From NCBI GenBank assembly GCA_044867525.1, contig JBIOVB010000024.1, positions 2,472 through 66,471 of the forward strand: 64,000 bases of DNA. Reading direction: 5' to 3'. Shown piece after piece: positions 1-64,000 of this stretch. The notes beneath the pieces are model-generated. The model ran no database searches. It saw only the letters and a list, made by a program, of their open reading frames with translations, and was not told where the DNA came from. Numbering within the stretch: the stretch's first letter is position 1; every line of letters starts with the position of its first letter. Origin of the DNA: Acidimicrobiia bacterium (GTDB taxonomy: Bacteria; Actinomycetota; Acidimicrobiia; Spongiisociales; ZC4RG35). A program made the translations under genes and the position numbers.

Positions 1-1
1 C

Positions 2-1384
2 ACCTTCCTGCTCCGCGATCTGCAACGGGAGGTCGCCGCCGCGCTGGAGCAGGAACGAGAGGAGCTGCAGACTTTGGCGAGTGGGCACAACCCTCTGACC
101 GGGGAGCGGTTCGGCGAGGATGTTCAGGCCATCTTCGACACCTTCCTCCGCCGCAATCTCCCCGAGGAAGGAGAGGTGTACATCGCCCTCCTCGACGGGG
201 AGTTCTACCGGACCACACCGGCCCCGCTCCGGCTCGACGCCAACCCGGACCTGGTCGTCCGGTGGGGGGCGCTGGCTACCGGGGAGCGCGGTGAGATCGG
301 CACCGAAGCAGGGCCGGTCACCTATCTGGCGGTTCCCCTGCTCTACGACGGGATCACCCGCGGCGTCTTCGTGATCGCCAACTTCACCCAGGGCGAGCGT
401 GAAGAGATCGAATCCGCCGTCCGCGTAGAGGCAGTCGTCAGCGGCTTCGTTCTCCTCGTGGTCACCCTGGTCGCTTGGCTTCTCTCCGGTCGCCTGCTCA
501 AACCGATCCAGGACCTGACCGAGACCGCCGAAGCGATAAGTGACAGCGATCTCACCCGCCGGATCCCGGTCGAAGGCGACGACGAGATCTCCCGGCTCGC
601 CCAGACCTTCAACGAGATGCTGGACCGAGTAGAGGGGTCGTTCACTGCGCAGCGGAGGTTCACCGACGACGCCGGACACGAGCTGCGCACCCCGATCACA
701 ATCATCAGGGGTCACCTCGACCTGCTCGGCGACGACCCTGAGGAGCGCAAGGAAACGATGGCGATCGTCGACGACGAGTTGAGCCGGATGGCCCGGATCG
801 TCGACGACCTGCTCGTCCTGGCCAAGGCGCAACAACCCGACTTCCTCCGCCGTGAGCTGGTGGAATTGACCGATCTGACCACCGAGTTGCTGGTCAAAGG
901 ACGGGCTCTCGGGCATCGTGACTGGCGGCTCGACGCCTACGCCGAGGGTGTCGTCAACGCCGACCCCCACCGGATGACCCAGGCCATGCTCAACTTGGCC
1001 CGCAATGCCGTCGAGCACACCCCGCCAGGTGCCGAGATCGGGCTGGGAAGCGCCTGGTCGGACGACGGTGTGCGTCTCTGGGTGCGGGACACTGGTGTTG
1101 GCATCGACCCCAGAGAGCAGGAACGCATCTTCGACCGCTTCGCCCGGGGGCGGGCGGGACGCAGGTCGGAGGGAGCCGGCCTCGGCCTGTCCATCGTCCG
1201 CACCATCGCCCTGGCTCACGGTGGTCGAGTGGAGGTGGTGAGCGAACCGGGAGAAGGTGCCACGTTCACCATGATCCTCCCCGGCGCGCCGCCCTCCGAG
1301 GCACCAACAGTCATCCTGAAGACCGACTTGGGGACTCCGCCGGATCCTGTCGATCAAGACGCGACCAAGGAGATCGTGACATGA
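2..1384 (+). CDS. Sensor histidine kinase (HAMP/HisKA/HATPase_c); 5' end probably outside the window
   Basis: Frame stays open back to base 2. H-box DAGHELRTPIT; ATPase boxes LARNAVEHT, DTGVGI, GLGLSIV. Stop overlaps the next start (ATGA at 1381). Confidence 0.9.
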   Translation, partial: TFLLRDLQREVAAALEQEREELQTLASGHNPLTGERFGEDVQAIFDTFLRRNLPEEGEVYIALLDGEFYRTTPAPLRLDANPDLVVRWGALATGERGEIGTEAGPVTYLAVPLLYDGITRGVFVIANFTQGEREEIESAVRVEAVVSGFVLLVVTLVAWLLSGRLLKPIQDLTETAEAISDSDLTRRIPVEGDDEISRLAQTFNEMLDRVEGSFTAQRRFTDDAGHELRTPITIIRGHLDLLGDDPEERKETMAIVDDELSRMARIVDDLLVLAKAQQPDFLRRELVELTDLTTELLVKGRALGHRDWRLDAYAEGVVNADPHRMTQAMLNLARNAVEHTPPGAEIGLGSAWSDDGVRLWVRDTGVGIDPREQERIFDRFARGRAGRRSEGAGLGLSIVRTIALAHGGRVEVVSEPGEGATFTMILPGAPPSEAPTVILKTDLGTPPDPVDQDATKEIVT

Positions 1385-2034
1385 CCCGGATCCTGATCGT
1401 CGAGGACGAGTCCCGGATCGCCTCATTCCTCGAGAAGGGGCTGAAGGCTCAGGGTTACTCCACCTTCGTCGTCGACACCGGCCGGATGGCGGCCTCGGTG
1501 GCGCGCGACGGGAACTTCGACCTGATGATCCTCGATCTCGGTCTCCCCGACATCGACGGTCTCGAGGCATTGCAGGAGATCCGAAGACAGGGCGAAGGTC
1601 TTCCGGTGATCATCCTCACTGCCCGACCGGACGCCACCGTCGCCGGCTTCGAGACCGGCGCCGACGACTATGTCACCAAGCCCTTCAGACTCGACGAGCT
1701 CGTCGCCCGCATCCGAGCCCGGCTTCGAACCAAGTCCGAGAACATCACAGGTCTCACCGTCGGGGACATCAGCCTCGACATACGCACCCGCCGGGCAACG
1801 ACCGGCAACACCGAGGTAGAGCTCACCGCGCGCGAGTTCGCCATGCTCGAGACCTTTATGCGTCACCCCGACCAGGTGCTGTCCAGAGAGCAGCTCTTAT
1901 CCCACGTCTGGGGTTACGACTTCGATCCCGGCTCAAATGTGGTCGAGGTCTACATCCGCGCCCTGCGCAAGAAGCTGGGCGACCACGTTGTCGACACCGT
2001 GCGGGGAATGGGCTACCGCATGCGCAAAGGGTGA
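1381..2034 (+). CDS. OmpR-family response regulator (receiver + winged helix)
   Basis: ILIVEDE, LMILDLGLPDIDG, DDYVTKPF, and C-terminal LTAREFAMLE...VRGMGYR. Confidence 0.93.
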   Translation: MTRILIVEDESRIASFLEKGLKAQGYSTFVVDTGRMAASVARDGNFDLMILDLGLPDIDGLEALQEIRRQGEGLPVIILTARPDATVAGFETGADDYVTKPFRLDELVARIRARLRTKSENITGLTVGDISLDIRTRRATTGNTEVELTAREFAMLETFMRHPDQVLSREQLLSHVWGYDFDPGSNVVEVYIRALRKKLGDHVVDTVRGMGYRMRKG

Positions 2035-2238
2035 GGCGTCTCGTCTCGTCGATGCATCGGCTTTGCCGTGGCTCCGGTCGAACTCCCTGATGAGATCCGG
2101 AGAATCAGACGGTGTGAGAGAGCGCCTCACTTTGGATCATCCAGCATTGAGCGCTGTGCGGAAAACAGGTGATTCTCCCCATGCTTCTCAACCGTCGTTT
2201 CGGCATTCTGGCGGGAGCCCGAGACGAAAGGAGCAGAC

Positions 2239-2655
2239 ATGTCTCAGGAGAACAAGGAACTGGTCCGCAGGTGGTTTGAGGCTCTGAGCCGCCACGACGT
2301 CGAGTCAGTCGCCGACATGGTGGCCGAAGACTTCATCCACAACAGCTCGACCAACCAGGGTCGCGACGGTGTTCGAGGGGAACTCGATTATTGGTTCAGC
2401 GCATTCCCTGATGCCTCGTTGTCGTTGGAGGATCTCATTGCCGACGGCGACCGGGTCGTGGCGAGGGTTACCACCACTGGAACCCATGGTGGCGAGTTCA
2501 TGGGTGCGGCTGCCACGGGAAAGCGGATTTCGGTCGAGGAGGTCGACATTTTCCGCATTGAGAACGGCAGGATCGCCGAGGCGTGGGCGGCTGTCGACTT
2601 CTTCGGCATGCTCACCCAACTCGGGCTGCTACCTGCGGAGGAGCCCGTCGGCTGA
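2239..2655 (+). CDS. SnoaL-like ester cyclase family protein
   Basis: N-terminus NKELVRRWFEAL, then GTHGGEFMG...GKRISVEEVDIFRIENGRIAE. AAAGGAG Shine-Dalgarno sequence (SD) upstream. Confidence 0.8.
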   Translation: MSQENKELVRRWFEALSRHDVESVADMVAEDFIHNSSTNQGRDGVRGELDYWFSAFPDASLSLEDLIADGDRVVARVTTTGTHGGEFMGAAATGKRISVEEVDIFRIENGRIAEAWAAVDFFGMLTQLGLLPAEEPVG

Positions 2656-2667
2656 CGTCCCGCCGGG

Positions 2668-4335
2668 CTAGGAAGAGAACGAGGAGTCGGGACCGTGGCG
2701 TAGCACATGTGCTGCCGCCTCGGTCCGGCTTCTCAGATTCAGCTTCATCAGAATGTTGCTCACGTGGTTGCCCGCTGTCTTGGTGCTGATGAACAGGCGC
2801 TGGGCGATCTCGGCGTTGGTAAGCCCCTCGGAGAGAAGCCCCAGAATCTCGAGTTCTCTCCTAGTTAGACGCCCGACGCCCTTGGGACCGACTCTCCCTC
2901 GCTCACCCAGCGATCGAAGCAGGGCGTCCGCCCGGTCAGCCTGACGGACGGCCCCAACCTTCTCAAATCCCGCTGATGCGGCTCGGACTTCGTCGACAGC
3001 GACCTCGGTCTGACCGGAAGCTGCGAGAGCCTCCCCCAGATCCAGGCGGGCCGACCCGGCGTCGATTCGCATCTTCAGACGATCAAACCGCTCGACCGCC
3101 GACCGGAGGGCATCGACAGCCTCGGTCCCGTTCCCCTGCGCTAGGAGAACCCGACCAGCCGCCAGATCGCTTTCAGCCAGGGTGCGATCGTCACCTGCAC
3201 GTTTTGCAAGTGTTTCGATCGAAAGCGCCGAAGCGATGGCACCATCGAGATCGCCGCGGGCGATCTGGACCGTGACCAACATCGCCAGAAATGGGGCCGC
3301 ACCCAGCGAGTCGGCTCCCAGTTTCCGTAGCCAGCGATGAAGCACCGAAGCCGCGGGCGCCAGTTCGCCTCTCTCTAGGTGGAGCGACACCACCGGGCGG
3401 ATCGACTCCGGTCTGGTTTCGATCCCGGATAGGAGCCGTTCTGCCTCCTCGAACCGTCCCTGGGAGATCCTCAGGTCCGCCAGGCGAGCTCGCGGGTCGA
3501 CACACCTGGCCTCATGGCCCCCATCTTCGAGTTTTTCGATGGTCCAGATCAGCCATTTCTCCGCCGAGGCAAGGTCGCCGCGGGCAGCGAGCACCCCAGC
3601 ACAACACGATCCGCAGAAGGCAAGGAGCGGCGGGTAAGGCCGTATCTCCAAGAACTGCTCCGCAACTCTGCCCCACTGCTCCAGCCGTCTTCCGTCGAGG
3701 GCTGCCTCACATGCGGCCACCATGTCGCAACACGTTTCGGCAAATGTCTCGGGTTTTTCAGCTTCACCAGCAGTGGCAGCGGCCATCGCCTCATCGAGAC
3801 GCAGCATCCCCTCATCTACTCGACCTGACCGAACCAGGGCCAACCCCGACTTCGCCAACGCTCGTATCTCCAGCTCGGCATCCCCGAACTTTCTGGCGGT
3901 CAACAAGGCCTCATCTGCGTAGTCAGCCATCCGCACCGGATCGGTCTCCAGGCCGCTTCGAGCCAGGGACAGCCAGCCCGACCCCGACGACGACGCTCCG
4001 TCGAGTAGACGTTCGGCGCGGCCCAACCAGCCTCCCGCAATCGCCTCATGGCCTGGGCTCGCCGCGTGCTCCAATCCAAGCCAAATAGCCACCCGTGCCG
4101 CCTCATCCACACGACCGGCCTTCCGGTATGTCGAATATGCACGGGCACGAGTCGCAAGCGCCTCCCCTGTCTCACCCATCCACCACAACGCCCGACCCAG
4201 GCCATCCATCGCCTCGGGATTGGCTGAATCGGCGAGAGAGGCTTCGAAGGCATCCCGGGCCGCGGCCCATCGGGAGGAAAGGAGCGCCTCCTGTCCCTCG
4301 GCCAGATGATCGACTACATCCGAAACTGACATCAA
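2668..4335 (-). CDS. LuxR-family transcriptional regulator with long TPR-like N-terminal region
   Basis: C-terminal [46 protein letters not shown]. Ala/Leu-rich helical repeats upstream of it. Confidence 0.85.
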
Positions 4336-4461
4336 ACGGATACTGCCCGACCAAGGCTTGGCATTTGCACCCGACGGCTCCTCCTGATGGCTCGGGCAAG
4401 TCCCCGGTGGTGCCCCCCGCCACCCGGGGTCCCGATCACACCCGTGAGGTAGCGTCGGAGG

Positions 4462-5124
4462 GTGACCTTACGAGAAGAGCTTGCCGAGCGAGCATCCCGA
4501 GGATGGGCAAACCTCCCGCCTGAACGGCGCGCCATGTACGAGAGGGCTGCGGCCGCCCTCGAAGCCAGCGGAATCTCGAGTCGAGCACTTGGGGAGGGTG
4601 ACACCGCACCCGATTTCGAGCTTCCAGACCCAACCGGGCGCATCATTCGGCTGAGAGACCTGAGAGCCGACGGACCGGTGATCATCTCCTTCTATCGAGG
4701 GCAATGGTGCCCATTCTGCAACCTGGAGCTGCGCGGCCTGCAGCGGGCGCTCGAAGACGTCGAGGCGGCCGGGGCGACGCTGGTGGCCATCTCCCCGAAC
4801 ACGCCGGACGTCACGTCCAACACGGTTGAGGAGCTCGAATTGGAGTACCCGGTTCTCTCAGACCACGACAATCAGGTGGCCAGAATGTTCAACCTCGTCT
4901 ACGAGATGACTCCTGAGAACATCGAGTTGTACCGCGAGATCGACCGCGACATCGGGACCCTCAACGGCACCGGAAAATGGGAGCTACCGGTCCCCGCGAC
5001 ATATGTCATCGACAGTCGCGGAACCATCAGATACGCCTTTGTTGATCTCAACCATCGCCGACGAGCAGAACCCTCCGAGGTTGCCGCAATAGCGGCGGAC
5101 CTGGCCCGGTCAGCGGACGTCTGA
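4462..5124 (+). CDS. Peroxiredoxin-like (AhpC/TSA, thioredoxin-fold) protein
   Basis: PDFELPD...[18 protein letters not shown] motif. GTG start. Confidence 0.85.
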
Positions 5125-5323
5125 AGCCAGGCCCCCTACAACCACCCGGCAGCCGTCTGATGCAGAGGCCGCCAACTCGCCTTTTGTTCACCTTCGAGGT
5201 AGAGGCCTCGGGTGGGAACACCGGTGCGGTCGAGATTCGTGTCCTGGAGGGATGAGAAGCTCTAATCCGATGGCTCATGGCGACCCGGTCCGTCAGCCAA
5301 GCCATTCGAGTGCCGGCACTGTG

Positions 5324-6016
5324 TCACGGCCGGGTAGCCATAAGCAGGTCGGCTAGTTCGCCCAGGTGGCGAACAACGATGGCAGGACGGGGATCCGGCA
5401 CGCCCCACACCGAGCCCTCGCGTTCGACGAAGGCTCCCTCCATTCCCGCGGCTCGCGCGCCAATGATGTCCCAATCGTGAGCCGCCACCATGATGGCTTG
5501 ACCGGCTGCGATCCCCATCTCTGTCATCGCGTAGGAGTACACCTCGGGCGCCGGCTTGAACCGGGCTACGGCCTCCACTGTCAGCGGACGCTCAAACCAC
5601 CGGTCCAACCCGGCTTGGGTCAGTTGAGCGAGCGCCATCTCACTGGATCCATTGGTCAACGTGGCCAGGCGAAACCCGGCCGTAGACAACCGTGCCAGGG
5701 CTGGCGCCACGTCGGGATGCGGAGGCAGGTGGCGAAGGTTCGAATCGAGCTCGGTGACAAGCTCCTGGCTGATGGGAATGCCCCTTTTCTTGCCCAAAAC
5801 GGTCAACGCCTCGCCGCCGATTGTGCCGAAAGGCCGATAGCAGTTCGTATGGTTGGCGACCAGCGATCCGTGGAGCAATCGTGCGAACCACTCTCCCATC
5901 GGTTCAGATGATCCGAAAACCCGGGCAAAGTACGTTCGCAACGGACTCATGTCGAGGAGAGTCTCGTTTACATCGAATATGAGTACTTGCGGATCTTCGA
6001 CCATCGGGTCACCCAA
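5324..6016 (-). CDS. HAD-superfamily hydrolase, haloacid dehalogenase type II-like
   Basis: LIFDVNETLLDM nucleophile motif, LTNGS, AAHDWDI. Confidence 0.85.
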   Translation of the reverse strand: MGDPMVEDPQVLIFDVNETLLDMSPLRTYFARVFGSSEPMGEWFARLLHGSLVANHTNCYRPFGTIGGEALTVLGKKRGIPISQELVTELDSNLRHLPPHPDVAPALARLSTAGFRLATLTNGSSEMALAQLTQAGLDRWFERPLTVEAVARFKPAPEVYSYAMTEMGIAAGQAIMVAAHDWDIIGARAAGMEGAFVEREGSVWGVPDPRPAIVVRHLGELADLLMATRP

Positions 6017-6262
6017 TCAATCGTCCCAGTCTCAACCCGGTGATCCCTGGCTGCATCGAGGCTGATTTTCTCCGTCGGCTGCGGCCAGCGGCGTGCTCCA
6101 GCACTTGAATCCGATCACAGTCACCTTCCATTCGAACGAGCCTGGTCTGGGATAGGTCGTCGACGCCGATGACGTGGGCTCGGATCGTCCTCGATCCCTT
6201 TCCCGGGCCCTCGACGATCACGTCAGAAGAGTACTCGCCAAGCTGCTCGCATTGTGAGTAAT

Positions 6263-6274
6263 CTGTGATCACAG
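6263..6274. promoter_or_regulatory. Perfect 12-bp palindrome CTGTGATCACAG 3 nt upstream of the padR ATG; candidate autoregulatory operator
   Basis: Read directly from the sequence. TGTGAGTA at 6253-6260 lies beside it. Confidence 0.45.
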
Positions 6275-6277
6275 AGT

Positions 6278-6970
6278 ATGGCCAAGGCATCACTGACGAC
6301 CTACGGGCTGTTAGGCATGCTCGCCGTTCGATCGTGGACGGGTTACGAGTTGACCCAGCAGCTCCGCAGATCCCTCCGTTTCGTCTGGTCATCATCGGAG
6401 GGCCATCTCTACCGCGAACAGAAGCGACTGGTCGACCTGGGATGGGCACGTCTCGAGCGAGAACTGTCGGGTGGGAGAAAGCGAAACCGATACACGATCA
6501 CTCCGGCTGGGGAGGCGGCATTACGCGACTGGTTGAGCACCCCACCCGAAGAGCCCCATTTCGAGATCGAAGGGCTTCTCCGGGCCTTCTACGGTGATCG
6601 TGGCACCACGGACGAACTTGGTTCGTCCCTGAGAACGACCGCAGAATCGGCTCGAGCGATGCTCAGCGAGCTTCTCAGCTTCGTCGACGAATACCTGGAG
6701 CCAGGGGGGCCTTTGTGGATGCTCGAGCACGGTGTTGGGGGATCCGGCCAAGAGCGCCTCGAGTTCCATGGCCGAGCCATGTTTCCCGAGCGACTCCATG
6801 TTGTTGCTCTGGTCCAAGATGCAATCACTCGTCTTCTGGGTGATCTCGAGACCTTCTGCGCATCGGCCGCCGACGAGGTCGCCTCCTGGCCCTCAACCAG
6901 GGATGCTTCGCTGACCGCTGCCACACGCGCACGACTCGAAGCGATTAGAGACAGACACCTTCCCATTTGA
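6278..6970 (+). CDS. PadR-family transcriptional regulator
   Basis: GYELTQQLRRSLRFVWSSSEGHLYREQKRLVDLGWA winged-helix signature. Confidence 0.85.
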   Translation: MAKASLTTYGLLGMLAVRSWTGYELTQQLRRSLRFVWSSSEGHLYREQKRLVDLGWARLERELSGGRKRNRYTITPAGEAALRDWLSTPPEEPHFEIEGLLRAFYGDRGTTDELGSSLRTTAESARAMLSELLSFVDEYLEPGGPLWMLEHGVGGSGQERLEFHGRAMFPERLHVVALVQDAITRLLGDLETFCASAADEVASWPSTRDASLTAATRARLEAIRDRHLPI

Positions 6971-7023
6971 GCATTACCAACCCACCCGCCGCCCAGCGCG
7001 GCCTGTGGCCCCAAGTCGACATC

Positions 7024-7052
7024 TTGACATCTGCTATCGGTGCGAGTATCAT
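7024..7052 (+). promoter_or_regulatory. Sigma70-like promoter TTGACA-N17-TATCAT upstream of the cupin/monooxygenase genes
   Basis: TTGACA at 7024-7029 and TATCAT at 7047-7052, in a locally AT-rich patch of otherwise GC-rich DNA. Confidence 0.55.
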
Positions 7053-7069
7053 ACTCATATTGCGAGTAT
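7041..7069. promoter_or_regulatory. Direct repeat TGCGAGTAT x2 (7041-7049, 7061-7069) plus palindrome GAGTATCATACTC (7044-7056) overlapping the -10 box; candidate operator
   Basis: Read directly from the sequence. A related TGTGAGTA is present at the padR promoter. Confidence 0.45.
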
Positions 7070-7116
7070 AGGGCGGTGGAGTCCTTTGGGTCGATTCGCA
7101 GTTGAAGGAGGACGAG

Positions 7117-7479
7117 ATGGGGTTCAAGGTCGATGAGCTACCGATCGAGGTCCAGCAGGGGGACCTGGTCACGCGCTACCGCGAGTTTGGAGACATGGCG
7201 ATCCGCTACGCAGAGGTGCCCGCAGGCGCTGACCTCGCACCGGTTCTGAAGGGCTTGCCGGGTGACAGGTGCCCCAGCCCCCACTGGGGAATAGTGCTGG
7301 AGGGCTCGATCCACCTCGAGCACGCCGATGGGACGGGGGAGCGAGTCGACGTCGGCGAAGTCTACTACTGGCCCGAGGGACATACCGCCTGGACCGACCA
7401 GGCCGTCGTGTTCATCGAGGTCGGCCCGGTGGCCCCGATGCGCCAGTTCAGCGAGCACGCCAAGAAGGCTCTCACCTGA
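7117..7479 (+). CDS. Cupin-domain protein
   Basis: ATG at 7117 preceded by GAAGGAGG. Small beta-barrel-like sequence with HWG...LEG..HLEH. Confidence 0.7.
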   Translation: MGFKVDELPIEVQQGDLVTRYREFGDMAIRYAEVPAGADLAPVLKGLPGDRCPSPHWGIVLEGSIHLEHADGTGERVDVGEVYYWPEGHTAWTDQAVVFIEVGPVAPMRQFSEHAKKALT

Positions 7480-7487
7480 AAGGCGCC

Positions 7488-8717
7488 GTGCAGAGTCGTG
7501 ACGTTGAGGTTGTCTTGGTCGGTGGTGGGATCGCGGGTTCCGCACTCGGTCGCGCTCTGGCCACCTCAGGCATCGATGTACTGATCCTGGAGAAGACACG
7601 CGAATTTGCTGATGAGAACCGCGGGGAGCTGATGTGGCCCTGGGGGGTGGCCGAAGCGAAGCGGCTGGACGTGTTCGAAATCCTCGTCGCGGCGGGTGCG
7701 CGAACAATCCCGACTGTTGCCGAATTCGACGAAATCTCTGAGGAAGTGCAGGTGACCCTTCGGGGCTGCGTTGATGGCATCGATGGCAGCCTCAACATTC
7801 GTCATCCCGTTGCCCGTCAAGCCCTTATGGATGCGGCCGAAGCTGGTGGAGCGGTGATTCGGAGGAGCGTCTCGACGGTTTCGGTCGACATCGGAGCACG
7901 GCCCTCCGTAAGTTGGACCGACGAGGAGGGAGAGCACCGACTGTCGGCAAGTTTCATAGTGGGCGCCGACGGCCGCCGATCGGTGGTCCAACGGCAGGCT
8001 GGTTTCGTGCCGAGACGCGCGCCCATCGAGCACTACTCGGCCGGTGCGCTCATCCGAGGGGCCGACATACCCGAAGACGTGAATACGGTGGCACGCGAGG
8101 GAGACAAGATGCTCATCTCATTCCCCCAAGGCCACGGGATGCATCGGACCTACCTCGTGTTCTCCACTGAGGCGAAGGGCAGATACATCGGACCTGCCGG
8201 TGAAGACCAGTTCCTCGCCGACTGTGCGCTCGAGTGTCTCCCGGGTAGCGAGGCGTGGGCAGGTGCTGAGTTGTTGCAGCCTCTCGGAACATTCCCTTGC
8301 GGCGACACATGGATTGATGAGCCAGTGCGAAACGGGGTGGCCCTGATTGGTGATGCCGGCGGTTACAACAACTTCCTGATCGGGCAGGGTCTTTCGTTGG
8401 CCATGCGTGACGCAGCAGAGCTCGCCGATCGACTTCGGGCCGGAGATTGGTCATCCGGCGCCTTGCGCTCCTACGGTCACGAGCGCTCGGAGCGGCTCGA
8501 ACGGGCTCGTATCCGAGCGGCGATGGCCGTGATGATCGAACGGGGCTTCCGCGACGACCCTCGAGGACGGGAGTGTTTCACGAAGTCGCTTGCAGGTAAC
8601 GAGCTCGTGGAGCTTGTCGGCGCGACCGTGTTCACAGGCGGGCACGACATTCCGCTGTCGGACTATCGAACGGTGTATGAGCAGTACCGAATGATCGAAG
8701 CATCACTGGCTGCCTAG
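7488..8717 (+). CDS. FAD-dependent monooxygenase (aromatic-ring hydroxylase-like)
   Basis: GTG at 7488 gives DVEVVLVGGGIAGSALGRAL (GxGxxG). Later IGDAGGYNNFLIGQGLSLAMRDA. The upstream part of the ORF overlaps the cupin gene and looks non-coding. Confidence 0.85.
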   Translation: MQSRDVEVVLVGGGIAGSALGRALATSGIDVLILEKTREFADENRGELMWPWGVAEAKRLDVFEILVAAGARTIPTVAEFDEISEEVQVTLRGCVDGIDGSLNIRHPVARQALMDAAEAGGAVIRRSVSTVSVDIGARPSVSWTDEEGEHRLSASFIVGADGRRSVVQRQAGFVPRRAPIEHYSAGALIRGADIPEDVNTVAREGDKMLISFPQGHGMHRTYLVFSTEAKGRYIGPAGEDQFLADCALECLPGSEAWAGAELLQPLGTFPCGDTWIDEPVRNGVALIGDAGGYNNFLIGQGLSLAMRDAAELADRLRAGDWSSGALRSYGHERSERLERARIRAAMAVMIERGFRDDPRGRECFTKSLAGNELVELVGATVFTGGHDIPLSDYRTVYEQYRMIEASLAA

Positions 8718-8723
8718 CCACAT

Positions 8724-9128
8724 CTAGAGGGCTTCGTACACGAACATCCCCTTGTCGAGGAGGGCGTGGTCGTCGGATTCCACCTCGAGGCCTCCGATCC
8801 CGATCGCTAACAATTCGGGGCCGAGGGGGTCGGTGTCGTGGTCCTCTGAGATGTCGGCGGCGTGGACGATCCGGGCGAGCCGGTCCAATGCCGGATCTTC
8901 TCCAAGTTCGAACTCGCCGATGAGGACTTCGAATGTGCATTTGCCGTCGCGGTGGGTGAACTCGGCTCCGGGGGCGTCAAAGGACCGTCCGTCGATCCTG
9001 GCGGCGGCGGCTAGCACCTGGTCGCGGGCGACGTAGATGATCTCGGCGTCGGGATCGATGAAACGGCGGATCAGCCAGGGGCAGGCGATGCGGTCGGTCT
9101 TGGGGCGGGCGCGTGTGACCCATTTCAT
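8724..9128 (-). CDS. Stand-alone ChrB C-terminal (chromate-resistance) domain protein
   Basis: Internal ATG at 9128 overlaps the MFS stop (ATGA). CPWLIRRFIDPDAE and IVHAADISED motifs are shared with the 10903-11319 product. Confidence 0.75.
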   Translation of the reverse strand: MKWVTRARPKTDRIACPWLIRRFIDPDAEIIYVARDQVLAAAARIDGRSFDAPGAEFTHRDGKCTFEVLIGEFELGEDPALDRLARIVHAADISEDHDTDPLGPELLAIGIGGLEVESDDHALLDKGMFVYEAL

Positions 9129-10336
9129 TGGGCGGTTTCCTGTCTCGTAGGTAGGGGGATGGTGCGGAACCAGGTCCACAGGGTGAGGTCGTAGACGCTT
9201 TTGAGGAGACCGGCGATGAGAAATGGTGCCCCGGCGGTGGACACGGTGAAGAGGGCTCCGGCGAGCAGCGGTCCGAAGGGCCGGACCAGATAGCGTGTGG
9301 TGTTGGTGTAGGCGGTGGCGGCAGTTCGTTCTTCGGGCTCGACGAGAGTCATCACGTAGGCCTGACGGGTGGGGATGTCCATCTGGGAGAGAGCCGATCG
9401 GGCGAGTAGGAGTCCGGCGGCGACAGGAAGGTTGGGGGCGAAGGCGACGGCGGCGAGTAACAGGTTGGAGGGCAGGTGGGTGAAGACCATGGTGTTGAGC
9501 AGACCCCAGTGGCGGGCGATCACCGGTGCCGCCAGGAATGAGGCGGTCTGGACCACACCGATGGCCGCGAACAGGATTCCGATTGCGCCGGTGGTTGCGC
9601 CATGACGGTCGATGAGCCAGAAGGCGATGAACGTCTGGACTACGAACCCACCGGCGAAGGCGTCGAGGCCGAAGAGACCGGCGAGAAGGGTGACAGCACG
9701 TCGTGACCGGTCTAGCCGTGCAGGCTTGCGACGCCCGTCCGTCAACTCGACCGACTGGCTGAGGCGGCGGGCGATGATCACCCCGCAGGCGGCGATCGGC
9801 ACCAGCAGAAGGAACCACGGCCGGTCGGCGGGGGCTCCGACGAACAGGGCGCGGGTGAGTTGGGGGACAGCCGCGGAGAGTGCTCCGAATGCACCGGCGG
9901 CGGCGGCGATGGCGTTGTACCAGCCGAACCCGGTCGCGAGGGCGTTGGAGTCGAGCCGTCCGGAGAGCATCGACAGCTCGAGCGTGGTGAACGGACCGGA
10001 CTCGATCACCTCGGCTGAGAGAGCGCCCGTCAGCGCCACCGCCACCAACACCCAGAGCGGGGCCGTGCTCGCATAGACCAGCCCCGACAGACCAAGCAAC
10101 AGATACAAGGTCAGATAGCTGCGACGACGGCCCCAGCCGTCGGCCCAGCGGGCGATGGCCAGTTGGGCGATGACGCTGCCTGCGACCAGCGCTCCCAGCA
10201 CCACGCCGACGTTGATCGCTGAGAGGCCACGTTCGGCCAGGGTTGAGGCCAACAGCACCGACCCCAACCCATAGCCGAAAGCACGCACCGCCTGCGAGCT
10301 CAGCACCAGGCGAACGTCGGGCTCCGAAAGTCTCAC
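9125..10336 (-). CDS. MFS transporter
   Basis: About 12 hydrophobic segments. WADGWGRRRS loop motif between TM2 and TM3. GTG start. Confidence 0.85.
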   Translation of the reverse strand: MRLSEPDVRLVLSSQAVRAFGYGLGSVLLASTLAERGLSAINVGVVLGALVAGSVIAQLAIARWADGWGRRRSYLTLYLLLGLSGLVYASTAPLWVLVAVALTGALSAEVIESGPFTTLELSMLSGRLDSNALATGFGWYNAIAAAAGAFGALSAAVPQLTRALFVGAPADRPWFLLLVPIAACGVIIARRLSQSVELTDGRRKPARLDRSRRAVTLLAGLFGLDAFAGGFVVQTFIAFWLIDRHGATTGAIGILFAAIGVVQTASFLAAPVIARHWGLLNTMVFTHLPSNLLLAAVAFAPNLPVAAGLLLARSALSQMDIPTRQAYVMTLVEPEERTAATAYTNTTRYLVRPFGPLLAGALFTVSTAGAPFLIAGLLKSVYDLTLWTWFRTIPLPTRQETAQ

Positions 10337-10375
10337 CGTTGGCTCGCTGAGAGCTTCACGTCACATCTCAGGACC

Positions 10376-10434
10376 GTAAGCGTGGTTGCGCTGAGCATGC
10401 CCGTTCGAAGGTAGTAGCATGTAACCGTGGTTGC
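10376..10434. promoter_or_regulatory. Direct repeat GTAA(G/C)CGTGGTTGC at 10376-10389 and 10421-10434 in the divergent MFS/chrB-N intergenic region
   Basis: 13 of 14 positions identical. The second copy overlaps the GTG start at 10427. Confidence 0.4.
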
Positions 10435-10906
10435 AACAGAGAACTGGGTATTCCTCGTCTATCAGCTTCCCCGAGAGCCTTCCACCCCCCGCATCTCGGT
10501 TTGGCGCAAGCTGAAACGTATCGGTGTGGCTCAACTCGGCGATGGTCTGGTCGCCCTGCCCTACGACGCTTCGACCAAGGAGCAGCTCGAATGGGTCGCC
10601 CACCACGTCATGGAAGCCGGTGGTGAAGCGACGATCTGGATCACCACTCCCACGGTGCGAAAGTTCGGCCGCGGCCTCGCTCAAGGATTGGCCGACGAGC
10701 GGGCGGCAGAGTACCGAGCGGTTCTCGAACAGGCCGAAGCCGGTTTGGGGGCCGGACACGGCGAGCGGATCCGGGCCCTGCGACGCCTCCGCGCCGAGTA
10801 TCGGCGCATCGAACGTCGGGACTACTTCCCGCCGCCCGAGAAGGACGAGGCCAGGGCGGCCCTGGGGCGGATGGCCACCAGTCTCGAACCGGTACCGACG
10901 CCTTGA
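10427..10906 (+). CDS. ChrB N-terminal domain protein (putative regulator)
   Basis: WVFLVYQLPREPSTPRISVWRKLKRIGVAQLGDGLVALP is typical of the ChrB N-terminal domain. Confidence 0.75.
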   Translation: MVATENWVFLVYQLPREPSTPRISVWRKLKRIGVAQLGDGLVALPYDASTKEQLEWVAHHVMEAGGEATIWITTPTVRKFGRGLAQGLADERAAEYRAVLEQAEAGLGAGHGERIRALRRLRAEYRRIERRDYFPPPEKDEARAALGRMATSLEPVPTP

Positions 10907-11319
10907 GGTGGGCCACCCGGACCGGGGTCCATGTCGACCGGGCCTCCTCGGCCTGGCTGATCCGCCGATTCATCGACCCCGACGCCGAGTTCGTGTTCGT
11001 TGACGACCCCGACGATGTCCCCGCCGACGCAACCCCTTTCGACATGATCGGCGTAGAACTCACCCACCATGACGACCATGTCACCTTCGAAACCATCCTC
11101 GACCGCCACCACCTCGACGATCCGGTCCTCCACCTACTGGGTCAGATCATCCACGAAGCCGATGTCGCCGACGACCTCTACGACGCCCCCGAAGCAGCCG
11201 GCCTCGACGCACTGATCCGCGGTCTCTCCCTCACTGAAACCGATCCTGAGATCCTCACCCTGACCCACCGGCTCTTCGACGCCCTCTACATATGGCTCCA
11301 ACGGAGACAATCACCTTGA
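10903..11319 (+). CDS. ChrB C-terminal (chromate-resistance) domain protein, translationally coupled to the N-domain gene
   Basis: TTG start overlaps the preceding TGA (TTGA). AWLIRRFIDPDAEF and IIHEADVADD motifs. Confidence 0.75.
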   Translation: MRWATRTGVHVDRASSAWLIRRFIDPDAEFVFVDDPDDVPADATPFDMIGVELTHHDDHVTFETILDRHHLDDPVLHLLGQIIHEADVADDLYDAPEAAGLDALIRGLSLTETDPEILTLTHRLFDALYIWLQRRQSP

Positions 11320-11338
11320 CCACCAGGTCCAAGGCCGC

Positions 11339-11551
11339 TCAGGGTGCTGGCACCTGACAGTCGTCCATGGAACGAGCGCTGCCCTCGACCTCCCACAGCT
11401 CGGGTTCCGGAGCAGGAATCGGGTTGTCGTCGGTGGTCACGAAGCGCACCACGGCCCGGTACACGCCCTCGGCGTAAGCCTGGCGAAACTCGTCGGACAT
11501 GGCCAGGGCCTCCTCGGTCGGGTTGGAGAGATAGGCGCCCTCGATAATCAC
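11339..11551 (-). pseudogene. 3' remnant of an N-acetylmuramoyl-L-alanine amidase (Amidase_3-like) gene
   Basis: Translation VIIEGAYLSNPTEEALAMSDEFRQAYAEGVYRAVVRF matches only the last part of such amidases. An in-frame stop lies just upstream, with no catalytic N-terminal part. Confidence 0.55.
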
Positions 11552-11787
11552 CGCTGGCCCGGCGGCCAGTTTTCAGACCTTGCCGCTGAACCGTCCCGGG
11601 ACCACGAATCAGACGCTGGATCAGCGCTGTGCAGATCTCCAAGTCACTGTGTCAGATCCTGAAAGCCAAGTGACTGTTGGAAATTCGTCTGATCTGGCAA
11701 CCGACGGGATTGAGCGTCTGATATGGCCTAGCATGCTCTGTATCGGCTGGTCTTCGCCGGACACCCCTGCGATAATTGACGATTCCC

Positions 11788-11861
11788 GCGCCCGTAGCTC
11801 AATTGGATAGAGCGTCTGACTACGGATCAGGAGGTTGGGTGTTCGAGTCGCCCCGGGCGCG
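11788..11861 (+). tRNA. tRNA-Arg (anticodon ACG)
   Basis: Manual cloverleaf: acceptor GCGCCCG/CGGGCGC, D arm GCTC-AATTGGATA-GAGC, anticodon stem TCTGA/TCAGG with loop CTACGGA, variable AGGTT, T arm GGGTG-TTCGAGT-CGCCC. 74 nt, CCA not encoded. Confidence 0.9.
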
Positions 11862-12018
11862 CTGGCGAAATCCCATGCGGTGGCAGGGGATTTGACGTGT
11901 CCCGTGCTCGTTGAAGGCCCCGAGCGGGCCGACCTTTGGGAGCCATTCGTCCGATCGGACGTCGTCGATTCGGGAGATCACCCGGCTGTTGACACCCCCG
12001 ATGGGTGTGTCTTGCGGC

Positions 12019-12678
12019 TCAGCTCTCGTGAAGTCTGTGCAGATGGGCGATCTGCCCGTCTCGGTCGAAAACCATGATGAACTCTGCTGGTGTATCGATC
12101 GCATTGATGGAGTGGGGAGTCATGGTTGAGAACTCGGCCGCTTCCCCGGTGTCGACGATCACGAGTCTTTCGCCGAGGGTGAGCTCGAGCCGTCCGGAAA
12201 GTACGAACAGCCAGTCGTGACCAGGATGGATGCGCGGTTCAGGTCGCTGGGCTGTTGGTTCGAGTCGCATCTTGATGGCGGCGGTGCTGCTGGTTGGTCG
12301 GCTGAGCGGCCAGATGGTTACGCCGGTCCATCCACTGGGAGCGGGGCGGATGATTATGTCGTGGTTCTCAGCCACGTCGAGGAGGGAGCTCACGTCTACG
12401 TCGAGTGCTTCGGCGAGGGCGATCAGGATGTCGAGGCTGATGGATCGTTTGCCGGTCTCGAGGCGACTGATCGTGGACGCGCTGAGATGGCTGCGTTCTG
12501 CAAGGTCGTCAAGGGACCAACCACGTGTCCGGCGCAGGCTTCGCAGACGGGCGCGAGCGGTGGTTTCAACATCGTCGAATCCGGTGATGCCGCCATGATT
12601 GCCTTGGCTTGCGAATCCCGCAAACCATCTTGCCCGTAATGGGGATGCCGCCGTAGCGTCGCAGCTATGAAGAACCAC
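12019..12678 (-). CDS. XRE-family HTH + cupin transcriptional regulator (start uncertain)
   Basis: RGWSLDDLAERSHLSASTISRLETGKRSISLDILIALAEAL followed by a cupin-like C-terminus. The nearest in-frame start is GTG at 12678. Confidence 0.7.
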   Translation of the reverse strand: MVLHSCDATAASPLRARWFAGFASQGNHGGITGFDDVETTARARLRSLRRTRGWSLDDLAERSHLSASTISRLETGKRSISLDILIALAEALDVDVSSLLDVAENHDIIIRPAPSGWTGVTIWPLSRPTSSTAAIKMRLEPTAQRPEPRIHPGHDWLFVLSGRLELTLGERLVIVDTGEAAEFSTMTPHSINAIDTPAEFIMVFDRDGQIAHLHRLHES

Positions 12679-13284
12679 ATGCGGCCGGGCGACTGGGACG
12701 AGCACTACCGAAACCACGACCACCAGAGGTCGAGCGGTAAGCCCAACGAGGTGGTTGTGGCTGAGATGGCCGGAGAGCCTCCAGGTCGTGCGCTGGACGT
12801 TGGGTGCGGGGTGGGCAACGATGCGATCTGGCTGGCTTCGCAGGGCTGGAAGGTGACAGCAGTCGATATTTCGCAGGCGGCGCTCGATCTTGCCGCCAGC
12901 GCTGCAGACGACGCCAATGTCACCGTCGACTGGGCATGCGCCGATATCTCGACGGCTCCACCCGCAGCAGAAGAATATGACCTCGTCTCGGTCCAATATC
13001 CCGCACTGCGGCATGACCCTGGCAACGGCGTGATTCGTTCGCTCCTTGATGCGGTGGTCAGAGGAGGCACGATCCTGTTCGTTGGCCATGGCCCCGAAAG
13101 CCACGAATACGCACGGACCCAAGGCTTTGAACCCACCGATTACCTCGAGCCCGCTGACGTAGTCGCCCTCCTCGACGACAACTGGATCGTCGAGACCCAC
13201 GAGACCCGTCCGCGCATCACACCAGCCGGCATCGGCTCGCCCGTCAGCCACGACACCGTTCTTCGGGCCCGCCGACGTCTCTGA
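12667..13284 (+). CDS. Class I SAM-dependent methyltransferase
   Basis: ALDVGCGVGNDAIWLASQGWKVTAVDIS (motif I and post-I). Confidence 0.85.
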   Translation: MKNHMRPGDWDEHYRNHDHQRSSGKPNEVVVAEMAGEPPGRALDVGCGVGNDAIWLASQGWKVTAVDISQAALDLAASAADDANVTVDWACADISTAPPAAEEYDLVSVQYPALRHDPGNGVIRSLLDAVVRGGTILFVGHGPESHEYARTQGFEPTDYLEPADVVALLDDNWIVETHETRPRITPAGIGSPVSHDTVLRARRRL

Positions 13285-13350
13285 TACGCAGCCCCGCACG
13301 AGCGCGCATGTCGCCCTCTCCGCTGGGAGCCAAGTTGGGAGCCATTACTT

Positions 13351-13438
13351 GTGGAATCGTGTGGACGCCGGTGGACTTCGGCGGACCCAGAGTCCTGTAG
13401 CGCCAAGCGCAGGTGGACCGCCGTGGACGCCCATGGAC
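13351..13438 (+). repeat. Seven GTGGAC-like hexamers in two blocks with exact 10-bp phasing
   Basis: Hexamer starts at 13351, 13361, 13371, 13381 and at 13413, 13423, 13433 (gtggaa, gtggac, gtggac, gcggac, gtggac, gtggac, atggac). Confidence 0.8.
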
Positions 13439-13451
13439 GGCGCTTGGCCAT

Positions 13452-13497
13452 CTACGGATCAGGAGGTTGGGTGTTCGAGTCGCTCCGAGCGCGCCAG
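13452..13497 (+). repeat. Direct repeat of the tRNA-Arg 3' half (att-like)
   Basis: 13452-13483 is identical to 11820-11851. Similarity continues to about 13497 with 2 mismatches. Confidence 0.85.
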
Positions 13498-13532
13498 GTA
13501 GAGCCGACAGGCAGGGTGATACCGTCAGCCGG

Positions 13533-14348
13533 ATGCCGAGCGTCGACGTCAACGGGCTCGAGATCGCTTACCGACGCGCCGGCTCGGGGCCTCCGCTCGT
13601 CCTTGCCCACGGCGGGGGTTCGGACGGGCGCGAATGGCGAGCGCAGCTTGAGGGCCTGGCCGGTGAGCTCACAGTGGTCGCTTGGGACGAGCCCGGCTCA
13701 GGTGGCTCCGAAGACCCGTCGAACGACTTTGGTCTCGCCGATTATGCGGATGCTTTCGCCGGCTTGATCGAGACGCTCGACCTCGCCCCCGCGCACATAG
13801 GCGGGCTCTCCTGGGGCGGGGTGGTCGCCCAGGAGACCTACCGCCGCCACGCAGACGTAGTACGGACGCTGATCCTCTGCGACACGTACGCGGGCTGGAA
13901 GGGATCACTGCCAGCTGAGGAGGTGGAGGCGCGCCTAGCGGGCGTGCTGGAGAGCCTGGACGCTCCTGAAGACCAGTTCCGGCCCGTGATCCCGGGGCTG
14001 TTCGCCGCAGCCCCGGGTCCCGAGGTTGTCGCCGAGCTCGCCCGGATCGAGGCCGACGCTCGCCCCCAGAGCTTCCGTCGACTGGTGACTGCGATCGCCG
14101 AGTGTGACCTGCGCGACCTGCTCCCGCGGATCGCGGTGCCGACCCTCCTTATCTGGGGCGAGGAGGACGCCCGCTCTCCGGTGGTGAGCGTGGCCAAGCA
14201 GTTCCACGATGCGATCCCTGGCGCGGAGCTACGGCTGATCTCTGGCGCGGGCCACATGTCGAGCATGGAACGCCCTACCGAGTTCAACCGGGCAATCCTT
14301 GAGTTCACTCGGGCGCACGCCACGGGTGTCTTCAAGGCCGAGGCCTGA
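13533..14348 (+). CDS. Alpha/beta hydrolase
   Basis: ATG at 13533. LVLAHGGG and nucleophile elbow GLSWGG. The longer ORF would run through the tRNA repeat. Confidence 0.85.
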   Translation: MPSVDVNGLEIAYRRAGSGPPLVLAHGGGSDGREWRAQLEGLAGELTVVAWDEPGSGGSEDPSNDFGLADYADAFAGLIETLDLAPAHIGGLSWGGVVAQETYRRHADVVRTLILCDTYAGWKGSLPAEEVEARLAGVLESLDAPEDQFRPVIPGLFAAAPGPEVVAELARIEADARPQSFRRLVTAIAECDLRDLLPRIAVPTLLIWGEEDARSPVVSVAKQFHDAIPGAELRLISGAGHMSSMERPTEFNRAILEFTRAHATGVFKAEA

Positions 14349-14353
14349 ACGCG

Positions 14354-14394
14354 GATCCGGGCGCACTTTGCGCGGCGCCCGGATCGATTCTTTT
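14354..14394 (+). terminator. Rho-independent terminator
   Basis: 11-bp stem GATCCGGGCGC/GCGCCCGGATC followed by TTCTTTT. Confidence 0.7.
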
Positions 14395-14407
14395 CGGATG
14401 TTTCGGC

Positions 14408-14788
14408 TCAGGCTCCGAGCAGCGCCTTCTTCTGGGAGGCGAACTCCTCCTCGGTGAGCACGCCCTTCTCCTTCAAGGCTGCCAATTTGGCCAACTCGTC
14501 GGCCGTGGAGTCGGACCCTGCCACGTCCTGGATGTATTGCCGGGTCATCTTCTCCCGGGTCGCCATGTCGGCGGCAGCACGCTCCTGCATCGACCCGCCA
14601 CGGGCGATCAGGTAGACGAGGGCACCCAGGAAGGGAAGGAAGATCAGGAACAGCGTCCACCCCGCCTTGGCCCAACCCCCCAGGTCCGGGCTGCGGAAGA
14701 TGTCGGTGAACAGGCTGATCAACAGCCAGATCCACACAAAGAACAGGAAGAACCAGAGCATCGCCCAGAACAGGTCGAGCAAGGGCAT
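14408..14788 (-). CDS. Membrane protein with PLD-nuclease-N-like TM domain and C-terminal SHOCT domain
   Basis: FLIFLPFLGALVYLIARG, and C-terminal ELAKLAALKEKGVLTEEEFASQKKALL. Confidence 0.75.
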   Translation of the reverse strand: MPLLDLFWAMLWFFLFFVWIWLLISLFTDIFRSPDLGGWAKAGWTLFLIFLPFLGALVYLIARGGSMQERAAADMATREKMTRQYIQDVAGSDSTADELAKLAALKEKGVLTEEEFASQKKALLGA

Positions 14789-14980
14789 CGTTTTTCTCCT
14801 ATCTCATGCCCAGGGGCAGTTGGCGAGATTTCTCGTCAGGCTGAAACAAGGAGCGCCGGGTCGCGGCGATCTCATCTTTTTAGCCAGGAGGGGACTCTAC
14901 GCGATCGGACCTCGGGTTGCGTTCGGAGGCCGGGCCAGAAGTCAGCGGTGGCCCGTAGTGGGGATCGTCCTGCCGGGGAC

Positions 14981-15229
14981 TCAGCCGACGGAGGGCAACC
15001 GGAAGACCACCGCTCGGAGGTCGGGACGCATACGGCTCCGCTGGTGCTTGCTCGACTGTGACCTGATCTGCGCCGGCATCGGGCCCGAGATCGGACCATC
15101 CTGCTCCAGGTACTCATATGCGTGGGTGCCGCAGGCGAGCCCCTTGGAGATGATGAACCTGGCGGGTTTGCGGCAATCCATGCAGGTCGGTCGTCCCGAG
15201 CTAGTGCTTACCGTGGGGGTGGTGTTCAC
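14981..15229 (-). CDS. Hypothetical small Cys-containing protein (weak call)
   Basis: High GC3. CMDC...ACGTH arrangement. GTG start without a clear SD. Confidence 0.3.
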   Translation of the reverse strand: MNTTPTVSTSSGRPTCMDCRKPARFIISKGLACGTHAYEYLEQDGPISGPMPAQIRSQSSKHQRSRMRPDLRAVVFRLPSVG

Positions 15230-15343
15230 GTTTAGAACATCGGCAGAAACTGGCCATCTCGCGAAGGACCAGAATCATCACACACAAAGTGACTAGTCAG
15301 GAGTCGTCATGATGGAAGAGCGCCGCTATTGAACCCGGTGGCC

Positions 15344-15766
15344 ATGAAAGTGATGGCGACGGGCAACAAGGTCGCCGCCTGGCTGTACAAGCGGAGCGGC
15401 GGTCGCGTCGGGGGGAGCGCCCGAGGTGTTCCCGTCCTCCTCCTGACGGTGCCCGGTCGAACCACCGGAACTCCGAGGACCGTTCCCGTGGCCTACTTCG
15501 ATCATGAAGGCGCCTATCTGGTGGCGGCCACCGCGGGCGGCTCCAAGAGAGATCCGCAATGGATCCGCAACCTCTCGGCGGTGGATCGGGCCGAGGTCCA
15601 GGTCGGCGAGAAGAAGCATTTGGTCGACGTTCGCATCGCCGAGGGTGCAGAGCGCGATCAGTTGTGGCGCGATGTGATAATCAGCCGCGCCCCATCCTTC
15701 GCCGGATATGAGGAGAAATCGGGCCAACGCCAGATCCCGATCGCTCTCCTCACCCCGCGGGGGTGA
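15344..15766 (+). CDS. Deazaflavin (F420)-dependent nitroreductase family protein
   Basis: GVPVLLLTVPGRTTGTPRTVPVAYFDHEGAYLVAATAGGSKRDPQWIRNL is typical of this family. Confidence 0.8.
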   Translation: MKVMATGNKVAAWLYKRSGGRVGGSARGVPVLLLTVPGRTTGTPRTVPVAYFDHEGAYLVAATAGGSKRDPQWIRNLSAVDRAEVQVGEKKHLVDVRIAEGAERDQLWRDVIISRAPSFAGYEEKSGQRQIPIALLTPRG

Positions 15767-15773
15767 CCGCTTG

Positions 15774-16886
15774 GTGAAGGTCACCTGGAAGCAGGCCCTT
15801 GCCTGGAGAATGAAGCGGCATTTGCTGGACCCGGTCGGTGACACCTCGGTCCCCAACGTCGTGGCCCGCCTTTGCGGGGTGCAGGCCCAGGTGGCCTCAT
15901 CCGCCGAGCTCGCGGTCCGGCTTCGTCGCTCGAAATCGAGCCCGGGGGAGGTGGGGCGCGCACTCTCCCGGGGGAGTCTGGTGAAGACATGGGCGATGCG
16001 GGGGACACTCCACTTGCTCACCCCGGAGATCGGTCCTGCCTTCCTCTCGCTGATCGCCTCCGGTCGCTCGTGGGAGCGGCCGAGCTGGCAGAAGTACTTC
16101 GGGGTGTCTCCCGACCAGATCCAAGGGCTCCGTGGAGCAACGCGTGAGGCTCTGAGCAACGGACCAATGACCAGGGAGGAGTTGATCAAGGCAGTCACCA
16201 AGACCCGAGGTCTGGGCCACATCGGTGACGCCCTCGGCTCGGGTTGGGGCACCCTGCTCAAACCGCTCGCTTGGCAGGGGGACCTCTGTTTCGGCCCCAG
16301 CAAGGGCAACCGAGTCACCTTCACCCTTCCCGAGGCGGCGAGCAAGCGGTGGCCCGGCGTCTTGACTACCGAGGAGGCGGCTCCCCTTGCCATCCTCGCT
16401 TACCTTTCCGCACACGGCCCCTCCACCGCCGACGCCTTCGGCAACTGGCTGGCCGGCGGCTGGTTCGGAAAGAGGCAGCTCCGCGCCTGGTTCGCCGAAC
16501 TCGGTGATCAGTTGGCCGAGGTGGACGTCGAAGGGGAGCCCGCCTATTTGATGGCCGAGGATCTGGACGAGCTCGGGTCGACGAAACCCACGAAGACCGT
16601 GCGTCTGCTCGGGGGGTTCGATCAGTTCGTGTTGGCGCCGGGTACGGGCGACACCCATGTCGTTCTCGCAAAACGACGCCCCTCGGTGAGCAAGCAGAGC
16701 GGGTGGATCTCCCCCGTGGTGGTTTCGGGCGGCGCGGTCTCCGGCACCTGGGAGATGAGAGATAACCAGGTTGCGGTTTCCTGGTTCAAAGAGTCGCGAC
16801 TCCCTCGACAACGCCTCGAGGAGGAGGTGGAAAGGCTGGGCCAGATCGTGGGGCGGTCGTTGGACATTCGAGTCGAGCGAGTCTGA
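15774..16886 (+). CDS. Winged-helix DNA glycosylase of the AlkZ/YcaQ (HTH_42) family
   Basis: N-terminus TWKQALAWRMKRHLL...LCGVQAQ (Q-hydrophobic-Q motif). Start is TTG 15771 or GTG 15774. Confidence 0.65.
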   Translation: MKVTWKQALAWRMKRHLLDPVGDTSVPNVVARLCGVQAQVASSAELAVRLRRSKSSPGEVGRALSRGSLVKTWAMRGTLHLLTPEIGPAFLSLIASGRSWERPSWQKYFGVSPDQIQGLRGATREALSNGPMTREELIKAVTKTRGLGHIGDALGSGWGTLLKPLAWQGDLCFGPSKGNRVTFTLPEAASKRWPGVLTTEEAAPLAILAYLSAHGPSTADAFGNWLAGGWFGKRQLRAWFAELGDQLAEVDVEGEPAYLMAEDLDELGSTKPTKTVRLLGGFDQFVLAPGTGDTHVVLAKRRPSVSKQSGWISPVVVSGGAVSGTWEMRDNQVAVSWFKESRLPRQRLEEEVERLGQIVGRSLDIRVERV

Positions 16887-16942
16887 ATGATCCGCCCACT
16901 TCCGATGGGAAGCGGGACCGGTCGCCCTAGCCTGCCCCGGTC

Positions 16943-17398
16943 ATGGTGGTCACCATCACCCCAGAGGTGCCCCACACCCGAGATGCCCGTGGGCTGATAG
17001 ACGAGCTCGAAGAGGAGCTGGGTGGGGACATCTACCCGCCGGAGAGCCAGCACGGATACAGCATCGACAAGCTGATTACCGAAGGAGTCGCCTTTTACAT
17101 GGTTCGCGTAGAGGGCGAGGCAGCCGGATGTGGTGGTGTCCAGATCTTTGGCGACTACGGCGAGCTGAAGCGGATGTACATCCGTCCCGAATTCCGGGGT
17201 CGGGGACTCGCTCGCCTGCTCGTGGATCGTCTCGCAGCTCACGCCAGGGAACAGGGTGCGCACCTCCTTCGTCTGGAGACCGGGATCTACCAGACCGATG
17301 CCATCCGCCTCTACCAGGGCATGGGCTTCTACGAGATACCTCCGTTCGGTCCCTATGTGGTCGATCCCAACAGCGTCTATTACGAACGCGAGGCCTGA
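16943..17398 (+). CDS. GNAT-family N-acetyltransferase
   Basis: RMYIRPEFRGRGLARLLVDRL acetyl-CoA binding motif. Confidence 0.85.
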   Translation: MVVTITPEVPHTRDARGLIDELEEELGGDIYPPESQHGYSIDKLITEGVAFYMVRVEGEAAGCGGVQIFGDYGELKRMYIRPEFRGRGLARLLVDRLAAHAREQGAHLLRLETGIYQTDAIRLYQGMGFYEIPPFGPYVVDPNSVYYEREA

Positions 17399-17402
17399 CC
17401 GG

Positions 17403-18596
17403 TCACGGCCAGACCAGGTCCACCCCGCCGCTCGTGATCAGGTCGGTGACCGCCCGCTCCAAGGCGCCGGAATGGATGTCGTCCTCGAGATACCGGCCGG
17501 GGCAGGCAGTGGCCGCGTGGTCGCCGTGTCCCGCGATCGTCGAAGGGCTGACCCCGTAGTGCTCGGAGGCCCACGCCAGGACCGCAGTCAACGACTCGAT
17601 CTGGGCCGAAGTTGGCGCTTCGAGCTCGAAGTTGCCCTCCAGCATCACCTGGAAATGCCCGTCGGTGTCGTAGGTCGTCGCCGTGTCTCCCCGGTAGCGA
17701 GGGTCTCGCCCCTCGTAGACAGTGCCATCGACTCCGATCACGATGTGATAGGCCAGATCTGGCCACCCCTGCCCATCCATGTGCGAGGCCTGATGAATCC
17801 GCATGAGTGCCGACCCGCTGGCGGTCGGGCCGATCCCGGCGTGGTGGACGGTCAACCGGTCGATGGTGTGGGCCACCATGCGGCTCGTCTCGGCCGGCCG
17901 CGCTCCCCATTCCTCCCTGGCGACCACCGCGACAACCGGATGGGGGCGGGGGGGTGGCCTTGTCGCGGTGAGCCCTAGGGCGCGGGTGAGGAATGTCGCC
18001 ATCTGGTCGCGTGTGACCTGACCCTGGGCACAGAATCGATCGTTCAGCGGGGGGTTGCACCCGACTGTGATCCCGGCGGCCGCGATCCGGTTGATGGCTT
18101 CCTCGAAAGCGAGGCCGTCGTCGTCGACGAAGTGGTCATCCTGGGTCGCGGGGTATCCGAAAGCCCGGGCCAGCATCGCCGCCATCTCACCCCGGCTCAT
18201 TGCCTGGTCGGGGCAGAACCTATCGTTGCGTGGGGGGTTGCACCCGACAGTGATCCCGGCGGCAGCGATCCGGTTGATGGCCCCTTCGAACAGGTGCCCT
18301 TGGTCGTCATCGAACCGATCGACGGCGGCCTCCGGAAGCCCGAGCGCCCGGGCAAGGAATGCCGCCATTTGGCCCCTGGTCACCGCCCGAGCCGGGCAGA
18401 ATCGGGTGTTGCCCGGCGGGTTGCACCCCGTGGTCATCCCCGCGGCGGCGATGGCTTCTATCCCACCCTCGTGGGTGTTCCCGTCGTCGTCGATGAACGT
18501 GCCACCGGGTGGGAGCACCGCGAGCAGGAGGATGAGCGTGGTGGCGAGTAGGTGCACGGGACGAGAGTGAGCCACCGAGGCTAACCCCCGTTCCAC
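17403..18596 (-). CDS. Secreted or anchored N-acetylmuramoyl-L-alanine amidase (Amidase_2/PGRP-like) with three SLH-like repeats
   Basis: N-terminal TM segment. Three units of about 61 aa (nt 17970-18497), each with F.DD.G..FE.AI..IAAAGIT.GCNPP...RFCP. C-terminus REEWGARP...LTVHHAG. Confidence 0.8.
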   Translation of the reverse strand: MERGLASVAHSRPVHLLATTLILLLAVLPPGGTFIDDDGNTHEGGIEAIAAAGMTTGCNPPGNTRFCPARAVTRGQMAAFLARALGLPEAAVDRFDDDQGHLFEGAINRIAAAGITVGCNPPRNDRFCPDQAMSRGEMAAMLARAFGYPATQDDHFVDDDGLAFEEAINRIAAAGITVGCNPPLNDRFCAQGQVTRDQMATFLTRALGLTATRPPPRPHPVVAVVAREEWGARPAETSRMVAHTIDRLTVHHAGIGPTASGSALMRIHQASHMDGQGWPDLAYHIVIGVDGTVYEGRDPRYRGDTATTYDTDGHFQVMLEGNFELEAPTSAQIESLTAVLAWASEHYGVSPSTIAGHGDHAATACPGRYLEDDIHSGALERAVTDLITSGGVDLVWP

Positions 18597-18624
18597 GCTC
18601 TCCTCGTCGACGACGCTTCACATC

Positions 18625-18644
18625 GGTGAAACAAGGGTGAAACA
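18625..18644 (+). promoter_or_regulatory. Direct repeat GGTGAAACA-ag-GGTGAAACA (11-bp period) in the divergent intergenic region
   Basis: Copies at 18625-18633 and 18636-18644. This gives GAAAC-n6-GAAAC spacing. Confidence 0.5.
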
Positions 18645-18653
18645 CGATCTCGG

Positions 18654-19208
18654 TTGAGTCACCTCGTGGACGCCGACGTGGCCCTGATCCATTGGCCCCA
18701 GGAGCAGGCGAAGCGGGCCGAGTTCGTGGTGGCTCGTCGTCCTCGTCTGCTGCTCGTCGAGTCCGGGCCGGCACCACTGAGCGTCTCCCTCATTGAGGAC
18801 TGGATCAGGATCCCGGCAACCGAGGCCGACCTCGAAGCCAGGGTCGAAACACTTCGGCGGCGGTCACAGCACCTCGCAGTTGTCGGAGACCTCTACCAGG
18901 AATTCCCGGTGCCGGTTCTCGAGGAGAGCGGCATTCTGCGCTTCGGCGCAGGATGGGTCTCGCTGTCACCACTCGAAGCCAGGTTGGTAGACGCCCTCCT
19001 GGCACGAGCTGGAGCGGTGGTGACGCGACAAACCCTGACCGAGGCCGGCTGGCCATCTGTAGACGGAGCGCGGGCCGACCCCCACCGCAACGTCCTCGAC
19101 GCCCACATCCTCCGCCTCCGTCATCGGCTGCCCTCGGTGGGGTTGACGATCCGCACCGTGCGGTCTAGGGGCTATCTCTTGGAGAAGGCAGGCTCCGCCG
19201 GCCTGTAA
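18654..19208 (+). CDS. Atypical OmpR-family regulator (degenerate receiver + winged helix)
   Basis: C-terminus LSPLEARLVDALL...VLDAHILRLRHRL...VRSRGYLLE. The receiver remnant has LLLVESG and EDWIRIP in place of the usual D and DDY.KP motifs. Confidence 0.75.
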   Translation: MSHLVDADVALIHWPQEQAKRAEFVVARRPRLLLVESGPAPLSVSLIEDWIRIPATEADLEARVETLRRRSQHLAVVGDLYQEFPVPVLEESGILRFGAGWVSLSPLEARLVDALLARAGAVVTRQTLTEAGWPSVDGARADPHRNVLDAHILRLRHRLPSVGLTIRTVRSRGYLLEKAGSAGL

Positions 19209-19318
19209 GAAAGCCGTCATCCAACCGATCAGGACTCGTAACACCACGTTTCGAATCCCTTCACAGACCCCTCCATACGGTCTGTGCTGAGCACCACGAC
19301 CCGGAAGGAGGCATGTAG

Positions 19319-20848
19319 ATGAGACCGGTGACACGAGGCCGCAGAGCGGCATTCATCATCAACCTGATTGGACTGTTCGTCGTCCTCGCGGCAACCCCGG
19401 CGATGGCACAGGAGACAGAGGTGATCCCGGCGGGAAGTCAGGAATTGAACCTCCTCTGGATCGTGATCGGGGCAGTGCTGGTGATATTCATGCAGGCCGG
19501 ATTCGCCTTGGTGGAGACCGGGTTCTCCCGAGCCAAACATGCTGCACACGTCGTCTCGACCAACTTCGCAATCTTCGGCCTCGGCTTCGTTGCCTTCTTC
19601 TTGGTGGGCTACGCCTTCATGTTCGGGGGGTTCTCCTACGTGCTCCCGGGATTCGACTTCGGCTACGACGCCGCGCTAGGCGGGCCCTTGATCGGCTCCG
19701 GGGATTGGATCTTCCTGTGGCAAGGTGGCTTCTTGCTCCAGGGAGAGCTGATTACCCCTGCCGTGCTCGGGTTCTTCCTGTACATGGTTGCCTTCATGGA
19801 CACCACCGCGACCATCCCCACCGGCTCGATGGCGGAGCGTTGGAGGTGGAAGAGCTTCGTCGGTTGGGGGCTGTTCTGTGGGGCGATCTTCTACCCGTTG
19901 TTCGGTGCCTGGACTTGGGGAGGAGGTTGGCTGAACCGCTTGTGGAGCTCCATGGGCTGGGGCGTGGGATATGCCGACTTCGCGGGCTCGGGAGTGGTCC
20001 ATGCCATGGGTGGGGCGGCTGCCCTGGCGGGAGCAATCGCCCTCGGGCCACGACTCGGGAAGTACAAGTCGGATGGGACGCCCAACACCATCCCAGGCCA
20101 TCACATCCCTATGGCGGCACTGGGGACGTTCATCCTGCTCTTCGGATGGTTCGGTTTCAACGCGGCGTCGACCTTCGCCGCAACCGATGTCCGGTTCGCC
20201 ACCGTGGCGGCCAATACAGCCATAGCTGCTGCCTTCGGTGCTGTGGCCTCCATGCTCTATTGCATGTACTTCCGGGGCCGTAGGCCCGATCCGGGGATGA
20301 TGATGAACGGGATGCTTGGCGGTCTGGTGGCGATCACCGCGCCTTGTGCCTTCGTGACTCCCGGCTGGTCGGCGGTCATCGGCATCGTCGCCGGCGTGCT
20401 CGTTGTGGAGTCGATCCGCTTCATCGAGAGGCGGGGTATCGACGACGTGGTGGGTGCCATCTCGGTCCACGGTGTGTGCGGCACCTTTGGGGTTCTGGCG
20501 GTGGGCATTTTCCCCGACGGGAGCTATGGAGCCGGTTGGAACCTGGCGGTCGACTCGGCCGGCAACCCGGTCGAGTTGAAAGGACTCATCTACGGGGGCA
20601 CCACCCAGATCCTGGCCCAACTGGCCGGCGTCGTCGTGATCTGGACGGTCATGTTCGGGCTGGCTTATGCGTTCTTCAAGATCCAGGACCGGATCACCAA
20701 GGGCGGAATTCGCCTCTCCGAGACTGCAGAGCGGTTGGGCATCGACCAACCGGAGATGGGGGTTCATGCCTATCCGGACTTCCTCGACATCGAATACGTC
20801 GACGTCAAGGTGGTCGACAAGGGCAAAGAACCTGTTGGGATCGGCTGA
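19319..20848 (+). CDS. amt: Ammonium transporter (Amt family)
   Basis: FMQAGFALVETGFSRAKH, DFAGSGVVH, FGWFGFN and VHGVCG signatures. GGAAGGAGG SD. Confidence 0.93.
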   Translation: MRPVTRGRRAAFIINLIGLFVVLAATPAMAQETEVIPAGSQELNLLWIVIGAVLVIFMQAGFALVETGFSRAKHAAHVVSTNFAIFGLGFVAFFLVGYAFMFGGFSYVLPGFDFGYDAALGGPLIGSGDWIFLWQGGFLLQGELITPAVLGFFLYMVAFMDTTATIPTGSMAERWRWKSFVGWGLFCGAIFYPLFGAWTWGGGWLNRLWSSMGWGVGYADFAGSGVVHAMGGAAALAGAIALGPRLGKYKSDGTPNTIPGHHIPMAALGTFILLFGWFGFNAASTFAATDVRFATVAANTAIAAAFGAVASMLYCMYFRGRRPDPGMMMNGMLGGLVAITAPCAFVTPGWSAVIGIVAGVLVVESIRFIERRGIDDVVGAISVHGVCGTFGVLAVGIFPDGSYGAGWNLAVDSAGNPVELKGLIYGGTTQILAQLAGVVVIWTVMFGLAYAFFKIQDRITKGGIRLSETAERLGIDQPEMGVHAYPDFLDIEYVDVKVVDKGKEPVGIG

Positions 20849-20872
20849 CCTGGTCTGAATCGGTGCCAGGGC

Positions 20873-20917
20873 GGGAAGGGAGGGTGGGTCGTGCCTCACC
20901 CTCTCTTCCCCGCTTTT
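20873..20917 (+). terminator. Rho-independent terminator after amt
   Basis: 14-bp stem GGGAAGGGAGGGTG/CACCCTCTCTTCCC (one G-U pair), then CGCTTTT. Confidence 0.75.
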
Positions 20918-20956
20918 GACTCAGGTCTCTTTCCGCCAGAGCCGATCTTCTAAAGC

Positions 20957-22447
20957 ATGGTGTGGTTCACCGCGCTCGTGGTGGGGTTGGTGTTGGCGGT
21001 GTTGCCTCCTGGGGGGTCGTTTGTCGATGACGATGGGAATGTTCATGAGGGTGGGATCGAGGCGATTGCGGCGGAGGGGATAACCCGGGGTTGTAGCCCT
21101 CCGGTGAATGACCGTTACTGCCCGGATCGGTCGGTGACCCGGGGGGAGATGGCGGTGTTCTTGTCCCGGGCTTTGGGGTTGGCGGCTCCGAGCCGGGATT
21201 ACTTCTCCGATGATGAGGGTCATGTTTTCGAGGGGGGGATCAACCGTTTGGCGGCGGCGGGGATCACCCAGGGGTGTAATCCTCCGGCGAACAGTCGGTT
21301 CTGCCCGGATCGGGCGATGACCCGGGGGGAGATGGCGGCCATGTTGACCCGGGCGTTCGGGTATCCGGTGTCGTCGGTGAACCGGTTCTCCGATGACAAC
21401 GGGCATGTGTTCGAGGGGGCGATCAACCGGTTGGCGGCGGCGGGAGTGACCACAGGGTGTAACCCTCCGGCGAATACCAGGTTCTGTCCCGACCAGCAGA
21501 TCAAACGGGACCAGATGGCCACGTTCCTCACCCGAGCCCTCCACCTCACCCCCAACAAACCCCCAGCCCGCTGCCCGATCCTTCCCGCCGACGACATCTG
21601 GAACACCAGGATCGACTCGCTCCCGGTCCATGCCCGATCGGCGCAATATGTCGCCACCATCGGGTCGTCGGCGACGATGCACGCCGATTTCGGTTCCGGG
21701 GTTTGGCCTCCGGGATCGACCAGTCCGATCGGGATCCCCTATATCGAGATTCCGGAGGGAACCCCTGGGGTGACGATCCAGTACACCGCCTACGGAGACG
21801 AATCCGACCCCGGCCCGTTCCCTATTCCGCTCTCGACGCCGGTCGAGGGAGGGCCTGATGCCGATGGCGATCGGCATGTCATCGTCGTCGACCGCTTCCG
21901 CTGCGAGCTCTTCGAGCTGTTCTACGCCTTCCCCGGCCCCGGCAATCGCTGGCGGGCGGCTTCCGGAGCGCGCTACGAGCTCGACTCGTCCGATCTCCGT
22001 CCCAACGGTTGGACCTCCGCCGACGCCGCAGGTCTCCCCATCTTCCCGGGCCTGGTCAGGTATCCGGAGGTGGCGTCGGGACGGATCACTCACGCGATCC
22101 GATTCACCGCACCGGAGACCCGAGCAGCCCACGTGTGGCCGGCTCGTCACCACGCCTCGGACAACACCGGCGTCGAATATCCCTCGATGGGTCAGCGATT
22201 CCGACTCAAGGCCAGCTTCGACATCTCGGGGTTCTCCCCACAGGTCCGTGTGATCCTCCGTGCGATGAAGGAGTACGGGCTGGTACTGGCCGACAACGGA
22301 TCGCCCTGGTACGTCTCAGGTGCGCCTGATTCCCGCTGGGACAACGACGCCCTCCATGAGCTGCATGAGATCCCGGGGTCGGCCTTCGAGGCCGTGGACG
22401 TCTCGTCGCTGATGGTCGACCCCAACTCGGGCCGCACCCAGCCCTGA
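20957..22447 (+). CDS. Secreted or anchored protein: three SLH-like repeats + about 300-aa C-terminal domain of unknown function
   Basis: The N-terminus and repeats (nt 21020-21547) are paralogous to those of 17403-18596. I do not recognise the C-terminal domain. Confidence 0.8.
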   Translation: MVWFTALVVGLVLAVLPPGGSFVDDDGNVHEGGIEAIAAEGITRGCSPPVNDRYCPDRSVTRGEMAVFLSRALGLAAPSRDYFSDDEGHVFEGGINRLAAAGITQGCNPPANSRFCPDRAMTRGEMAAMLTRAFGYPVSSVNRFSDDNGHVFEGAINRLAAAGVTTGCNPPANTRFCPDQQIKRDQMATFLTRALHLTPNKPPARCPILPADDIWNTRIDSLPVHARSAQYVATIGSSATMHADFGSGVWPPGSTSPIGIPYIEIPEGTPGVTIQYTAYGDESDPGPFPIPLSTPVEGGPDADGDRHVIVVDRFRCELFELFYAFPGPGNRWRAASGARYELDSSDLRPNGWTSADAAGLPIFPGLVRYPEVASGRITHAIRFTAPETRAAHVWPARHHASDNTGVEYPSMGQRFRLKASFDISGFSPQVRVILRAMKEYGLVLADNGSPWYVSGAPDSRWDNDALHELHEIPGSAFEAVDVSSLMVDPNSGRTQP

Positions 22448-22474
22448 CCTGCGCCATGGGTAGGTTTCGCTGTT

Positions 22475-23062
22475 ATGACGCGCCGGACCTGGTTGCCATT
22501 GGTCTCCCTGGTGCTCGTTAGCGCGTGCGGGCTGACTGGGTCGGGAGACATCGTCACCGAGGAGCGGACCCCCGGTGAGTTCGACCGGATCGAGGTCTCC
22601 GGCGGGATCGACCTCAGGCTGACAGTCGGGACTCGCGCCCTCAACGGTGTGTTTGTCACCTACGACGACAACCTCATCGCCCGCATCCAGACTGAAGTCG
22701 ACGGTGACACGCTCCGCATTTACAACGAAGGCTCGTACAACACCCTCGGTGGCGGGGAGCGATTCGTCGAGGTGACGGTCGGCGGTCTCCTCGGCCTCGA
22801 GGCCTCGGGGGGATCGAGTGTGATCGGCCAGGGTGAGACCACCACGCTCGAGGTCGCGGCCAGCGGGGGAGCGGACCTGGACCTGGCGACTCTCATTGTG
22901 GAAGAGATGGGCCTTCAGGCATCCGGCGGTGCGAGTGTCAATGTCAACGTGACCGATGCCATCACCGGTGAGGCCTCGGGCGGCGCCGATGTCATCGTCG
23001 ACGGTGACCCGCCGCAGCAAAGCATCGAGACCAGCGGTGGCGCCGAGGTCTCAAACGGTTGA
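22475..23062 (+). CDS. Lipoprotein with DUF2807 / head-GIN-like beta-helical repeats
   Basis: Lipobox LVLVSAC. Repeated (A/V)SGG(A/S/I)D(L/V) units. Confidence 0.7.
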   Translation: MTRRTWLPLVSLVLVSACGLTGSGDIVTEERTPGEFDRIEVSGGIDLRLTVGTRALNGVFVTYDDNLIARIQTEVDGDTLRIYNEGSYNTLGGGERFVEVTVGGLLGLEASGGSSVIGQGETTTLEVAASGGADLDLATLIVEEMGLQASGGASVNVNVTDAITGEASGGADVIVDGDPPQQSIETSGGAEVSNG

Positions 23063-24027
23063 CCACCGGAGAATCTTCATTCCGCGAAATGCCGACCACG
23101 GTTTCGGAGAGCTGGCACTCCTTCTTCGAGTCGGTTCCCGACCCCTCGACCCAACCATCGCTTCCCGACCCTGATGACCTCGAGGCGTGGCGCGAGCGAA
23201 ATCGAGTACTGGAAGCGGAACGGTTAGCAATGGGGTATGGCGACCCGGGACCAGGGGTCGAGGTCATCGAGTCGGAGTTGGGGGGTGTCCCGGTGCTGGA
23301 GGTGCGTCCCGACGGTTGGGAGGAAGATGGACGTGCCGTTCTCTACGCCCACGGGGGCGGGTACGTGGCTTTCACCTCGCGGTCGACGATCGGGAAGGCA
23401 GCCCTGGTGGCCAGGGCATCGGGTCTCCGTGTGTTGTCCATCGACTACACGCTCGCTCCGTTCTCCCGATGGGAGGCGACCACCGATCAGGTCCTGGCGG
23501 TGTTCGGCGCCGTGGTCGAAGCAGGGATCCCGATGGAAAAACTTGCGATCTACGGCGAGTCGGCCGGCGGCTCGCTGGTGGCCGGGTCAGTGCTCAAAAT
23601 GCGCGATCGCGGCTTGGGGATGCCTGCCGCTCTCGTCATGTGGTCGCCATGGTCCGACATCAGCAATGTCGGCGACACCTATCGCACGCTGGCCCACGTC
23701 GAGGGGAGCTATGTGTACGAGCTCCACCTCCAGCCCGCAGCCAACGCGTACGCCGACCCGACGGACCACATCCATCCCTATGTCTCACCGGTATACGGCG
23801 ATTACACGCAGGGGTTCCCACCGACGCTGATCCAGGGCGGCACCCGGGAGATCTTCCTCAGCAACTTCGTTCGTCACTACCGGGCTCTGGATGACGCCGG
23901 GATCGAGGTCGAGCTCGACCTCTACGAGGGGATGCCCCACGTCTTTCAGGGCAAGCTCCCCGACTCCGTCGAATCGAAGACGGCGGTTCGAAAGACCGTG
24001 GAGTGGATCACGACGAGGCTGAGTTGA
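23059..24027 (+). CDS. Alpha/beta-fold esterase/lipase (HSL-like)
   Basis: YAHGGGY oxyanion motif and YGESAGG nucleophile motif. Start is TTG 23059 (TTGA overlap) or ATG 23089. Confidence 0.85.
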   Translation: MTTGESSFREMPTTVSESWHSFFESVPDPSTQPSLPDPDDLEAWRERNRVLEAERLAMGYGDPGPGVEVIESELGGVPVLEVRPDGWEEDGRAVLYAHGGGYVAFTSRSTIGKAALVARASGLRVLSIDYTLAPFSRWEATTDQVLAVFGAVVEAGIPMEKLAIYGESAGGSLVAGSVLKMRDRGLGMPAALVMWSPWSDISNVGDTYRTLAHVEGSYVYELHLQPAANAYADPTDHIHPYVSPVYGDYTQGFPPTLIQGGTREIFLSNFVRHYRALDDAGIEVELDLYEGMPHVFQGKLPDSVESKTAVRKTVEWITTRLS

Positions 24028-24748
24028 GCGCCTCATTGGCGAACTCCGCCATCGAGTAGAAGCGGTGGTCGGGGACGGGCAATTCATCGACCCGGGCGGT
24101 CGCTCCCCACCTGCCGCCCTCCGACAACCGCTGCCGGTCGATCCAAACGGTGGCCAGGCCCATCCCCCGGGCGGGAATGTGATCGTGGAACAGGCTCTGG
24201 GCTACGTGGAGCAGATCATCGGCGCCGACACCGAAATCCCTGTCGAGATGCTCCAGGAGGTATTCGAAGTTGCGCCGGTTCGGCTTGTAGGAGCCGATGT
24301 CCTCGGCGGTGTACACCGCGTCGAATTCGATTCCCAGGGCCCTCTGTGAGGCGGCGAACCCGGCGCGATCCACGTTGGACAGGATCACCATCCGGTAATC
24401 CTCGGCTAACGCGGCAAGTGCGAGGGAACTGTCGTCGAAGGCGGGCCATGCCGGAACCGATGATCCGAATGCCTCGTCCAAATCACGGTTTGTCTCCAGC
24501 CCGAGTTGGGCCGCGAGGTCGCGGTGAACCCTGTTGAGGATCCCGGGATACGCCAACGTCGGGTTCCTCGCCTCCTGATCGCTCTCGGAGAGGGCGAAGA
24601 CCCCGAGAACCCGTGACCGATCCAGGTCGGGTTGCCCGTTGGCGACCAGCAGCGGCTGCAAAGCCTCCCAAATCCCGGTCTCCCAATCGATGAGAGTCCC
24701 GTAGCAATCGAAGCTGAGAACCTGGTAGTCGGGTATCGGCCTGGTCAC
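24008..24748 (-). CDS. HAD-superfamily hydrolase (haloacid dehalogenase type II-like)
   Basis: VLSFDCYGTLIDWETG motif, ILSNVD. Confidence 0.85.
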   Translation of the reverse strand: MTRPIPDYQVLSFDCYGTLIDWETGIWEALQPLLVANGQPDLDRSRVLGVFALSESDQEARNPTLAYPGILNRVHRDLAAQLGLETNRDLDEAFGSSVPAWPAFDDSSLALAALAEDYRMVILSNVDRAGFAASQRALGIEFDAVYTAEDIGSYKPNRRNFEYLLEHLDRDFGVGADDLLHVAQSLFHDHIPARGMGLATVWIDRQRLSEGGRWGATARVDELPVPDHRFYSMAEFANEALNSASS

Positions 24749-24754
24749 TGTCGC

Positions 24755-25939
24755 TCAGATAAGCCGACCGGCGTGCTCATAGAGCGGCACTCCGTCGATG
24801 CAGCGTTGTGGGCCGAGGCGACCGAGGTCGAGGGCGTGGGTCAGCCCGAGGATGGACTCCGCGAGGTATCGCCCGATGGCCGGGGCCTGCTGGAAGCCGT
24901 GACCGGAGAAACCTGATGCGACGAACAGGCCGGCGAGCGTCGGCCATTCGCCGATGATCGCATTGCCGTCGAGGGTGTTGACGTCGTAGAGCCCCGCCCA
25001 ACTCCTTCCGACATGTAGCTGGTCGAAGGCAGGCAGGTGTTCGACGAGCTCTGGCCATATCAGGTCGGTGAAACGACCCTGGCCGGCGGGTGTGAAATCG
25101 AAGCCAACCGGGTCTTCGGGTCGGGACCATGCGATGAGCCAGGTGGTGTCGGATTCGGGGAGGGCGTAGACACCCGAGGGCAGGAAGACGCTTGGCATCC
25201 CGGGGGCGGGGACGGTGGTCGACACCACATACACGGTCCGCATCACCGGGATCACCGGAAGGTCGACCCCGATCTCCTTGGCGAGGGCGGGCGCCCAGGC
25301 CCCGGCGCTGTTGACGACCGCGGTCGACTCCATCACGGTCCCATCGCCGAGCTTCACACCGCGCATCTCGTTCCCGTCGGCGATCAGCTCGGTGACCTCG
25401 GATTCGATGAACTCGGCGCCTAGCTCCGCCGCCTTTGCCCGATACCCGCGGAGAATCGCACTTGGATCAACCGAGCCGTCCCTCGGCCCCAGGGTCCCGC
25501 CGACCATCGTCTCCGACCCGTAGCCCGAGAACCGACGTTCGATTTCGGCGATCTCCAGCCAATCGACCTCGCAGCCCAGATCGCGTTGCAACTCCATCCC
25601 GGCGAGCGCCGCCGCCCGGTTGGCTTCGTCGACGAGGAACAGGTTGCCTTGCTGCCGGGCGCCGACTTCAGGTCTGAAGCTCGGTGTCGCCATGTCGTCG
25701 GCGAACGTCTCCAGCACCTCCATGGTGTGTTGGGAGATCCGGATGTTCTCCTCGAGGTTGAATTGGATGCGGACGTTGCCGTCCGAGAGGACCGTCGAGG
25801 CGAAGCGGTATCCGGGGTCTCTCTCGATGACTGCAACTCGTTGCCGGGGATGGGCGCGGAGCAGGTGAAAAGCCGTCGAGCATCCCATGATCCCCCCGCC
25901 GACCACGATCACGTCGAATTGGCGGCTGCCTTCAGTCAC
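24755..25939 (-). CDS. FAD-dependent oxidoreductase (DAO / sarcosine-oxidase-beta-like)
   Basis: FDVIVVGGGIMGCSTAFHL, C-terminal GFSGHGFQ. Confidence 0.85.
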   Translation of the reverse strand: MTEGSRQFDVIVVGGGIMGCSTAFHLLRAHPRQRVAVIERDPGYRFASTVLSDGNVRIQFNLEENIRISQHTMEVLETFADDMATPSFRPEVGARQQGNLFLVDEANRAAALAGMELQRDLGCEVDWLEIAEIERRFSGYGSETMVGGTLGPRDGSVDPSAILRGYRAKAAELGAEFIESEVTELIADGNEMRGVKLGDGTVMESTAVVNSAGAWAPALAKEIGVDLPVIPVMRTVYVVSTTVPAPGMPSVFLPSGVYALPESDTTWLIAWSRPEDPVGFDFTPAGQGRFTDLIWPELVEHLPAFDQLHVGRSWAGLYDVNTLDGNAIIGEWPTLAGLFVASGFSGHGFQQAPAIGRYLAESILGLTHALDLGRLGPQRCIDGVPLYEHAGRLI

Positions 25940-25957
25940 AGGGGAGACTCAGCTGAT

Positions 25958-28279
<2,322 letters not shown>

Positions 28280-28449
28280 GGTCCTTTCAGTCGCAGACGC
28301 GGATCATCGGTGGTACAGGTCGAAACCCGTTGCGCCGGCCGGAAAATCGGTTTCCGGGAGCCTCGATACCCACAACGGACGGCGAATCTACCCGCTCGGC
28401 TTTCTCAGTAGGAAATCCGTCGTTCCTGTGTTCGTTCATCTGCACATGC

Positions 28450-29139
28450 TCAGAGATGAGTGGCCAACATCGAGATCGCAAGGAGGGGCACGGCGATGGA
28501 GAGAAGGCGAAGCGGGCGTTCCCAGGTGCCGAGGAGGTCGGAACGCTCCCATCCTGTGACCTCCAAACGTTCGTCGGTGCGCCGCAACCGCCTTGCCGGT
28601 GTGCTCAGCTCACGCTGCACCCGACTCAGCATCGTGGCCGTGGCCGCGATGAGCAGTGCACCCCAGGAGAGGCTGAGCGTCTGCGACCAATAGCCGACCA
28701 GGGCCGGGAATGCCCCCCAGGCGACCGCGAATCCCCAGTTGGAGTGGAGGATCGGGGACCATTCCAGGGCGTAACCCGCGGCCAGCAGGACCCCGACAGC
28801 CGCCCAGGCCAGGACCAGCGGGTCGACGACGAACGCTCCTACGACGCCGACCGCCGCACCGGCGACTACCCCTCCGATTCCCACAGCCCAGAGCGCGCGA
28901 TCGCTGAGCCCGGTACGGAGCGGGCGGTCATGGGCCTCGTCGAGTGCATGTGCTCCGATGCCGAGCCCGAAGAAGAAGGCGAGGAGGGCACCGGCGAGGA
29001 TCATCCAGTCCAGGTCCGGTGCCAATGCTGCGCCCAGAGCGACATATGAGATGTGCCACAGGGTGTAGGGAGGGTGGAGCAGGGTGACCAGGTCGCGCCA
29101 TGAGGACCCGGAGCGGGCATAGAAGGCTCGCTCGGTCAT
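28450..29139 (-). CDS. Polytopic membrane protein, distantly UbiA-prenyltransferase-like
   Basis: ATG at 29139 overlaps the upstream stop (ATGA). AHALDEAHDRPLRTG resembles an Asp-rich UbiA motif. About 7 hydrophobic segments. Confidence 0.55.
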   Translation of the reverse strand: MTERAFYARSGSSWRDLVTLLHPPYTLWHISYVALGAALAPDLDWMILAGALLAFFFGLGIGAHALDEAHDRPLRTGLSDRALWAVGIGGVVAGAAVGVVGAFVVDPLVLAWAAVGVLLAAGYALEWSPILHSNWGFAVAWGAFPALVGYWSQTLSLSWGALLIAATATMLSRVQRELSTPARRLRRTDERLEVTGWERSDLLGTWERPLRLLSIAVPLLAISMLATHL

Positions 29140-29858
29140 GTCCGCCTCCCCCATATCAAGAACCCGCCGCCGAGAGACATCGAGCGCCATCGAACGTCGT
29201 CGAGACCGACCCGCCCCCAGATCGCGGCCAGCTGTTCAGGGGTGCGTCCGGACCAGAATCGGTCGATGCTGGGCCCGAGGAATCGGCCAACCTCCCACCA
29301 TCCATGGCCGATGGCCGCCCCGGCTAGTGGAAGCCCGAGCCGCGTGTAGAGCCACCACAACGGCCCCCATAGCCCGCGTGGGCGTCCGAAGTCGAGGGCG
29401 GCGACGACGCCGCCGGGTCGCACCACCCTCGCAAGTTCGGCTATCGCACCTGGGAGGTCCTCAACGTATCGGAGCAGGTACCCGGAGGTGACCCCGTCCA
29501 CAGATCCGTCGGGGAGCGGGAGTTGCTCCGCCGTCGCCAGGACTCGAAGGCCACCCGGTTCGTCGAATCGAGCCAACATGTCGGGGCACTGATCCAGCGC
29601 AACTACCCGATGGCCCGCGGCGCGTAGCGACCTGGAGATCGATCCGGTTCCGGCAGCGACGTCGAGAACCAGAGAGCCCGGCTGAAGCCCAAGGCCCAGC
29701 ACCAATGCCTGCCGCCAACGTCGGTCCTGGCCAAGGCTGAGAGTCGCTGCCCAGCGCTCGTAATCAACCGCGATCGGATGAAAGAGGCGTGAAGCGACCC
29801 TGGGTGGCGATGTCACGGGTCGAAGGTACCGATGATCCTCGCCCCGCGGGTGTGCCAC
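29136..29858 (-). CDS. Class I SAM-dependent methyltransferase (UbiE/COQ5-like)
   Basis: VLDVAAGTGSISRSLRAAGHRVVALDQCPDML. Confidence 0.8.
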   Translation of the reverse strand: MAHPRGEDHRYLRPVTSPPRVASRLFHPIAVDYERWAATLSLGQDRRWRQALVLGLGLQPGSLVLDVAAGTGSISRSLRAAGHRVVALDQCPDMLARFDEPGGLRVLATAEQLPLPDGSVDGVTSGYLLRYVEDLPGAIAELARVVRPGGVVAALDFGRPRGLWGPLWWLYTRLGLPLAGAAIGHGWWEVGRFLGPSIDRFWSGRTPEQLAAIWGRVGLDDVRWRSMSLGGGFLIWGRRT

Positions 29859-29861
29859 GCT

Positions 29862-30224
29862 TTAGGAAACGGTCACCCCGGTCGACATTCCCTCTTCGAA
29901 ATGATCGATCACGTTCCCGTCATCATCCTGGGCCACGATCCGGCAGGTGAACGAATAGTCGCCCGGGCCCATATCGACGGATAGCGAGGTGGTCTCGCCT
30001 GGGGCGACCACGTCACCCGCCGAGACGACATGGCCGCCGGAGTCGGTGATGACCAGCGTGTGGGGATACTCCCCTCCGTTCGTCACCGTCAGGACGACAG
30101 TCCCCGCCTGGAGCGTGGTCACGCCGGGATCGAGCCCGAATTCGTAGAGCTCCACGTCGGTGGAGGAGGCGGCCACCGTCTGGCAGGCTGCGAGCGCGAG
30201 TAGGAGGAGGGCGAGCCTTCTCAC
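29862..30224 (-). CDS. Cupredoxin-like lipoprotein
   Basis: GTG at 30224 overlaps the HK stop (GTGA). Lipobox LLALAAC. GEYPHTL...GDYSFTC...HFEEGM. Confidence 0.7.
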   Translation of the reverse strand: MRRLALLLLALAACQTVAASSTDVELYEFGLDPGVTTLQAGTVVLTVTNGGEYPHTLVITDSGGHVVSAGDVVAPGETTSLSVDMGPGDYSFTCRIVAQDDDGNVIDHFEEGMSTGVTVS

Positions 30225-31696
30225 GCCGTCACCACCACTTCGCGCACGTTGACCACCGGGAGGGCGAGGGTGAACGTGGTGCCTTCCGACGAGGTCCACA
30301 CCATGAGCGAAGCGCTCATCGCCTCGGTCATCAGCTTTGCCATGTAGAGCCCGAGCCCGGTGCCAGAGCTGCGACTGTCCTTTTCGAACTTCTCGAAGGC
30401 GCGGGGCAGGAACTCTTCCCGGATTCCGGGCCCGTCGTCGGAGACCGATATGTAGATCGCCGGGTCAGGCGGGGAACCGACAGTGATCAGCGACTCGTGG
30501 ATCTCCGCGGTGCTGCAGTGAATTCGAACATTGCGCGCCCCATGGGTGAAGGCGTTGTCCGCAAGTGACGAGCACAGGTTGCGCAAGGTCTGCAGGTCGG
30601 TCATCACCACCGGCTCGTCACCGTCGCCGTGGCAATCGGACCCATGGCTCGAGATCACCTTGGCGTGAGAAATGGCCACTGCCTCGCATACCTCGGAAAA
30701 CGGCACTCGCTGCGGGCTGAAGGAGAGCCCACGGTTCTCCACCCTGGCGACGGCCAACAGCTGGTCGATCATTGACTGCAGCCTTCGCCCGTCGTGAACC
30801 AATGCCTCCAGGATCTCGTCCCTGTCCACGCTGTCGTGGTCGCTCATCATCAGCAGCTCGGCTCCGGTGACGACGCTGGTGAGGGGGGTCCTCAACTCGT
30901 GGTTGATCATCAGCACGAACTCGGCGCGGATCCGGTTCTTCTCCTCGGCGAGAGCAAGCGCCGCCTCGGCGCTGCGTCGGGCAATCTCCAGCTCCGAGTT
31001 GTGGGTCTGCAGCGATTCGGACTCCTTGCGTAGGAAATCCGATTCGAGAGCCATTTCCCGGTAACGCTGGATCGAGTGGGATCTTCCGATCATGACCAAG
31101 AGTGTGGCGAGGGCGAACAACACCGCACCCACCGCCATTTGAATTGTCGGGGTCTGGATGCCGAGCGCCCCGGATCGACGCGAGAGGAGTGCCGAGATGT
31201 CGTACTCCATGAGCAGCGCCGTGCCGTCGTCGTCGGGCAGCAATGCCATGTAGACCACTTCGCCCGCGTCCCATTCCGTGACGCCGTCGATGTCCACCGG
31301 CTGGTCGACCGGAGCGGCAACGGCCGCGAATCGACCTGAGGTCAGGGCATATAGGAGCACAGGGTTCTCAACTGAAGAGCCGACGGATGGGTCCGACGTG
31401 GCCGCTGTGATCGTCCCCCCGGCATCGACAAGGGCCACGCTTTCGATATCGAGCGAGTTGCGAAGCCGGCGCACTGCGTCCGCTTCGGAGTCTCCATCGT
31501 CGATCCATGCCTCGATCTGGTTCAGGCCTGTCCGCGCCTCGTCATAGAAGAGCTGCCCCTCACCAATTGGTCGAGTCGCCTCACGCTGATATGCGACGGC
31601 AGCTATGACCAGCACGATCGAGATGACCCCGAAAACCGCGGTCAACGCGATCCACCATCGGGACGGGCGCGTCCCATGCGAGCTGCGTGGCGCCAT
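30221..31696 (-). CDS. Sensor histidine kinase with no cognate response regulator adjacent
   Basis: Two TM segments flank an extracytoplasmic domain. H-box INHELRTPLTS. DDGPGI and GTGLGL boxes. Confidence 0.88.
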   Translation of the reverse strand: MAPRSSHGTRPSRWWIALTAVFGVISIVLVIAAVAYQREATRPIGEGQLFYDEARTGLNQIEAWIDDGDSEADAVRRLRNSLDIESVALVDAGGTITAATSDPSVGSSVENPVLLYALTSGRFAAVAAPVDQPVDIDGVTEWDAGEVVYMALLPDDDGTALLMEYDISALLSRRSGALGIQTPTIQMAVGAVLFALATLLVMIGRSHSIQRYREMALESDFLRKESESLQTHNSELEIARRSAEAALALAEEKNRIRAEFVLMINHELRTPLTSVVTGAELLMMSDHDSVDRDEILEALVHDGRRLQSMIDQLLAVARVENRGLSFSPQRVPFSEVCEAVAISHAKVISSHGSDCHGDGDEPVVMTDLQTLRNLCSSLADNAFTHGARNVRIHCSTAEIHESLITVGSPPDPAIYISVSDDGPGIREEFLPRAFEKFEKDSRSSGTGLGLYMAKLMTEAMSASLMVWTSSEGTTFTLALPVVNVREVVVTA

Positions 31697-31755
31697 GGGG
31701 AGAAAATCGGCGCTTGGGCACCATCTCTTGAGTCAGGAACCGCCCGGGTGGGCCC

Positions 31756-33570
31756 TCATGTGCGCTGGGTGGAGGTGTGCCAATCGACAAAACGCCCCAT
31801 CCGCCGGTAGAAATCGATCTGCGGCTCTCGATGCAGCAGACCGTGCGCTTCGGCCGGGTAGCTGACGAATTCGAATTGCTTGCCGTGGAGCTGAAGCGCT
31901 TCCAGCAGCTCCTCGGCCTGCTTGTAATGGGTCCGCGGGTCTTTCTCCCCGTGGACGAAGAGGAGAGGAACCTCGATATTGGCCACGTCGAAGATCGGTG
32001 AGGCGGCTCGATAGGCCTCGGGTTCGTCCTCCGGGTGCCCAAGGAGCCTGAGGAACTCGTCGTGCCCGACCACGTCGGTCTGTTCCCACGAAGTGAACAT
32101 GTTGTAGTCGCCGTACTTGGCGACACCGCACACAAACGGATTGTCGGCTCGGCAGAGGGCGGCCACGGTGAGATAGGCCCCGTAAGAGGCCCCGAAGATG
32201 ACAATCCGGCGGGGGTCGACCCAGTCGAGGCTCGCCAGGTACCGGGCGGCGGCGATGCAATCGTCGGTGTCAGCAACCCCGAGTCGGCGATGGTTGGCCC
32301 TTTCGAACCCGAGACCGTACGTGGTGGATCCCCGGAAGTTGATCCCCATCCATCCATATCCCTTCTCGATGAAGTGTTGAGCATGGCCGTCCCATTCTTC
32401 GCCATAGAAGGAGGTAGGCCCCCCGTGGGCGTAGAGGATCACTGGAGCCGGGGTCCTGGCGTTCGCCGGTCGTGTTATGAAGCCTTCGATCTCGAGGCCG
32501 TCCAGCGATCGGAATGTGACTCGGTCGAATCCGGCCGGCTCGACAGACGCCAACCCCTGCGGCGTCCCGTCGAGCAGAGTCCGATGCCTGCCGTCCGCGT
32601 CGAGATGAACCAGGCGGGGCGAGGTCTCCCACGACTCGTGGGCGGCGATGATCCCGTCGCGAATTGCAACCGGCTCGCTCCAAACCCCGCCGCGAGCGAT
32701 GACCGTGATCTCGCCGTGGAGATCGACCCTCACCAGATCGATCGCACCCCGGTTGGCAGCGGTGGCAACGAGGAAGGTCCCGTCGAAGGACCATGTGGGG
32801 GAGCCGAGGTCGAAGTCACCCTCGGCGAGGAGGCGATGCTCGCCGGTCTCGAGATCGGCGAGAAAGAGGGCTGACCGATCCTCGGTCTCCCGGAGGTATG
32901 CAACCCGGCTGCCATGGGCTCGCGCCGAGTGGGCGCGGCGATCGGGGTGGCCAACGATCACCTTCCATGTTCCATCGGGCTCGACCTGGACGATGTCGGA
33001 ACGATTCATGTCCGAGTTGGGGTAATAGGTGGTGAGAAACGTCCCGTTGTCGGTGACGATCGGGTCAGTCACCTGGCCTTCTTCGGGCCCAACCATCTCC
33101 TGTTGCGTCCCGTCCGCATCCACGATTGCGAGTCGAGACCGAAGGCCGACCTCGGCGATGATCACCATTCGGCTGTTGTCGACCCACGTGCCAAGCGACC
33201 CTTTGATCAGGTTGAGATCCGGTCCGGCGTCCGCGTCGACGACACGGACCCCACCTTCGTCGGCATAGGCCAACCTGGAGCCATCAGGGGAGAAGACCGG
33301 TGCTGCGTCGTCCCAATAGGCAGTCGGTGCCCGACCCCTGCTGATCCGCTGCCGGTTGCCGTCGATATCGATGGACCACACATCGAAGGTCCCGTCCAGG
33401 TCGAGCACGAAGGCAACGCTCGAGCCATCCGGCGAGGCAGCCAGGTCATGAGGGCGAGCCATGGCCCAGATCGCCTCGAGACCCCACCGCTCGGGCCTTT
33501 CGGATCCGGTCAGCTCCTTGCTCGGCTCGCCGCCGAGCACCTCACGGCCTATCCAGATCGCATCGGACAC
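31756..33570 (-). CDS. S9-family serine peptidase (beta-propeller + prolyl-oligopeptidase-type domain)
   Basis: FGASYGAY nucleophile motif. The N-terminal repeated SPDGS... pattern is typical of TolB-like propellers. Confidence 0.88.
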   Translation of the reverse strand: MSDAIWIGREVLGGEPSKELTGSERPERWGLEAIWAMARPHDLAASPDGSSVAFVLDLDGTFDVWSIDIDGNRQRISRGRAPTAYWDDAAPVFSPDGSRLAYADEGGVRVVDADAGPDLNLIKGSLGTWVDNSRMVIIAEVGLRSRLAIVDADGTQQEMVGPEEGQVTDPIVTDNGTFLTTYYPNSDMNRSDIVQVEPDGTWKVIVGHPDRRAHSARAHGSRVAYLRETEDRSALFLADLETGEHRLLAEGDFDLGSPTWSFDGTFLVATAANRGAIDLVRVDLHGEITVIARGGVWSEPVAIRDGIIAAHESWETSPRLVHLDADGRHRTLLDGTPQGLASVEPAGFDRVTFRSLDGLEIEGFITRPANARTPAPVILYAHGGPTSFYGEEWDGHAQHFIEKGYGWMGINFRGSTTYGLGFERANHRRLGVADTDDCIAAARYLASLDWVDPRRIVIFGASYGAYLTVAALCRADNPFVCGVAKYGDYNMFTSWEQTDVVGHDEFLRLLGHPEDEPEAYRAASPIFDVANIEVPLLFVHGEKDPRTHYKQAEELLEALQLHGKQFEFVSYPAEAHGLLHREPQIDFYRRMGRFVDWHTSTQRT

Positions 33571-33580
33571 CTGCCCCTCC

Positions 33581-34639
33581 TCAGGTCTCGAAGGCGGACA
33601 AGATAGCCATCACGTCCTGGCCCAACGACTCGAGGTGATAGCCGCCTTCCTGGATGAGGACCGTGGGGAGGCCGAGCGAGACGATGGCATGGCCCGCCAT
33701 CGCGAAACCTTGGTTGGTCACCCGGAGCGGGCTCTCGGGATCGGACGCACCTGCATCAACGCCCAGGGAGACCACCAGGACCTCGGCGCCCAGCCCGTCC
33801 ACCCACTCGCAAGCCCGAGCCAGGTTGTCGGTGAACACGCCATCGCCCGAACCGGGGGCCATCGGCAGGTTGAGGTTGGCGCCTCGGCCCGGTCCCAGAC
33901 CGATCTCGTCGTCGAACCCGCACCAGTGGGGGAACCAGCCCGCTCCGGGATCGACATGTGTCGACACGTAGGCGACCTCGGATCGCTCGTAGAAGATCTC
34001 CTGGGTCCCGTTCCCATGATGGGCGTCGATGTCGAGGATGGCCACTCGCTCCACCCCATTCCGGATCAGCCACTGCGCGGACACCGCGGCACTGTTCAGG
34101 TAGCAGGATCCGCCGAAATACCTGCTCCCGGCATGGTGCCCCGGTGGCCTGACCGGCGCATAGGCGGCACGGGCGCCGGCGCGGACCAGGCCTGCCGCGG
34201 TGAGGGCGCCGTCGACCGCGGCGCGGGCGCCCTGGTAGGTCCCGGGACCGATGACTGTTGCGGTGTCCATGCAATACACGCCGGCCATGGCCGCCCGGCT
34301 CGTTGGCAGTCGCACCGGGTAATGACGCACCGCCGCCGGGTGGGGAAAGGCATAGGCCACCACCCGGTCGACGCCGGGGTCCTCGTGGTACCCGGCCTCG
34401 ATCCACCGGGCATGAGCCGTCTCCAGGTAGTCGATCATCCCTTTGTCGTGCACTGCCTCGATATCACGCCGATCCTGGGCCTCGGCCTCGACGATCGGGA
34501 CGCCGTGCTCCTCCAACGCACCCTTGAGAATCAGAGCCCGATCGGCTTCCTCGTCGCCGGGCAGTCGGGCACCGACCCACACCAGCCAGTTGGCGTCGTG
34601 GGCCAGATAGCCCTCAGACCACACAGCGGTGAGCGTCAA
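33581..34639 (-). CDS. Histone-deacetylase-family amidohydrolase (acetylpolyamine/acetoin-utilisation type)
   Basis: RPPGHHA, DIDAHHGNGTQEIFY, SLGVDA motifs. TTG start overlaps the upstream stop. Confidence 0.88.
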   Translation of the reverse strand: MTLTAVWSEGYLAHDANWLVWVGARLPGDEEADRALILKGALEEHGVPIVEAEAQDRRDIEAVHDKGMIDYLETAHARWIEAGYHEDPGVDRVVAYAFPHPAAVRHYPVRLPTSRAAMAGVYCMDTATVIGPGTYQGARAAVDGALTAAGLVRAGARAAYAPVRPPGHHAGSRYFGGSCYLNSAAVSAQWLIRNGVERVAILDIDAHHGNGTQEIFYERSEVAYVSTHVDPGAGWFPHWCGFDDEIGLGPGRGANLNLPMAPGSGDGVFTDNLARACEWVDGLGAEVLVVSLGVDAGASDPESPLRVTNQGFAMAGHAIVSLGLPTVLIQEGGYHLESLGQDVMAILSAFET

Positions 34640-35943
34640 GGCAGTGCTTCCAGGGAGAGGCTGAGCCGGTCGACTATCAAGTCGACCTCATCATCGAGGA
34701 GTGTGAGCGGAGGGCCGATAAGCAGGAAATCACCGTTGGTGCCGTCGGCATTCCCGATGGAGGGATAGAGGAGCAGCCCGTTCTCCTTTGCCCGGCCAAC
34801 GATTCTCTCCGCCACCCGCTCCGACCTCTGGTACGGGCTCTTGCTTGCCCGGTCCGCGACCAACTCGACGCACGCGAAGAGCCCCTTCCCCCGAACGTCA
34901 CCCACCCGGGGGTGGTCGCCGATGGCTCGCCGCAGTCCTTGGAGGAGGCGTTCCCCCTGAGTGCGTGACCTGTCGATCAATCGAAGGCTTTTGATACGGT
35001 CGAGAACCGCCAGCCCTACAGCCGCCCCCACCGGGTGATGGGACCAGGTGAAACCGTGGATGAGGCCACCACCCTCGCTGATGGTGTCGTGGACTCCTCC
35101 GGAGCTCACCGCCAGACCAATCGGCCAGTAACCGCTGGAAGCACCTTTTCCCGCCACCAGGAGGTCCGGCTCGAGGTCGTAGTGATCACTGGCGAACCAT
35201 TCACCGGTCCTCCCGAAGCCGGTCATCACCTCGTCGGCGATGATGAGGACCCCGTGGCGACGGCAGATATCGGCAATCATGGCCCAGTAGCCATCTGGTG
35301 GAAGCGCGGCTCCACTGGCGGCGCCTCCTATCGGCTCCACCACGAAGGCGGCGACCCGATGGGGCCCGACCTCATGGATCGTCGACTCCAAGGCGGCGGC
35401 ATGCCACGCCGCACACTCCTGGGGATGATCGGGGTTCGGGCACCGGTATTCGCCGACACCAGGCACCCGTACCGTTTGACCGAGCCAGGGGAGATAGGGA
35501 CTGCGCAACGCCTCACGCCCCGACACGTCGAGGGCGCCCCGGGTGTTGCCGTGATACGAAGAGCCGCGAGCGATGATCACCGAGCGCTCGGGACGTCCCG
35601 CGGCGAGGTGATAGGCCCGCGCCATCTTGAGAGCGGTTTCCATCGCTTCCGAGCCCCCGGACACCGGGTAGACCCTCGCCTCTCCCATCGGCACCAATGC
35701 GACGACCTCGGCGGCGTATGCCTCCATCGCATCGGTGGTGAAGGCCGAGCCATGGACGTAGGACAGTTTCGCCATCTGTGCTGAGACCGCCTCGGCGATG
35801 CCTGCATCGCCGTGTCCGATCCCGACGACGATCGCCCCACCGGCCGCGTCCAGGTATTGCTTTCCGTCGCGGTCGGTAATCCAGGCACCACTGGCGGAGA
35901 CAGCCGTCGGCAATCCCACGCCGCGGGAAAACACCGAGCTCAT
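34636..35943 (-). CDS. Class-III (omega) aminotransferase
   Basis: ATG at 35943. SGGSEAMETALK and ADEVMTGFGRTGEWFA motifs. Confidence 0.88.
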   Translation of the reverse strand: MSSVFSRGVGLPTAVSASGAWITDRDGKQYLDAAGGAIVVGIGHGDAGIAEAVSAQMAKLSYVHGSAFTTDAMEAYAAEVVALVPMGEARVYPVSGGSEAMETALKMARAYHLAAGRPERSVIIARGSSYHGNTRGALDVSGREALRSPYLPWLGQTVRVPGVGEYRCPNPDHPQECAAWHAAALESTIHEVGPHRVAAFVVEPIGGAASGAALPPDGYWAMIADICRRHGVLIIADEVMTGFGRTGEWFASDHYDLEPDLLVAGKGASSGYWPIGLAVSSGGVHDTISEGGGLIHGFTWSHHPVGAAVGLAVLDRIKSLRLIDRSRTQGERLLQGLRRAIGDHPRVGDVRGKGLFACVELVADRASKSPYQRSERVAERIVGRAKENGLLLYPSIGNADGTNGDFLLIGPPLTLLDDEVDLIVDRLSLSLEALP

Positions 35944-36019
35944 CGTGGCTGGGGCGGGATCATCGGGTTGGGCACGATAGGCCCCGAGGTACCGTGCCGA
36001 TCCGAAAGGTGGTGACGAA

Positions 36020-37087
36020 GTGGCCAGGCTCAGGGATATCGGTGCCGGTATCGGCACCCTCCGAACGGGCCAAACCAATGGCATCACCGACGTGCCCGGA
36101 GTCCTCGTCGGGCATCAAACGGTTGTCCGCGATGAGCCCTCTGTGATCCGCACCGGGGTCACCATGGTCGTCCCCCGTGAAGGAGGGATTTGGACCGATT
36201 ACGCATACGCCGGCTCATTCGTCTTCAACGGAAATGGTGAGATGACCGGGCTCCCCTGGGTCGAGGAATCGGGCATGCTCGGCTCTCCGATCGGCTTGAC
36301 CAGCACTTTCCAGGTGGGTCTGGTCCGCGACTTCCTTGCCAAGGAGTCGGTCAGGGTCGGGGTCGTCGACGACTTCATGCTCCCGGTGGTCGGCGAGACC
36401 TGGGACGGCTGGCTCAGTGACGGCGCGGCCTTCCCCCTCACCGACGGCGACGCCGAGCAAGCTCTCCGGTCGGCGGCAGGCGACGTGGTGGTCGAGGGTG
36501 CCGTTGGTGGCGGCACCGGGATGATCTGTCACGAGTTCAAGTCAGGGATCGGGACCTCTTCGCGGGTTGTCGACCTCTTGGGGCGCGAGTACACGGTCGG
36601 GATCCTGGTCCAGTCCAACTACGGGAGCAGGGAAGACCTGCGCATACGGGGGATTCCGGTCGGACGGTTGATCGACACCGCGATGGTCCCGTCTCCCTGG
36701 GATGAGGCCCCAGCCGGGGGCTCGATCATCGCGATCATCGCAACCGATGCTCCGCTCCTCCCCGGCCAGTGCAAGAGGTTGGCGAGGCGGGCCACCGTCG
36801 GGCTGGCCCGCACCGGGGGTTACGGTCACGATTCGAGCGGGGACATGTTCCTGGCGTTCTCGACGGGCAACCACCTGGAAGAGCGGCCGGGCAGGTTGCG
36901 GGAGGTCAGTTCGCTGCCAAACGAGTCGATGGACCCGTTGATCCATGCCGTCGCCGACGCCACCGAAGAGTCGATCGTGAATGCCCTGCTCGCCGCGGAG
37001 ACGATGACCGGGCATTTGGGTCGGGTCGCCCACGCCATTCCGCTGGAGCGAGTACGGGAGATCCTGGGCAGCGCGACCCTGCCCTGA
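36020..37087 (+). CDS. DmpA/BapA-type (S58, Ntn) aminopeptidase
   Basis: [13 protein letters not shown], and the self-processing region [14 protein letters not shown] start with AAGGTGG SD. Confidence 0.82.
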
Positions 37088-37100
37088 TCAACCGATCGGT

Positions 37101-38495
37101 TCAGGCGGATTGGTCTTCGGCCGCCGTCGAGGTCGGCAGATGGCTGGGGAGCCGGGCACGGAATGTGGTCCCGTCGGCACCGGTCTCGAAGTCGAGCTGT
37201 CCCCCGTGGCGGGCCACGATGGAGTGCACGGTGGCCAGGCCGAGGCCGGTTCCCTGCCCCGGCTCCTTGGTGGTGAAGAACGGGTCGAAGATCCTCGAGG
37301 CGACTTCGTCAGGTATCCCGGAGCCGGTGTCGCCGATGGTGACCACGACCCCGTCACCATCTCCCTTGGCGGTGATCCTCAAGGTGCCTGCCCCACCCAT
37401 TGCGAATATGGCGTTGTCGATCAGGTTGATCCATACCTGACTCAACTCTGCCCCATATGCCTCGATGGAGGGCAGGTCCGGGTCGTAGTCCTTTTCCAGC
37501 TTGGTCCCCGTCTTCAACTTGTGCTTGACGAGAACCAGCGCATTGTCGATCGACGCCCTCACATCAACCGACTGCACCGAGCCCTGGTCGAGGTAGGAGA
37601 ACTCCTTGACCGCCTGGATCAGCTCCGAGACCCGATCGGCCCCGATCTTCACCTCCTTGGAGACCTGGATCCCCAGAAGCCGGAGCCCCAGCCAGCGGAG
37701 GAGATCGGCGCGGCTCTCGGGATCGGTGCCTCCTGCAACCTCGGCTAGAGACTCCGCTGTCCACCCGGCGTCGAGCAGTGGCGGCGCCAGCTCCCAAGCG
37801 TCCTTGACTCCCTGCTCGGAAAGCCAATCTCCAAGTGTGTCCTCTGCGTCGGCGCGGGCCACGGCACTCATCTCCGCATCGGCTGCCTCCGGGGGGAGCT
37901 CTTCGGGGAGAGGGATCCCCTTCGCCGACAACCTGCGGGCGGTGTCCCCGAGGTGTTCGATGATCGCGCCGCTGGCGTTGGTGCCATGGCGTACGGCAGC
38001 CATCGGGTTGTTGAGCTCGTGCATCAAGCCGGCTGCCATCCGGCCCAGGCCGGCCATCCGCTCCTCGCTCCGGACCAGGGTCTCCGTCTCCCTGAGCCGG
38101 GAGGTGACCATCCTCAACATCTTCAGGACCAGTGTCGGGTTCTCCAGGAGCTCACCAAAGGTCTCGGAGGGGACTTTGATGTATTCGACGTCGGTGAGAG
38201 CGGTGACACTGGCGATCCGGGGCACGTCGTCGAGCAGAGAGATCTCGCCCAGTACCTGCCCCGCGCCAACCCTGGCCACAGAGATCACCCGACCCCCGCT
38301 GAGCTTGGTCACTTCCAACTCGCCGTCGGTTACCACGTAGAGACCATCGCTTCGTGACCCCTCTTCGATGATGACCTCGCCGGGCGCGGCATGCAGCTGT
38401 TCGGAGGCGATGCAAACCCTCAGGAGCAGGCGCTCAGGAAGGTCGGCGAAGTAGGGCAGCTTCTTCAGCTGATCGAAGATCGAGATGTCGTTCAC
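37101..38495 (-). CDS. Cyclic-nucleotide-binding domain + histidine kinase
   Basis: GTG at 38495 overlaps the upstream stop (GTGA). cNMP motif [18 protein letters not shown]-box [17 protein letters not shown] and GTGLGL boxes. Confidence 0.85.
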
Positions 38496-40144
38496 AAGCC
38501 GGCCAGGTGCTCGTGGATGAAGCGGACCGCCATCGCCCCTTCGCCGGTCGAGGAGGCGACCCGCTTCACGGAGCCATGACGGACGTCGCCGGCCACGAAG
38601 ATCCCCGGGACCGAGGTTTCGAAGGGCAGCGGGGACCTCTGGATGTTCCAGCCCTTGGGGTGGGGACCGCAATCGGAGCCGGAAAGGATGAATCCTCGAT
38701 CGTCACGGTCGACGTCGGCGCCAATCCAATCGGTTCGTGCCGACTGGCCGATGAATATGAACACCGCCCCGGCGGGGACGACCTCGGTCTCACCGCTGTC
38801 GAGGTCCTTGAGGACCAGTTGTTCGAGGTGGGTGTCACCACGCGCCTCGACGAGTTGGGACCGATAACGGACGAAGATGTTGTCCTCGGCCGCGATCGCA
38901 TCGATCAGGTACTGCGACATGAAATCGGCCAAGGTGTCGCCCCTGACCAGGATGGTGACACTGGACCCGAAATGGCCGAGGAACATGGCTGCCTGTCCGG
39001 CGGAGTTCCCGGCGCCGATGATGAACATCGGCTCATCGCGGTGGGCGGCACCCTCGATCCGGGAGGTCCCGTAATAGACCCCGGCTCCGGTCAGGTCCTC
39101 GACTCCCGGGGCGTCGAGCCTGGTGTAGGAGACCCCGGTGGTGATCAGCAACGCCTTGGTGCTGACCTCGGAGCCGTCGCTGAAGCCGACGGTCCGGAAC
39201 GGGTCGTTCCTGGTAACCGAGACCACTTCAGAGGGGGTGAGGATCTCAGCCCCGAATCGCGTGGCCTGGGTGACGGCCCGTCGAGCCAGATCGCTGCCGC
39301 TGACCCCCTTCGGAAACCCGAGGTAGTTCTCGATGCGCGAGCTCTGTCCCGCCTGACCGCCGGGAGCCTCGCTCTCGACGAGCAGGGTGGTCAGACCCTC
39401 CGAGGCCCCGTAGACCGCAGCGGCAAGACCTGCGGGACCGGCCCCCACGATCACAAGGTCGTAGGCAGGCTGGGCCGGTTGGGTCCTCAGACCGATCGCT
39501 CCCGCGATGTCCGACAGCGAAGGCTGGATCAAGGAGGATCCGTCCGGCAACAAGACAACCGGGAGCAGGGCCGTGCCCACGCCGATGTCTCCGAGGATGA
39601 CCTCCGCCTCCTCGTCGGTCCCGACGTCCAAGGACCGATAGGGGACCTGATTCCGGGCGAGAAATGCCCTTGTCTCGTGGGTGGCCCGGCCCCACCGGTT
39701 CCCGATCACGGTTATCCCCTCGAACCGGGGCACGAAACCGGACCACCAGTCCTCGAGGAGGTCGTCGACGATCGGGTACAACCTCTCCTCGGGCGGGTCC
39801 CAGGGTTTCATGATGTAGTGGTCGAGGGAGACCTCGTTGATCGCTGCGATGGCCGCCTCGGTGTCGGCGTAGGCCGTGAGCAGGGCCCGCTTGGCATCCG
39901 GGATCCGATCGATGGTCTGAGCCAGGAATTGGATTCCTGTCATCTCCGGCATTCGCTGGTCGACGAGGAGGAGCGCTATCGGCTCGTTGCGCAGGTTGAG
40001 CTCGCGCACCGCCTCCAGGGCTTCGGCACCAGATGCCGCGGCGACCACCCGATAGTCCTCGCCGTACTGGCGACGTAGGTCCCGCTGTACCGCGCGCAGC
40101 ACTTCTTGGTCGTCGTCGACGGTGAGGATTACGGGCTTGGGCAT
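38492..40144 (-). CDS. Fused response-regulator receiver / glutaredoxin-like / thioredoxin-reductase-like flavoprotein lacking redox cysteines
   Basis: Receiver motifs TVDDD, LLLVDQRMPEMTG, YIMKPW. Middle domain ITVIGNRWGRATHETRAFLARNQVPYRSLDV. VIVGAGPAGLAAAVY, GGQ, IIGAGNSAGQ, GIFVAGDV. The CxxC position reads YGTSRIEG. Confidence 0.85.
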   Translation of the reverse strand: MPKPVILTVDDDQEVLRAVQRDLRRQYGEDYRVVAAASGAEALEAVRELNLRNEPIALLLVDQRMPEMTGIQFLAQTIDRIPDAKRALLTAYADTEAAIAAINEVSLDHYIMKPWDPPEERLYPIVDDLLEDWWSGFVPRFEGITVIGNRWGRATHETRAFLARNQVPYRSLDVGTDEEAEVILGDIGVGTALLPVVLLPDGSSLIQPSLSDIAGAIGLRTQPAQPAYDLVIVGAGPAGLAAAVYGASEGLTTLLVESEAPGGQAGQSSRIENYLGFPKGVSGSDLARRAVTQATRFGAEILTPSEVVSVTRNDPFRTVGFSDGSEVSTKALLITTGVSYTRLDAPGVEDLTGAGVYYGTSRIEGAAHRDEPMFIIGAGNSAGQAAMFLGHFGSSVTILVRGDTLADFMSQYLIDAIAAEDNIFVRYRSQLVEARGDTHLEQLVLKDLDSGETEVVPAGAVFIFIGQSARTDWIGADVDRDDRGFILSGSDCGPHPKGWNIQRSPLPFETSVPGIFVAGDVRHGSVKRVASSTGEGAMAVRFIHEHLAGL

Positions 40145-40148
40145 CTGC

Positions 40149-40421
40149 TCAGATGAAGCGGTCGTCCGGGTAACACCATCTCCAGACCTCGCCAGGCTCG
40201 AAACTGCGCACTATCGCGTGCTCGGTTGCCGCTGCGTGCTTGCGGGCATGTGTGTTCTTCGACTGGTCACAGCAGCCGACGTTCCCACATACCAGGCAGA
40301 GACGGAGATGGACCCAGGTGTCACCGACGGCGAGGCACTCTCCGCAACCCTCACCGGCCGCCTCTACCTCCTGGATCATGTCCACGTGCTCGCACGGGGC
40401 CAGCTCACGTTGCCAGGACAT
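40149..40421 (-). CDS. UBP-type zinc-finger protein
   Basis: ATG at 40421 preceded by GGGAGGA. CEH...CGEC...HLRLCLVCGNVGCCD...H..KH pattern. Confidence 0.8.
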   Translation of the reverse strand: MSWQRELAPCEHVDMIQEVEAAGEGCGECLAVGDTWVHLRLCLVCGNVGCCDQSKNTHARKHAAATEHAIVRSFEPGEVWRWCYPDDRFI

Positions 40422-40515
40422 GATTGCGAATCCTCCCTTGACCGACGATCGACGCAAATCTAGGCCCTCTGCCCGCCGCGGGGCGCCGGGGCTTGCTCGC
40501 TCCTAGGCTCTGCGA

Positions 40516-41493
40516 ATGGTGGCGATCATCGGGTTCGGCGGGTATGTGCCGGCGCGGATCATGACCAACGAAGAATGGGCGGAGTTGGTCGACACGTCCG
40601 ACGAGTGGATCACCCAGAGAACCGGGATCAAGCGTCGCCGGGTGGCCGCGCCCGACGAGACCACGCTCACCCTCGCCGCCAACGCCGCGGAGTCGGCGAT
40701 CAAGGACGCGGGGCTGATTCCCGCCGACATCGGCGAGATCATCGTCGCCACCGACACCCCCGAGCTGTACACCCCGGACACTGCCGCGCTCCTCCAGGAC
40801 CGGCTGGGCTGTGATCACGTGCCCGCCTATGACCTCGGCGGCAGCGGCTGTGCCGGGTTCGTTCAAGCGCTCGACATCGCAAGGGCCCGCATCACGTTCG
40901 CTCCGAGGAACACCCTGGTGGTGGGTGTCGAGCTGATAACCAGGCTCATCGACTGGACAGACCGGGCCACCGCGGTCCTCTTCGGGGATGGCGCAGGTGC
41001 TGTGGTGCTCGGACCGGATCGGGGTCGCGCCGAGCTGCTCGACGTGGTGTCGGGCACGGATGGCGCCCTGGCCGACATCCTGACCCTGGCCACGGGCGGC
41101 ACCCGCAACCCTTTCAACGCGGAGGCGCTGGCCACCGGCGCCCACAAGAGATTGGTGATGGACGGTCGCCGGGTGTTCGTCGAGGCAGTGCAGCGAATGG
41201 GCTCGTCGGTTGAGGACCTGCTGAGCCGAATCGGCCGCACCACCGACGAGGTCGCCCTGGTGATCCCTCACCAGGCCAACTTGCGGATCATCGAGGCGAT
41301 CCGGAAACGCCTTGGGCTCCGGGACGATCAGGTCTACGTCAACATCCACGAATACGGGAACACCGGGTCGGCCACTGTGCCTTTCGCCCTCTCGGAGGCG
41401 ATGGGCAGCGGTCGCATCAGAGAAGGTGACCTGGTGGTGCTCACGGCATTCGGAGCCGGCCTCCACTGGGCGTCGGCGGCACTCCAGTTCTGA
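40516..41493 (+). CDS. fabH: Beta-ketoacyl-ACP synthase III
   Basis: SDEWITQRTGIKRR, GGSGCAGF (Cys), IPHQANLRII (His), EYGNTGSATVP (Asn). Confidence 0.9.
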   Translation: MVAIIGFGGYVPARIMTNEEWAELVDTSDEWITQRTGIKRRRVAAPDETTLTLAANAAESAIKDAGLIPADIGEIIVATDTPELYTPDTAALLQDRLGCDHVPAYDLGGSGCAGFVQALDIARARITFAPRNTLVVGVELITRLIDWTDRATAVLFGDGAGAVVLGPDRGRAELLDVVSGTDGALADILTLATGGTRNPFNAEALATGAHKRLVMDGRRVFVEAVQRMGSSVEDLLSRIGRTTDEVALVIPHQANLRIIEAIRKRLGLRDDQVYVNIHEYGNTGSATVPFALSEAMGSGRIREGDLVVLTAFGAGLHWASAALQF

Positions 41494-41501
41494 TCGATAT
41501 C

Positions 41502-41548
41502 AAATTGAGGGCAGGAGCATTCGTCACGAATGCTCCTGCCCTCAATTT
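41502..41548. terminator. Perfect 21-bp stem-loop between convergent genes (bidirectional terminator candidate)
   Basis: AAATTGAGGGCAGGAGCATTC...GAATGCTCCTGCCCTCAATTT. The right arm overlaps the stop codon of the minus-strand regulator. Confidence 0.7.
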
Positions 41549-42201
41549 CGGGGGCGCTCGTCGTCGGGTCTGACGTAGCCCTGGTCATATGCCAGCGCCG
41601 TCAACTCGTGGCGTGATGCAACGCTCAGCTTCTCGAAGATGTGAGCCATGTGGTTCTCCAGGGTCTTGACCCGGATTCCCATTCGGGACGCAGTCTCTCG
41701 ATAGGTGTAACCCCGGGCGATCAGGTTCACCACCTCCCGCTCCCGTGGGGTGAGCCGCGAGATCGAAGACTCGGCCACGATGTCCTCGTCGATGTCGAGC
41801 AGGTAGCCGGCGACGTCGGGTGAAACCGGGCGCGCCCCCTCATATGTCTGGTAGATCAGAGCGGGAAGGTCGGTGCCCAGCGTCGTCTTCGTGATGTACC
41901 CGTCGACACCTGCCTCCATGAGACGGGCTACGTCCTCCCGCGACGTGGAGACGGTGAGTGCCATGAAACGGACATCGGGCTGTCCGGGTCGCACGGCGTC
42001 GATCACCGAGGCCCCGCCGCCTCCGGGGAGCTTCACGTCGAGGACCACCAGTTGTGGTGCTCGCTCCCTGATGAGCTCGATGGCGCTGTCCACATTGTCG
42101 GCCTCGCCGACGATGTCGAAGGACTGGTCGAGGAGCGCCCGCATCCCGGCTCGCACCACATCGTGATCGTCGACGAGGAGGATGCGCAGCTGGTCGTCCA
42201 C
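41542..42201 (-). CDS. NarL/LuxR-family response regulator
   Basis: ILLVDDHDVVR, VVLDVKLPGGGG, and C-terminal LTPREREVVNLIARGYTYRETASRMGIRVKTLENHMAHIFEKL. Confidence 0.92.
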   Translation of the reverse strand: MDDQLRILLVDDHDVVRAGMRALLDQSFDIVGEADNVDSAIELIRERAPQLVVLDVKLPGGGGASVIDAVRPGQPDVRFMALTVSTSREDVARLMEAGVDGYITKTTLGTDLPALIYQTYEGARPVSPDVAGYLLDIDEDIVAESSISRLTPREREVVNLIARGYTYRETASRMGIRVKTLENHMAHIFEKLSVASRHELTALAYDQGYVRPDDERPRN

Positions 42202-42204
42202 TGG

Positions 42205-43386
42205 TCAGACCTCGACGGTGATCTTGATCTCGGTTCCTGCTTCGTGGTTGGAATCGATGTCCACGACGCCACCAACCCCTTCGACTCTCTTCGCCAGGCG
42301 CTCGTGGACTCGGGCTCGCATCCCGTCGTTGATGAAGCCCGATCCACGATCCCGGACATGGATGTGGGCGTCGCCGTTGTTGAACTCGGCGTAGAGCGCG
42401 ATATTGGGCGACCCGGAGTGCTTGGCAGCGTTGGCCAATGCCTCTCGGGCGGCTTCGATTGCAGCAGCGAGACTCGGGCTGAGCTGGGCGTCATCCCGGA
42501 TCACCGCCTCGATCTCAACCCGGTGGGTGTCTTCGATCTCGTCGCGCACCGCCAACAGGGATGCCCGGAAGCTATTGGGGAATTCGGAGCGCCATTCTTC
42601 GATGTTGCGGCGGAGCTCGCGTTCCTGGCGCCTGGCCAGGTATCTCGACTGGGCGGGGTCGTCGGCACCCATCCGGATGGCGTGGAGGGTCTGCAACACC
42701 GAGTCGTGCAAACGGTCGGCGAGGACAGCTCGCTGCTCGTGGAGGAGAACCACGGCCTGCTCCTCGGCGAGACGGGCCTGTGCTTCCTGACGGGCTATGT
42801 CGTAGTCCCGCAGCTTGTCGAAGGTCCATCCCACGATTGCTCCCACGACGAAGAAGATGACGCTTCCCGCTGCCCTCACAGCACCGAGTTCGGCGATGAC
42901 GTGAACCAGGAACTGTTCGACACCGAGCACCAGGGCGGCAAGCAGCGAGCCGGGCAAGCCTCCCACCAGCGCCCCGGTGAACACCAAGGAGAGCGGAAGC
43001 CCGCCGTGGAACAGCTCTTCGGCGCCGGATGCCACCGAGGCGGCCCCGATGGCGAGCATGGCGACCGCGTCGAGCAGGAACCACCCCATCGACGACATCG
43101 CCTGGGGATGGGCATGTGCCATGTACCACGTGAGCAGGGTCCAGGAGACAGCCAAGCCGGCCGCGGCGTACACGATCCAAATCGTCGGCGGCGGGTCGAC
43201 GGCGATGGTTATCGCCACCAGGATCAGCATCCAGATCAGGCCCAGGAAGCGGAAGAGGACCACCATTCGACGCAGGGTGGTCTCCAATTCGGGACTGCCC
43301 CGGTGTCGGAATCTGGCGGCGATCATTGGCGTCGAAGCTAGTGGTTGAGGCGGGGGTGGGGGACCGGGGATCGCAAATTCTCGCAT
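42205..43386 (-). CDS. Sensor histidine kinase (HisKA_3 / NarX-DesK type)
   Basis: ATG at 43386. Several TM segments. H-box LADRLHDSVLQTLHAI. NAAKHSG and DRGSGF boxes. Confidence 0.85.
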   Translation of the reverse strand: MREFAIPGPPPPPQPLASTPMIAARFRHRGSPELETTLRRMVVLFRFLGLIWMLILVAITIAVDPPPTIWIVYAAAGLAVSWTLLTWYMAHAHPQAMSSMGWFLLDAVAMLAIGAASVASGAEELFHGGLPLSLVFTGALVGGLPGSLLAALVLGVEQFLVHVIAELGAVRAAGSVIFFVVGAIVGWTFDKLRDYDIARQEAQARLAEEQAVVLLHEQRAVLADRLHDSVLQTLHAIRMGADDPAQSRYLARRQERELRRNIEEWRSEFPNSFRASLLAVRDEIEDTHRVEIEAVIRDDAQLSPSLAAAIEAAREALANAAKHSGSPNIALYAEFNNGDAHIHVRDRGSGFINDGMRARVHERLAKRVEGVGGVVDIDSNHEAGTEIKITVEV

Positions 43387-43564
43387 GGTGTGACCGAACC
43401 CTCGACCCGAAACGAAGGCCGAGGGGGACCGTCGAAACGGTCCCCCCGCGGATCCCCATTGTCGCTTCGAGGGACGTGGTTTCCCTGAAGTCCCTTGGCC
43501 ATCATCGTGTCGGTCCCGGGAATCCGGTATGGGGGATGTTCCCCCCATCCCCGACCCTGTCCCG

Positions 43565-43605
43565 AGAGGAAAAGGAGCACGGCCACCGTTAGCCGGTGGC
43601 CGTGC
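43565..43605 (-). terminator. Rho-independent terminator (read on the minus strand)
   Basis: 12-bp stem GCACGGCCACCG/CGGTGGCCGTGC (43577-43605), followed on the minus strand by TCCTTTTCC. Confidence 0.65.
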
Positions 43606-43644
43606 CTGTCAGCTTCGAGCCCTTGGAGCCCGTCGCAAGAAGAT

Positions 43645-43914
43645 TCAGATGATTTGGCCGATGACCGGAATCGCCACCATGACGGCTCCGAGAGTGGTGA
43701 GTCTGATGACGGTCGGCTTGAGGGCGGCGCGGATCGAGGTAGCGGCCAACGCCACTCCGAGGAGTATGAAGACCCACAGGCCGTCGGTGCCCATGCTCGC
43801 CAGCAGTAGGACCAGGGTGGCCAGCATCAGGCCGATCATGGCGACAAGGGCACGGGTGACCTTGCCGATCGGATGGGATGCCCAGTCTTCGACGAATGCG
43901 TTCGCTGTGGTCAT
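43645..43914 (-). CDS. Small two-TM membrane protein, hypothetical
   Basis: High GC3 and two hydrophobic helices. Lies downstream of the CrtI-like gene. Confidence 0.55.
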   Translation of the reverse strand: MTTANAFVEDWASHPIGKVTRALVAMIGLMLATLVLLLASMGTDGLWVFILLGVALAATSIRAALKPTVIRLTTLGAVMVAIPVIGQII

Positions 43915-43965
43915 AACCCCAGCGTTATCGGCGGCAATTGGCGATTTCTTTATGGGGCCGACGGC

Positions 43966-45366
43966 CTAGAGGCTGTCTTCGAGGGCGGCGCGGGCCGCGT
44001 AGAAACCACACATCCCATGAACCCCGGCACCGGGAGGCGTGGCCGACGAGCACAGGAACAGCCCCTCTCCGATCCGATAGGGCCCGGTCGTCCCCAACTG
44101 AAACACCCTTCGGGGCCCGAACCCTCCACCGGCGATGTCACCCCCGACGTAATTGGGGTTGTGGGCCTCGAGGCCCTTCGCGTCCATCGTGTGCCGGTTG
44201 ACGACTAGATCCTTGAACCCGGGAGCGAAGCGCTCGATCTGGGCCTCGATGGCTTCCGTCATGTCGATCGTCGAGCCATTGGGGACATGGGTATAGCCCC
44301 ATGCGGTGTGTTTCCCGCTGGGAGCACGGCTCGAATCGAATGCAGATGGTTGGGAGACGAGGACAAAGGGGCGGTCGGGATGCCGACCCTGGTGGACGGC
44401 GTCCTCGGCAGCCGTCACTTCCTCCCAGGTGCCTCCGACATGCACCGTCCCCGCCCGAGGGCTGGTGTCGTCCAGCCACGGAATCGGGCCGTCGAGAGCC
44501 CAGTCGACCTTGAAGACCGCCGGCCCGCCCTTCCAGGCCAGGAGTCTGCGCCGGTGCCGCGGGTCGATCCGCTCACCGGCGATTCGGAGCGCGGATGGGG
44601 GCATGACATCGAGGACGACAGCTCGGGTCGAAGGAAGCTGATCCAGGGACGAGATCAGCCGATCGGTTTCGATCGTCCCGCCGTCGTCGGTCACGACCTT
44701 CGCCAGCGCATCCGCCACCCGCTGTGACCCCCCGGCTACGAGCGGCCAACCGTAGGCGTGCCCCACGACCCCGAATAGGAGAGCTACCCCCCCGGTCAAC
44801 GGTGAACTGAACGGGGCGATGGCATGACCGGCCAGACCGGAGAGAAGAGCGCGCGCTCTCTCATTCGAGAAGCCGGAGGCAATGGTCGAGGCGGGAAGCG
44901 CCCCCCTGGTGGCGAGCCGGATGAAACTCCTCGGGTTCTTGGGGATGGGTGACAAGGGCGCCAGGTAGTCCTCGATCACCGCATCGGCGGATTCGACCAG
45001 GGGCCGCATGATTCGCAGATAGCGATCACCGTCTTCATCGAAGCCGGCGGCCGTCTCCTCCAGCTCGCGCCACAGAGCGGCAGACCGCCCCCCGTCCAGG
45101 GGGTGAGACAAGGGCAAATCGGGCTGGATCCACTCCACGTCGAGCCGGAGGTCTCTGAAGAAGGGGGATGAGATGCCCATCGGGTGGATCGCGGAGCAGA
45201 CATCGTGGAGAAAGCCCGGCAGCGTCAGCGATTCGGTTCTGGTGCCGCCCCCGATAGTCGGCCCCTGTTCCACCACCAGGACCTTGCGGCCGGCACGGGT
45301 CAACTCTGCCGCAGCTGCAAGGCCGTTGGGGCCGGCGCCGACCACAACTGCGTCGTATTCGGACAT
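43966..45366 (-). CDS. Phytoene-desaturase-family (CrtI-like) NAD(P)/FAD-dependent oxidoreductase
   Basis: YDAVVVGAGPNGLAAAAEL...VLVVEQGPTIGGG. Confidence 0.82.
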   Translation of the reverse strand: MSEYDAVVVGAGPNGLAAAAELTRAGRKVLVVEQGPTIGGGTRTESLTLPGFLHDVCSAIHPMGISSPFFRDLRLDVEWIQPDLPLSHPLDGGRSAALWRELEETAAGFDEDGDRYLRIMRPLVESADAVIEDYLAPLSPIPKNPRSFIRLATRGALPASTIASGFSNERARALLSGLAGHAIAPFSSPLTGGVALLFGVVGHAYGWPLVAGGSQRVADALAKVVTDDGGTIETDRLISSLDQLPSTRAVVLDVMPPSALRIAGERIDPRHRRRLLAWKGGPAVFKVDWALDGPIPWLDDTSPRAGTVHVGGTWEEVTAAEDAVHQGRHPDRPFVLVSQPSAFDSSRAPSGKHTAWGYTHVPNGSTIDMTEAIEAQIERFAPGFKDLVVNRHTMDAKGLEAHNPNYVGGDIAGGGFGPRRVFQLGTTGPYRIGEGLFLCSSATPPGAGVHGMCGFYAARAALEDSL

Positions 45367-45452
45367 CAGCGTTGATTGTGGCGCGAACGCCTTCCTTCCC
45401 AGGTCTCGCCCCGGGCTCGCGATCGTCGCCGCTCTGCTACAACCGCCGGAGA

Positions 45453-46244
45453 TTGAGACTCAGAGACCGGGTGATCCTCGTCACCGGCGCTTCGGGCATC
45501 GCCGGAGCCGGCGCCAGGCTGTTCGCGACCGAGGGGGCGTCGGTGTTCATCGTCGCCATCGAAGAGGCGCAGTGCGCAACCCTGGCGGGGTCGCTATCCA
45601 AGGCTGTTGGTGCCGAAGCCGGGTACGCAGTCGCCGATCTCACCGTGGAGCTCGAGGCCGAGTCGGCGTTCGCAGAGTGCGTGTCGCGTTTCGGGAGGAT
45701 CGACGGGGTGCTCGCCGCGGCCGGCTCCAGTGGCCGGAGATTTGGGGACGGAACGACCGCGGAGATACCGGGTTCTGGATGGGAGCGGACTGTCGAAGCC
45801 AATCTCGTCCCTCCCTTTCTCGCGGCGCGCGAGGCGGTCCGGGTCATGGCCCCTAGGGCCGGGGGCAAGGGCGGATCGATCGTGCTCTTGGGGAGTGTGC
45901 TCGCCAGCCATCCGTCGGACCTGTTCCAGACCCACGCCTATGCCGCGGCCAAGGGTGGGATCGTGGCCCTGAGCCGCGCCATGGCGTCGGCCCACGCCGC
46001 AGACGGGATCCGGGTAAACGTGCTCGCTCCGGGGTTAGTGCGGACACCGATGTCGGAGAGGGCGGCCAACGATCCCGATACCGTCGCCTACGCCCGCGTC
46101 AAGCAGCCCTTGGCCGGCGGCTTCCTCGATCCCGACGACGTCGCCAGGGCCGCCCTTTTCCTGCTCTCAGACGATTCGTCGCGTATCACCGGTCAAGTGC
46201 TCGAGGTCGACGGGGGCTGGGGCGTCACCGAGGCCAGGGCCTGA
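45453..46244 (+). CDS. Short-chain dehydrogenase/reductase (SDR)
   Basis: VILVTGASGIAG and YAAAKGG (YxxxK). Start is TTG 45453 or GTG 45471. Confidence 0.85.
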   Translation: MRLRDRVILVTGASGIAGAGARLFATEGASVFIVAIEEAQCATLAGSLSKAVGAEAGYAVADLTVELEAESAFAECVSRFGRIDGVLAAAGSSGRRFGDGTTAEIPGSGWERTVEANLVPPFLAAREAVRVMAPRAGGKGGSIVLLGSVLASHPSDLFQTHAYAAAKGGIVALSRAMASAHAADGIRVNVLAPGLVRTPMSERAANDPDTVAYARVKQPLAGGFLDPDDVARAALFLLSDDSSRITGQVLEVDGGWGVTEARA

Positions 46245-46282
46245 TCGGGGGCCGCGGGTCCGGCTCCGAGACTCGTGCAACT

Positions 46283-46292
46283 TGTCTAGACA
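46283..46292. promoter_or_regulatory. Palindrome TGTCTAGACA (core GTCTAGAC) upstream of deoC; HutC/GntR-type operator candidate
   Basis: Fits GT-M-TA-K-AC. Lies 30 nt upstream of the deoC ATG. Confidence 0.5.
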
Positions 46293-46321
46293 TATCTCGA
46301 TATCCGGGCGACACTTGACCG

Positions 46322-47026
46322 ATGGAGCCCACTGCCCTCACAGTGTTCGATGTCACCTACGAGCAACTTGCGGGGACTATCGACCATTCCCTGCTCAAGC
46401 CGCAACTGACCCTGAGTGAGGTCTCTGCCGGATGTGCGATTGCTGCGAGCTACGAGGTGGCTTCGGTATGTGTGCGACCCGCAGATGTGCCGCTGGCTGC
46501 AAAGGAGCTCGCGGGGACCGCGGTGGCCGTTGGCACCGTGGTCGCTTTCCCGCATGGCGACAGCGCGACCGGGATCAAGATCGTCGAGGCCCGCCGCGCC
46601 ATCGATGACGGTGCCGTGGAGCTGGACATGGTGCTCAATATCGGATGGCTCCTCTCCGGGGCCTACGCGGATGTGGAGAGCGACATCAGGGCAGTCGTCG
46701 AGGAGTCCGGCGGCGATGCCATCGTCAAGGTGATCCTGGAGAACGCCTACCTCGACGACTCGGAGAAGGTGAAGGCGTGTCAGCTGGTGGAGGCGGCGGG
46801 GGCCGACTATGTGAAGACCTCGACCGGCTATGCCCCCTCGGGAGCGACCCTTGAGGACCTGCGGCTGATGCGGGCCAGCGTCGGACCTTCCGTCAAGGTG
46901 AAAGCTGCACATGGAGTGCGCACCCTCGATGCGCTGCTCGCAGTGATCGAAGCGGGGGCCGATCGTTGCGGGGCAACGGCCACAGCGGCCATGCTCGACG
47001 ACTACCGGAGCCGGGTCACGGGCTGA
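46322..47026 (+). CDS. deoC: Deoxyribose-phosphate aldolase
   Basis: IDHSLLKP, SVCV, and VKTSTGY (Schiff-base Lys). Confidence 0.88.
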   Translation: MEPTALTVFDVTYEQLAGTIDHSLLKPQLTLSEVSAGCAIAASYEVASVCVRPADVPLAAKELAGTAVAVGTVVAFPHGDSATGIKIVEARRAIDDGAVELDMVLNIGWLLSGAYADVESDIRAVVEESGGDAIVKVILENAYLDDSEKVKACQLVEAAGADYVKTSTGYAPSGATLEDLRLMRASVGPSVKVKAAHGVRTLDALLAVIEAGADRCGATATAAMLDDYRSRVTG

Positions 47027-47915
47027 GGGCGCCGGCAAGGGCAGCGCCCAGCGCTCCGGCGGTGGAGCCCAAGGCAGCCGGCACGACTTCGATCCTCTCC
47101 GTTGGCACCAGCGTCACTCGCTCCTTGACGGCCTTCCGGATGGGATCGAGTGCGCGGTCGCCGGCGTCGGCGATCCCGCCACCGATGATGATCCGATCCG
47201 GGCCGAGCAGTGTGACCACGTTGGCGAGCCCTATCCCGAGATAGCGGGCAACTTGTTGGACCGCGGCGATACAGCGCTCGTCCCCTAGGGCCGCCCCCGA
47301 GTAGACCTCCTCGGCTGTGTCCCTCCCGGCAATCCCGGTGAGGACCTCGGCCCGGGTCAGCGCCTCGACACAGCCGCGATTCCCGCACCCACAGAGGGGC
47401 CCGTCGGGGTCGATCGTCTGGTGCCCGAGCTCGCCGGCGACTCCGAAGGCGCCGGTGTGCAGCCGGCCACCGATCATGATCCCGCCACCGACCCCGGTCC
47501 CGAGTGCAACGCACACGATCGTGTGACAACCGGCGCCGGCCCCGAGCATGCCCTCGGCCAACGTGAACGCCCGAGCGTCGTTGATCATCCGGACCTGGCG
47601 CCCCACGGCTGCCTCGACCTTCTCCTGTAGCGGGTACCCGGGCCACTCGCCGGGAAGGTTGGGGAAGAGCTCGATCGCGCCGGTCTCTCGGTCGAAGAGC
47701 CCGGGAACTCCGAGGCCGATAGTTGTGATCTCCGGGTCCGAGTCGAGTGCCTCGAGGGCCGCGGCCGCCACATTGGCGGCAACCGTGTCGGGGCCCGCCG
47801 AGGCCTCTGTGTCCCGCTTCGTTTGAGAAAGCGTGGCGAACCCATCGTCGACGCCCTCGATCACTGCTGTCTTGATGAATGTGCCGCCGAGGTCGAGCCC
47901 CAGATTTCGACTCAT
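47016..47915 (-). CDS. ROK-family sugar kinase
   Basis: LGLDLGGTFIK, and zinc motif CGCGNRGCVE. No N-terminal HTH. Confidence 0.88.
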   Translation of the reverse strand: MSRNLGLDLGGTFIKTAVIEGVDDGFATLSQTKRDTEASAGPDTVAANVAAAALEALDSDPEITTIGLGVPGLFDRETGAIELFPNLPGEWPGYPLQEKVEAAVGRQVRMINDARAFTLAEGMLGAGAGCHTIVCVALGTGVGGGIMIGGRLHTGAFGVAGELGHQTIDPDGPLCGCGNRGCVEALTRAEVLTGIAGRDTAEEVYSGAALGDERCIAAVQQVARYLGIGLANVVTLLGPDRIIIGGGIADAGDRALDPIRKAVKERVTLVPTERIEVVPAALGSTAGALGAALAGALSP

Positions 47916-48631
47916 CCCTCTCCTCCATCACGCATCAAGACGGCCCGGAACGTGTACCGGCTAGACGCGTAGTAGGTCTCCGTCCGCTCGAGGGGCAGCC
48001 CGTCCTGATCGGAGATGGTCCGGGATTCACAGAGGATGATCCCTGCCGCCGGAAGGTCGAGCAGGTCGCGTTGTCGCTTGGTGGGATGTCGGGCCGATAC
48101 TTCCGACAGGGCCATGGTGGGATAGCGGTCGAGCCTTTCGAATGCCGCATGCAAGGAGCCGATTTCCAGATCGCCGTCGAGGCTCTCGGCGAGCTCGATC
48201 GGCATCACGGCGCGCTCGATGGCCATTGGCACGCCGTCCGCCAGTCGCAGCCGCTCCAGGACGCGGGCTTGCTCTCCGTTCGCCAGGCCGAGTGCTCGCC
48301 GCTCCGCTCCCGACGGCTTGATCCGGCGCGACTGCAAGATCCGCGACGTTGCGGTCATCCCTCTTCGTCTCATCGACTCGGTGAAAGACAATGGAGAGCC
48401 AAGCTCTCGGGGCACGGCCTGATGTCGGACAAACGTCCCCGCTCCCCTCTTCCGCTCGATCAACCCCTCGCCGGAGACCAGCTGCACCGCCTGGCGGGCC
48501 GTCATCCGGCTCACTCCGTAGCGATCACACAGTTCGGCATCGGATGGGAGCCGGTCGCCGGGTTTGGAGGCCGCGACCTGGGCCCGGAGGTCGGCTGCGA
48601 TCTCCTCGTAGCGGGCGGGCTTCTTGCTCAC
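47912..48631 (-). CDS. GntR-family (HutC subfamily, UTRA domain) transcriptional regulator
   Basis: [41 protein letters not shown]. Length and C-terminus are consistent with a UTRA domain. Confidence 0.88.
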   Translation of the reverse strand: [239 protein letters not shown]

Positions 48632-48675
48632 GTTCTGGCGCGGAAGTAAAGCAGCGCTGCAATTCGGTTCCTAAG

Positions 48676-48687
48676 ATGTATATACAT
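48676..48687. promoter_or_regulatory. Perfect palindrome ATGTATATACAT (core GTATATAC) in the divergent gntR/SIS intergenic region
   Basis: Fits GT-M-TA-K-AC, in an AT-rich patch. A second palindrome GCAGCGCTGC lies at 48651-48660. Confidence 0.55.
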
Positions 48688-48699
48688 TTCGCGATCACG

Positions 48700-49521
48700 A
48701 TGACCGACTCATCGACTCACACCGGCCCGCCGGCCTGGATCCACGAGGCTCGGGGGCTCCTCGACCATATCGAGGCGACCCAGCTCGAAGCCATCGACAT
48801 CGTTGCCGGCTGGTGCGCCGAGGCGATCGCCGCCGACGGGATGGTCCATCTCTTCGGCTCGGGCCATTCCCGCATCCCCCTCGAGGAGATGTTCCCTCGA
48901 TATGGTTCATTTCCCGGGTTTCATCCCATGGCCGAGCTCTCGATGACATTTCACACCGAGGTGGTCGGCACCAACGGGCAGCGCCAGGCGATGTTCATCG
49001 AGCAGGTCGAAGGCCTTGCCGAGGTGATCCTGTCCAACTTCGACTTCGGCAAACAGGACGTGATGCTCGTTTTCAGCGCCAGCGGCCGATCCGCGGTCCC
49101 AATCGAAATCGCCATCGGCGCTCGCGACCGGGGATTGCGGGTGGTGGCGGTGACCTCGGTGCAGGAGTCGATGGCGGGGCCGGTCCGGCACTCCTCTGGT
49201 GGACGTCTCCTCGACCATGCCGACGTGGTGATCGACATCGGCACCCCGCCGGGAGATGCCTTGGTCGCCATCCCCGGCCTGGAATCCCCGATCGGGCCCG
49301 GATCGACCCTGGCCAACGCTGCAGTCGTCAATGAGATCAAGGTTCGGGTGGCGCGACGGCTGGTCGCAGGGGGACAGATGCCCCCGGTCCTCACCAGTTC
49401 GAGCCTCGTCGGCGCGCAGACGTCGGCTGACCTCTTCGACGCCGCCTACGCCGACCATGGCCGCCGGCTGGCCCGGGTGCTGCGTCAGGACCCGAAATCA
49501 CCGTCCGAGCAAGAGGCATAA
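48700..49521 (+). CDS. SIS-domain protein (UPF0309-like)
   Basis: MVHLFGSGHSRIPLEEMF...VFSASGRSAVPIEIA. Start is ATG 48700 (alternative 48676). Confidence 0.75.
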   Translation: MTDSSTHTGPPAWIHEARGLLDHIEATQLEAIDIVAGWCAEAIAADGMVHLFGSGHSRIPLEEMFPRYGSFPGFHPMAELSMTFHTEVVGTNGQRQAMFIEQVEGLAEVILSNFDFGKQDVMLVFSASGRSAVPIEIAIGARDRGLRVVAVTSVQESMAGPVRHSSGGRLLDHADVVIDIGTPPGDALVAIPGLESPIGPGSTLANAAVVNEIKVRVARRLVAGGQMPPVLTSSSLVGAQTSADLFDAAYADHGRRLARVLRQDPKSPSEQEA

Positions 49522-49577
49522 GGTACCCCACTTAGGCTCTTGACACAGTCGAAAGTCTCTGGCATGGTGGAGAAACT

Positions 49578-50765
49578 GTGGGCGAATCGATCCGGATTGC
49601 ATCCGAATCCGACTCACCGGGGGACCTTCTCACTTTGATTCGCTCTGGACGCGCCCGTACCAGGGGAGAGCTCGGCGAGGTCACCGGGCTCGCTCGCTCC
49701 ACGATCGCGCAACGCGTCGACGCATTGATCAACGCCGGGCTGGTGGTGGAGGTCGGTGGTGCGCCATCGACCGGTGGAAGGCCGGCTTCACTCCTCGGCT
49801 TCAACGGAGATGTCGGCTTGGTCCTCGCCGCCGATCTCGGCGCCACCCACTCCCGGGTCGCCGTCTGCAACCTCCATGCAGAGATCCTGAGCGAAGTCGT
49901 GGCCGACATCGATATCGATCTCGGCCCCGCCCACGTCCTGGGTTGGCTGGAGGAGACCTTCGGGAAGCTGCTCGCCGACATCGGCCGCCCGGTGAGCGAG
50001 ATCCGAGGGGTGGGGATCGGAGTCCCCGGGCCCGTTGACTTCTCTCACGGGATGGCGGTCAACCCCCCGATCATGGCGGGATGGCACCTCTACCGGATCG
50101 CCGATCGCTTCGAGCAGCGATACGGGGTCCCGGTGCTGGTGGACAACGACGTCAACATCATGGCTCTCGGTGAGTACTGGTCGATGGATGCGAGCATCGA
50201 CGATTTCATCCTGGTGAAGGTAGGCACCGGGATCGGCTCGGGTCTGATCATGGGTGGCCATCTCCATCGCGGAGCCAATGGTGCGGCCGGTGACATCGGC
50301 CATGTGCGGGCCACATCCGATGAAGTCGTCTGCCGGTGCGGTAACACGGGGTGCTTGGAGGCGGTTGCCGGCGGCGCCGCTCTCGCAGCCCGGCTCCGCG
50401 ATATGGGTCACGATGCATCGGGAAGCCGGGAGGTGGTGCAGTTGCTCCGGGCCGGCAACAAAGACGCCACCCGGGTCGTGCGCGAGGCGGGCCGTCTGAT
50501 CGGCCAGGTCCTGGCGTCGACGGTCAACTTGCTCAATCCGGCGCTGATCATGATCGGGGGTGACATGGCAATGGCCGATCAACCACTCCTGGCCGGCGTC
50601 AGGGAAGTCGTCTACCAACGCTCGACGACGCTGAGCACCACCGATCTCCAGATCACGACGGCGACGCTCGGTGACCAGGCCGGAGTCGTGGGGGCCGCGG
50701 CACTGGCGTTGGAGCACGTGCTCACGCCGAGGGCCGTCGACCTGGCCGTGGCGGCGGCACGGTGA
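49578..50765 (+). CDS. ROK-family transcriptional regulator (N-terminal HTH)
   Basis: N-terminal RTRGELGEVTGLARSTIAQRVDALI, and ROK zinc motif CRCGNTGCLE. Confidence 0.88.
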   Translation: MGESIRIASESDSPGDLLTLIRSGRARTRGELGEVTGLARSTIAQRVDALINAGLVVEVGGAPSTGGRPASLLGFNGDVGLVLAADLGATHSRVAVCNLHAEILSEVVADIDIDLGPAHVLGWLEETFGKLLADIGRPVSEIRGVGIGVPGPVDFSHGMAVNPPIMAGWHLYRIADRFEQRYGVPVLVDNDVNIMALGEYWSMDASIDDFILVKVGTGIGSGLIMGGHLHRGANGAAGDIGHVRATSDEVVCRCGNTGCLEAVAGGAALAARLRDMGHDASGSREVVQLLRAGNKDATRVVREAGRLIGQVLASTVNLLNPALIMIGGDMAMADQPLLAGVREVVYQRSTTLSTTDLQITTATLGDQAGVVGAAALALEHVLTPRAVDLAVAAAR

Positions 50766-50838
50766 GAGAGCTTCTCGCGAACAGGCGAGATGAAGGTGCC
50801 GCACTCGTGCGGCCGTTGAGACAAGAAGAGGAGGAAGG

Positions 50839-51873
50839 ATGAGAGGAAATCGAGGGCTGACGATTGCAGCCCTTGTCGGAGCTCTGGCTCTCGTGGCCGC
50901 CGCCTGTGGAGGCGACGACGCCGTCGAGGACGAGACCTTCACGCTCGGGGTGAGCAACACCCTGGTGGGCAACGGTTGGCGCGAGCAGATGATCTGCTCG
51001 ATCAAGGCCGAGGCACTGGCGAGTGGCGTCGTGGACGAGGTCGTTGTCGTCAACGAGAACGCCGACACCACGCAGCAAATCGGGCAGCTAGAGAACCTGA
51101 TCTCGCAGGGTGTCGACGCGATCATTCTCAACCCCACCGACCGTGAGGGTCTGAACTCGGTGATCGAAGAGGCAATCAGCCAGGACATCGTGGTGGTAGC
51201 GGTCGACCAGGCCGTCACCGCCGAGGGTGCGTATGTCGCCACCAACGACCAGGTCGCCTATGGCGAGCTGGGAGCGCGCTGGCTGTTCGAGGAGCTCGGT
51301 GGCGAGGGCAATGTGGTTGAGATGCGCGGCATCGATGGCGTGCCTGCAGACACCGACCGCCACACCGGCTTCACCACTGCCCTGGAGGACTTCCCGGGGA
51401 TCACGATCTCCCAGGAGACCTTCACCGGTTGGGATCCAACCGTGGGAGCGGAGCAAGCGCTGCAGATCATCAGCGCCGGTGACGTGGACGGGATCTGGAC
51501 CTCGGGCATCGACTACACCGTGGTCGAGCAGTTCGAGAGTGCCGGTGCCCCGTTCGTTCCCATCGTGGGCGCGGACAACAACGGGTTCATCGACCAGCTG
51601 ATCAATGTCGACGGCCTCGTCGGCGCAGCTGTGACCAACCCGCCGGCGATCGGTGGTGTCGGCGCGGCGATCGCCATCCAGGCGCTCCAAGGTGAGTCAC
51701 CCGATGAGGTCGTGACCCTGACCCCGGAGGTCTTCGCCTCCGACGACCAGGCGACCCTCGAGGAGCTCTTCGACCCGGACCAGCAGGTCGGGTGGAGCAC
51801 CTACGTCGAGATCGACCCCTGGACGACCTATACCCCGGACCAGGTTTCCGCTTGCGCGGGCCCTGGCGAGTAG
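50839..51873 (+). CDS. Sugar ABC transporter substrate-binding lipoprotein (ribose/xylose-type PBP)
   Basis: Lipobox LVAAAC. GAGGAGGAAGG SD. Type-I periplasmic binding protein pattern. Confidence 0.85.
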
Positions 51874-51888
51874 ACATCGGATGAGGAG

Positions 51889-51917
51889 CAGGGCCGGGGT
51901 CTTCGGCCCCGGCCCTG
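51889..51917 (+). other. Intercistronic GC-rich stem-loop between the SBP and ATPase genes
   Basis: CAGGGCCGGGG...CCCCGGCCCTG, an 11-bp stem. Confidence 0.5.
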
Positions 51918-51952
51918 CCCGCCCCACGCGATTTGAAGAGGTCGAAGGAGCC

Positions 51953-53422
51953 ATGACCCTGTTGTCGGCGCGCGCCGTGGCCAAGAGCTTTGGCAACGTG
52001 GTGGCGCTCCGCTCCGTCGACCTGGATGTCGAGCCTGGCGAGATCCATGCCTTGCTCGGCGCCAACGGCGCCGGGAAGAGCACCCTGGTCAAGATCCTCT
52101 CCGGGGTCTACTCCGCAGACTCGGCCGGGATCGAGGTCAATGGCAAGCCGGTACAGCTCGCCGACCCGAGAGCGGCCATGCAAGCCGGGCTGGCCACGGT
52201 CTTCCAGGATCCCGCCCTCATTCCGGATCTCACAGTGCGCCAGAACCTGCAGTTGACCGGGATCGATGAGGATTCGGTCCGTGGCTGGCTGCAGAGCATG
52301 GAAGTCACCGATCTCGACACCGAAGCGTTGATCCGGGAGCTCCCCCTGCCCTTGCTTCGCCTGCTCGACCTGGCCCGGGCACTCTCCAACGCCCCGTCGC
52401 TACTGATGCTCGACGAGATCACCGCTGCCTTGCCTGTCGACCAGGCGGAGCACGTGTTCCGCGTGATGGAGGAATGGCGATCTCGGGGCAAGTCCGTTCT
52501 GTTCATCACCCACCGGCTCGGTGAGGTGCTGCGGATGTGCGACCGCGCCACGGTCCTCCGCGACGGCCGTCGCGTCGCATCGGTCGTACCCCGGGAGGTC
52601 GGTGAGTCGGGGCTGGTCGAGCCCATGCTCGGCGAGGTGGCTCGGGCCGCGTCGACCGAGAAGTCGCGGGTGGCCCGACTCGGGGAGAGCCCGGTTGTCT
52701 TCGAGGCCCGTGACCTCCGATCGGGTGACAAGGTCAACGGCATTTCGTTCCAGCTTCGGGCGGGCGAAGTGCTCGGCCTCGCAGCTCTCGAGGGCCAAGG
52801 CCAGGATCGATTGTTCGAGGTACTGGCGGGCGATCGTCGCCCTGACAGTGGAGATATCGTGGTCAACGGCGAGCCCCTGGTTGCGCGATCGCCATTCGAC
52901 GCGGTGAGCCGGGGGGTGGTCCTGATCCCGCCGGACCGATTGCTCGCCCTGCTCCCCAAACGCTCGGTGCGGGAGAATCTCGGGCTCCCGCTCTACAACC
53001 GCGTCAGCCGATGGTTCTCGCTTGCGCCGGACGAGAAGGAGCGGGTGGGCGATGCCGTCGATCGGCTGTCGATCGACCTCAGGGCGGCCCGACAGGCAGG
53101 GCGGCTCTCGGGAGGCAACCAGCAGAAAGTAGTGGTCGGGCGCTGGCTGGCCGCCGGGTTCCGGGTGCTCCTTTGCTTCGATCCCACCCGCGGGATCGAC
53201 GTCAAGACCAAGGCGCAGATATACGAGCTGCTCCGGGAACTGGCTGCCGATGGAGCGGCGATCCTCCTCTACACCAGCGAGCTCGCAGAGATCCCGTTGG
53301 CGTGTGACCGGGTCCAGGTCCTGTACCGGGGCGCCATCGTCCACGAGCAGGCCGCAGAGAGCGCAACCGAAGAGTCCCTGCTCACCGCGGCCCATGGGAT
53401 ATCCGCCGAGGATGTGGCATGA
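51953..53422 (+). CDS. Sugar ABC transporter ATP-binding protein (duplicated ABC domains)
   Basis: ATG at 51953 after GAAGGAG. Walker A GANGAGKST. Signature LSGGNQQK. Confidence 0.9.
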   Translation: MTLLSARAVAKSFGNVVALRSVDLDVEPGEIHALLGANGAGKSTLVKILSGVYSADSAGIEVNGKPVQLADPRAAMQAGLATVFQDPALIPDLTVRQNLQLTGIDEDSVRGWLQSMEVTDLDTEALIRELPLPLLRLLDLARALSNAPSLLMLDEITAALPVDQAEHVFRVMEEWRSRGKSVLFITHRLGEVLRMCDRATVLRDGRRVASVVPREVGESGLVEPMLGEVARAASTEKSRVARLGESPVVFEARDLRSGDKVNGISFQLRAGEVLGLAALEGQGQDRLFEVLAGDRRPDSGDIVVNGEPLVARSPFDAVSRGVVLIPPDRLLALLPKRSVRENLGLPLYNRVSRWFSLAPDEKERVGDAVDRLSIDLRAARQAGRLSGGNQQKVVVGRWLAAGFRVLLCFDPTRGIDVKTKAQIYELLRELAADGAAILLYTSELAEIPLACDRVQVLYRGAIVHEQAAESATEESLLTAAHGISAEDVA

Positions 53423-54426
53423 CCGCCGGAGTGATAGGGAAGTCCGAACGGCAGTCCCTGCCGGCATGGCTACGCCGTAGGGGATGGACTCTCGGTGTAT
53501 GGCTCCTCCTCCTCTTGATGCTGGCCTGGTACGCGACGCTGATCCCAAAGTTCGGCGGCTTCCAGATCGCCTCTATCGCCAAGAACAGTCTCCCGTTGGT
53601 GTATCTGGCTGTGGGGCAGGCGATCATCGTCATCGCTGGTGGGATCGACCTCTCGGTGGGGGCGATGATGATCCTGGCCAACTCGATCGCCGCTCAGCTC
53701 ATGTTCGAGCAGCCATTCCCGGTGACATTGGCGATCGCAGTGCTCGTGGTGTTGATCGGAGCCGCGATCAACGGCGTCGTTGGGTGGGTCATCACGGTTT
53801 CCCGGGTCCCCGACATCGTGGTGACACTGGCCACCAGCTTCATCCTCTCCGGGCTTGCCCTCGTGGTTCTTCCCTCCCCCGGGGGTGGGACCAGTGAGGG
53901 CTTCCGCGCCATGTTCACCGGCTCGGGATCGGGCAGCGGCTCCAACTTCTGGCCCTCGCTGGTCGCCATCGCCATCCCCACAGCGCTTGCTGCGTGGTGG
54001 ATGAAGGGGACCCGTAACGGTCTCTCCCTGTATGCCTCCGGATCCAGCCTCACCGCCGCCTACCTGTCAGGGGTGCGCACAGCGAGGGCCAAGATCATCT
54101 CCTATTCCCTCGGTGGCGCGTTCGCCGCCCTCGCCGGGCTCTCCGCGCTGGCCATCACCGGTTCGGGAGAGTCGCGCAGCGCGACGGCCGGGCTGTTCAC
54201 CCTGCGCTCGGTGGCCGCGATCGTGCTCGGAGGAGTCGCCCTCACCGGCGGCATCGGCTCTGTGGTCGGGGCCGCGGCTGCCGGGATCATCCTGTTCACC
54301 CTGTCGCCGATCCTGAGCGCCATGGGGATCGACCCCAACACCGCTCAGGTGGTCCAGGGCGTGCTGATCGTGGTGGTGATGATGATCGCCGGGGTGATCG
54401 AGTTGAGAAGGCAGAGGGCCGGATGA
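53419..54426 (+). CDS. Sugar ABC transporter permease (RbsC-like)
   Basis: ATGA overlap. Polytopic. GGIDLSVGAMM motif. Confidence 0.88.
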   Translation: MTAGVIGKSERQSLPAWLRRRGWTLGVWLLLLLMLAWYATLIPKFGGFQIASIAKNSLPLVYLAVGQAIIVIAGGIDLSVGAMMILANSIAAQLMFEQPFPVTLAIAVLVVLIGAAINGVVGWVITVSRVPDIVVTLATSFILSGLALVVLPSPGGGTSEGFRAMFTGSGSGSGSNFWPSLVAIAIPTALAAWWMKGTRNGLSLYASGSSLTAAYLSGVRTARAKIISYSLGGAFAALAGLSALAITGSGESRSATAGLFTLRSVAAIVLGGVALTGGIGSVVGAAAAGIILFTLSPILSAMGIDPNTAQVVQGVLIVVVMMIAGVIELRRQRAG

Positions 54427-55415
54427 TCCCCGAGGCGCCCCCGATCTCCGTCGAGCTCCCTCCCCCCGACTCCTGGCGGTCCAAGCTCGCCGAGCATCCT
54501 GTGTGGGTGCTCGCCGGTGTCCTGGTGCTGCTGATCCTGGTCACCGGGATCATCGAGCCTCGCTACTTGAGCCCGGCAGGTATCCGAAACACCGTCCTGC
54601 TCGCGGCTCCGCTCGGGATTCTGGCCGGGGCGCAAACGATCCTCATGCTCACCGGTGGGATCGACCTCTCGGTGGGGATGGTGGCGACCGCCGCCGCCTA
54701 TGTCGCCGGCAATCAGTCGCCCCAGGGTGCGGCCATCGCCATCCTCCTCGGACTGGGCGTCGGTGTGGTGGCAGGGGCGATCAACGGGGTCGGAGTGGGG
54801 GTGTTCCGGGTCAACCCGCTGATCATGACCCTGGCCATGTCCGCGATCCTCCTCGGGCTCTTCACCGCACTCTCCTTTACCGTGCTCCAAGGATCGACCA
54901 CCGTGGCCGATTTCATCTCGACCCTGGGCGGGGGCTCCTTCCTCAACGGCCTGATCCCGTACAACGCGGTGGTTTGGGCGGGCGTCTCGGTGCTGATCAT
55001 CTACGGGTTGCGTCGCACCGGGCTTGGCAGGCTGCTCTATGCCGTCGGGGACAACGCGATCGCGGTTCGGCTCGCCGGGGTCCGCACCTGGCAGGTCCAG
55101 ATCGCGGCCTACACCATCGCCGGCCTCCTCGCCGCACTGGCCGGGATCCTCCTCGCAGGGCGCACGGGTGCGGTGGACCTCCAATTGGCGGTGAGCTTCC
55201 TTCTCCCCTCGGTCGCTGCCGCGGTTATCGGTGGCACCTCGATCTTTGGTGGTGTCGGGTCCTATTCGGGCACGATCTTCGGCGCTCTCATCCTCGGGGT
55301 GCTGGCCACCATGCTCACCTTTCTCAACGCCGGGCAGGCGGTGCAGCAGATCGTGTATGGGTCGATCGTCCTCGGACTGGCCTGGCTCTATGCCCGGGTA
55401 ACGGGGACCGGGTGA
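54423..55415 (+). CDS. Sugar ABC transporter permease (RbsC-like, second copy)
   Basis: ATGA overlap. GGIDLSVGMV motif. Confidence 0.88.
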   Translation: MIPEAPPISVELPPPDSWRSKLAEHPVWVLAGVLVLLILVTGIIEPRYLSPAGIRNTVLLAAPLGILAGAQTILMLTGGIDLSVGMVATAAAYVAGNQSPQGAAIAILLGLGVGVVAGAINGVGVGVFRVNPLIMTLAMSAILLGLFTALSFTVLQGSTTVADFISTLGGGSFLNGLIPYNAVVWAGVSVLIIYGLRRTGLGRLLYAVGDNAIAVRLAGVRTWQVQIAAYTIAGLLAALAGILLAGRTGAVDLQLAVSFLLPSVAAAVIGGTSIFGGVGSYSGTIFGALILGVLATMLTFLNAGQAVQQIVYGSIVLGLAWLYARVTGTG

Positions 55416-56575
55416 CCGCTGTGGCGCTGTCGGACGTGAAGGCGGGCGTGGTCGGAGTGGGGTTCATCGGGGTGGCCCACGTCGAGGCGCTCCGCCGGCT
55501 CGGGGTCGGCGTCGCGGGAGTGGTCGGATCCACTCCGGAGCGCGCCCGGCGCAAAGCGGAAGCCGCAGGGCTGCCAGAGGTCTACGAGTCGGTGGAGGCC
55601 CTCGCCGCCGACCCCGGGATCGACGTGATCCACATCACCAGCCCCAACCAGGTGCATGCCGAGCAGGTCCGGATCTGCCTCGATGCCGGAAAGCACGTCA
55701 TCTGTGAGAAGCCACTTGCCCTCTCCGCCGAGGACACGGCCGACCTGGTGAAGCGGGCCGAGGCGTCGGGGTTGGTCAATGCAGTGTGCTTCAACATCCG
55801 GTTCTATCCGCTGAACCATGAGGCGATGGCCATGGTCCGGGGAGGGCAGATCGGGGAGCCGCTTCTGATCACCGGCTCCTATCACCAGGACTGGTTGCTA
55901 CTCGACACCGACTGGAACTGGCGACTGCAACCGGAGCAGGGTGGCGATCTGAGGGCGGTGGCCGACATCGGGTCGCACTGGCTCGACCTGACCAGATTCA
56001 TCTCAGGGCTCCGGGTCGACGAGGTGGTCGCCGACCTGCACACCCTGGTGCCCATCCGGCGTCACCCTGCCGGGCCGGTGGAGACCTTCGCCGCTGCTTC
56101 CGACGATCAGGACCTGGTCGAGACCATGATGACCAGCGACGACGCGGCGGGAATCCTGCTCCGCTACCAGGGACGGGCTCGCGGAGCGGTCACGGTGTCC
56201 CAGGTCTCAGCAGGAAGGAAGAACACGGTTCGCTACGAGATCGCGGGCAGCGAGGGGTCGCTGTCCTGGTCGTCCGAGGCACCCGACGACCTGTTGATCG
56301 GGCACCGGGGCCGGGCCAACGAGGTCCTGCACCGCGACCCGGGCCTCCTCGGCCCCGAGGCGGCGAGCCTTGCTGCTTTCCCCGGCGGCCATCTCGAAGG
56401 CTTCCCCGACACCTTCCGCGCCCTTTTCAGCATGGTCTATCGCGACATCTTGGAGGGCCGGCCGGCGGGCGACCCCGCCTACCCCACATTTGCCGATGGT
56501 CACGATGCAGTTCTGGTCACCGACGCCATCGCCCGCAGCCACCAGGAGCAAGGATGGGTTTCCGTCCAACGATGA
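55412..56575 (+). CDS. Gfo/Idh/MocA-family oxidoreductase
   Basis: GTG at 55412 (GTGA overlap). VGVGFIGVAHVEAL Rossmann motif. ICEKPLA motif. Confidence 0.85.
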   Translation: MTAVALSDVKAGVVGVGFIGVAHVEALRRLGVGVAGVVGSTPERARRKAEAAGLPEVYESVEALAADPGIDVIHITSPNQVHAEQVRICLDAGKHVICEKPLALSAEDTADLVKRAEASGLVNAVCFNIRFYPLNHEAMAMVRGGQIGEPLLITGSYHQDWLLLDTDWNWRLQPEQGGDLRAVADIGSHWLDLTRFISGLRVDEVVADLHTLVPIRRHPAGPVETFAAASDDQDLVETMMTSDDAAGILLRYQGRARGAVTVSQVSAGRKNTVRYEIAGSEGSLSWSSEAPDDLLIGHRGRANEVLHRDPGLLGPEAASLAAFPGGHLEGFPDTFRALFSMVYRDILEGRPAGDPAYPTFADGHDAVLVTDAIARSHQEQGWVSVQR

Positions 56576-56585
56576 GGAGGAAGAG

Positions 56586-57500
56586 ATGAAACTGGGCCTG
56601 CTTACCGCGCCGTTCCCGGAAACGCCCCTGGACGATGTCGCGGAATGGAGTGCTGCAAACGGGTTCACCACCATCGAGATCGCGGCCTGGCCGGCCTCGA
56701 GTGGCGATACCCGCCGATACGCCGGGACCAGTCATGTCGACGTCGACGGCATGTCCGAGGCTCAGGCCTTGGAGGTGGTGGACCGTATGGGACAACGGGG
56801 CCTCGAGGTCTCCGGCCTCGGCTTCTACCCCAATCCCCTCCATCCCGACCCCGAACACCGACGAGCGGTGATCGACCATCTGAAGAAGGTGATCGTCGCC
56901 GCAGGGAAAATGCGGGTCCCGGTGGTCAACACTTTCATCGGCGCCGACCGTGCCAGGACTCAGGACGAGAACTGGGAGGAGGCGACCCGGGTCTGGCCCG
57001 AGATCATCTCGTGTGCCGAGGAGAATGGCGTCCTGGTCGCCATCGAGAACTGCCCGATGATCTTCTCCAAGGACGAATGGCCCTCGGGGCACAACCTGGC
57101 CTACAACCCGAGGATATGGCGCAGGATGTTCGAGGAATTCGGGGAGACGATCGGGCTCAACTTCGACCCCTCGCATCTGGTGTGGCTCATGATCGACATC
57201 GAGTCCGCCATCACCGAGTTCGGAGAGCGGTTCTATCACTTCCAGGCCAAGGACGTGATGATCGACAATGACGGGCTTTACGAGAACGGGTCCCTTTCTT
57301 CGGGTATCGGGTGGCAGGTGCCCCGGCTCCCCGGGCTCGGGGACGTGGACTGGGGCCGGGTCTTCTCCGCCCTCTACCGCGTGGGGTACGACGGCGCGAT
57401 CATCATCGAGCACGAGGACCGGGACTTCGAAGCCAGCGACGAGCTGGTCAAGCGGGGCTTCCTCCTCGCCCGGGACGTGCTCCAGCCCTATGTGAAATGA
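56586..57500 (+). CDS. Sugar-phosphate isomerase/epimerase (xylose-isomerase-like TIM barrel)
   Basis: ATG at 56586 after GAGGAGGAAGAG. FTTIEIAAWP...AIENCP...IIEHED pattern. Confidence 0.8.
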   Translation: MKLGLLTAPFPETPLDDVAEWSAANGFTTIEIAAWPASSGDTRRYAGTSHVDVDGMSEAQALEVVDRMGQRGLEVSGLGFYPNPLHPDPEHRRAVIDHLKKVIVAAGKMRVPVVNTFIGADRARTQDENWEEATRVWPEIISCAEENGVLVAIENCPMIFSKDEWPSGHNLAYNPRIWRRMFEEFGETIGLNFDPSHLVWLMIDIESAITEFGERFYHFQAKDVMIDNDGLYENGSLSSGIGWQVPRLPGLGDVDWGRVFSALYRVGYDGAIIIEHEDRDFEASDELVKRGFLLARDVLQPYVK

Positions 57501-57594
57501 CGTGACTGGGGTGGCGACGCCGAAACACGGCGGCAGCTCCGGCCGACCGGCGTCTGTTTGCCCTCGACAATGATGGCGCGCAAAGCGATTCCTG

Positions 57595-58929
57595 ATGGCT
57601 GTTGAGAGTCTGTCGAGGGCAAAGTCGGCCGGCAATTATTACGACGTAGTCGTCGTTGGCTCCGGTGCGGCCGGCTCGCCCGCGGCGATCGCCGCTGCCC
57701 GCTCCGGTGCCCGCACCCTTCTCGTCGAGAAGCTGCCCTTCCTCGGAGGAAACTCCACTGCGGTGCTCGACACCTTTTACGGGTTCTACACCCCGGGCGA
57801 GCGGGCCCGCAAAGTGGTCGGGGGCATCGGCGACGACGTGATAGCCGGATTGCGCCGGTTGGGCCGGGTGTTGGAGCGGCCCAACACCTACGGCGCCGGG
57901 ACCGGCGTCACCTACCTGGCCGAGCACCTCAAGGTGGTGTGGGAGGAGCTGGTCACCGATGCCGGGGCCTCAGTACTCCTCCATGGATTCCTGCAGGACG
58001 TGGCGGTCAATGACGGCCGCGTCTCCTCGGTGACGGTGGCCACCAAGGCCGGTCTCCGTGAGATATCGGGAGCAGTGTTCGTCGACGCCTCCGGGGACGC
58101 CGACCTGTGCCACCACGCCGGTTTCGAGTATGAGATCGCCGGTGATCTGGATCCCGCCCAGACCCTGACCACCACCTTCCGCATGGTCAACGTCGACCAG
58201 GGAAGGCGTCGTTCGATCGACAAGGCCGGACTTCATGCCCTCATGGAAGAGGCCGTCCAATCCGGCGAATACGACCTGCCCCGAAGGGAGGGCAGCGATC
58301 ACGTCACCCCGATCGACGGGGTGACGGCAACCATCATGACAAGGGTCGAGCACGTCGAAGAGCGGGATGGCTTGGTCGTCAATGCCAGCGACCCCGAGAT
58401 CCTGACCCGGGTTGAGATGGAGGGCCGTCGTCAAGCTCTGGAATACGTCAGATTCCTCGTCGACCGGGTGCCCGGCTACGAGCACGCCTCACTCGTCGCC
58501 CTTGGCACCCAGATCGGCCTGCGGGAGACGAGAAGGGTCTACGGCGACTATCGAGTCACCCGTGACGACGTCATCGATGCCCGTCAGTTCGACGATCAGA
58601 TCGGGCTCTGCGGAGCTCCCATCGAGGACCACCATCCCGGGACCGGGACCCGATGGGAGTACCTCCCCGACGGCGCCGCGGTGGGGATCCCCTATTCGAG
58701 CCTGGTGGTGCGTGATGCGACCAACGTCCTCGCTGCCGGGCGATGCTTCTCGGCCACCCATGACGCCCAGGCCTCCATCAGATCGATGGCCCAGTGCATG
58801 GCCATGGGACAGGCGGCGGGCAAGGCGGCGGCGATTGCTGTGGAATCCGGGGGCGAGACAAGAGGGGTTGACATCACCGCCCTTCAGTCTGCACTCCGCG
58901 ATGCGGGCGCGATACTCGAGCTGAGCTGA
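57595..58929 (+). CDS. FAD-dependent oxidoreductase (FAD_oxidored-type)
   Basis: YDVVVVGSGAAGSPAAIAAARSGARTLLVEKLPFLGGNST. Confidence 0.8.
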   Translation: MAVESLSRAKSAGNYYDVVVVGSGAAGSPAAIAAARSGARTLLVEKLPFLGGNSTAVLDTFYGFYTPGERARKVVGGIGDDVIAGLRRLGRVLERPNTYGAGTGVTYLAEHLKVVWEELVTDAGASVLLHGFLQDVAVNDGRVSSVTVATKAGLREISGAVFVDASGDADLCHHAGFEYEIAGDLDPAQTLTTTFRMVNVDQGRRRSIDKAGLHALMEEAVQSGEYDLPRREGSDHVTPIDGVTATIMTRVEHVEERDGLVVNASDPEILTRVEMEGRRQALEYVRFLVDRVPGYEHASLVALGTQIGLRETRRVYGDYRVTRDDVIDARQFDDQIGLCGAPIEDHHPGTGTRWEYLPDGAAVGIPYSSLVVRDATNVLAAGRCFSATHDAQASIRSMAQCMAMGQAAGKAAAIAVESGGETRGVDITALQSALRDAGAILELS

Positions 58930-58981
58930 TGTCTGCTCGCTCCACTCGTCACGACCGGCTCGCGTCCTACCTGACCTCCTG

Positions 58982-59890
58982 ATGAGCGGTCAGGTGCGCA
59001 CCGTGCTCGGCGACGTCGACCCGGAGTCACTGGGGGTGACACTCGCCCATGAGCATCTGATCATCGACAGCCAACTGGTGGCAGAGGAATGGCCGCACAT
59101 CCACCTGCCATCGGTGGAGGAGGCGGTGGCCGAGGCCACCCTGTGCCACGGGTCGGGGGTTGGCGCCATGGTCGATGCCATGCCAATCGGCTCTGGTGGT
59201 GATCCGCTGGCGCTCCGCGATATTGCCCGGTTGAGCGGAGTGGCGGTCATCGCATCGACAGGCATGCACACCCTCAAGTACTACCGGGATGTCTCCTGGG
59301 CTCATGACGACCCGGTCGACGATCTGGCGAACCGGTTCGTCACTTCGATCCTGGTCGGGGTCGATCGGGTCCGTGCCGGCGTGCTCAAGGTGGCAACGGC
59401 GGGTGATTATCCGGATTCCCGGGAGCGAGAGATATTCGAGGCGGCTGCCATCGCCCATTCCGCTACCGGCGTCCCCGTGCTCACCCATTGCCAGGAGGGG
59501 AGAGGCGGCGCAGAGCAGATCGAGCTGCTCGTCGAGATGGGAGTCGGTCCCGATCGCATTGCAATGTCGCACACCGACAAGGTCGCCGATCCCGGATACC
59601 ACCGGGATCTGCTCGATTCGGGGGCGTTTCTCTGTTATGACCAGGGGCTGCGATCACCGGAGCAGACCGTGGAGCTGGTCGCCGCGATGTTCGATGCCGG
59701 CATGGGGGACCGTCTTCTGATCGGCACCGACGGGGCGCGGCGATCGCTGTGGTCGACCTTGGGTGGCGCCCCCGGCCTGGCGTGGATCCACACCGGCTTT
59801 CTGGATCTGCTTTCACGTCGAGGCCTGGCTCCTGGCGACCTGGACCGATTGTTCATCACCAATCCCGCTCGCTGGCTCGCTCTCGCCTAA
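58982..59890 (+). CDS. Phosphotriesterase-related (PTE/Php family) amidohydrolase-fold protein
   Basis: TVLGDVDPESLGVTLAHEHLIID, HTD and GTDG motifs. Confidence 0.8.
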   Translation: MSGQVRTVLGDVDPESLGVTLAHEHLIIDSQLVAEEWPHIHLPSVEEAVAEATLCHGSGVGAMVDAMPIGSGGDPLALRDIARLSGVAVIASTGMHTLKYYRDVSWAHDDPVDDLANRFVTSILVGVDRVRAGVLKVATAGDYPDSREREIFEAAAIAHSATGVPVLTHCQEGRGGAEQIELLVEMGVGPDRIAMSHTDKVADPGYHRDLLDSGAFLCYDQGLRSPEQTVELVAAMFDAGMGDRLLIGTDGARRSLWSTLGGAPGLAWIHTGFLDLLSRRGLAPGDLDRLFITNPARWLALA

Positions 59891-60564
59891 CGCGCGCCGG
59901 TCGCTGCCTGATCGGCCAGGACCCGGATGTTGCCGTGGTCACGGAGGAGCGACGCCGGCAGGTGCGGCCCGATCTCACCGCTCAGCGTTGCCGCCAGCAC
60001 CGACGCCTTGTGCTCGCCGGTCACCACCAGCCAAATCTCACCGGCCTCCATCAACTCAGCCATCCCAACGGTGATCCCCCATGTGGGTAAGGCCGTGGCG
60101 CCATATCCAAGGGCGCCAGTTGCGGTCTCCTTGGCGAGATCGACGACCCTGGTCCGCTGGGTGGCTGTGGAGCCGGGCTCGTTCATCCCAACGTGCCCAT
60201 TGGCCCCTAGGCCGACCAGGCACAGGTCGAATCCGCCACTGCTTATCCGGTCCCGGTACGCGACGGCCGCGGCCTCCGGATCGGGCGAATCGACATCCGG
60301 GAAATCGAACGGGATCCCGGGCAGGTCCGCGCGCAACATCGCAGCGCATCGGGCAGGGTCGTCCGGAGCCAGGCCGCCGAACTCGTCGAGGAGGAACAGC
60401 TGAGCAGGGGCAACGGACCCGATCCGTTGGTAGACGGGCCTGGTCGTCCTTCCCGTCGCCAGGCAGACCCTGGCTTCAGGCTTGCGCGTCAGGTAGTCAC
60501 TCAGGTCGGCCGCCACCCGACCCGGCCACGACTGATCGGGATGGACCACGACCTCCAGGCTCAA
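59887..60564 (-). CDS. Glucosamine-6-phosphate deaminase / 6-phosphogluconolactonase family protein
   Basis: TTG at 60564 overlaps the upstream stop (TTGA). LATGRT and [15 protein letters not shown] motifs. Confidence 0.8.
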
Positions 60565-61757
60565 CCCGGGGTGACGATGTCGAACACCTCGCCGGTCTCC
60601 CTGTTGCTGAGGATGAGCTTGCGTCGCCCATCGGGAAGCATTTCGTCCTTGACGATCGCATGCCCGTCGTGAGTGGCGACCTTCTTGCTCAGTCGAGGGG
60701 TGGCGCCGCCGCGCCATTCCATGTCTACCGGCTCCCATGCCCGGGTCTCCGCCGACTTGTAGGCGGCATCCATGATGGCGTTCACCACGTATCCGTCGTA
60801 GATCGTCTCTCGTGGCGCTGTGCCCGCCTCGATCGAATCGAACATGTCGGCGAACATCGCGGTGTAGCCGAGCTCGCTGACTTCGTCGCCCACCGGGAAC
60901 AGCCATCCCTCGGAGGATTCGAGCTTTTCTGCGACATAGCCCTCGCCACCGCCCGAGGTGTACATCTCAAAGCCGGTCCGCAGGAAATGGTTGAGCCAAA
61001 TCGTTCCCTCGGTCCCGGCAACCTCGTCCCTGAGGTCCATACCCCCGCGGAACGACCAGCTCACTTCGAACTGCCCGAGCGCCCCCGACTCGAATCTGAT
61101 GAGGACCACGGCATTGTCCTCGGCTTCGATGGGGTGGACCAGGGTGTCCGCCCAGGCCATGACTTCGACCGGCCGGTTGCCCTTGCCCACGAAGCAGCGA
61201 ATTATCTCGATGCAGTGGCACCCGAGGTCGACGATGGCGCCGCCACCCGCCTGCCCCTTGTCCCAGAACCAGGCGCTGTGGGGCCCGGGATGGGTCTCCC
61301 GGGAGCGAACCCAGGTAACGTCGCCGATCGCCCCGCCGGCCACCGAGCCGATCGCCTTGGTGGTCTTCGGTGTGTAGACCAGGTCCTCCAAGTACCCCCC
61401 GAACACTCCTGCTGATTCGATCTTGTCCAGGATCCTCTTTGCCTCGGCCGTGTCCCTTGCCAGCGGCTTGGTGATCAGCACGGCCTTGCCCGCGTCCGCG
61501 GCGAGTGCGACCGCCTCCTCATGCAGGAAGTTGGGGAGGCCGACCACGACAACATCGGTATCCGGGTGGTTGACGGCTTCCTCGACCGACGTCGTGTGCC
61601 CGGCGATTCCCCAACGATCGGAGAACGCCTTCCCTCGCTCTTCCGACCTGGAGTAGACGACTTCGACCTGGTCCCGGCTCCGGGGGCTGTGGAGCGTCAT
61701 CGTGTAGAAGTCCCCAATGAGCCCGGTGCCGAGCATCGTGACCTTGTGGCCCTGCAA
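60561..61757 (-). CDS. Gfo/Idh/MocA-family oxidoreductase
   Basis: TTG at 61757 after [18 protein letters not shown] Rossmann motif. LITKPLA variant of the EKP motif. Confidence 0.82.
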
Positions 61758-61819
61758 TTCCGACCTCCTCGCCGGTTGTCCAGGCAAATTAACCGGTCGG
61801 AAGAGACCCCAACCCCGGG

Positions 61820-62599
61820 TCAGACACAGAAGCCGTCCCCATCCACACCCCGCGCGCAGATCGGAGTCGACTCCACCGAGTCCAAGGTGAACCCATTGCC
61901 GGTGCTTCGCCCGAAGACGTGAGCCCGTGCCCCTCGCACGGAGTCGTCTTCGAGCCCGAGCAGATCAATCGTGATCTCCCCGGGATCGCCCTGGGTGGGG
62001 TACGAGCTGACCACGACATCGGCCCGGTCATAGCCAGATGCTTCGGCGACGGTCATCCCCAATTCGAGCATGTCGGCGGCGGTCAACCCGTCCACGAAGT
62101 CTGCCGTCATGTCCGTGGTCTCTCCCAGGTAACCGGTGTATCGGAGGTTGACCCAGCCCTCGGTCCCGTCATAGTCGACGGCGATCCAGAGCGAACGGGG
62201 AAGCCCCCGGGTCTGGCCCAAGGCAATCAGCTCGTCGAACAGCGGTGGGATGCCGGCAAGGACCGGCTGGTCGGCGCCGGGTGCAGCCCTCAGATTGAGG
62301 ACGTCGTCGTAGGCAACTCCGACGACTGCGAGGGTCTCACCGGCGCCCGGGCCGAAGGTGACCGGCTCGCCAGGAAGACCCGAAGTTCCGGCGCTGGTGG
62401 TGCTGGTCGGGGGAATCGTGGTCGTTGCCGGCACCGAGGTCGTTGTGGTGGTCTCCGCCGGTAGTGTTGTTGTGCTCGTCGTCTCGGTCGTCGGGGTCAC
62501 CAGGGACGACGAAGTCGACGGGGCGCCGATCTCGGCTCCACAGGCACCGAGCAGCGCTACCCCGAGGAAAGGAGCGATCCAGCCCGGTCGTGGTCGCAC
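61820..62599 (-). CDS. Secreted lipoprotein with Thr-rich linker and SH3-like C-terminal region, hypothetical
   Basis: Lipobox LLGAC. About 55 aa of T/S/P-rich linker. Confidence 0.7.
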
Positions 62600-62637
62600 G
62601 TGAACTCCATTTCGATGTCGGCGAAGAAACGAACCAC

Positions 62638-63438
62638 CTACCCGGACGGTTCCGACTCGGGTGTCGTCGGGGGTTCTTGGATCAGGGCGCTCAGGGCCTG
62701 TATCACTTCATCCCGGTCGATGTGCTCGGCGTTCCATCTCGCCACAGCGTCGAGGGCCTCGGCCACCGTCAACCTCTGATTGGCCGCGAGGACCCTCTTC
62801 ACCCCCTGGACGGCTGACGGGGCGTTGTCTGCGATCCGTCCCGCAAGCTCGATTGCTGCGGTCTGGGTTGCAGCGGCGTCCGGCAGCACCCGATTCACGA
62901 GTCCGATCTGATGGGCTGTGGCCGCGTCGATGTCCGATCCGGTGAAAGCCAATTCGGCGGTCTGCCCCGATCCCACGATCGCAGGAAGCCGCTGCAGGGT
63001 GCCGACGTCGGCAACGATGGCGAGCCGTGTCTCCCTGATCGAGAACACCGCATCCGAGGCTGCATAGCGGACGTCACAAGCCGTGATCAGCCCCATCCCA
63101 CCGCCGAGGCAATGGCCGTGCACTGCGGCGATTACCGGTTTCGGGGAGTCAGCCAGGCAGGTCGAAGTCTCCTGGAGCCCGCGGATCTGTTGATAGCGGG
63201 AAGGCCCGGGCTCCTCCAGGGTGGCGAGGACGGCGAAGTCGATTCCCACCGTGAACGATCGCCCTCGGCCGGCGAGAACAACCGCCCGCACCGAGTCTTC
63301 GGCGTCGATCTCTGCCATGGCCCGGGGCAGGTCGGCCCACATGTCTGCAGAGAGTGCGTTGAGCTTCTCCGGCCGGTTGAGCCAGACCGTTGCCACCGCC
63401 CCTGATCGTTCGATCTCGAGGTGGTCGAATGTGGTCAT
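62638..63438 (-). CDS. Enoyl-CoA hydratase/isomerase (crotonase) family protein
   Basis: AAVHGHCLGGGMGLITACDVRYAS oxyanion-hole region. Confidence 0.88.
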   Translation of the reverse strand: MTTFDHLEIERSGAVATVWLNRPEKLNALSADMWADLPRAMAEIDAEDSVRAVVLAGRGRSFTVGIDFAVLATLEEPGPSRYQQIRGLQETSTCLADSPKPVIAAVHGHCLGGGMGLITACDVRYAASDAVFSIRETRLAIVADVGTLQRLPAIVGSGQTAELAFTGSDIDAATAHQIGLVNRVLPDAAATQTAAIELAGRIADNAPSAVQGVKRVLAANQRLTVAEALDAVARWNAEHIDRDEVIQALSALIQEPPTTPESEPSG

Positions 63439-64000
63439 TCCGCCGCGGAGCGCCAGGCTTCCCTGATCTTGACCCGCCCCCCGTAGCGGAGGAGGCCACC
63501 GGCGTAGATCCGCCCGGTGACCAGCACCAACCCGACGATCGAGGCGCTGGTGATGACCAACGCGGCTGCGTACTGCCAGGGCGGGATGGCGTCGAGGGCG
63601 GCCCGGACCGGGACCACGAATGGGGCGGTCAGCGGGATGAAGGTGCCGATCACGGCTGCGGTACCGTCGGGGTCGCCGAGGGTGGTGATGGCGACGAAGA
63701 AGCCGACCACTGCGGTCAAGGACATGGGGAATGCGACATTCTGGGCATCCTCCATCCGGCTCACCAGCGAGCCGGCGGCGCCAAAGAGGACCCCGAAGAC
63801 GAGAAAGCCGAGGATGAACCAGACCACGAGGTTCACCACCGACCAGGCGTTCAGCGTTGGGATCTCGTAGATACCGGTGAGGCGGACCGTGAGCAGGGCG
63901 ACCACGATGGTTCCAGCGAACTGGCTGATACCGAGGAGCCCGATGCCCAGGATCTTCCCCGCCAGCAACTGCCAGGGTTTGATCGTGGAGAGGAGGACCT
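63435..64000 (-). CDS. ABC-2-type transporter permease; 5' end outside the window
   Basis: Frame is open to the window edge (…TIKPWQLLAGKILGIGLLG). Multiple TM segments. Stop overlaps the crotonase start (ATGA). Confidence 0.75.
   Translation of the reverse strand, partial: VLLSTIKPWQLLAGKILGIGLLGISQFAGTIVVALLTVRLTGIYEIPTLNAWSVVNLVVWFILGFLVFGVLFGAAGSLVSRMEDAQNVAFPMSLTAVVGFFVAITTLGDPDGTAAVIGTFIPLTAPFVVPVRAALDAIPPWQYAAALVITSASIVGLVLVTGRIYAGGLLRYGGRVKIREAWRSAAE

Follow-up and report, generated by a model that had tools for sequence, protein, structure and literature searches.

A cysteine-free thioredoxin reductase-like flavoprotein as the putative receiver-controlled output of a cyclic nucleotide-binding histidine kinase

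The window (the whole stretch of DNA analyzed here, 64 kb from an Acidimicrobiia bacterium) contains an operon of three minus-strand genes, which encode a ZnF-UBP protein (90 aa), a receiver-flavoprotein (550 aa) and a histidine kinase with a cyclic nucleotide-binding (cNMP) domain (464 aa). The ZnF-UBP gene is separated from the 550-aa gene by 4 nt (gcag), and the GTG start of the kinase overlaps the stop of the 550-aa gene upstream (GTGA, 4 nt). All of these linkages had been proposed in a preliminary description of the sequence and were found at the positions it gave, and the motifs it quoted match the translations, including LVDQRMP and its aspartate (D62). Identical gene order and 4-nt overlaps are present in relatives at 60-85% identity, and a homologous kinase lies adjacent and co-directional, often with a 4-nt overlap, in 59 of 67 receiver-type genome loci. 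Together, these observations indicate that the operon arrangement is not due to chance, and the latter bears out the earlier pairing of kinase and receiver. The features of the operon are as follows.

40149-40421, minus strand: ZnF-UBP gene, first in the operon, with an ATG start and the Shine-Dalgarno sequence AGGGAGGA upstream
38492-40144, minus strand: gene for the 550-aa response regulator with a flavoprotein output (Pfam Response_reg and Pyr_redox_2)
39770-40144, minus strand: receiver domain, aa 1-125 (Pfam Response_reg, 1.2e-15)
39959-39961, minus strand: codon of the phospho-acceptor D62, in the LVDQRMP motif
39491-39715, minus strand: mycoredoxin/glutaredoxin-like domain without cysteines, aa 144-218 (WGRAT where WCGYC is expected)
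38495-39469, minus strand: TrxR-like FAD/NAD(P)H two-domain module, aa 226-550 (Pyr_redox_2, 1.3e-33)
39053-39082, minus strand: former redox-disulfide site, aa 355-364 (GVYYGTSRIE in place of GVSACATCD)
37101-38495, minus strand: gene for the 464-aa soluble histidine kinase, with a GTG start (N-terminal cNMP_binding, and HATPase_c)
38199-38249, minus strand: phosphate-binding cassette, kinase aa 83-99, canonical
37722-37922, minus strand: three helices inserted into the tip of the DHp hairpin (kinase aa ~192-258; AF2 model)

The receiver scores 58 bits against a Pfam cutoff of 30.2 (PF00072) and averages 60% identity across phyla. In an alignment of 60 sequences, residues D10, D11, D62, T90 and K113 are invariant or nearly so, and the acidic pocket and LVDQRMP aspartate are thus as intact as first described. 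The kinase matches cNMP_binding (7.5e-20; 71 bits versus a cutoff of 27.5, PF00027) and HATPase_c (9.4e-24; 84 bits), and its H-box (H159ELNNP) and N, G1, F and G2 boxes (N357/N361, DxGxG, F403/F406 and GxGxGL) are conserved. The HisKA score is only 18.7 versus a cutoff of 26.9, with a match confined to aa 151-169, because of the insertion in the DHp domain. In the AF2 model of the kinase (block-mean pLDDT 65-95, highest over residues 211-250), the insertion is predicted to form helices 211-227, 233-242 and 247-253, flanked by DHp helices 143-191 and 259-302. It is conserved in all 59 partner kinases compared, 58 of which also carry the cNMP_binding domain.

The phosphate-binding cassette of the kinase, previously noted as intact, is canonical, and its G83, E84, R93 and A95 do not vary in 45 relatives from the clade. 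Class III cyclase genes adjoin the kinase/flavoprotein pair in three close relatives; there is no cyclase gene within the 64-kb window. The invariant cassette and the neighboring cyclases point to genuine cNMP signaling in the clade to which the window belongs. Most partner kinases of other phyla have a degenerate cassette, lacking the Glu and presenting Tyr for Arg, which implies that cAMP or cGMP is not a family-wide ligand. The suggested connection to cNMP signaling thus appears sound within the clade, but not for most kinases elsewhere. The cNMP domain also matches NF058543 (Pat; 3.3e-17). An anti-phage cNMP system (Pycsar/CBASS) was considered and rejected, as PADLOC matches cover only the cNMP domain of the kinase (aa 18-146).

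Between receiver and flavoprotein module, the 550-aa protein carries a domain matching TIGR02200 (6.2e-7), and the family profile built on this domain matches Mycobacterium tuberculosis mycoredoxin-1 (Mrx1; 2LQO) at 7.6e-9. Its predicted secondary structure (beta-alpha-beta-alpha-beta-beta-alpha in the AF2 model) agrees with a thioredoxin fold. The alignment of the family profile to 2LQO places the W-C-G-Y-C of Mrx1 over W-G-R-A-T in this protein and W-S-P-x-S in the family consensus, and thereby confirms that the glutaredoxin CPYC position, read earlier as RWGRAT, has lost its cysteines. The middle domain contains neither CxxC nor CxxS: the CGYC of Mrx1 is replaced by GRAT here and by SPxS in the family.

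The C-terminal module is most similar to thioredoxin reductases, with the best TrxR structures at 2e-41 and ~30% identity (phmmer) and a TIGR01292 score of 209.7 bits, below the curated cutoff of 343.45. The AF2 model of the 550-aa protein (pLDDT 87.9, pTM 0.80) matches AhpF and TrxRs in Foldseek with TMt of up to 0.91. As the preliminary description had stated, the module retains the FAD motifs GAGPAG, GGQ and GIFVAGDV, each conserved at 97% or more, and the dinucleotide motif GAGNSAGQ; across 145 family modules, GxGPxG, GGQ, IENYLGFP, GxxNSAGQ, R401 and GD all reach at least 97% conservation. Alignment with solved TrxRs and E. coli TrxB pairs GRGVSACATCDG with GAGVYYGTSRIEG, which assigns TrxB C135 to T360 and C138 to I363. 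There is no cysteine at the old CxxC columns in this protein or in any of the 145 modules, and none near the old disulfide site of this protein. Likewise, the HRRD of TrxR aligns to VRGD. With HRR changed to VRG, two of the three arginines of the NADPH 2'-phosphate site are gone; the one still conserved is R401, which corresponds to E. coli R176. This loss makes nucleotide preference, and even binding, uncertain. With both CxxC motifs replaced, in the TrxR-like and mycoredoxin-like domains alike, the comparison with TrxB and glutaredoxin by alignment and structure prediction upholds the earlier view that the output domain would be incapable of dithiol-disulfide chemistry.

In place of the disulfide, the family presents the motif G-x-G-[VI]-[YF]-Y-G-x(4)-E, in which Y358 is at least 97% conserved, and the extreme C-terminus is conserved as well (H544, L547 and L550). 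A single cysteine lies five residues past the old second cysteine in 83% of the wider family, where this protein has His368; since most family members, unlike this protein, keep one nearby cysteine, chemistry may differ within the family. The flavoprotein shows ~50% overall identity across phyla, with the FAD domain as its best-conserved part (63%), a pattern indicative of strong purifying selection on this output.

The pairing of the receiver fusion with a cNMP-type kinase is conserved across eight or more lineages of phylum rank, which include, besides Actinomycetota, Cyanobacteria, Chloroflexia, Bacteroidota, Acidobacteriota, Gemmatimonadota, Burkholderiales and a Tepidisphaeraceae (planctomycete) MAG. 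In eight further loci, and in 76 of 80 metagenome loci, the receiver is swapped for a cNMP domain, and four loci encode the flavoprotein module with no regulatory domain. The exchange or absence of the receiver suggests that the flavoprotein module is the regulated output. Clustering of neighbors over 81 loci recovered as conserved only the kinase, ZnF-UBP, an SDR, EgtB and EgtD. The conserved unit is therefore the kinase together with the receiver-flavoprotein, and ZnF-UBP is a recurrent accessory: conservation of the pair extends beyond Actinomycetota, whereas the full trio is found in about one third of loci. The combination had been presented as one with no described function, and the searchable literature yielded no report on the function of the REC-TrxR-like class, its partner kinase or its chemistry; the architecture itself, a receiver with thioredoxin reductase, is already listed as 'Mycobacterium-like' in a census of response regulators (PMC5847659). 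To this record the present analysis adds a cognate kinase of the cNMP type, the absence of the redox cysteines, ZnF-UBP as a partner, and links to egt genes and, in close relatives, to class III cyclases.

The ZnF-UBP protein matches Pfam zf-UBP (6.7e-15; 55.5 bits versus a cutoff of 22.7, PF02148) and a bacterial 'hypothetical protein' in the PDB (2IDA, 9.9e-25). The family invariants are H12, C26, C29, W36, H38, C42, C45, C50, C51, H58, H62, H68, W80 and C83, and the twelve candidate zinc ligands are invariant or nearly so. In HDAC6, R1155 and Y1156 clamp the C-terminal carboxylate of ubiquitin (bioRxiv 10.1101/268557); the corresponding positions here are Q53, which is variable in the family, and S54, which is invariant. 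Recognition of a protein C-terminus, raised as a possibility at the outset, is consequently doubtful, since zinc ligands and pocket tryptophans are kept but these gatekeepers are not; no ubiquitin-like partner is evident. Among loci with adequate flanks, a ZnF-UBP gene lies within 300 nt in 20 of 61 receiver-type and 14 of 47 cNMP-type loci, and it is co-directional in 19 of the 20 ZnF-UBP-positive loci of each type. Its co-transcription stands for this operon, of which it is the first gene, but with a presence at ~30% of loci it is an accessory and no obligate third member. A parallel operon elsewhere combines ZnF-UBP, a cNMP-binding protein, an unrelated Pyr_redox_3 flavoprotein and a cyclase.

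Gene and domain calls identified no DNA-binding or other obvious output domain elsewhere in the operon. As a whole, the operon is best explained as a two-component pathway that is complete, cytoplasmic and directed at an enzyme rather than a transcription factor, a reading to which we assign a probability of about 0.5. At the same odds, and judging from its motifs, the output would be a phosphorylation-gated NAD(P)H flavoenzyme delivering electrons to an acceptor other than a protein disulfide. In the proposed mechanism, binding of cAMP or cGMP would alter kinase autophosphorylation, the phosphoryl group would be transferred to receiver D62, and the receiver would gate the domain rotation or dimer state required for hydride transfer from NAD(P)H to FAD and onward. 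As the disulfide relay is absent, the reduced flavin would have to donate electrons directly to a non-protein-disulfide acceptor, candidates being a small molecule, a metal or iron-sulfur protein, or O2, with the conserved [YF]-Y-G...E motif presumably occupying the old disulfide site. ZnF-UBP would be an optional partner of the flavoprotein, perhaps an adaptor or ligand-binding subunit.

Homologs of the flavoprotein are annotated in JGI as 'thioredoxin reductase (NADPH)', and TrxRs are its best PDB and NCBIfam matches, yet the lack of CxxC makes this name a misfit for the proteins examined. An ordinary NADPH thioredoxin reductase fused to a receiver is refuted at the sequence level by the loss of CxxC and the sub-cutoff TIGR01292 score; the absence of any cysteine near the site and the change of HRR to VRG also speak against it, and we grant it virtually no chance. 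The loss of all four ancestral redox cysteines, the degraded 2'-phosphate motif and the lack of another output in the operon would suit a pseudo-enzyme that no longer turns over but, via the cofactors it binds, signals the NAD(P)H/NAD(P)+ ratio or the redox state of the cell, modulating the receiver or kinase as a phosphate sink or kinase regulator, so that information flows into the phosphorelay instead of out of it. This sensor role appears unlikely: the exchange of receiver and cNMP domains and the stand-alone forms mark the module as a regulated or effector part, the near-invariant [YF]YG...E motif at the old active site is unexpected under mere decay, and the kinase has a sensor domain of its own. 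A regulated, YumC-like ferredoxin/flavodoxin:NAD(P)+ oxidoreductase (FNR), in which the phosphorelay would set electron flux to a small iron-sulfur or flavin protein, is very unlikely. Known FNRs do include CxxC-less TrxR-fold enzymes, FNRs in the PDB match at 1e-10 to 1e-14, and the conserved C-terminus is reminiscent of the flavin-covering C-terminal tail of TrxR-type FNRs; the module is nevertheless far closer to true TrxRs, FNRs have no counterpart of the fused mycoredoxin-like domain, and no ferredoxin or flavodoxin gene figures among the conserved neighbors of the 81 clustered loci.

The gene neighborhoods may also bear on the identity of the acceptor. Biosynthetic genes of the antioxidant ergothioneine (egtB and/or egtD) adjoin the module in 11 of 161 loci (~7%; seven genome and four metagenome loci), which span both fusion types and three phyla and are mostly from Acidobacteriota; there are no egt genes within the 64-kb window. 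Four of these loci present co-directional egtB-egtD-ZnF-UBP-flavoprotein(-kinase) strings, and in six the egt genes abut cNMP-type fusions. Both EgtB and EgtD lie above NCBIfam cutoffs in one of the strings, as does EgtB in another locus; the sulfoxide synthases of Acidobacteriota reach none of the NCBIfam cutoffs. Of the 11 egt-linked loci, 8 contain ZnF-UBP, compared with 36 of the 150 remaining loci (Fisher P = 0.0015, without correction for phylogeny). From this linkage in other lineages, the redox metabolism of thiohistidines (ergothioneine) emerges as one candidate process in which the flavoprotein may act. The module, with ZnF-UBP, could use its flavin, with no enzyme thiols involved, for the direct reduction of oxidized ergothioneine species, the candidate substrates being a disulfide, a mixed disulfide or a sulfenic/sulfoxide intermediate bound by the Ser-for-Cys mycoredoxin-like domain. 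Contiguity with egt genes in both fusion types and the enrichment of ZnF-UBP argue for such a reductase, as do the overlap between the phyla carrying the flavoprotein family and known ergothioneine producers, and Bdr/YpdA, a TrxR-fold enzyme that reduces a low-molecular-weight disulfide without CxxC. Given the small share of linked loci, none of them in the window, and the sub-cutoff acidobacterial synthases, we deem it quite unlikely. More speculative still, and improbable in our estimate, is that the gated cysteine-free flavoprotein and ZnF-UBP serve together, as a dedicated system, to recycle or control ergothioneine and related thiohistidines. In such a system the flavin would reduce the oxidized thiohistidine directly, second-messenger signaling would switch the cycle on, and the ZnF-UBP pocket would bind a betaine/carboxylate ligand, by analogy with the HDAC6 pocket, which accepts small carboxylates.

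Conservation at ~50% identity across at least eight phylum-level lineages, despite the lost chemistry, suggests that the receiver-flavoprotein has an important function not yet described. As a phosphorylation-gated flavoenzyme, it would connect second-messenger signaling directly with NAD(P)H or redox metabolism in the cell. The locus also places the widespread bacterial ZnF-UBP proteins in a functional setting for the first time; to our knowledge, they have been known only from a structural-genomics structure. In addition, it supplies a candidate, open to experiment, for the enzymes behind ergothioneine redox biology in bacteria, of which we know of no characterization.

Among known flavoproteins, low-Mr TrxB (E. 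coli 1TDE/1F6M, T. africanus 7JYP) shares with the module its two-domain FAD/NAD(P)H fold (~30% identity; TMt 0.86-0.91 for the predicted model) and the GxGxxG, GGQ, ENY.GFP, GxGNSA and GD motifs. The module differs in its [YF]YG...E for CxxC, its VRG for HRR and a score below the family cutoff, and this protein adds a 16-residue insertion before GD, an N-terminal receiver and the mycoredoxin-like domain. AhpF, the top full-length Foldseek match of the 550-aa model (E = 2.5e-27), likewise joins N-terminal thioredoxin-fold domain(s) to a TrxR-like C-terminal half, but lacks a receiver and carries redox CxxC motifs in each half, whereas every such cysteine is lost here. YumC-family FNRs and Bdr/YpdA are TrxR-fold flavoproteins that work without a CxxC relay; their similarity to the module is only remote (1e-10 to 1e-14 for FNRs; TIGR04018, 57 bits versus a cutoff of 339.9, for YpdA), and they have neither a regulatory domain nor a fused glutaredoxin-like domain. 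The ZnF-UBP protein shares its Pfam family and zinc-ligand pattern with HDAC6, USP5, USP16, USP20 and 2IDA (RPA1320-type) and keeps the pocket aromatics W36, W82 and Y84, but, unlike HDAC6, lacks the Gly-Gly clamp residues R1155/Y1156. Two-component systems with non-transcriptional outputs are few; in CheB, PleD/WspR and REC-HD-GYP RpfG, an enzyme is fused to a receiver and gated by it, as proposed for this flavoprotein. Control of an enzyme by a CAP/PKA-type cNMP domain has its parallel in the mycobacterial cNMP-GNAT acetyltransferase Pat. In the operon described here, the cNMP domain would instead drive a histidine kinase and reach the enzyme through phosphotransfer, and a Pat-like direct fusion of cNMP domain and flavoprotein is found only in paralogous relatives.

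The three genes at 37101-40421 form a co-directional minus-strand operon with the layout proposed in the preliminary description, including a 4-nt gap after the first gene and a GTGA overlap between the last two, and every motif cited there is found as written in the window.

Genes of the operon (window coordinates)
40149-40421, minus strand: ZnF-UBP gene, ATG start with AGGGAGGA upstream; 90 aa, Pfam zf-UBP match at 6.7e-15
38492-40144, minus strand: receiver-flavoprotein gene, 550 aa; begins four nt past the ZnF-UBP stop
37101-38495, minus strand: kinase gene, 464 aa; its GTG start overlaps the TGA of the 550-aa gene (GTGA)

The operon is delimited upstream by a divergent FabH-like gene and 13 nt downstream by a convergent S58-peptidase gene. 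A promoter and terminator scan of 36800-40800 returned no promoter-like sites and five terminator-like matches, and was uninformative because these matches all fall within coding sequence. The flanking regions (33581-37087 and 40516-43548) encode a histone-deacetylase-like protein, a class III aminotransferase, the S58 (DmpA-type) peptidase and the FabH-like ketoacyl synthase, as well as a LuxR-type response regulator and its kinase. An 85%-identical relative (L093) shares this synteny, which is lost at greater distance; the flanking genes are neighbours by descent that lie outside the conserved system. In two relatives of about 62-63% identity, a three-subunit xanthine/CO-dehydrogenase-type molybdoenzyme (Fer2, MoCoBD, FAD_binding_5; L001:3895-7629 and L092:9055-12789) adjoins the regulator-kinase pair, and a universal stress protein gene likewise lies beside it.

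Domain searches on the 550-aa protein identified a receiver (Pfam Response_reg, aa 6-119), a weak NCBIfam mycoredoxin match (aa 144-216) and a Pyr_redox_2 domain (aa 228-536), with the NCBIfam thioredoxin-reductase (TrxR) model scoring 209.7 bits against a cutoff of 343.45. A confident AlphaFold2 model (pLDDT 87.9, pTM 0.80) places the receiver ahead of a beta-alpha-beta-alpha-beta-beta-alpha domain and a TrxR fold; in Foldseek searches with this model, AhpF was the best full-length match and TrxRs aligned with TMt values of 0.86-0.91. Alignments to solved TrxRs and E. coli TrxB match GAGVYYG-TSRIEG in the 550-aa protein with GRGVSA-CATCDG, so that T360 and I363 occupy the places of the two catalytic cysteines, and HRRD reads VRGD. 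A middle-domain profile built from 23 diverse relatives matched M. tuberculosis mycoredoxin-1 (2LQO) at 7.6e-9, aligning its W-C-G-Y-C with W-S-P-x-S in the family and W-G-R-A-T in the 550-aa protein. Since other residues hold both CxxC positions in these alignments, both ancestral dithiol centres are absent, and the loss of the two motifs postulated from first inspection is thereby borne out. Across 145 modules, as we term the combined mycoredoxin-like and TrxR-like parts, conservation is 97% or higher for GxGPxG, GGQ, IENYLGFP, GxxNSAGQ, R401 and the GD motif. The former disulfide site carries a new conserved motif, [YF]-Y-G-x4-E, with its Glu at the position of the TrxR acid-base Asp. Five residues beyond the old second cysteine, column 368 is Cys in 83% of the 145 modules. 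This Cys was rejected as a universally required hidden catalytic thiol, because the column is His in the window's clade (H368, 39041-39043, minus strand) and Tyr, Thr, Val, Phe or Ala in other lineages, and aligns with an aromatic residue of true TrxRs.

In the kinase, a cNMP-binding domain covers aa 35-118 (7.5e-20); the H-box reads H159ELNNP, and the ATP-binding domain is complete. The phosphate-binding cassette, originally described as intact, proved to be so, with G83, E84, R93 and A95 invariant in 45 clade relatives. The predicted model also places a three-helix insertion at the tip of the dimerisation and phosphotransfer (DHp) hairpin (aa ~192-258; window 37722-37922, minus strand; block-mean pLDDT 65-95, best across aa 211-250), which explains why the Pfam HisKA match spans just 19 residues. 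The insertion is kept in all 59 partner kinases compared, with the motifs SDxEDxLxxWLxxHG and WxLAxxLVxAG; Foldseek returned ordinary kinases and PKG, and no structural relative of the insertion itself. The flavoprotein or the zinc finger could dock on it.

Homology searches with the 550-aa protein scored at least 8,000 candidates, all with E ≤1e-10, of which the best 120 are full-length with at least 60% identity; clustering at 50% left 3,326 representatives with E ≤1e-30, a count that includes ordinary TrxRs. A survey of one genome per species yielded 80 loci, at about 50% identity, in the Actinomycetota, Cyanobacteria, Chloroflexia, Bacteroidota, Acidobacteriota, Gemmatimonadota, Burkholderiales and a planctomycete (Tepidisphaeraceae) MAG. 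Across phyla, identity is highest in the FAD domain, whose two segments reach 63% and 53%, and in the receiver (60%), and lowest in the mycoredoxin-like domain (39%). In 59 of the 67 loci in which the module follows a receiver, a kinase homologue is encoded next to it on the same strand, and 58 of these 59 kinases contain a cNMP-binding domain. Neighbour families were defined by clustering all ORFs and ignoring antisense shadow clusters, as greedy longest-ORF calling overlooks true genes at many high-GC loci; generic SDR proteins aside, the only recurrent real families were the kinase, ZnF-UBP and EgtB/EgtD.

The input to the module varies. A cNMP-binding domain takes the place of the receiver in eight loci (L074, L077-L082, L089), four others lack any N-terminal domain (L065, L069, L072, L076), and when metagenomes were searched with the cNMP-type protein, 76 of 80 loci encoded cNMP-module fusions with no adjacent kinase. 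As judged from these domain arrangements, the module is the regulated output, and the exchange of receiver and cNMP domains on a common module implies that one branch controls it by direct allostery and the other through a kinase-receiver relay. Apart from a few others, only kinases of the window's clade (38199-38249, minus strand) keep the canonical cassette. The majority of the partner kinases compared (L004-L073) have lost the cassette Glu and carry Tyr for Arg, and the direct cNMP fusions keep G-E with the Arg shifted by one residue. This distribution makes cAMP or cGMP a sound expectation for the window but not for the whole family, whose lineages probably sense different ligands. Among relatives of that clade, genes for class III adenylate/guanylate cyclases lie beside the kinase-regulator pair (L091:4695-5963, L091:9137-13653, L092:3018-5639 and L004:4325-5125), some of them with fused NB-ARC/STAND-TPR domains, which supports genuine cNMP signalling in the window's clade; no cyclase genes were found within the 64-kb window.

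Genes for ergothioneine synthesis adjoin the system in about 7% of loci, and none was found within the 64-kb window.

Loci linked to egt genes (locus coordinates)
L014:2801-9054, L026:3359-9060, L063:3571-9085 (Acidobacteriota): receiver-type; egtB-egtD-ZnF-UBP followed by flavoprotein and kinase, co-directional
L025:1712-7656 (Saprospiraceae): receiver-type; same order and co-directional, with the kinase gene before the flavoprotein gene
L035:6001-9046 (Burkholderiales): egtB immediately past the flavoprotein gene
L078:1915-6058, L082:2912-7580 and metagenome loci L130, L136, L143, L147: cNMP-type; egtB or egtD abutting

NCBIfam cutoffs are exceeded by the EgtB proteins of L025 and L035 and by the EgtD proteins of L025 and L026; the sulfoxide synthases of the Acidobacteriota (EgtB/OvoA/SenA-like) fall under all of them. 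Chance is an unlikely cause of the linkage, which recurs with both fusion types, in several gene orders and across three phyla. ZnF-UBP genes are present in 8/11 egt-linked and 36/150 other loci (Fisher p = 0.0015, uncorrected for phylogeny).

The ZnF-UBP family is very uniform, with twelve candidate zinc ligands and W36/W80 invariant or nearly so, and the window protein matches a structural-genomics structure (2IDA, 9.9e-25). Among loci with adequate flanks, its gene is no more than 300 nt from the flavoprotein(-kinase) unit in 20/61 receiver-type and 14/47 cNMP-type loci, either upstream of the regulator or downstream of the kinase, and on the same strand in 19/20 ZnF-UBP-positive loci of each type. 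The suggestion that it recognizes protein C-termini is doubtful, at least in the eukaryotic manner. HDAC6 clamps the ubiquitin C-terminal carboxylate with R1155 and Y1156 (bioRxiv 10.1101/268557), and in the bacterial family the pocket aromatics are retained but the first of those two positions varies and the second is an invariant Ser.

ZnF-UBP is not restricted to this system. Of seven further family members sampled, one lies beside a cNMP-flavoprotein fusion (L089), one beside an exchanger gene (L085) and two in a four-gene operon, and three have no evident partner. In Geodermatophilus (L085:5001-6829, L086:2830-4658) the gene abuts that of a Na+/H+ exchanger (adjacent coordinates 5258/5258 in L085), and some JGI records label ZnF-UBP proteins 'monovalent cation/hydrogen antiporter'; as a small regulatory subunit, the zinc finger may be of general use. 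A separate four-gene operon, seen twice around the family members P0340 (L174:4001-8264; L175) and P0325 (L178:4001-8276; L179), encodes ZnF-UBP, a cNMP-binding protein of 139 aa that stands alone, a Pyr_redox_3 flavoprotein of 481-507 aa and a cyclase-STAND protein. The L174 flavoprotein was rejected as a member of the present family (BLASTP E 0.09, Pyr_redox_3 type), so the association of ZnF-UBP and cNMP signalling with an NAD(P)H flavoprotein is seen again, independently, with a different enzyme.

At the level of sequence, the sensor kinase and receiver are demonstrably intact and the regulatory domains interchangeable. We propose that ligand-controlled phosphorylation of D62 would gate electron flow from NAD(P)H through FAD to an acceptor other than a protein disulfide, possibly via the domain rotation that TrxR-fold enzymes need. 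We assign this general mechanism, a phosphorylation-gated NAD(P)H flavoenzyme, a probability of about 0.5. Within it, a thiohistidine-related acceptor is a long shot, a ferredoxin or flavodoxin equally so, and O2, quinones or metals are possible.

The main rival to such a gated enzyme, in which the flavoprotein would sense redox state or NAD(P)H without catalysis, appears unlikely. A canonical TrxR is ruled out on sequence grounds by the missing CxxC and the score below the TrxR-model cutoff. An anti-phage defence system was likewise rejected, PADLOC matches being confined to the shared cNMP domain.

Literature searches covering REC/TrxR fusions, bacterial ZnF-UBP, cNMP-TrxR-like proteins and ergothioneine clusters retrieved no functional study of the system; the sole mention found is an archaeal census recording the REC-plus-thioredoxin-reductase architecture (PMC5847659). 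Public annotation labels the relatives 'FAD-dependent oxidoreductase' or 'thioredoxin reductase (NADPH)'. Newly described here are the coordinated loss of the two CxxC centres, a conserved cognate kinase of the cNMP type that bears the DHp insertion, the three input forms of the module (REC, cNMP and stand-alone), the partnership with ZnF-UBP, and the egt and cyclase linkages. Compared with TrxR, the module of the 550-aa protein keeps the flavin-site motifs and, of the pyridine-nucleotide site, GxxNSAGQ and R401, with VRG in place of HRR, but has lost all of the relay cysteines.
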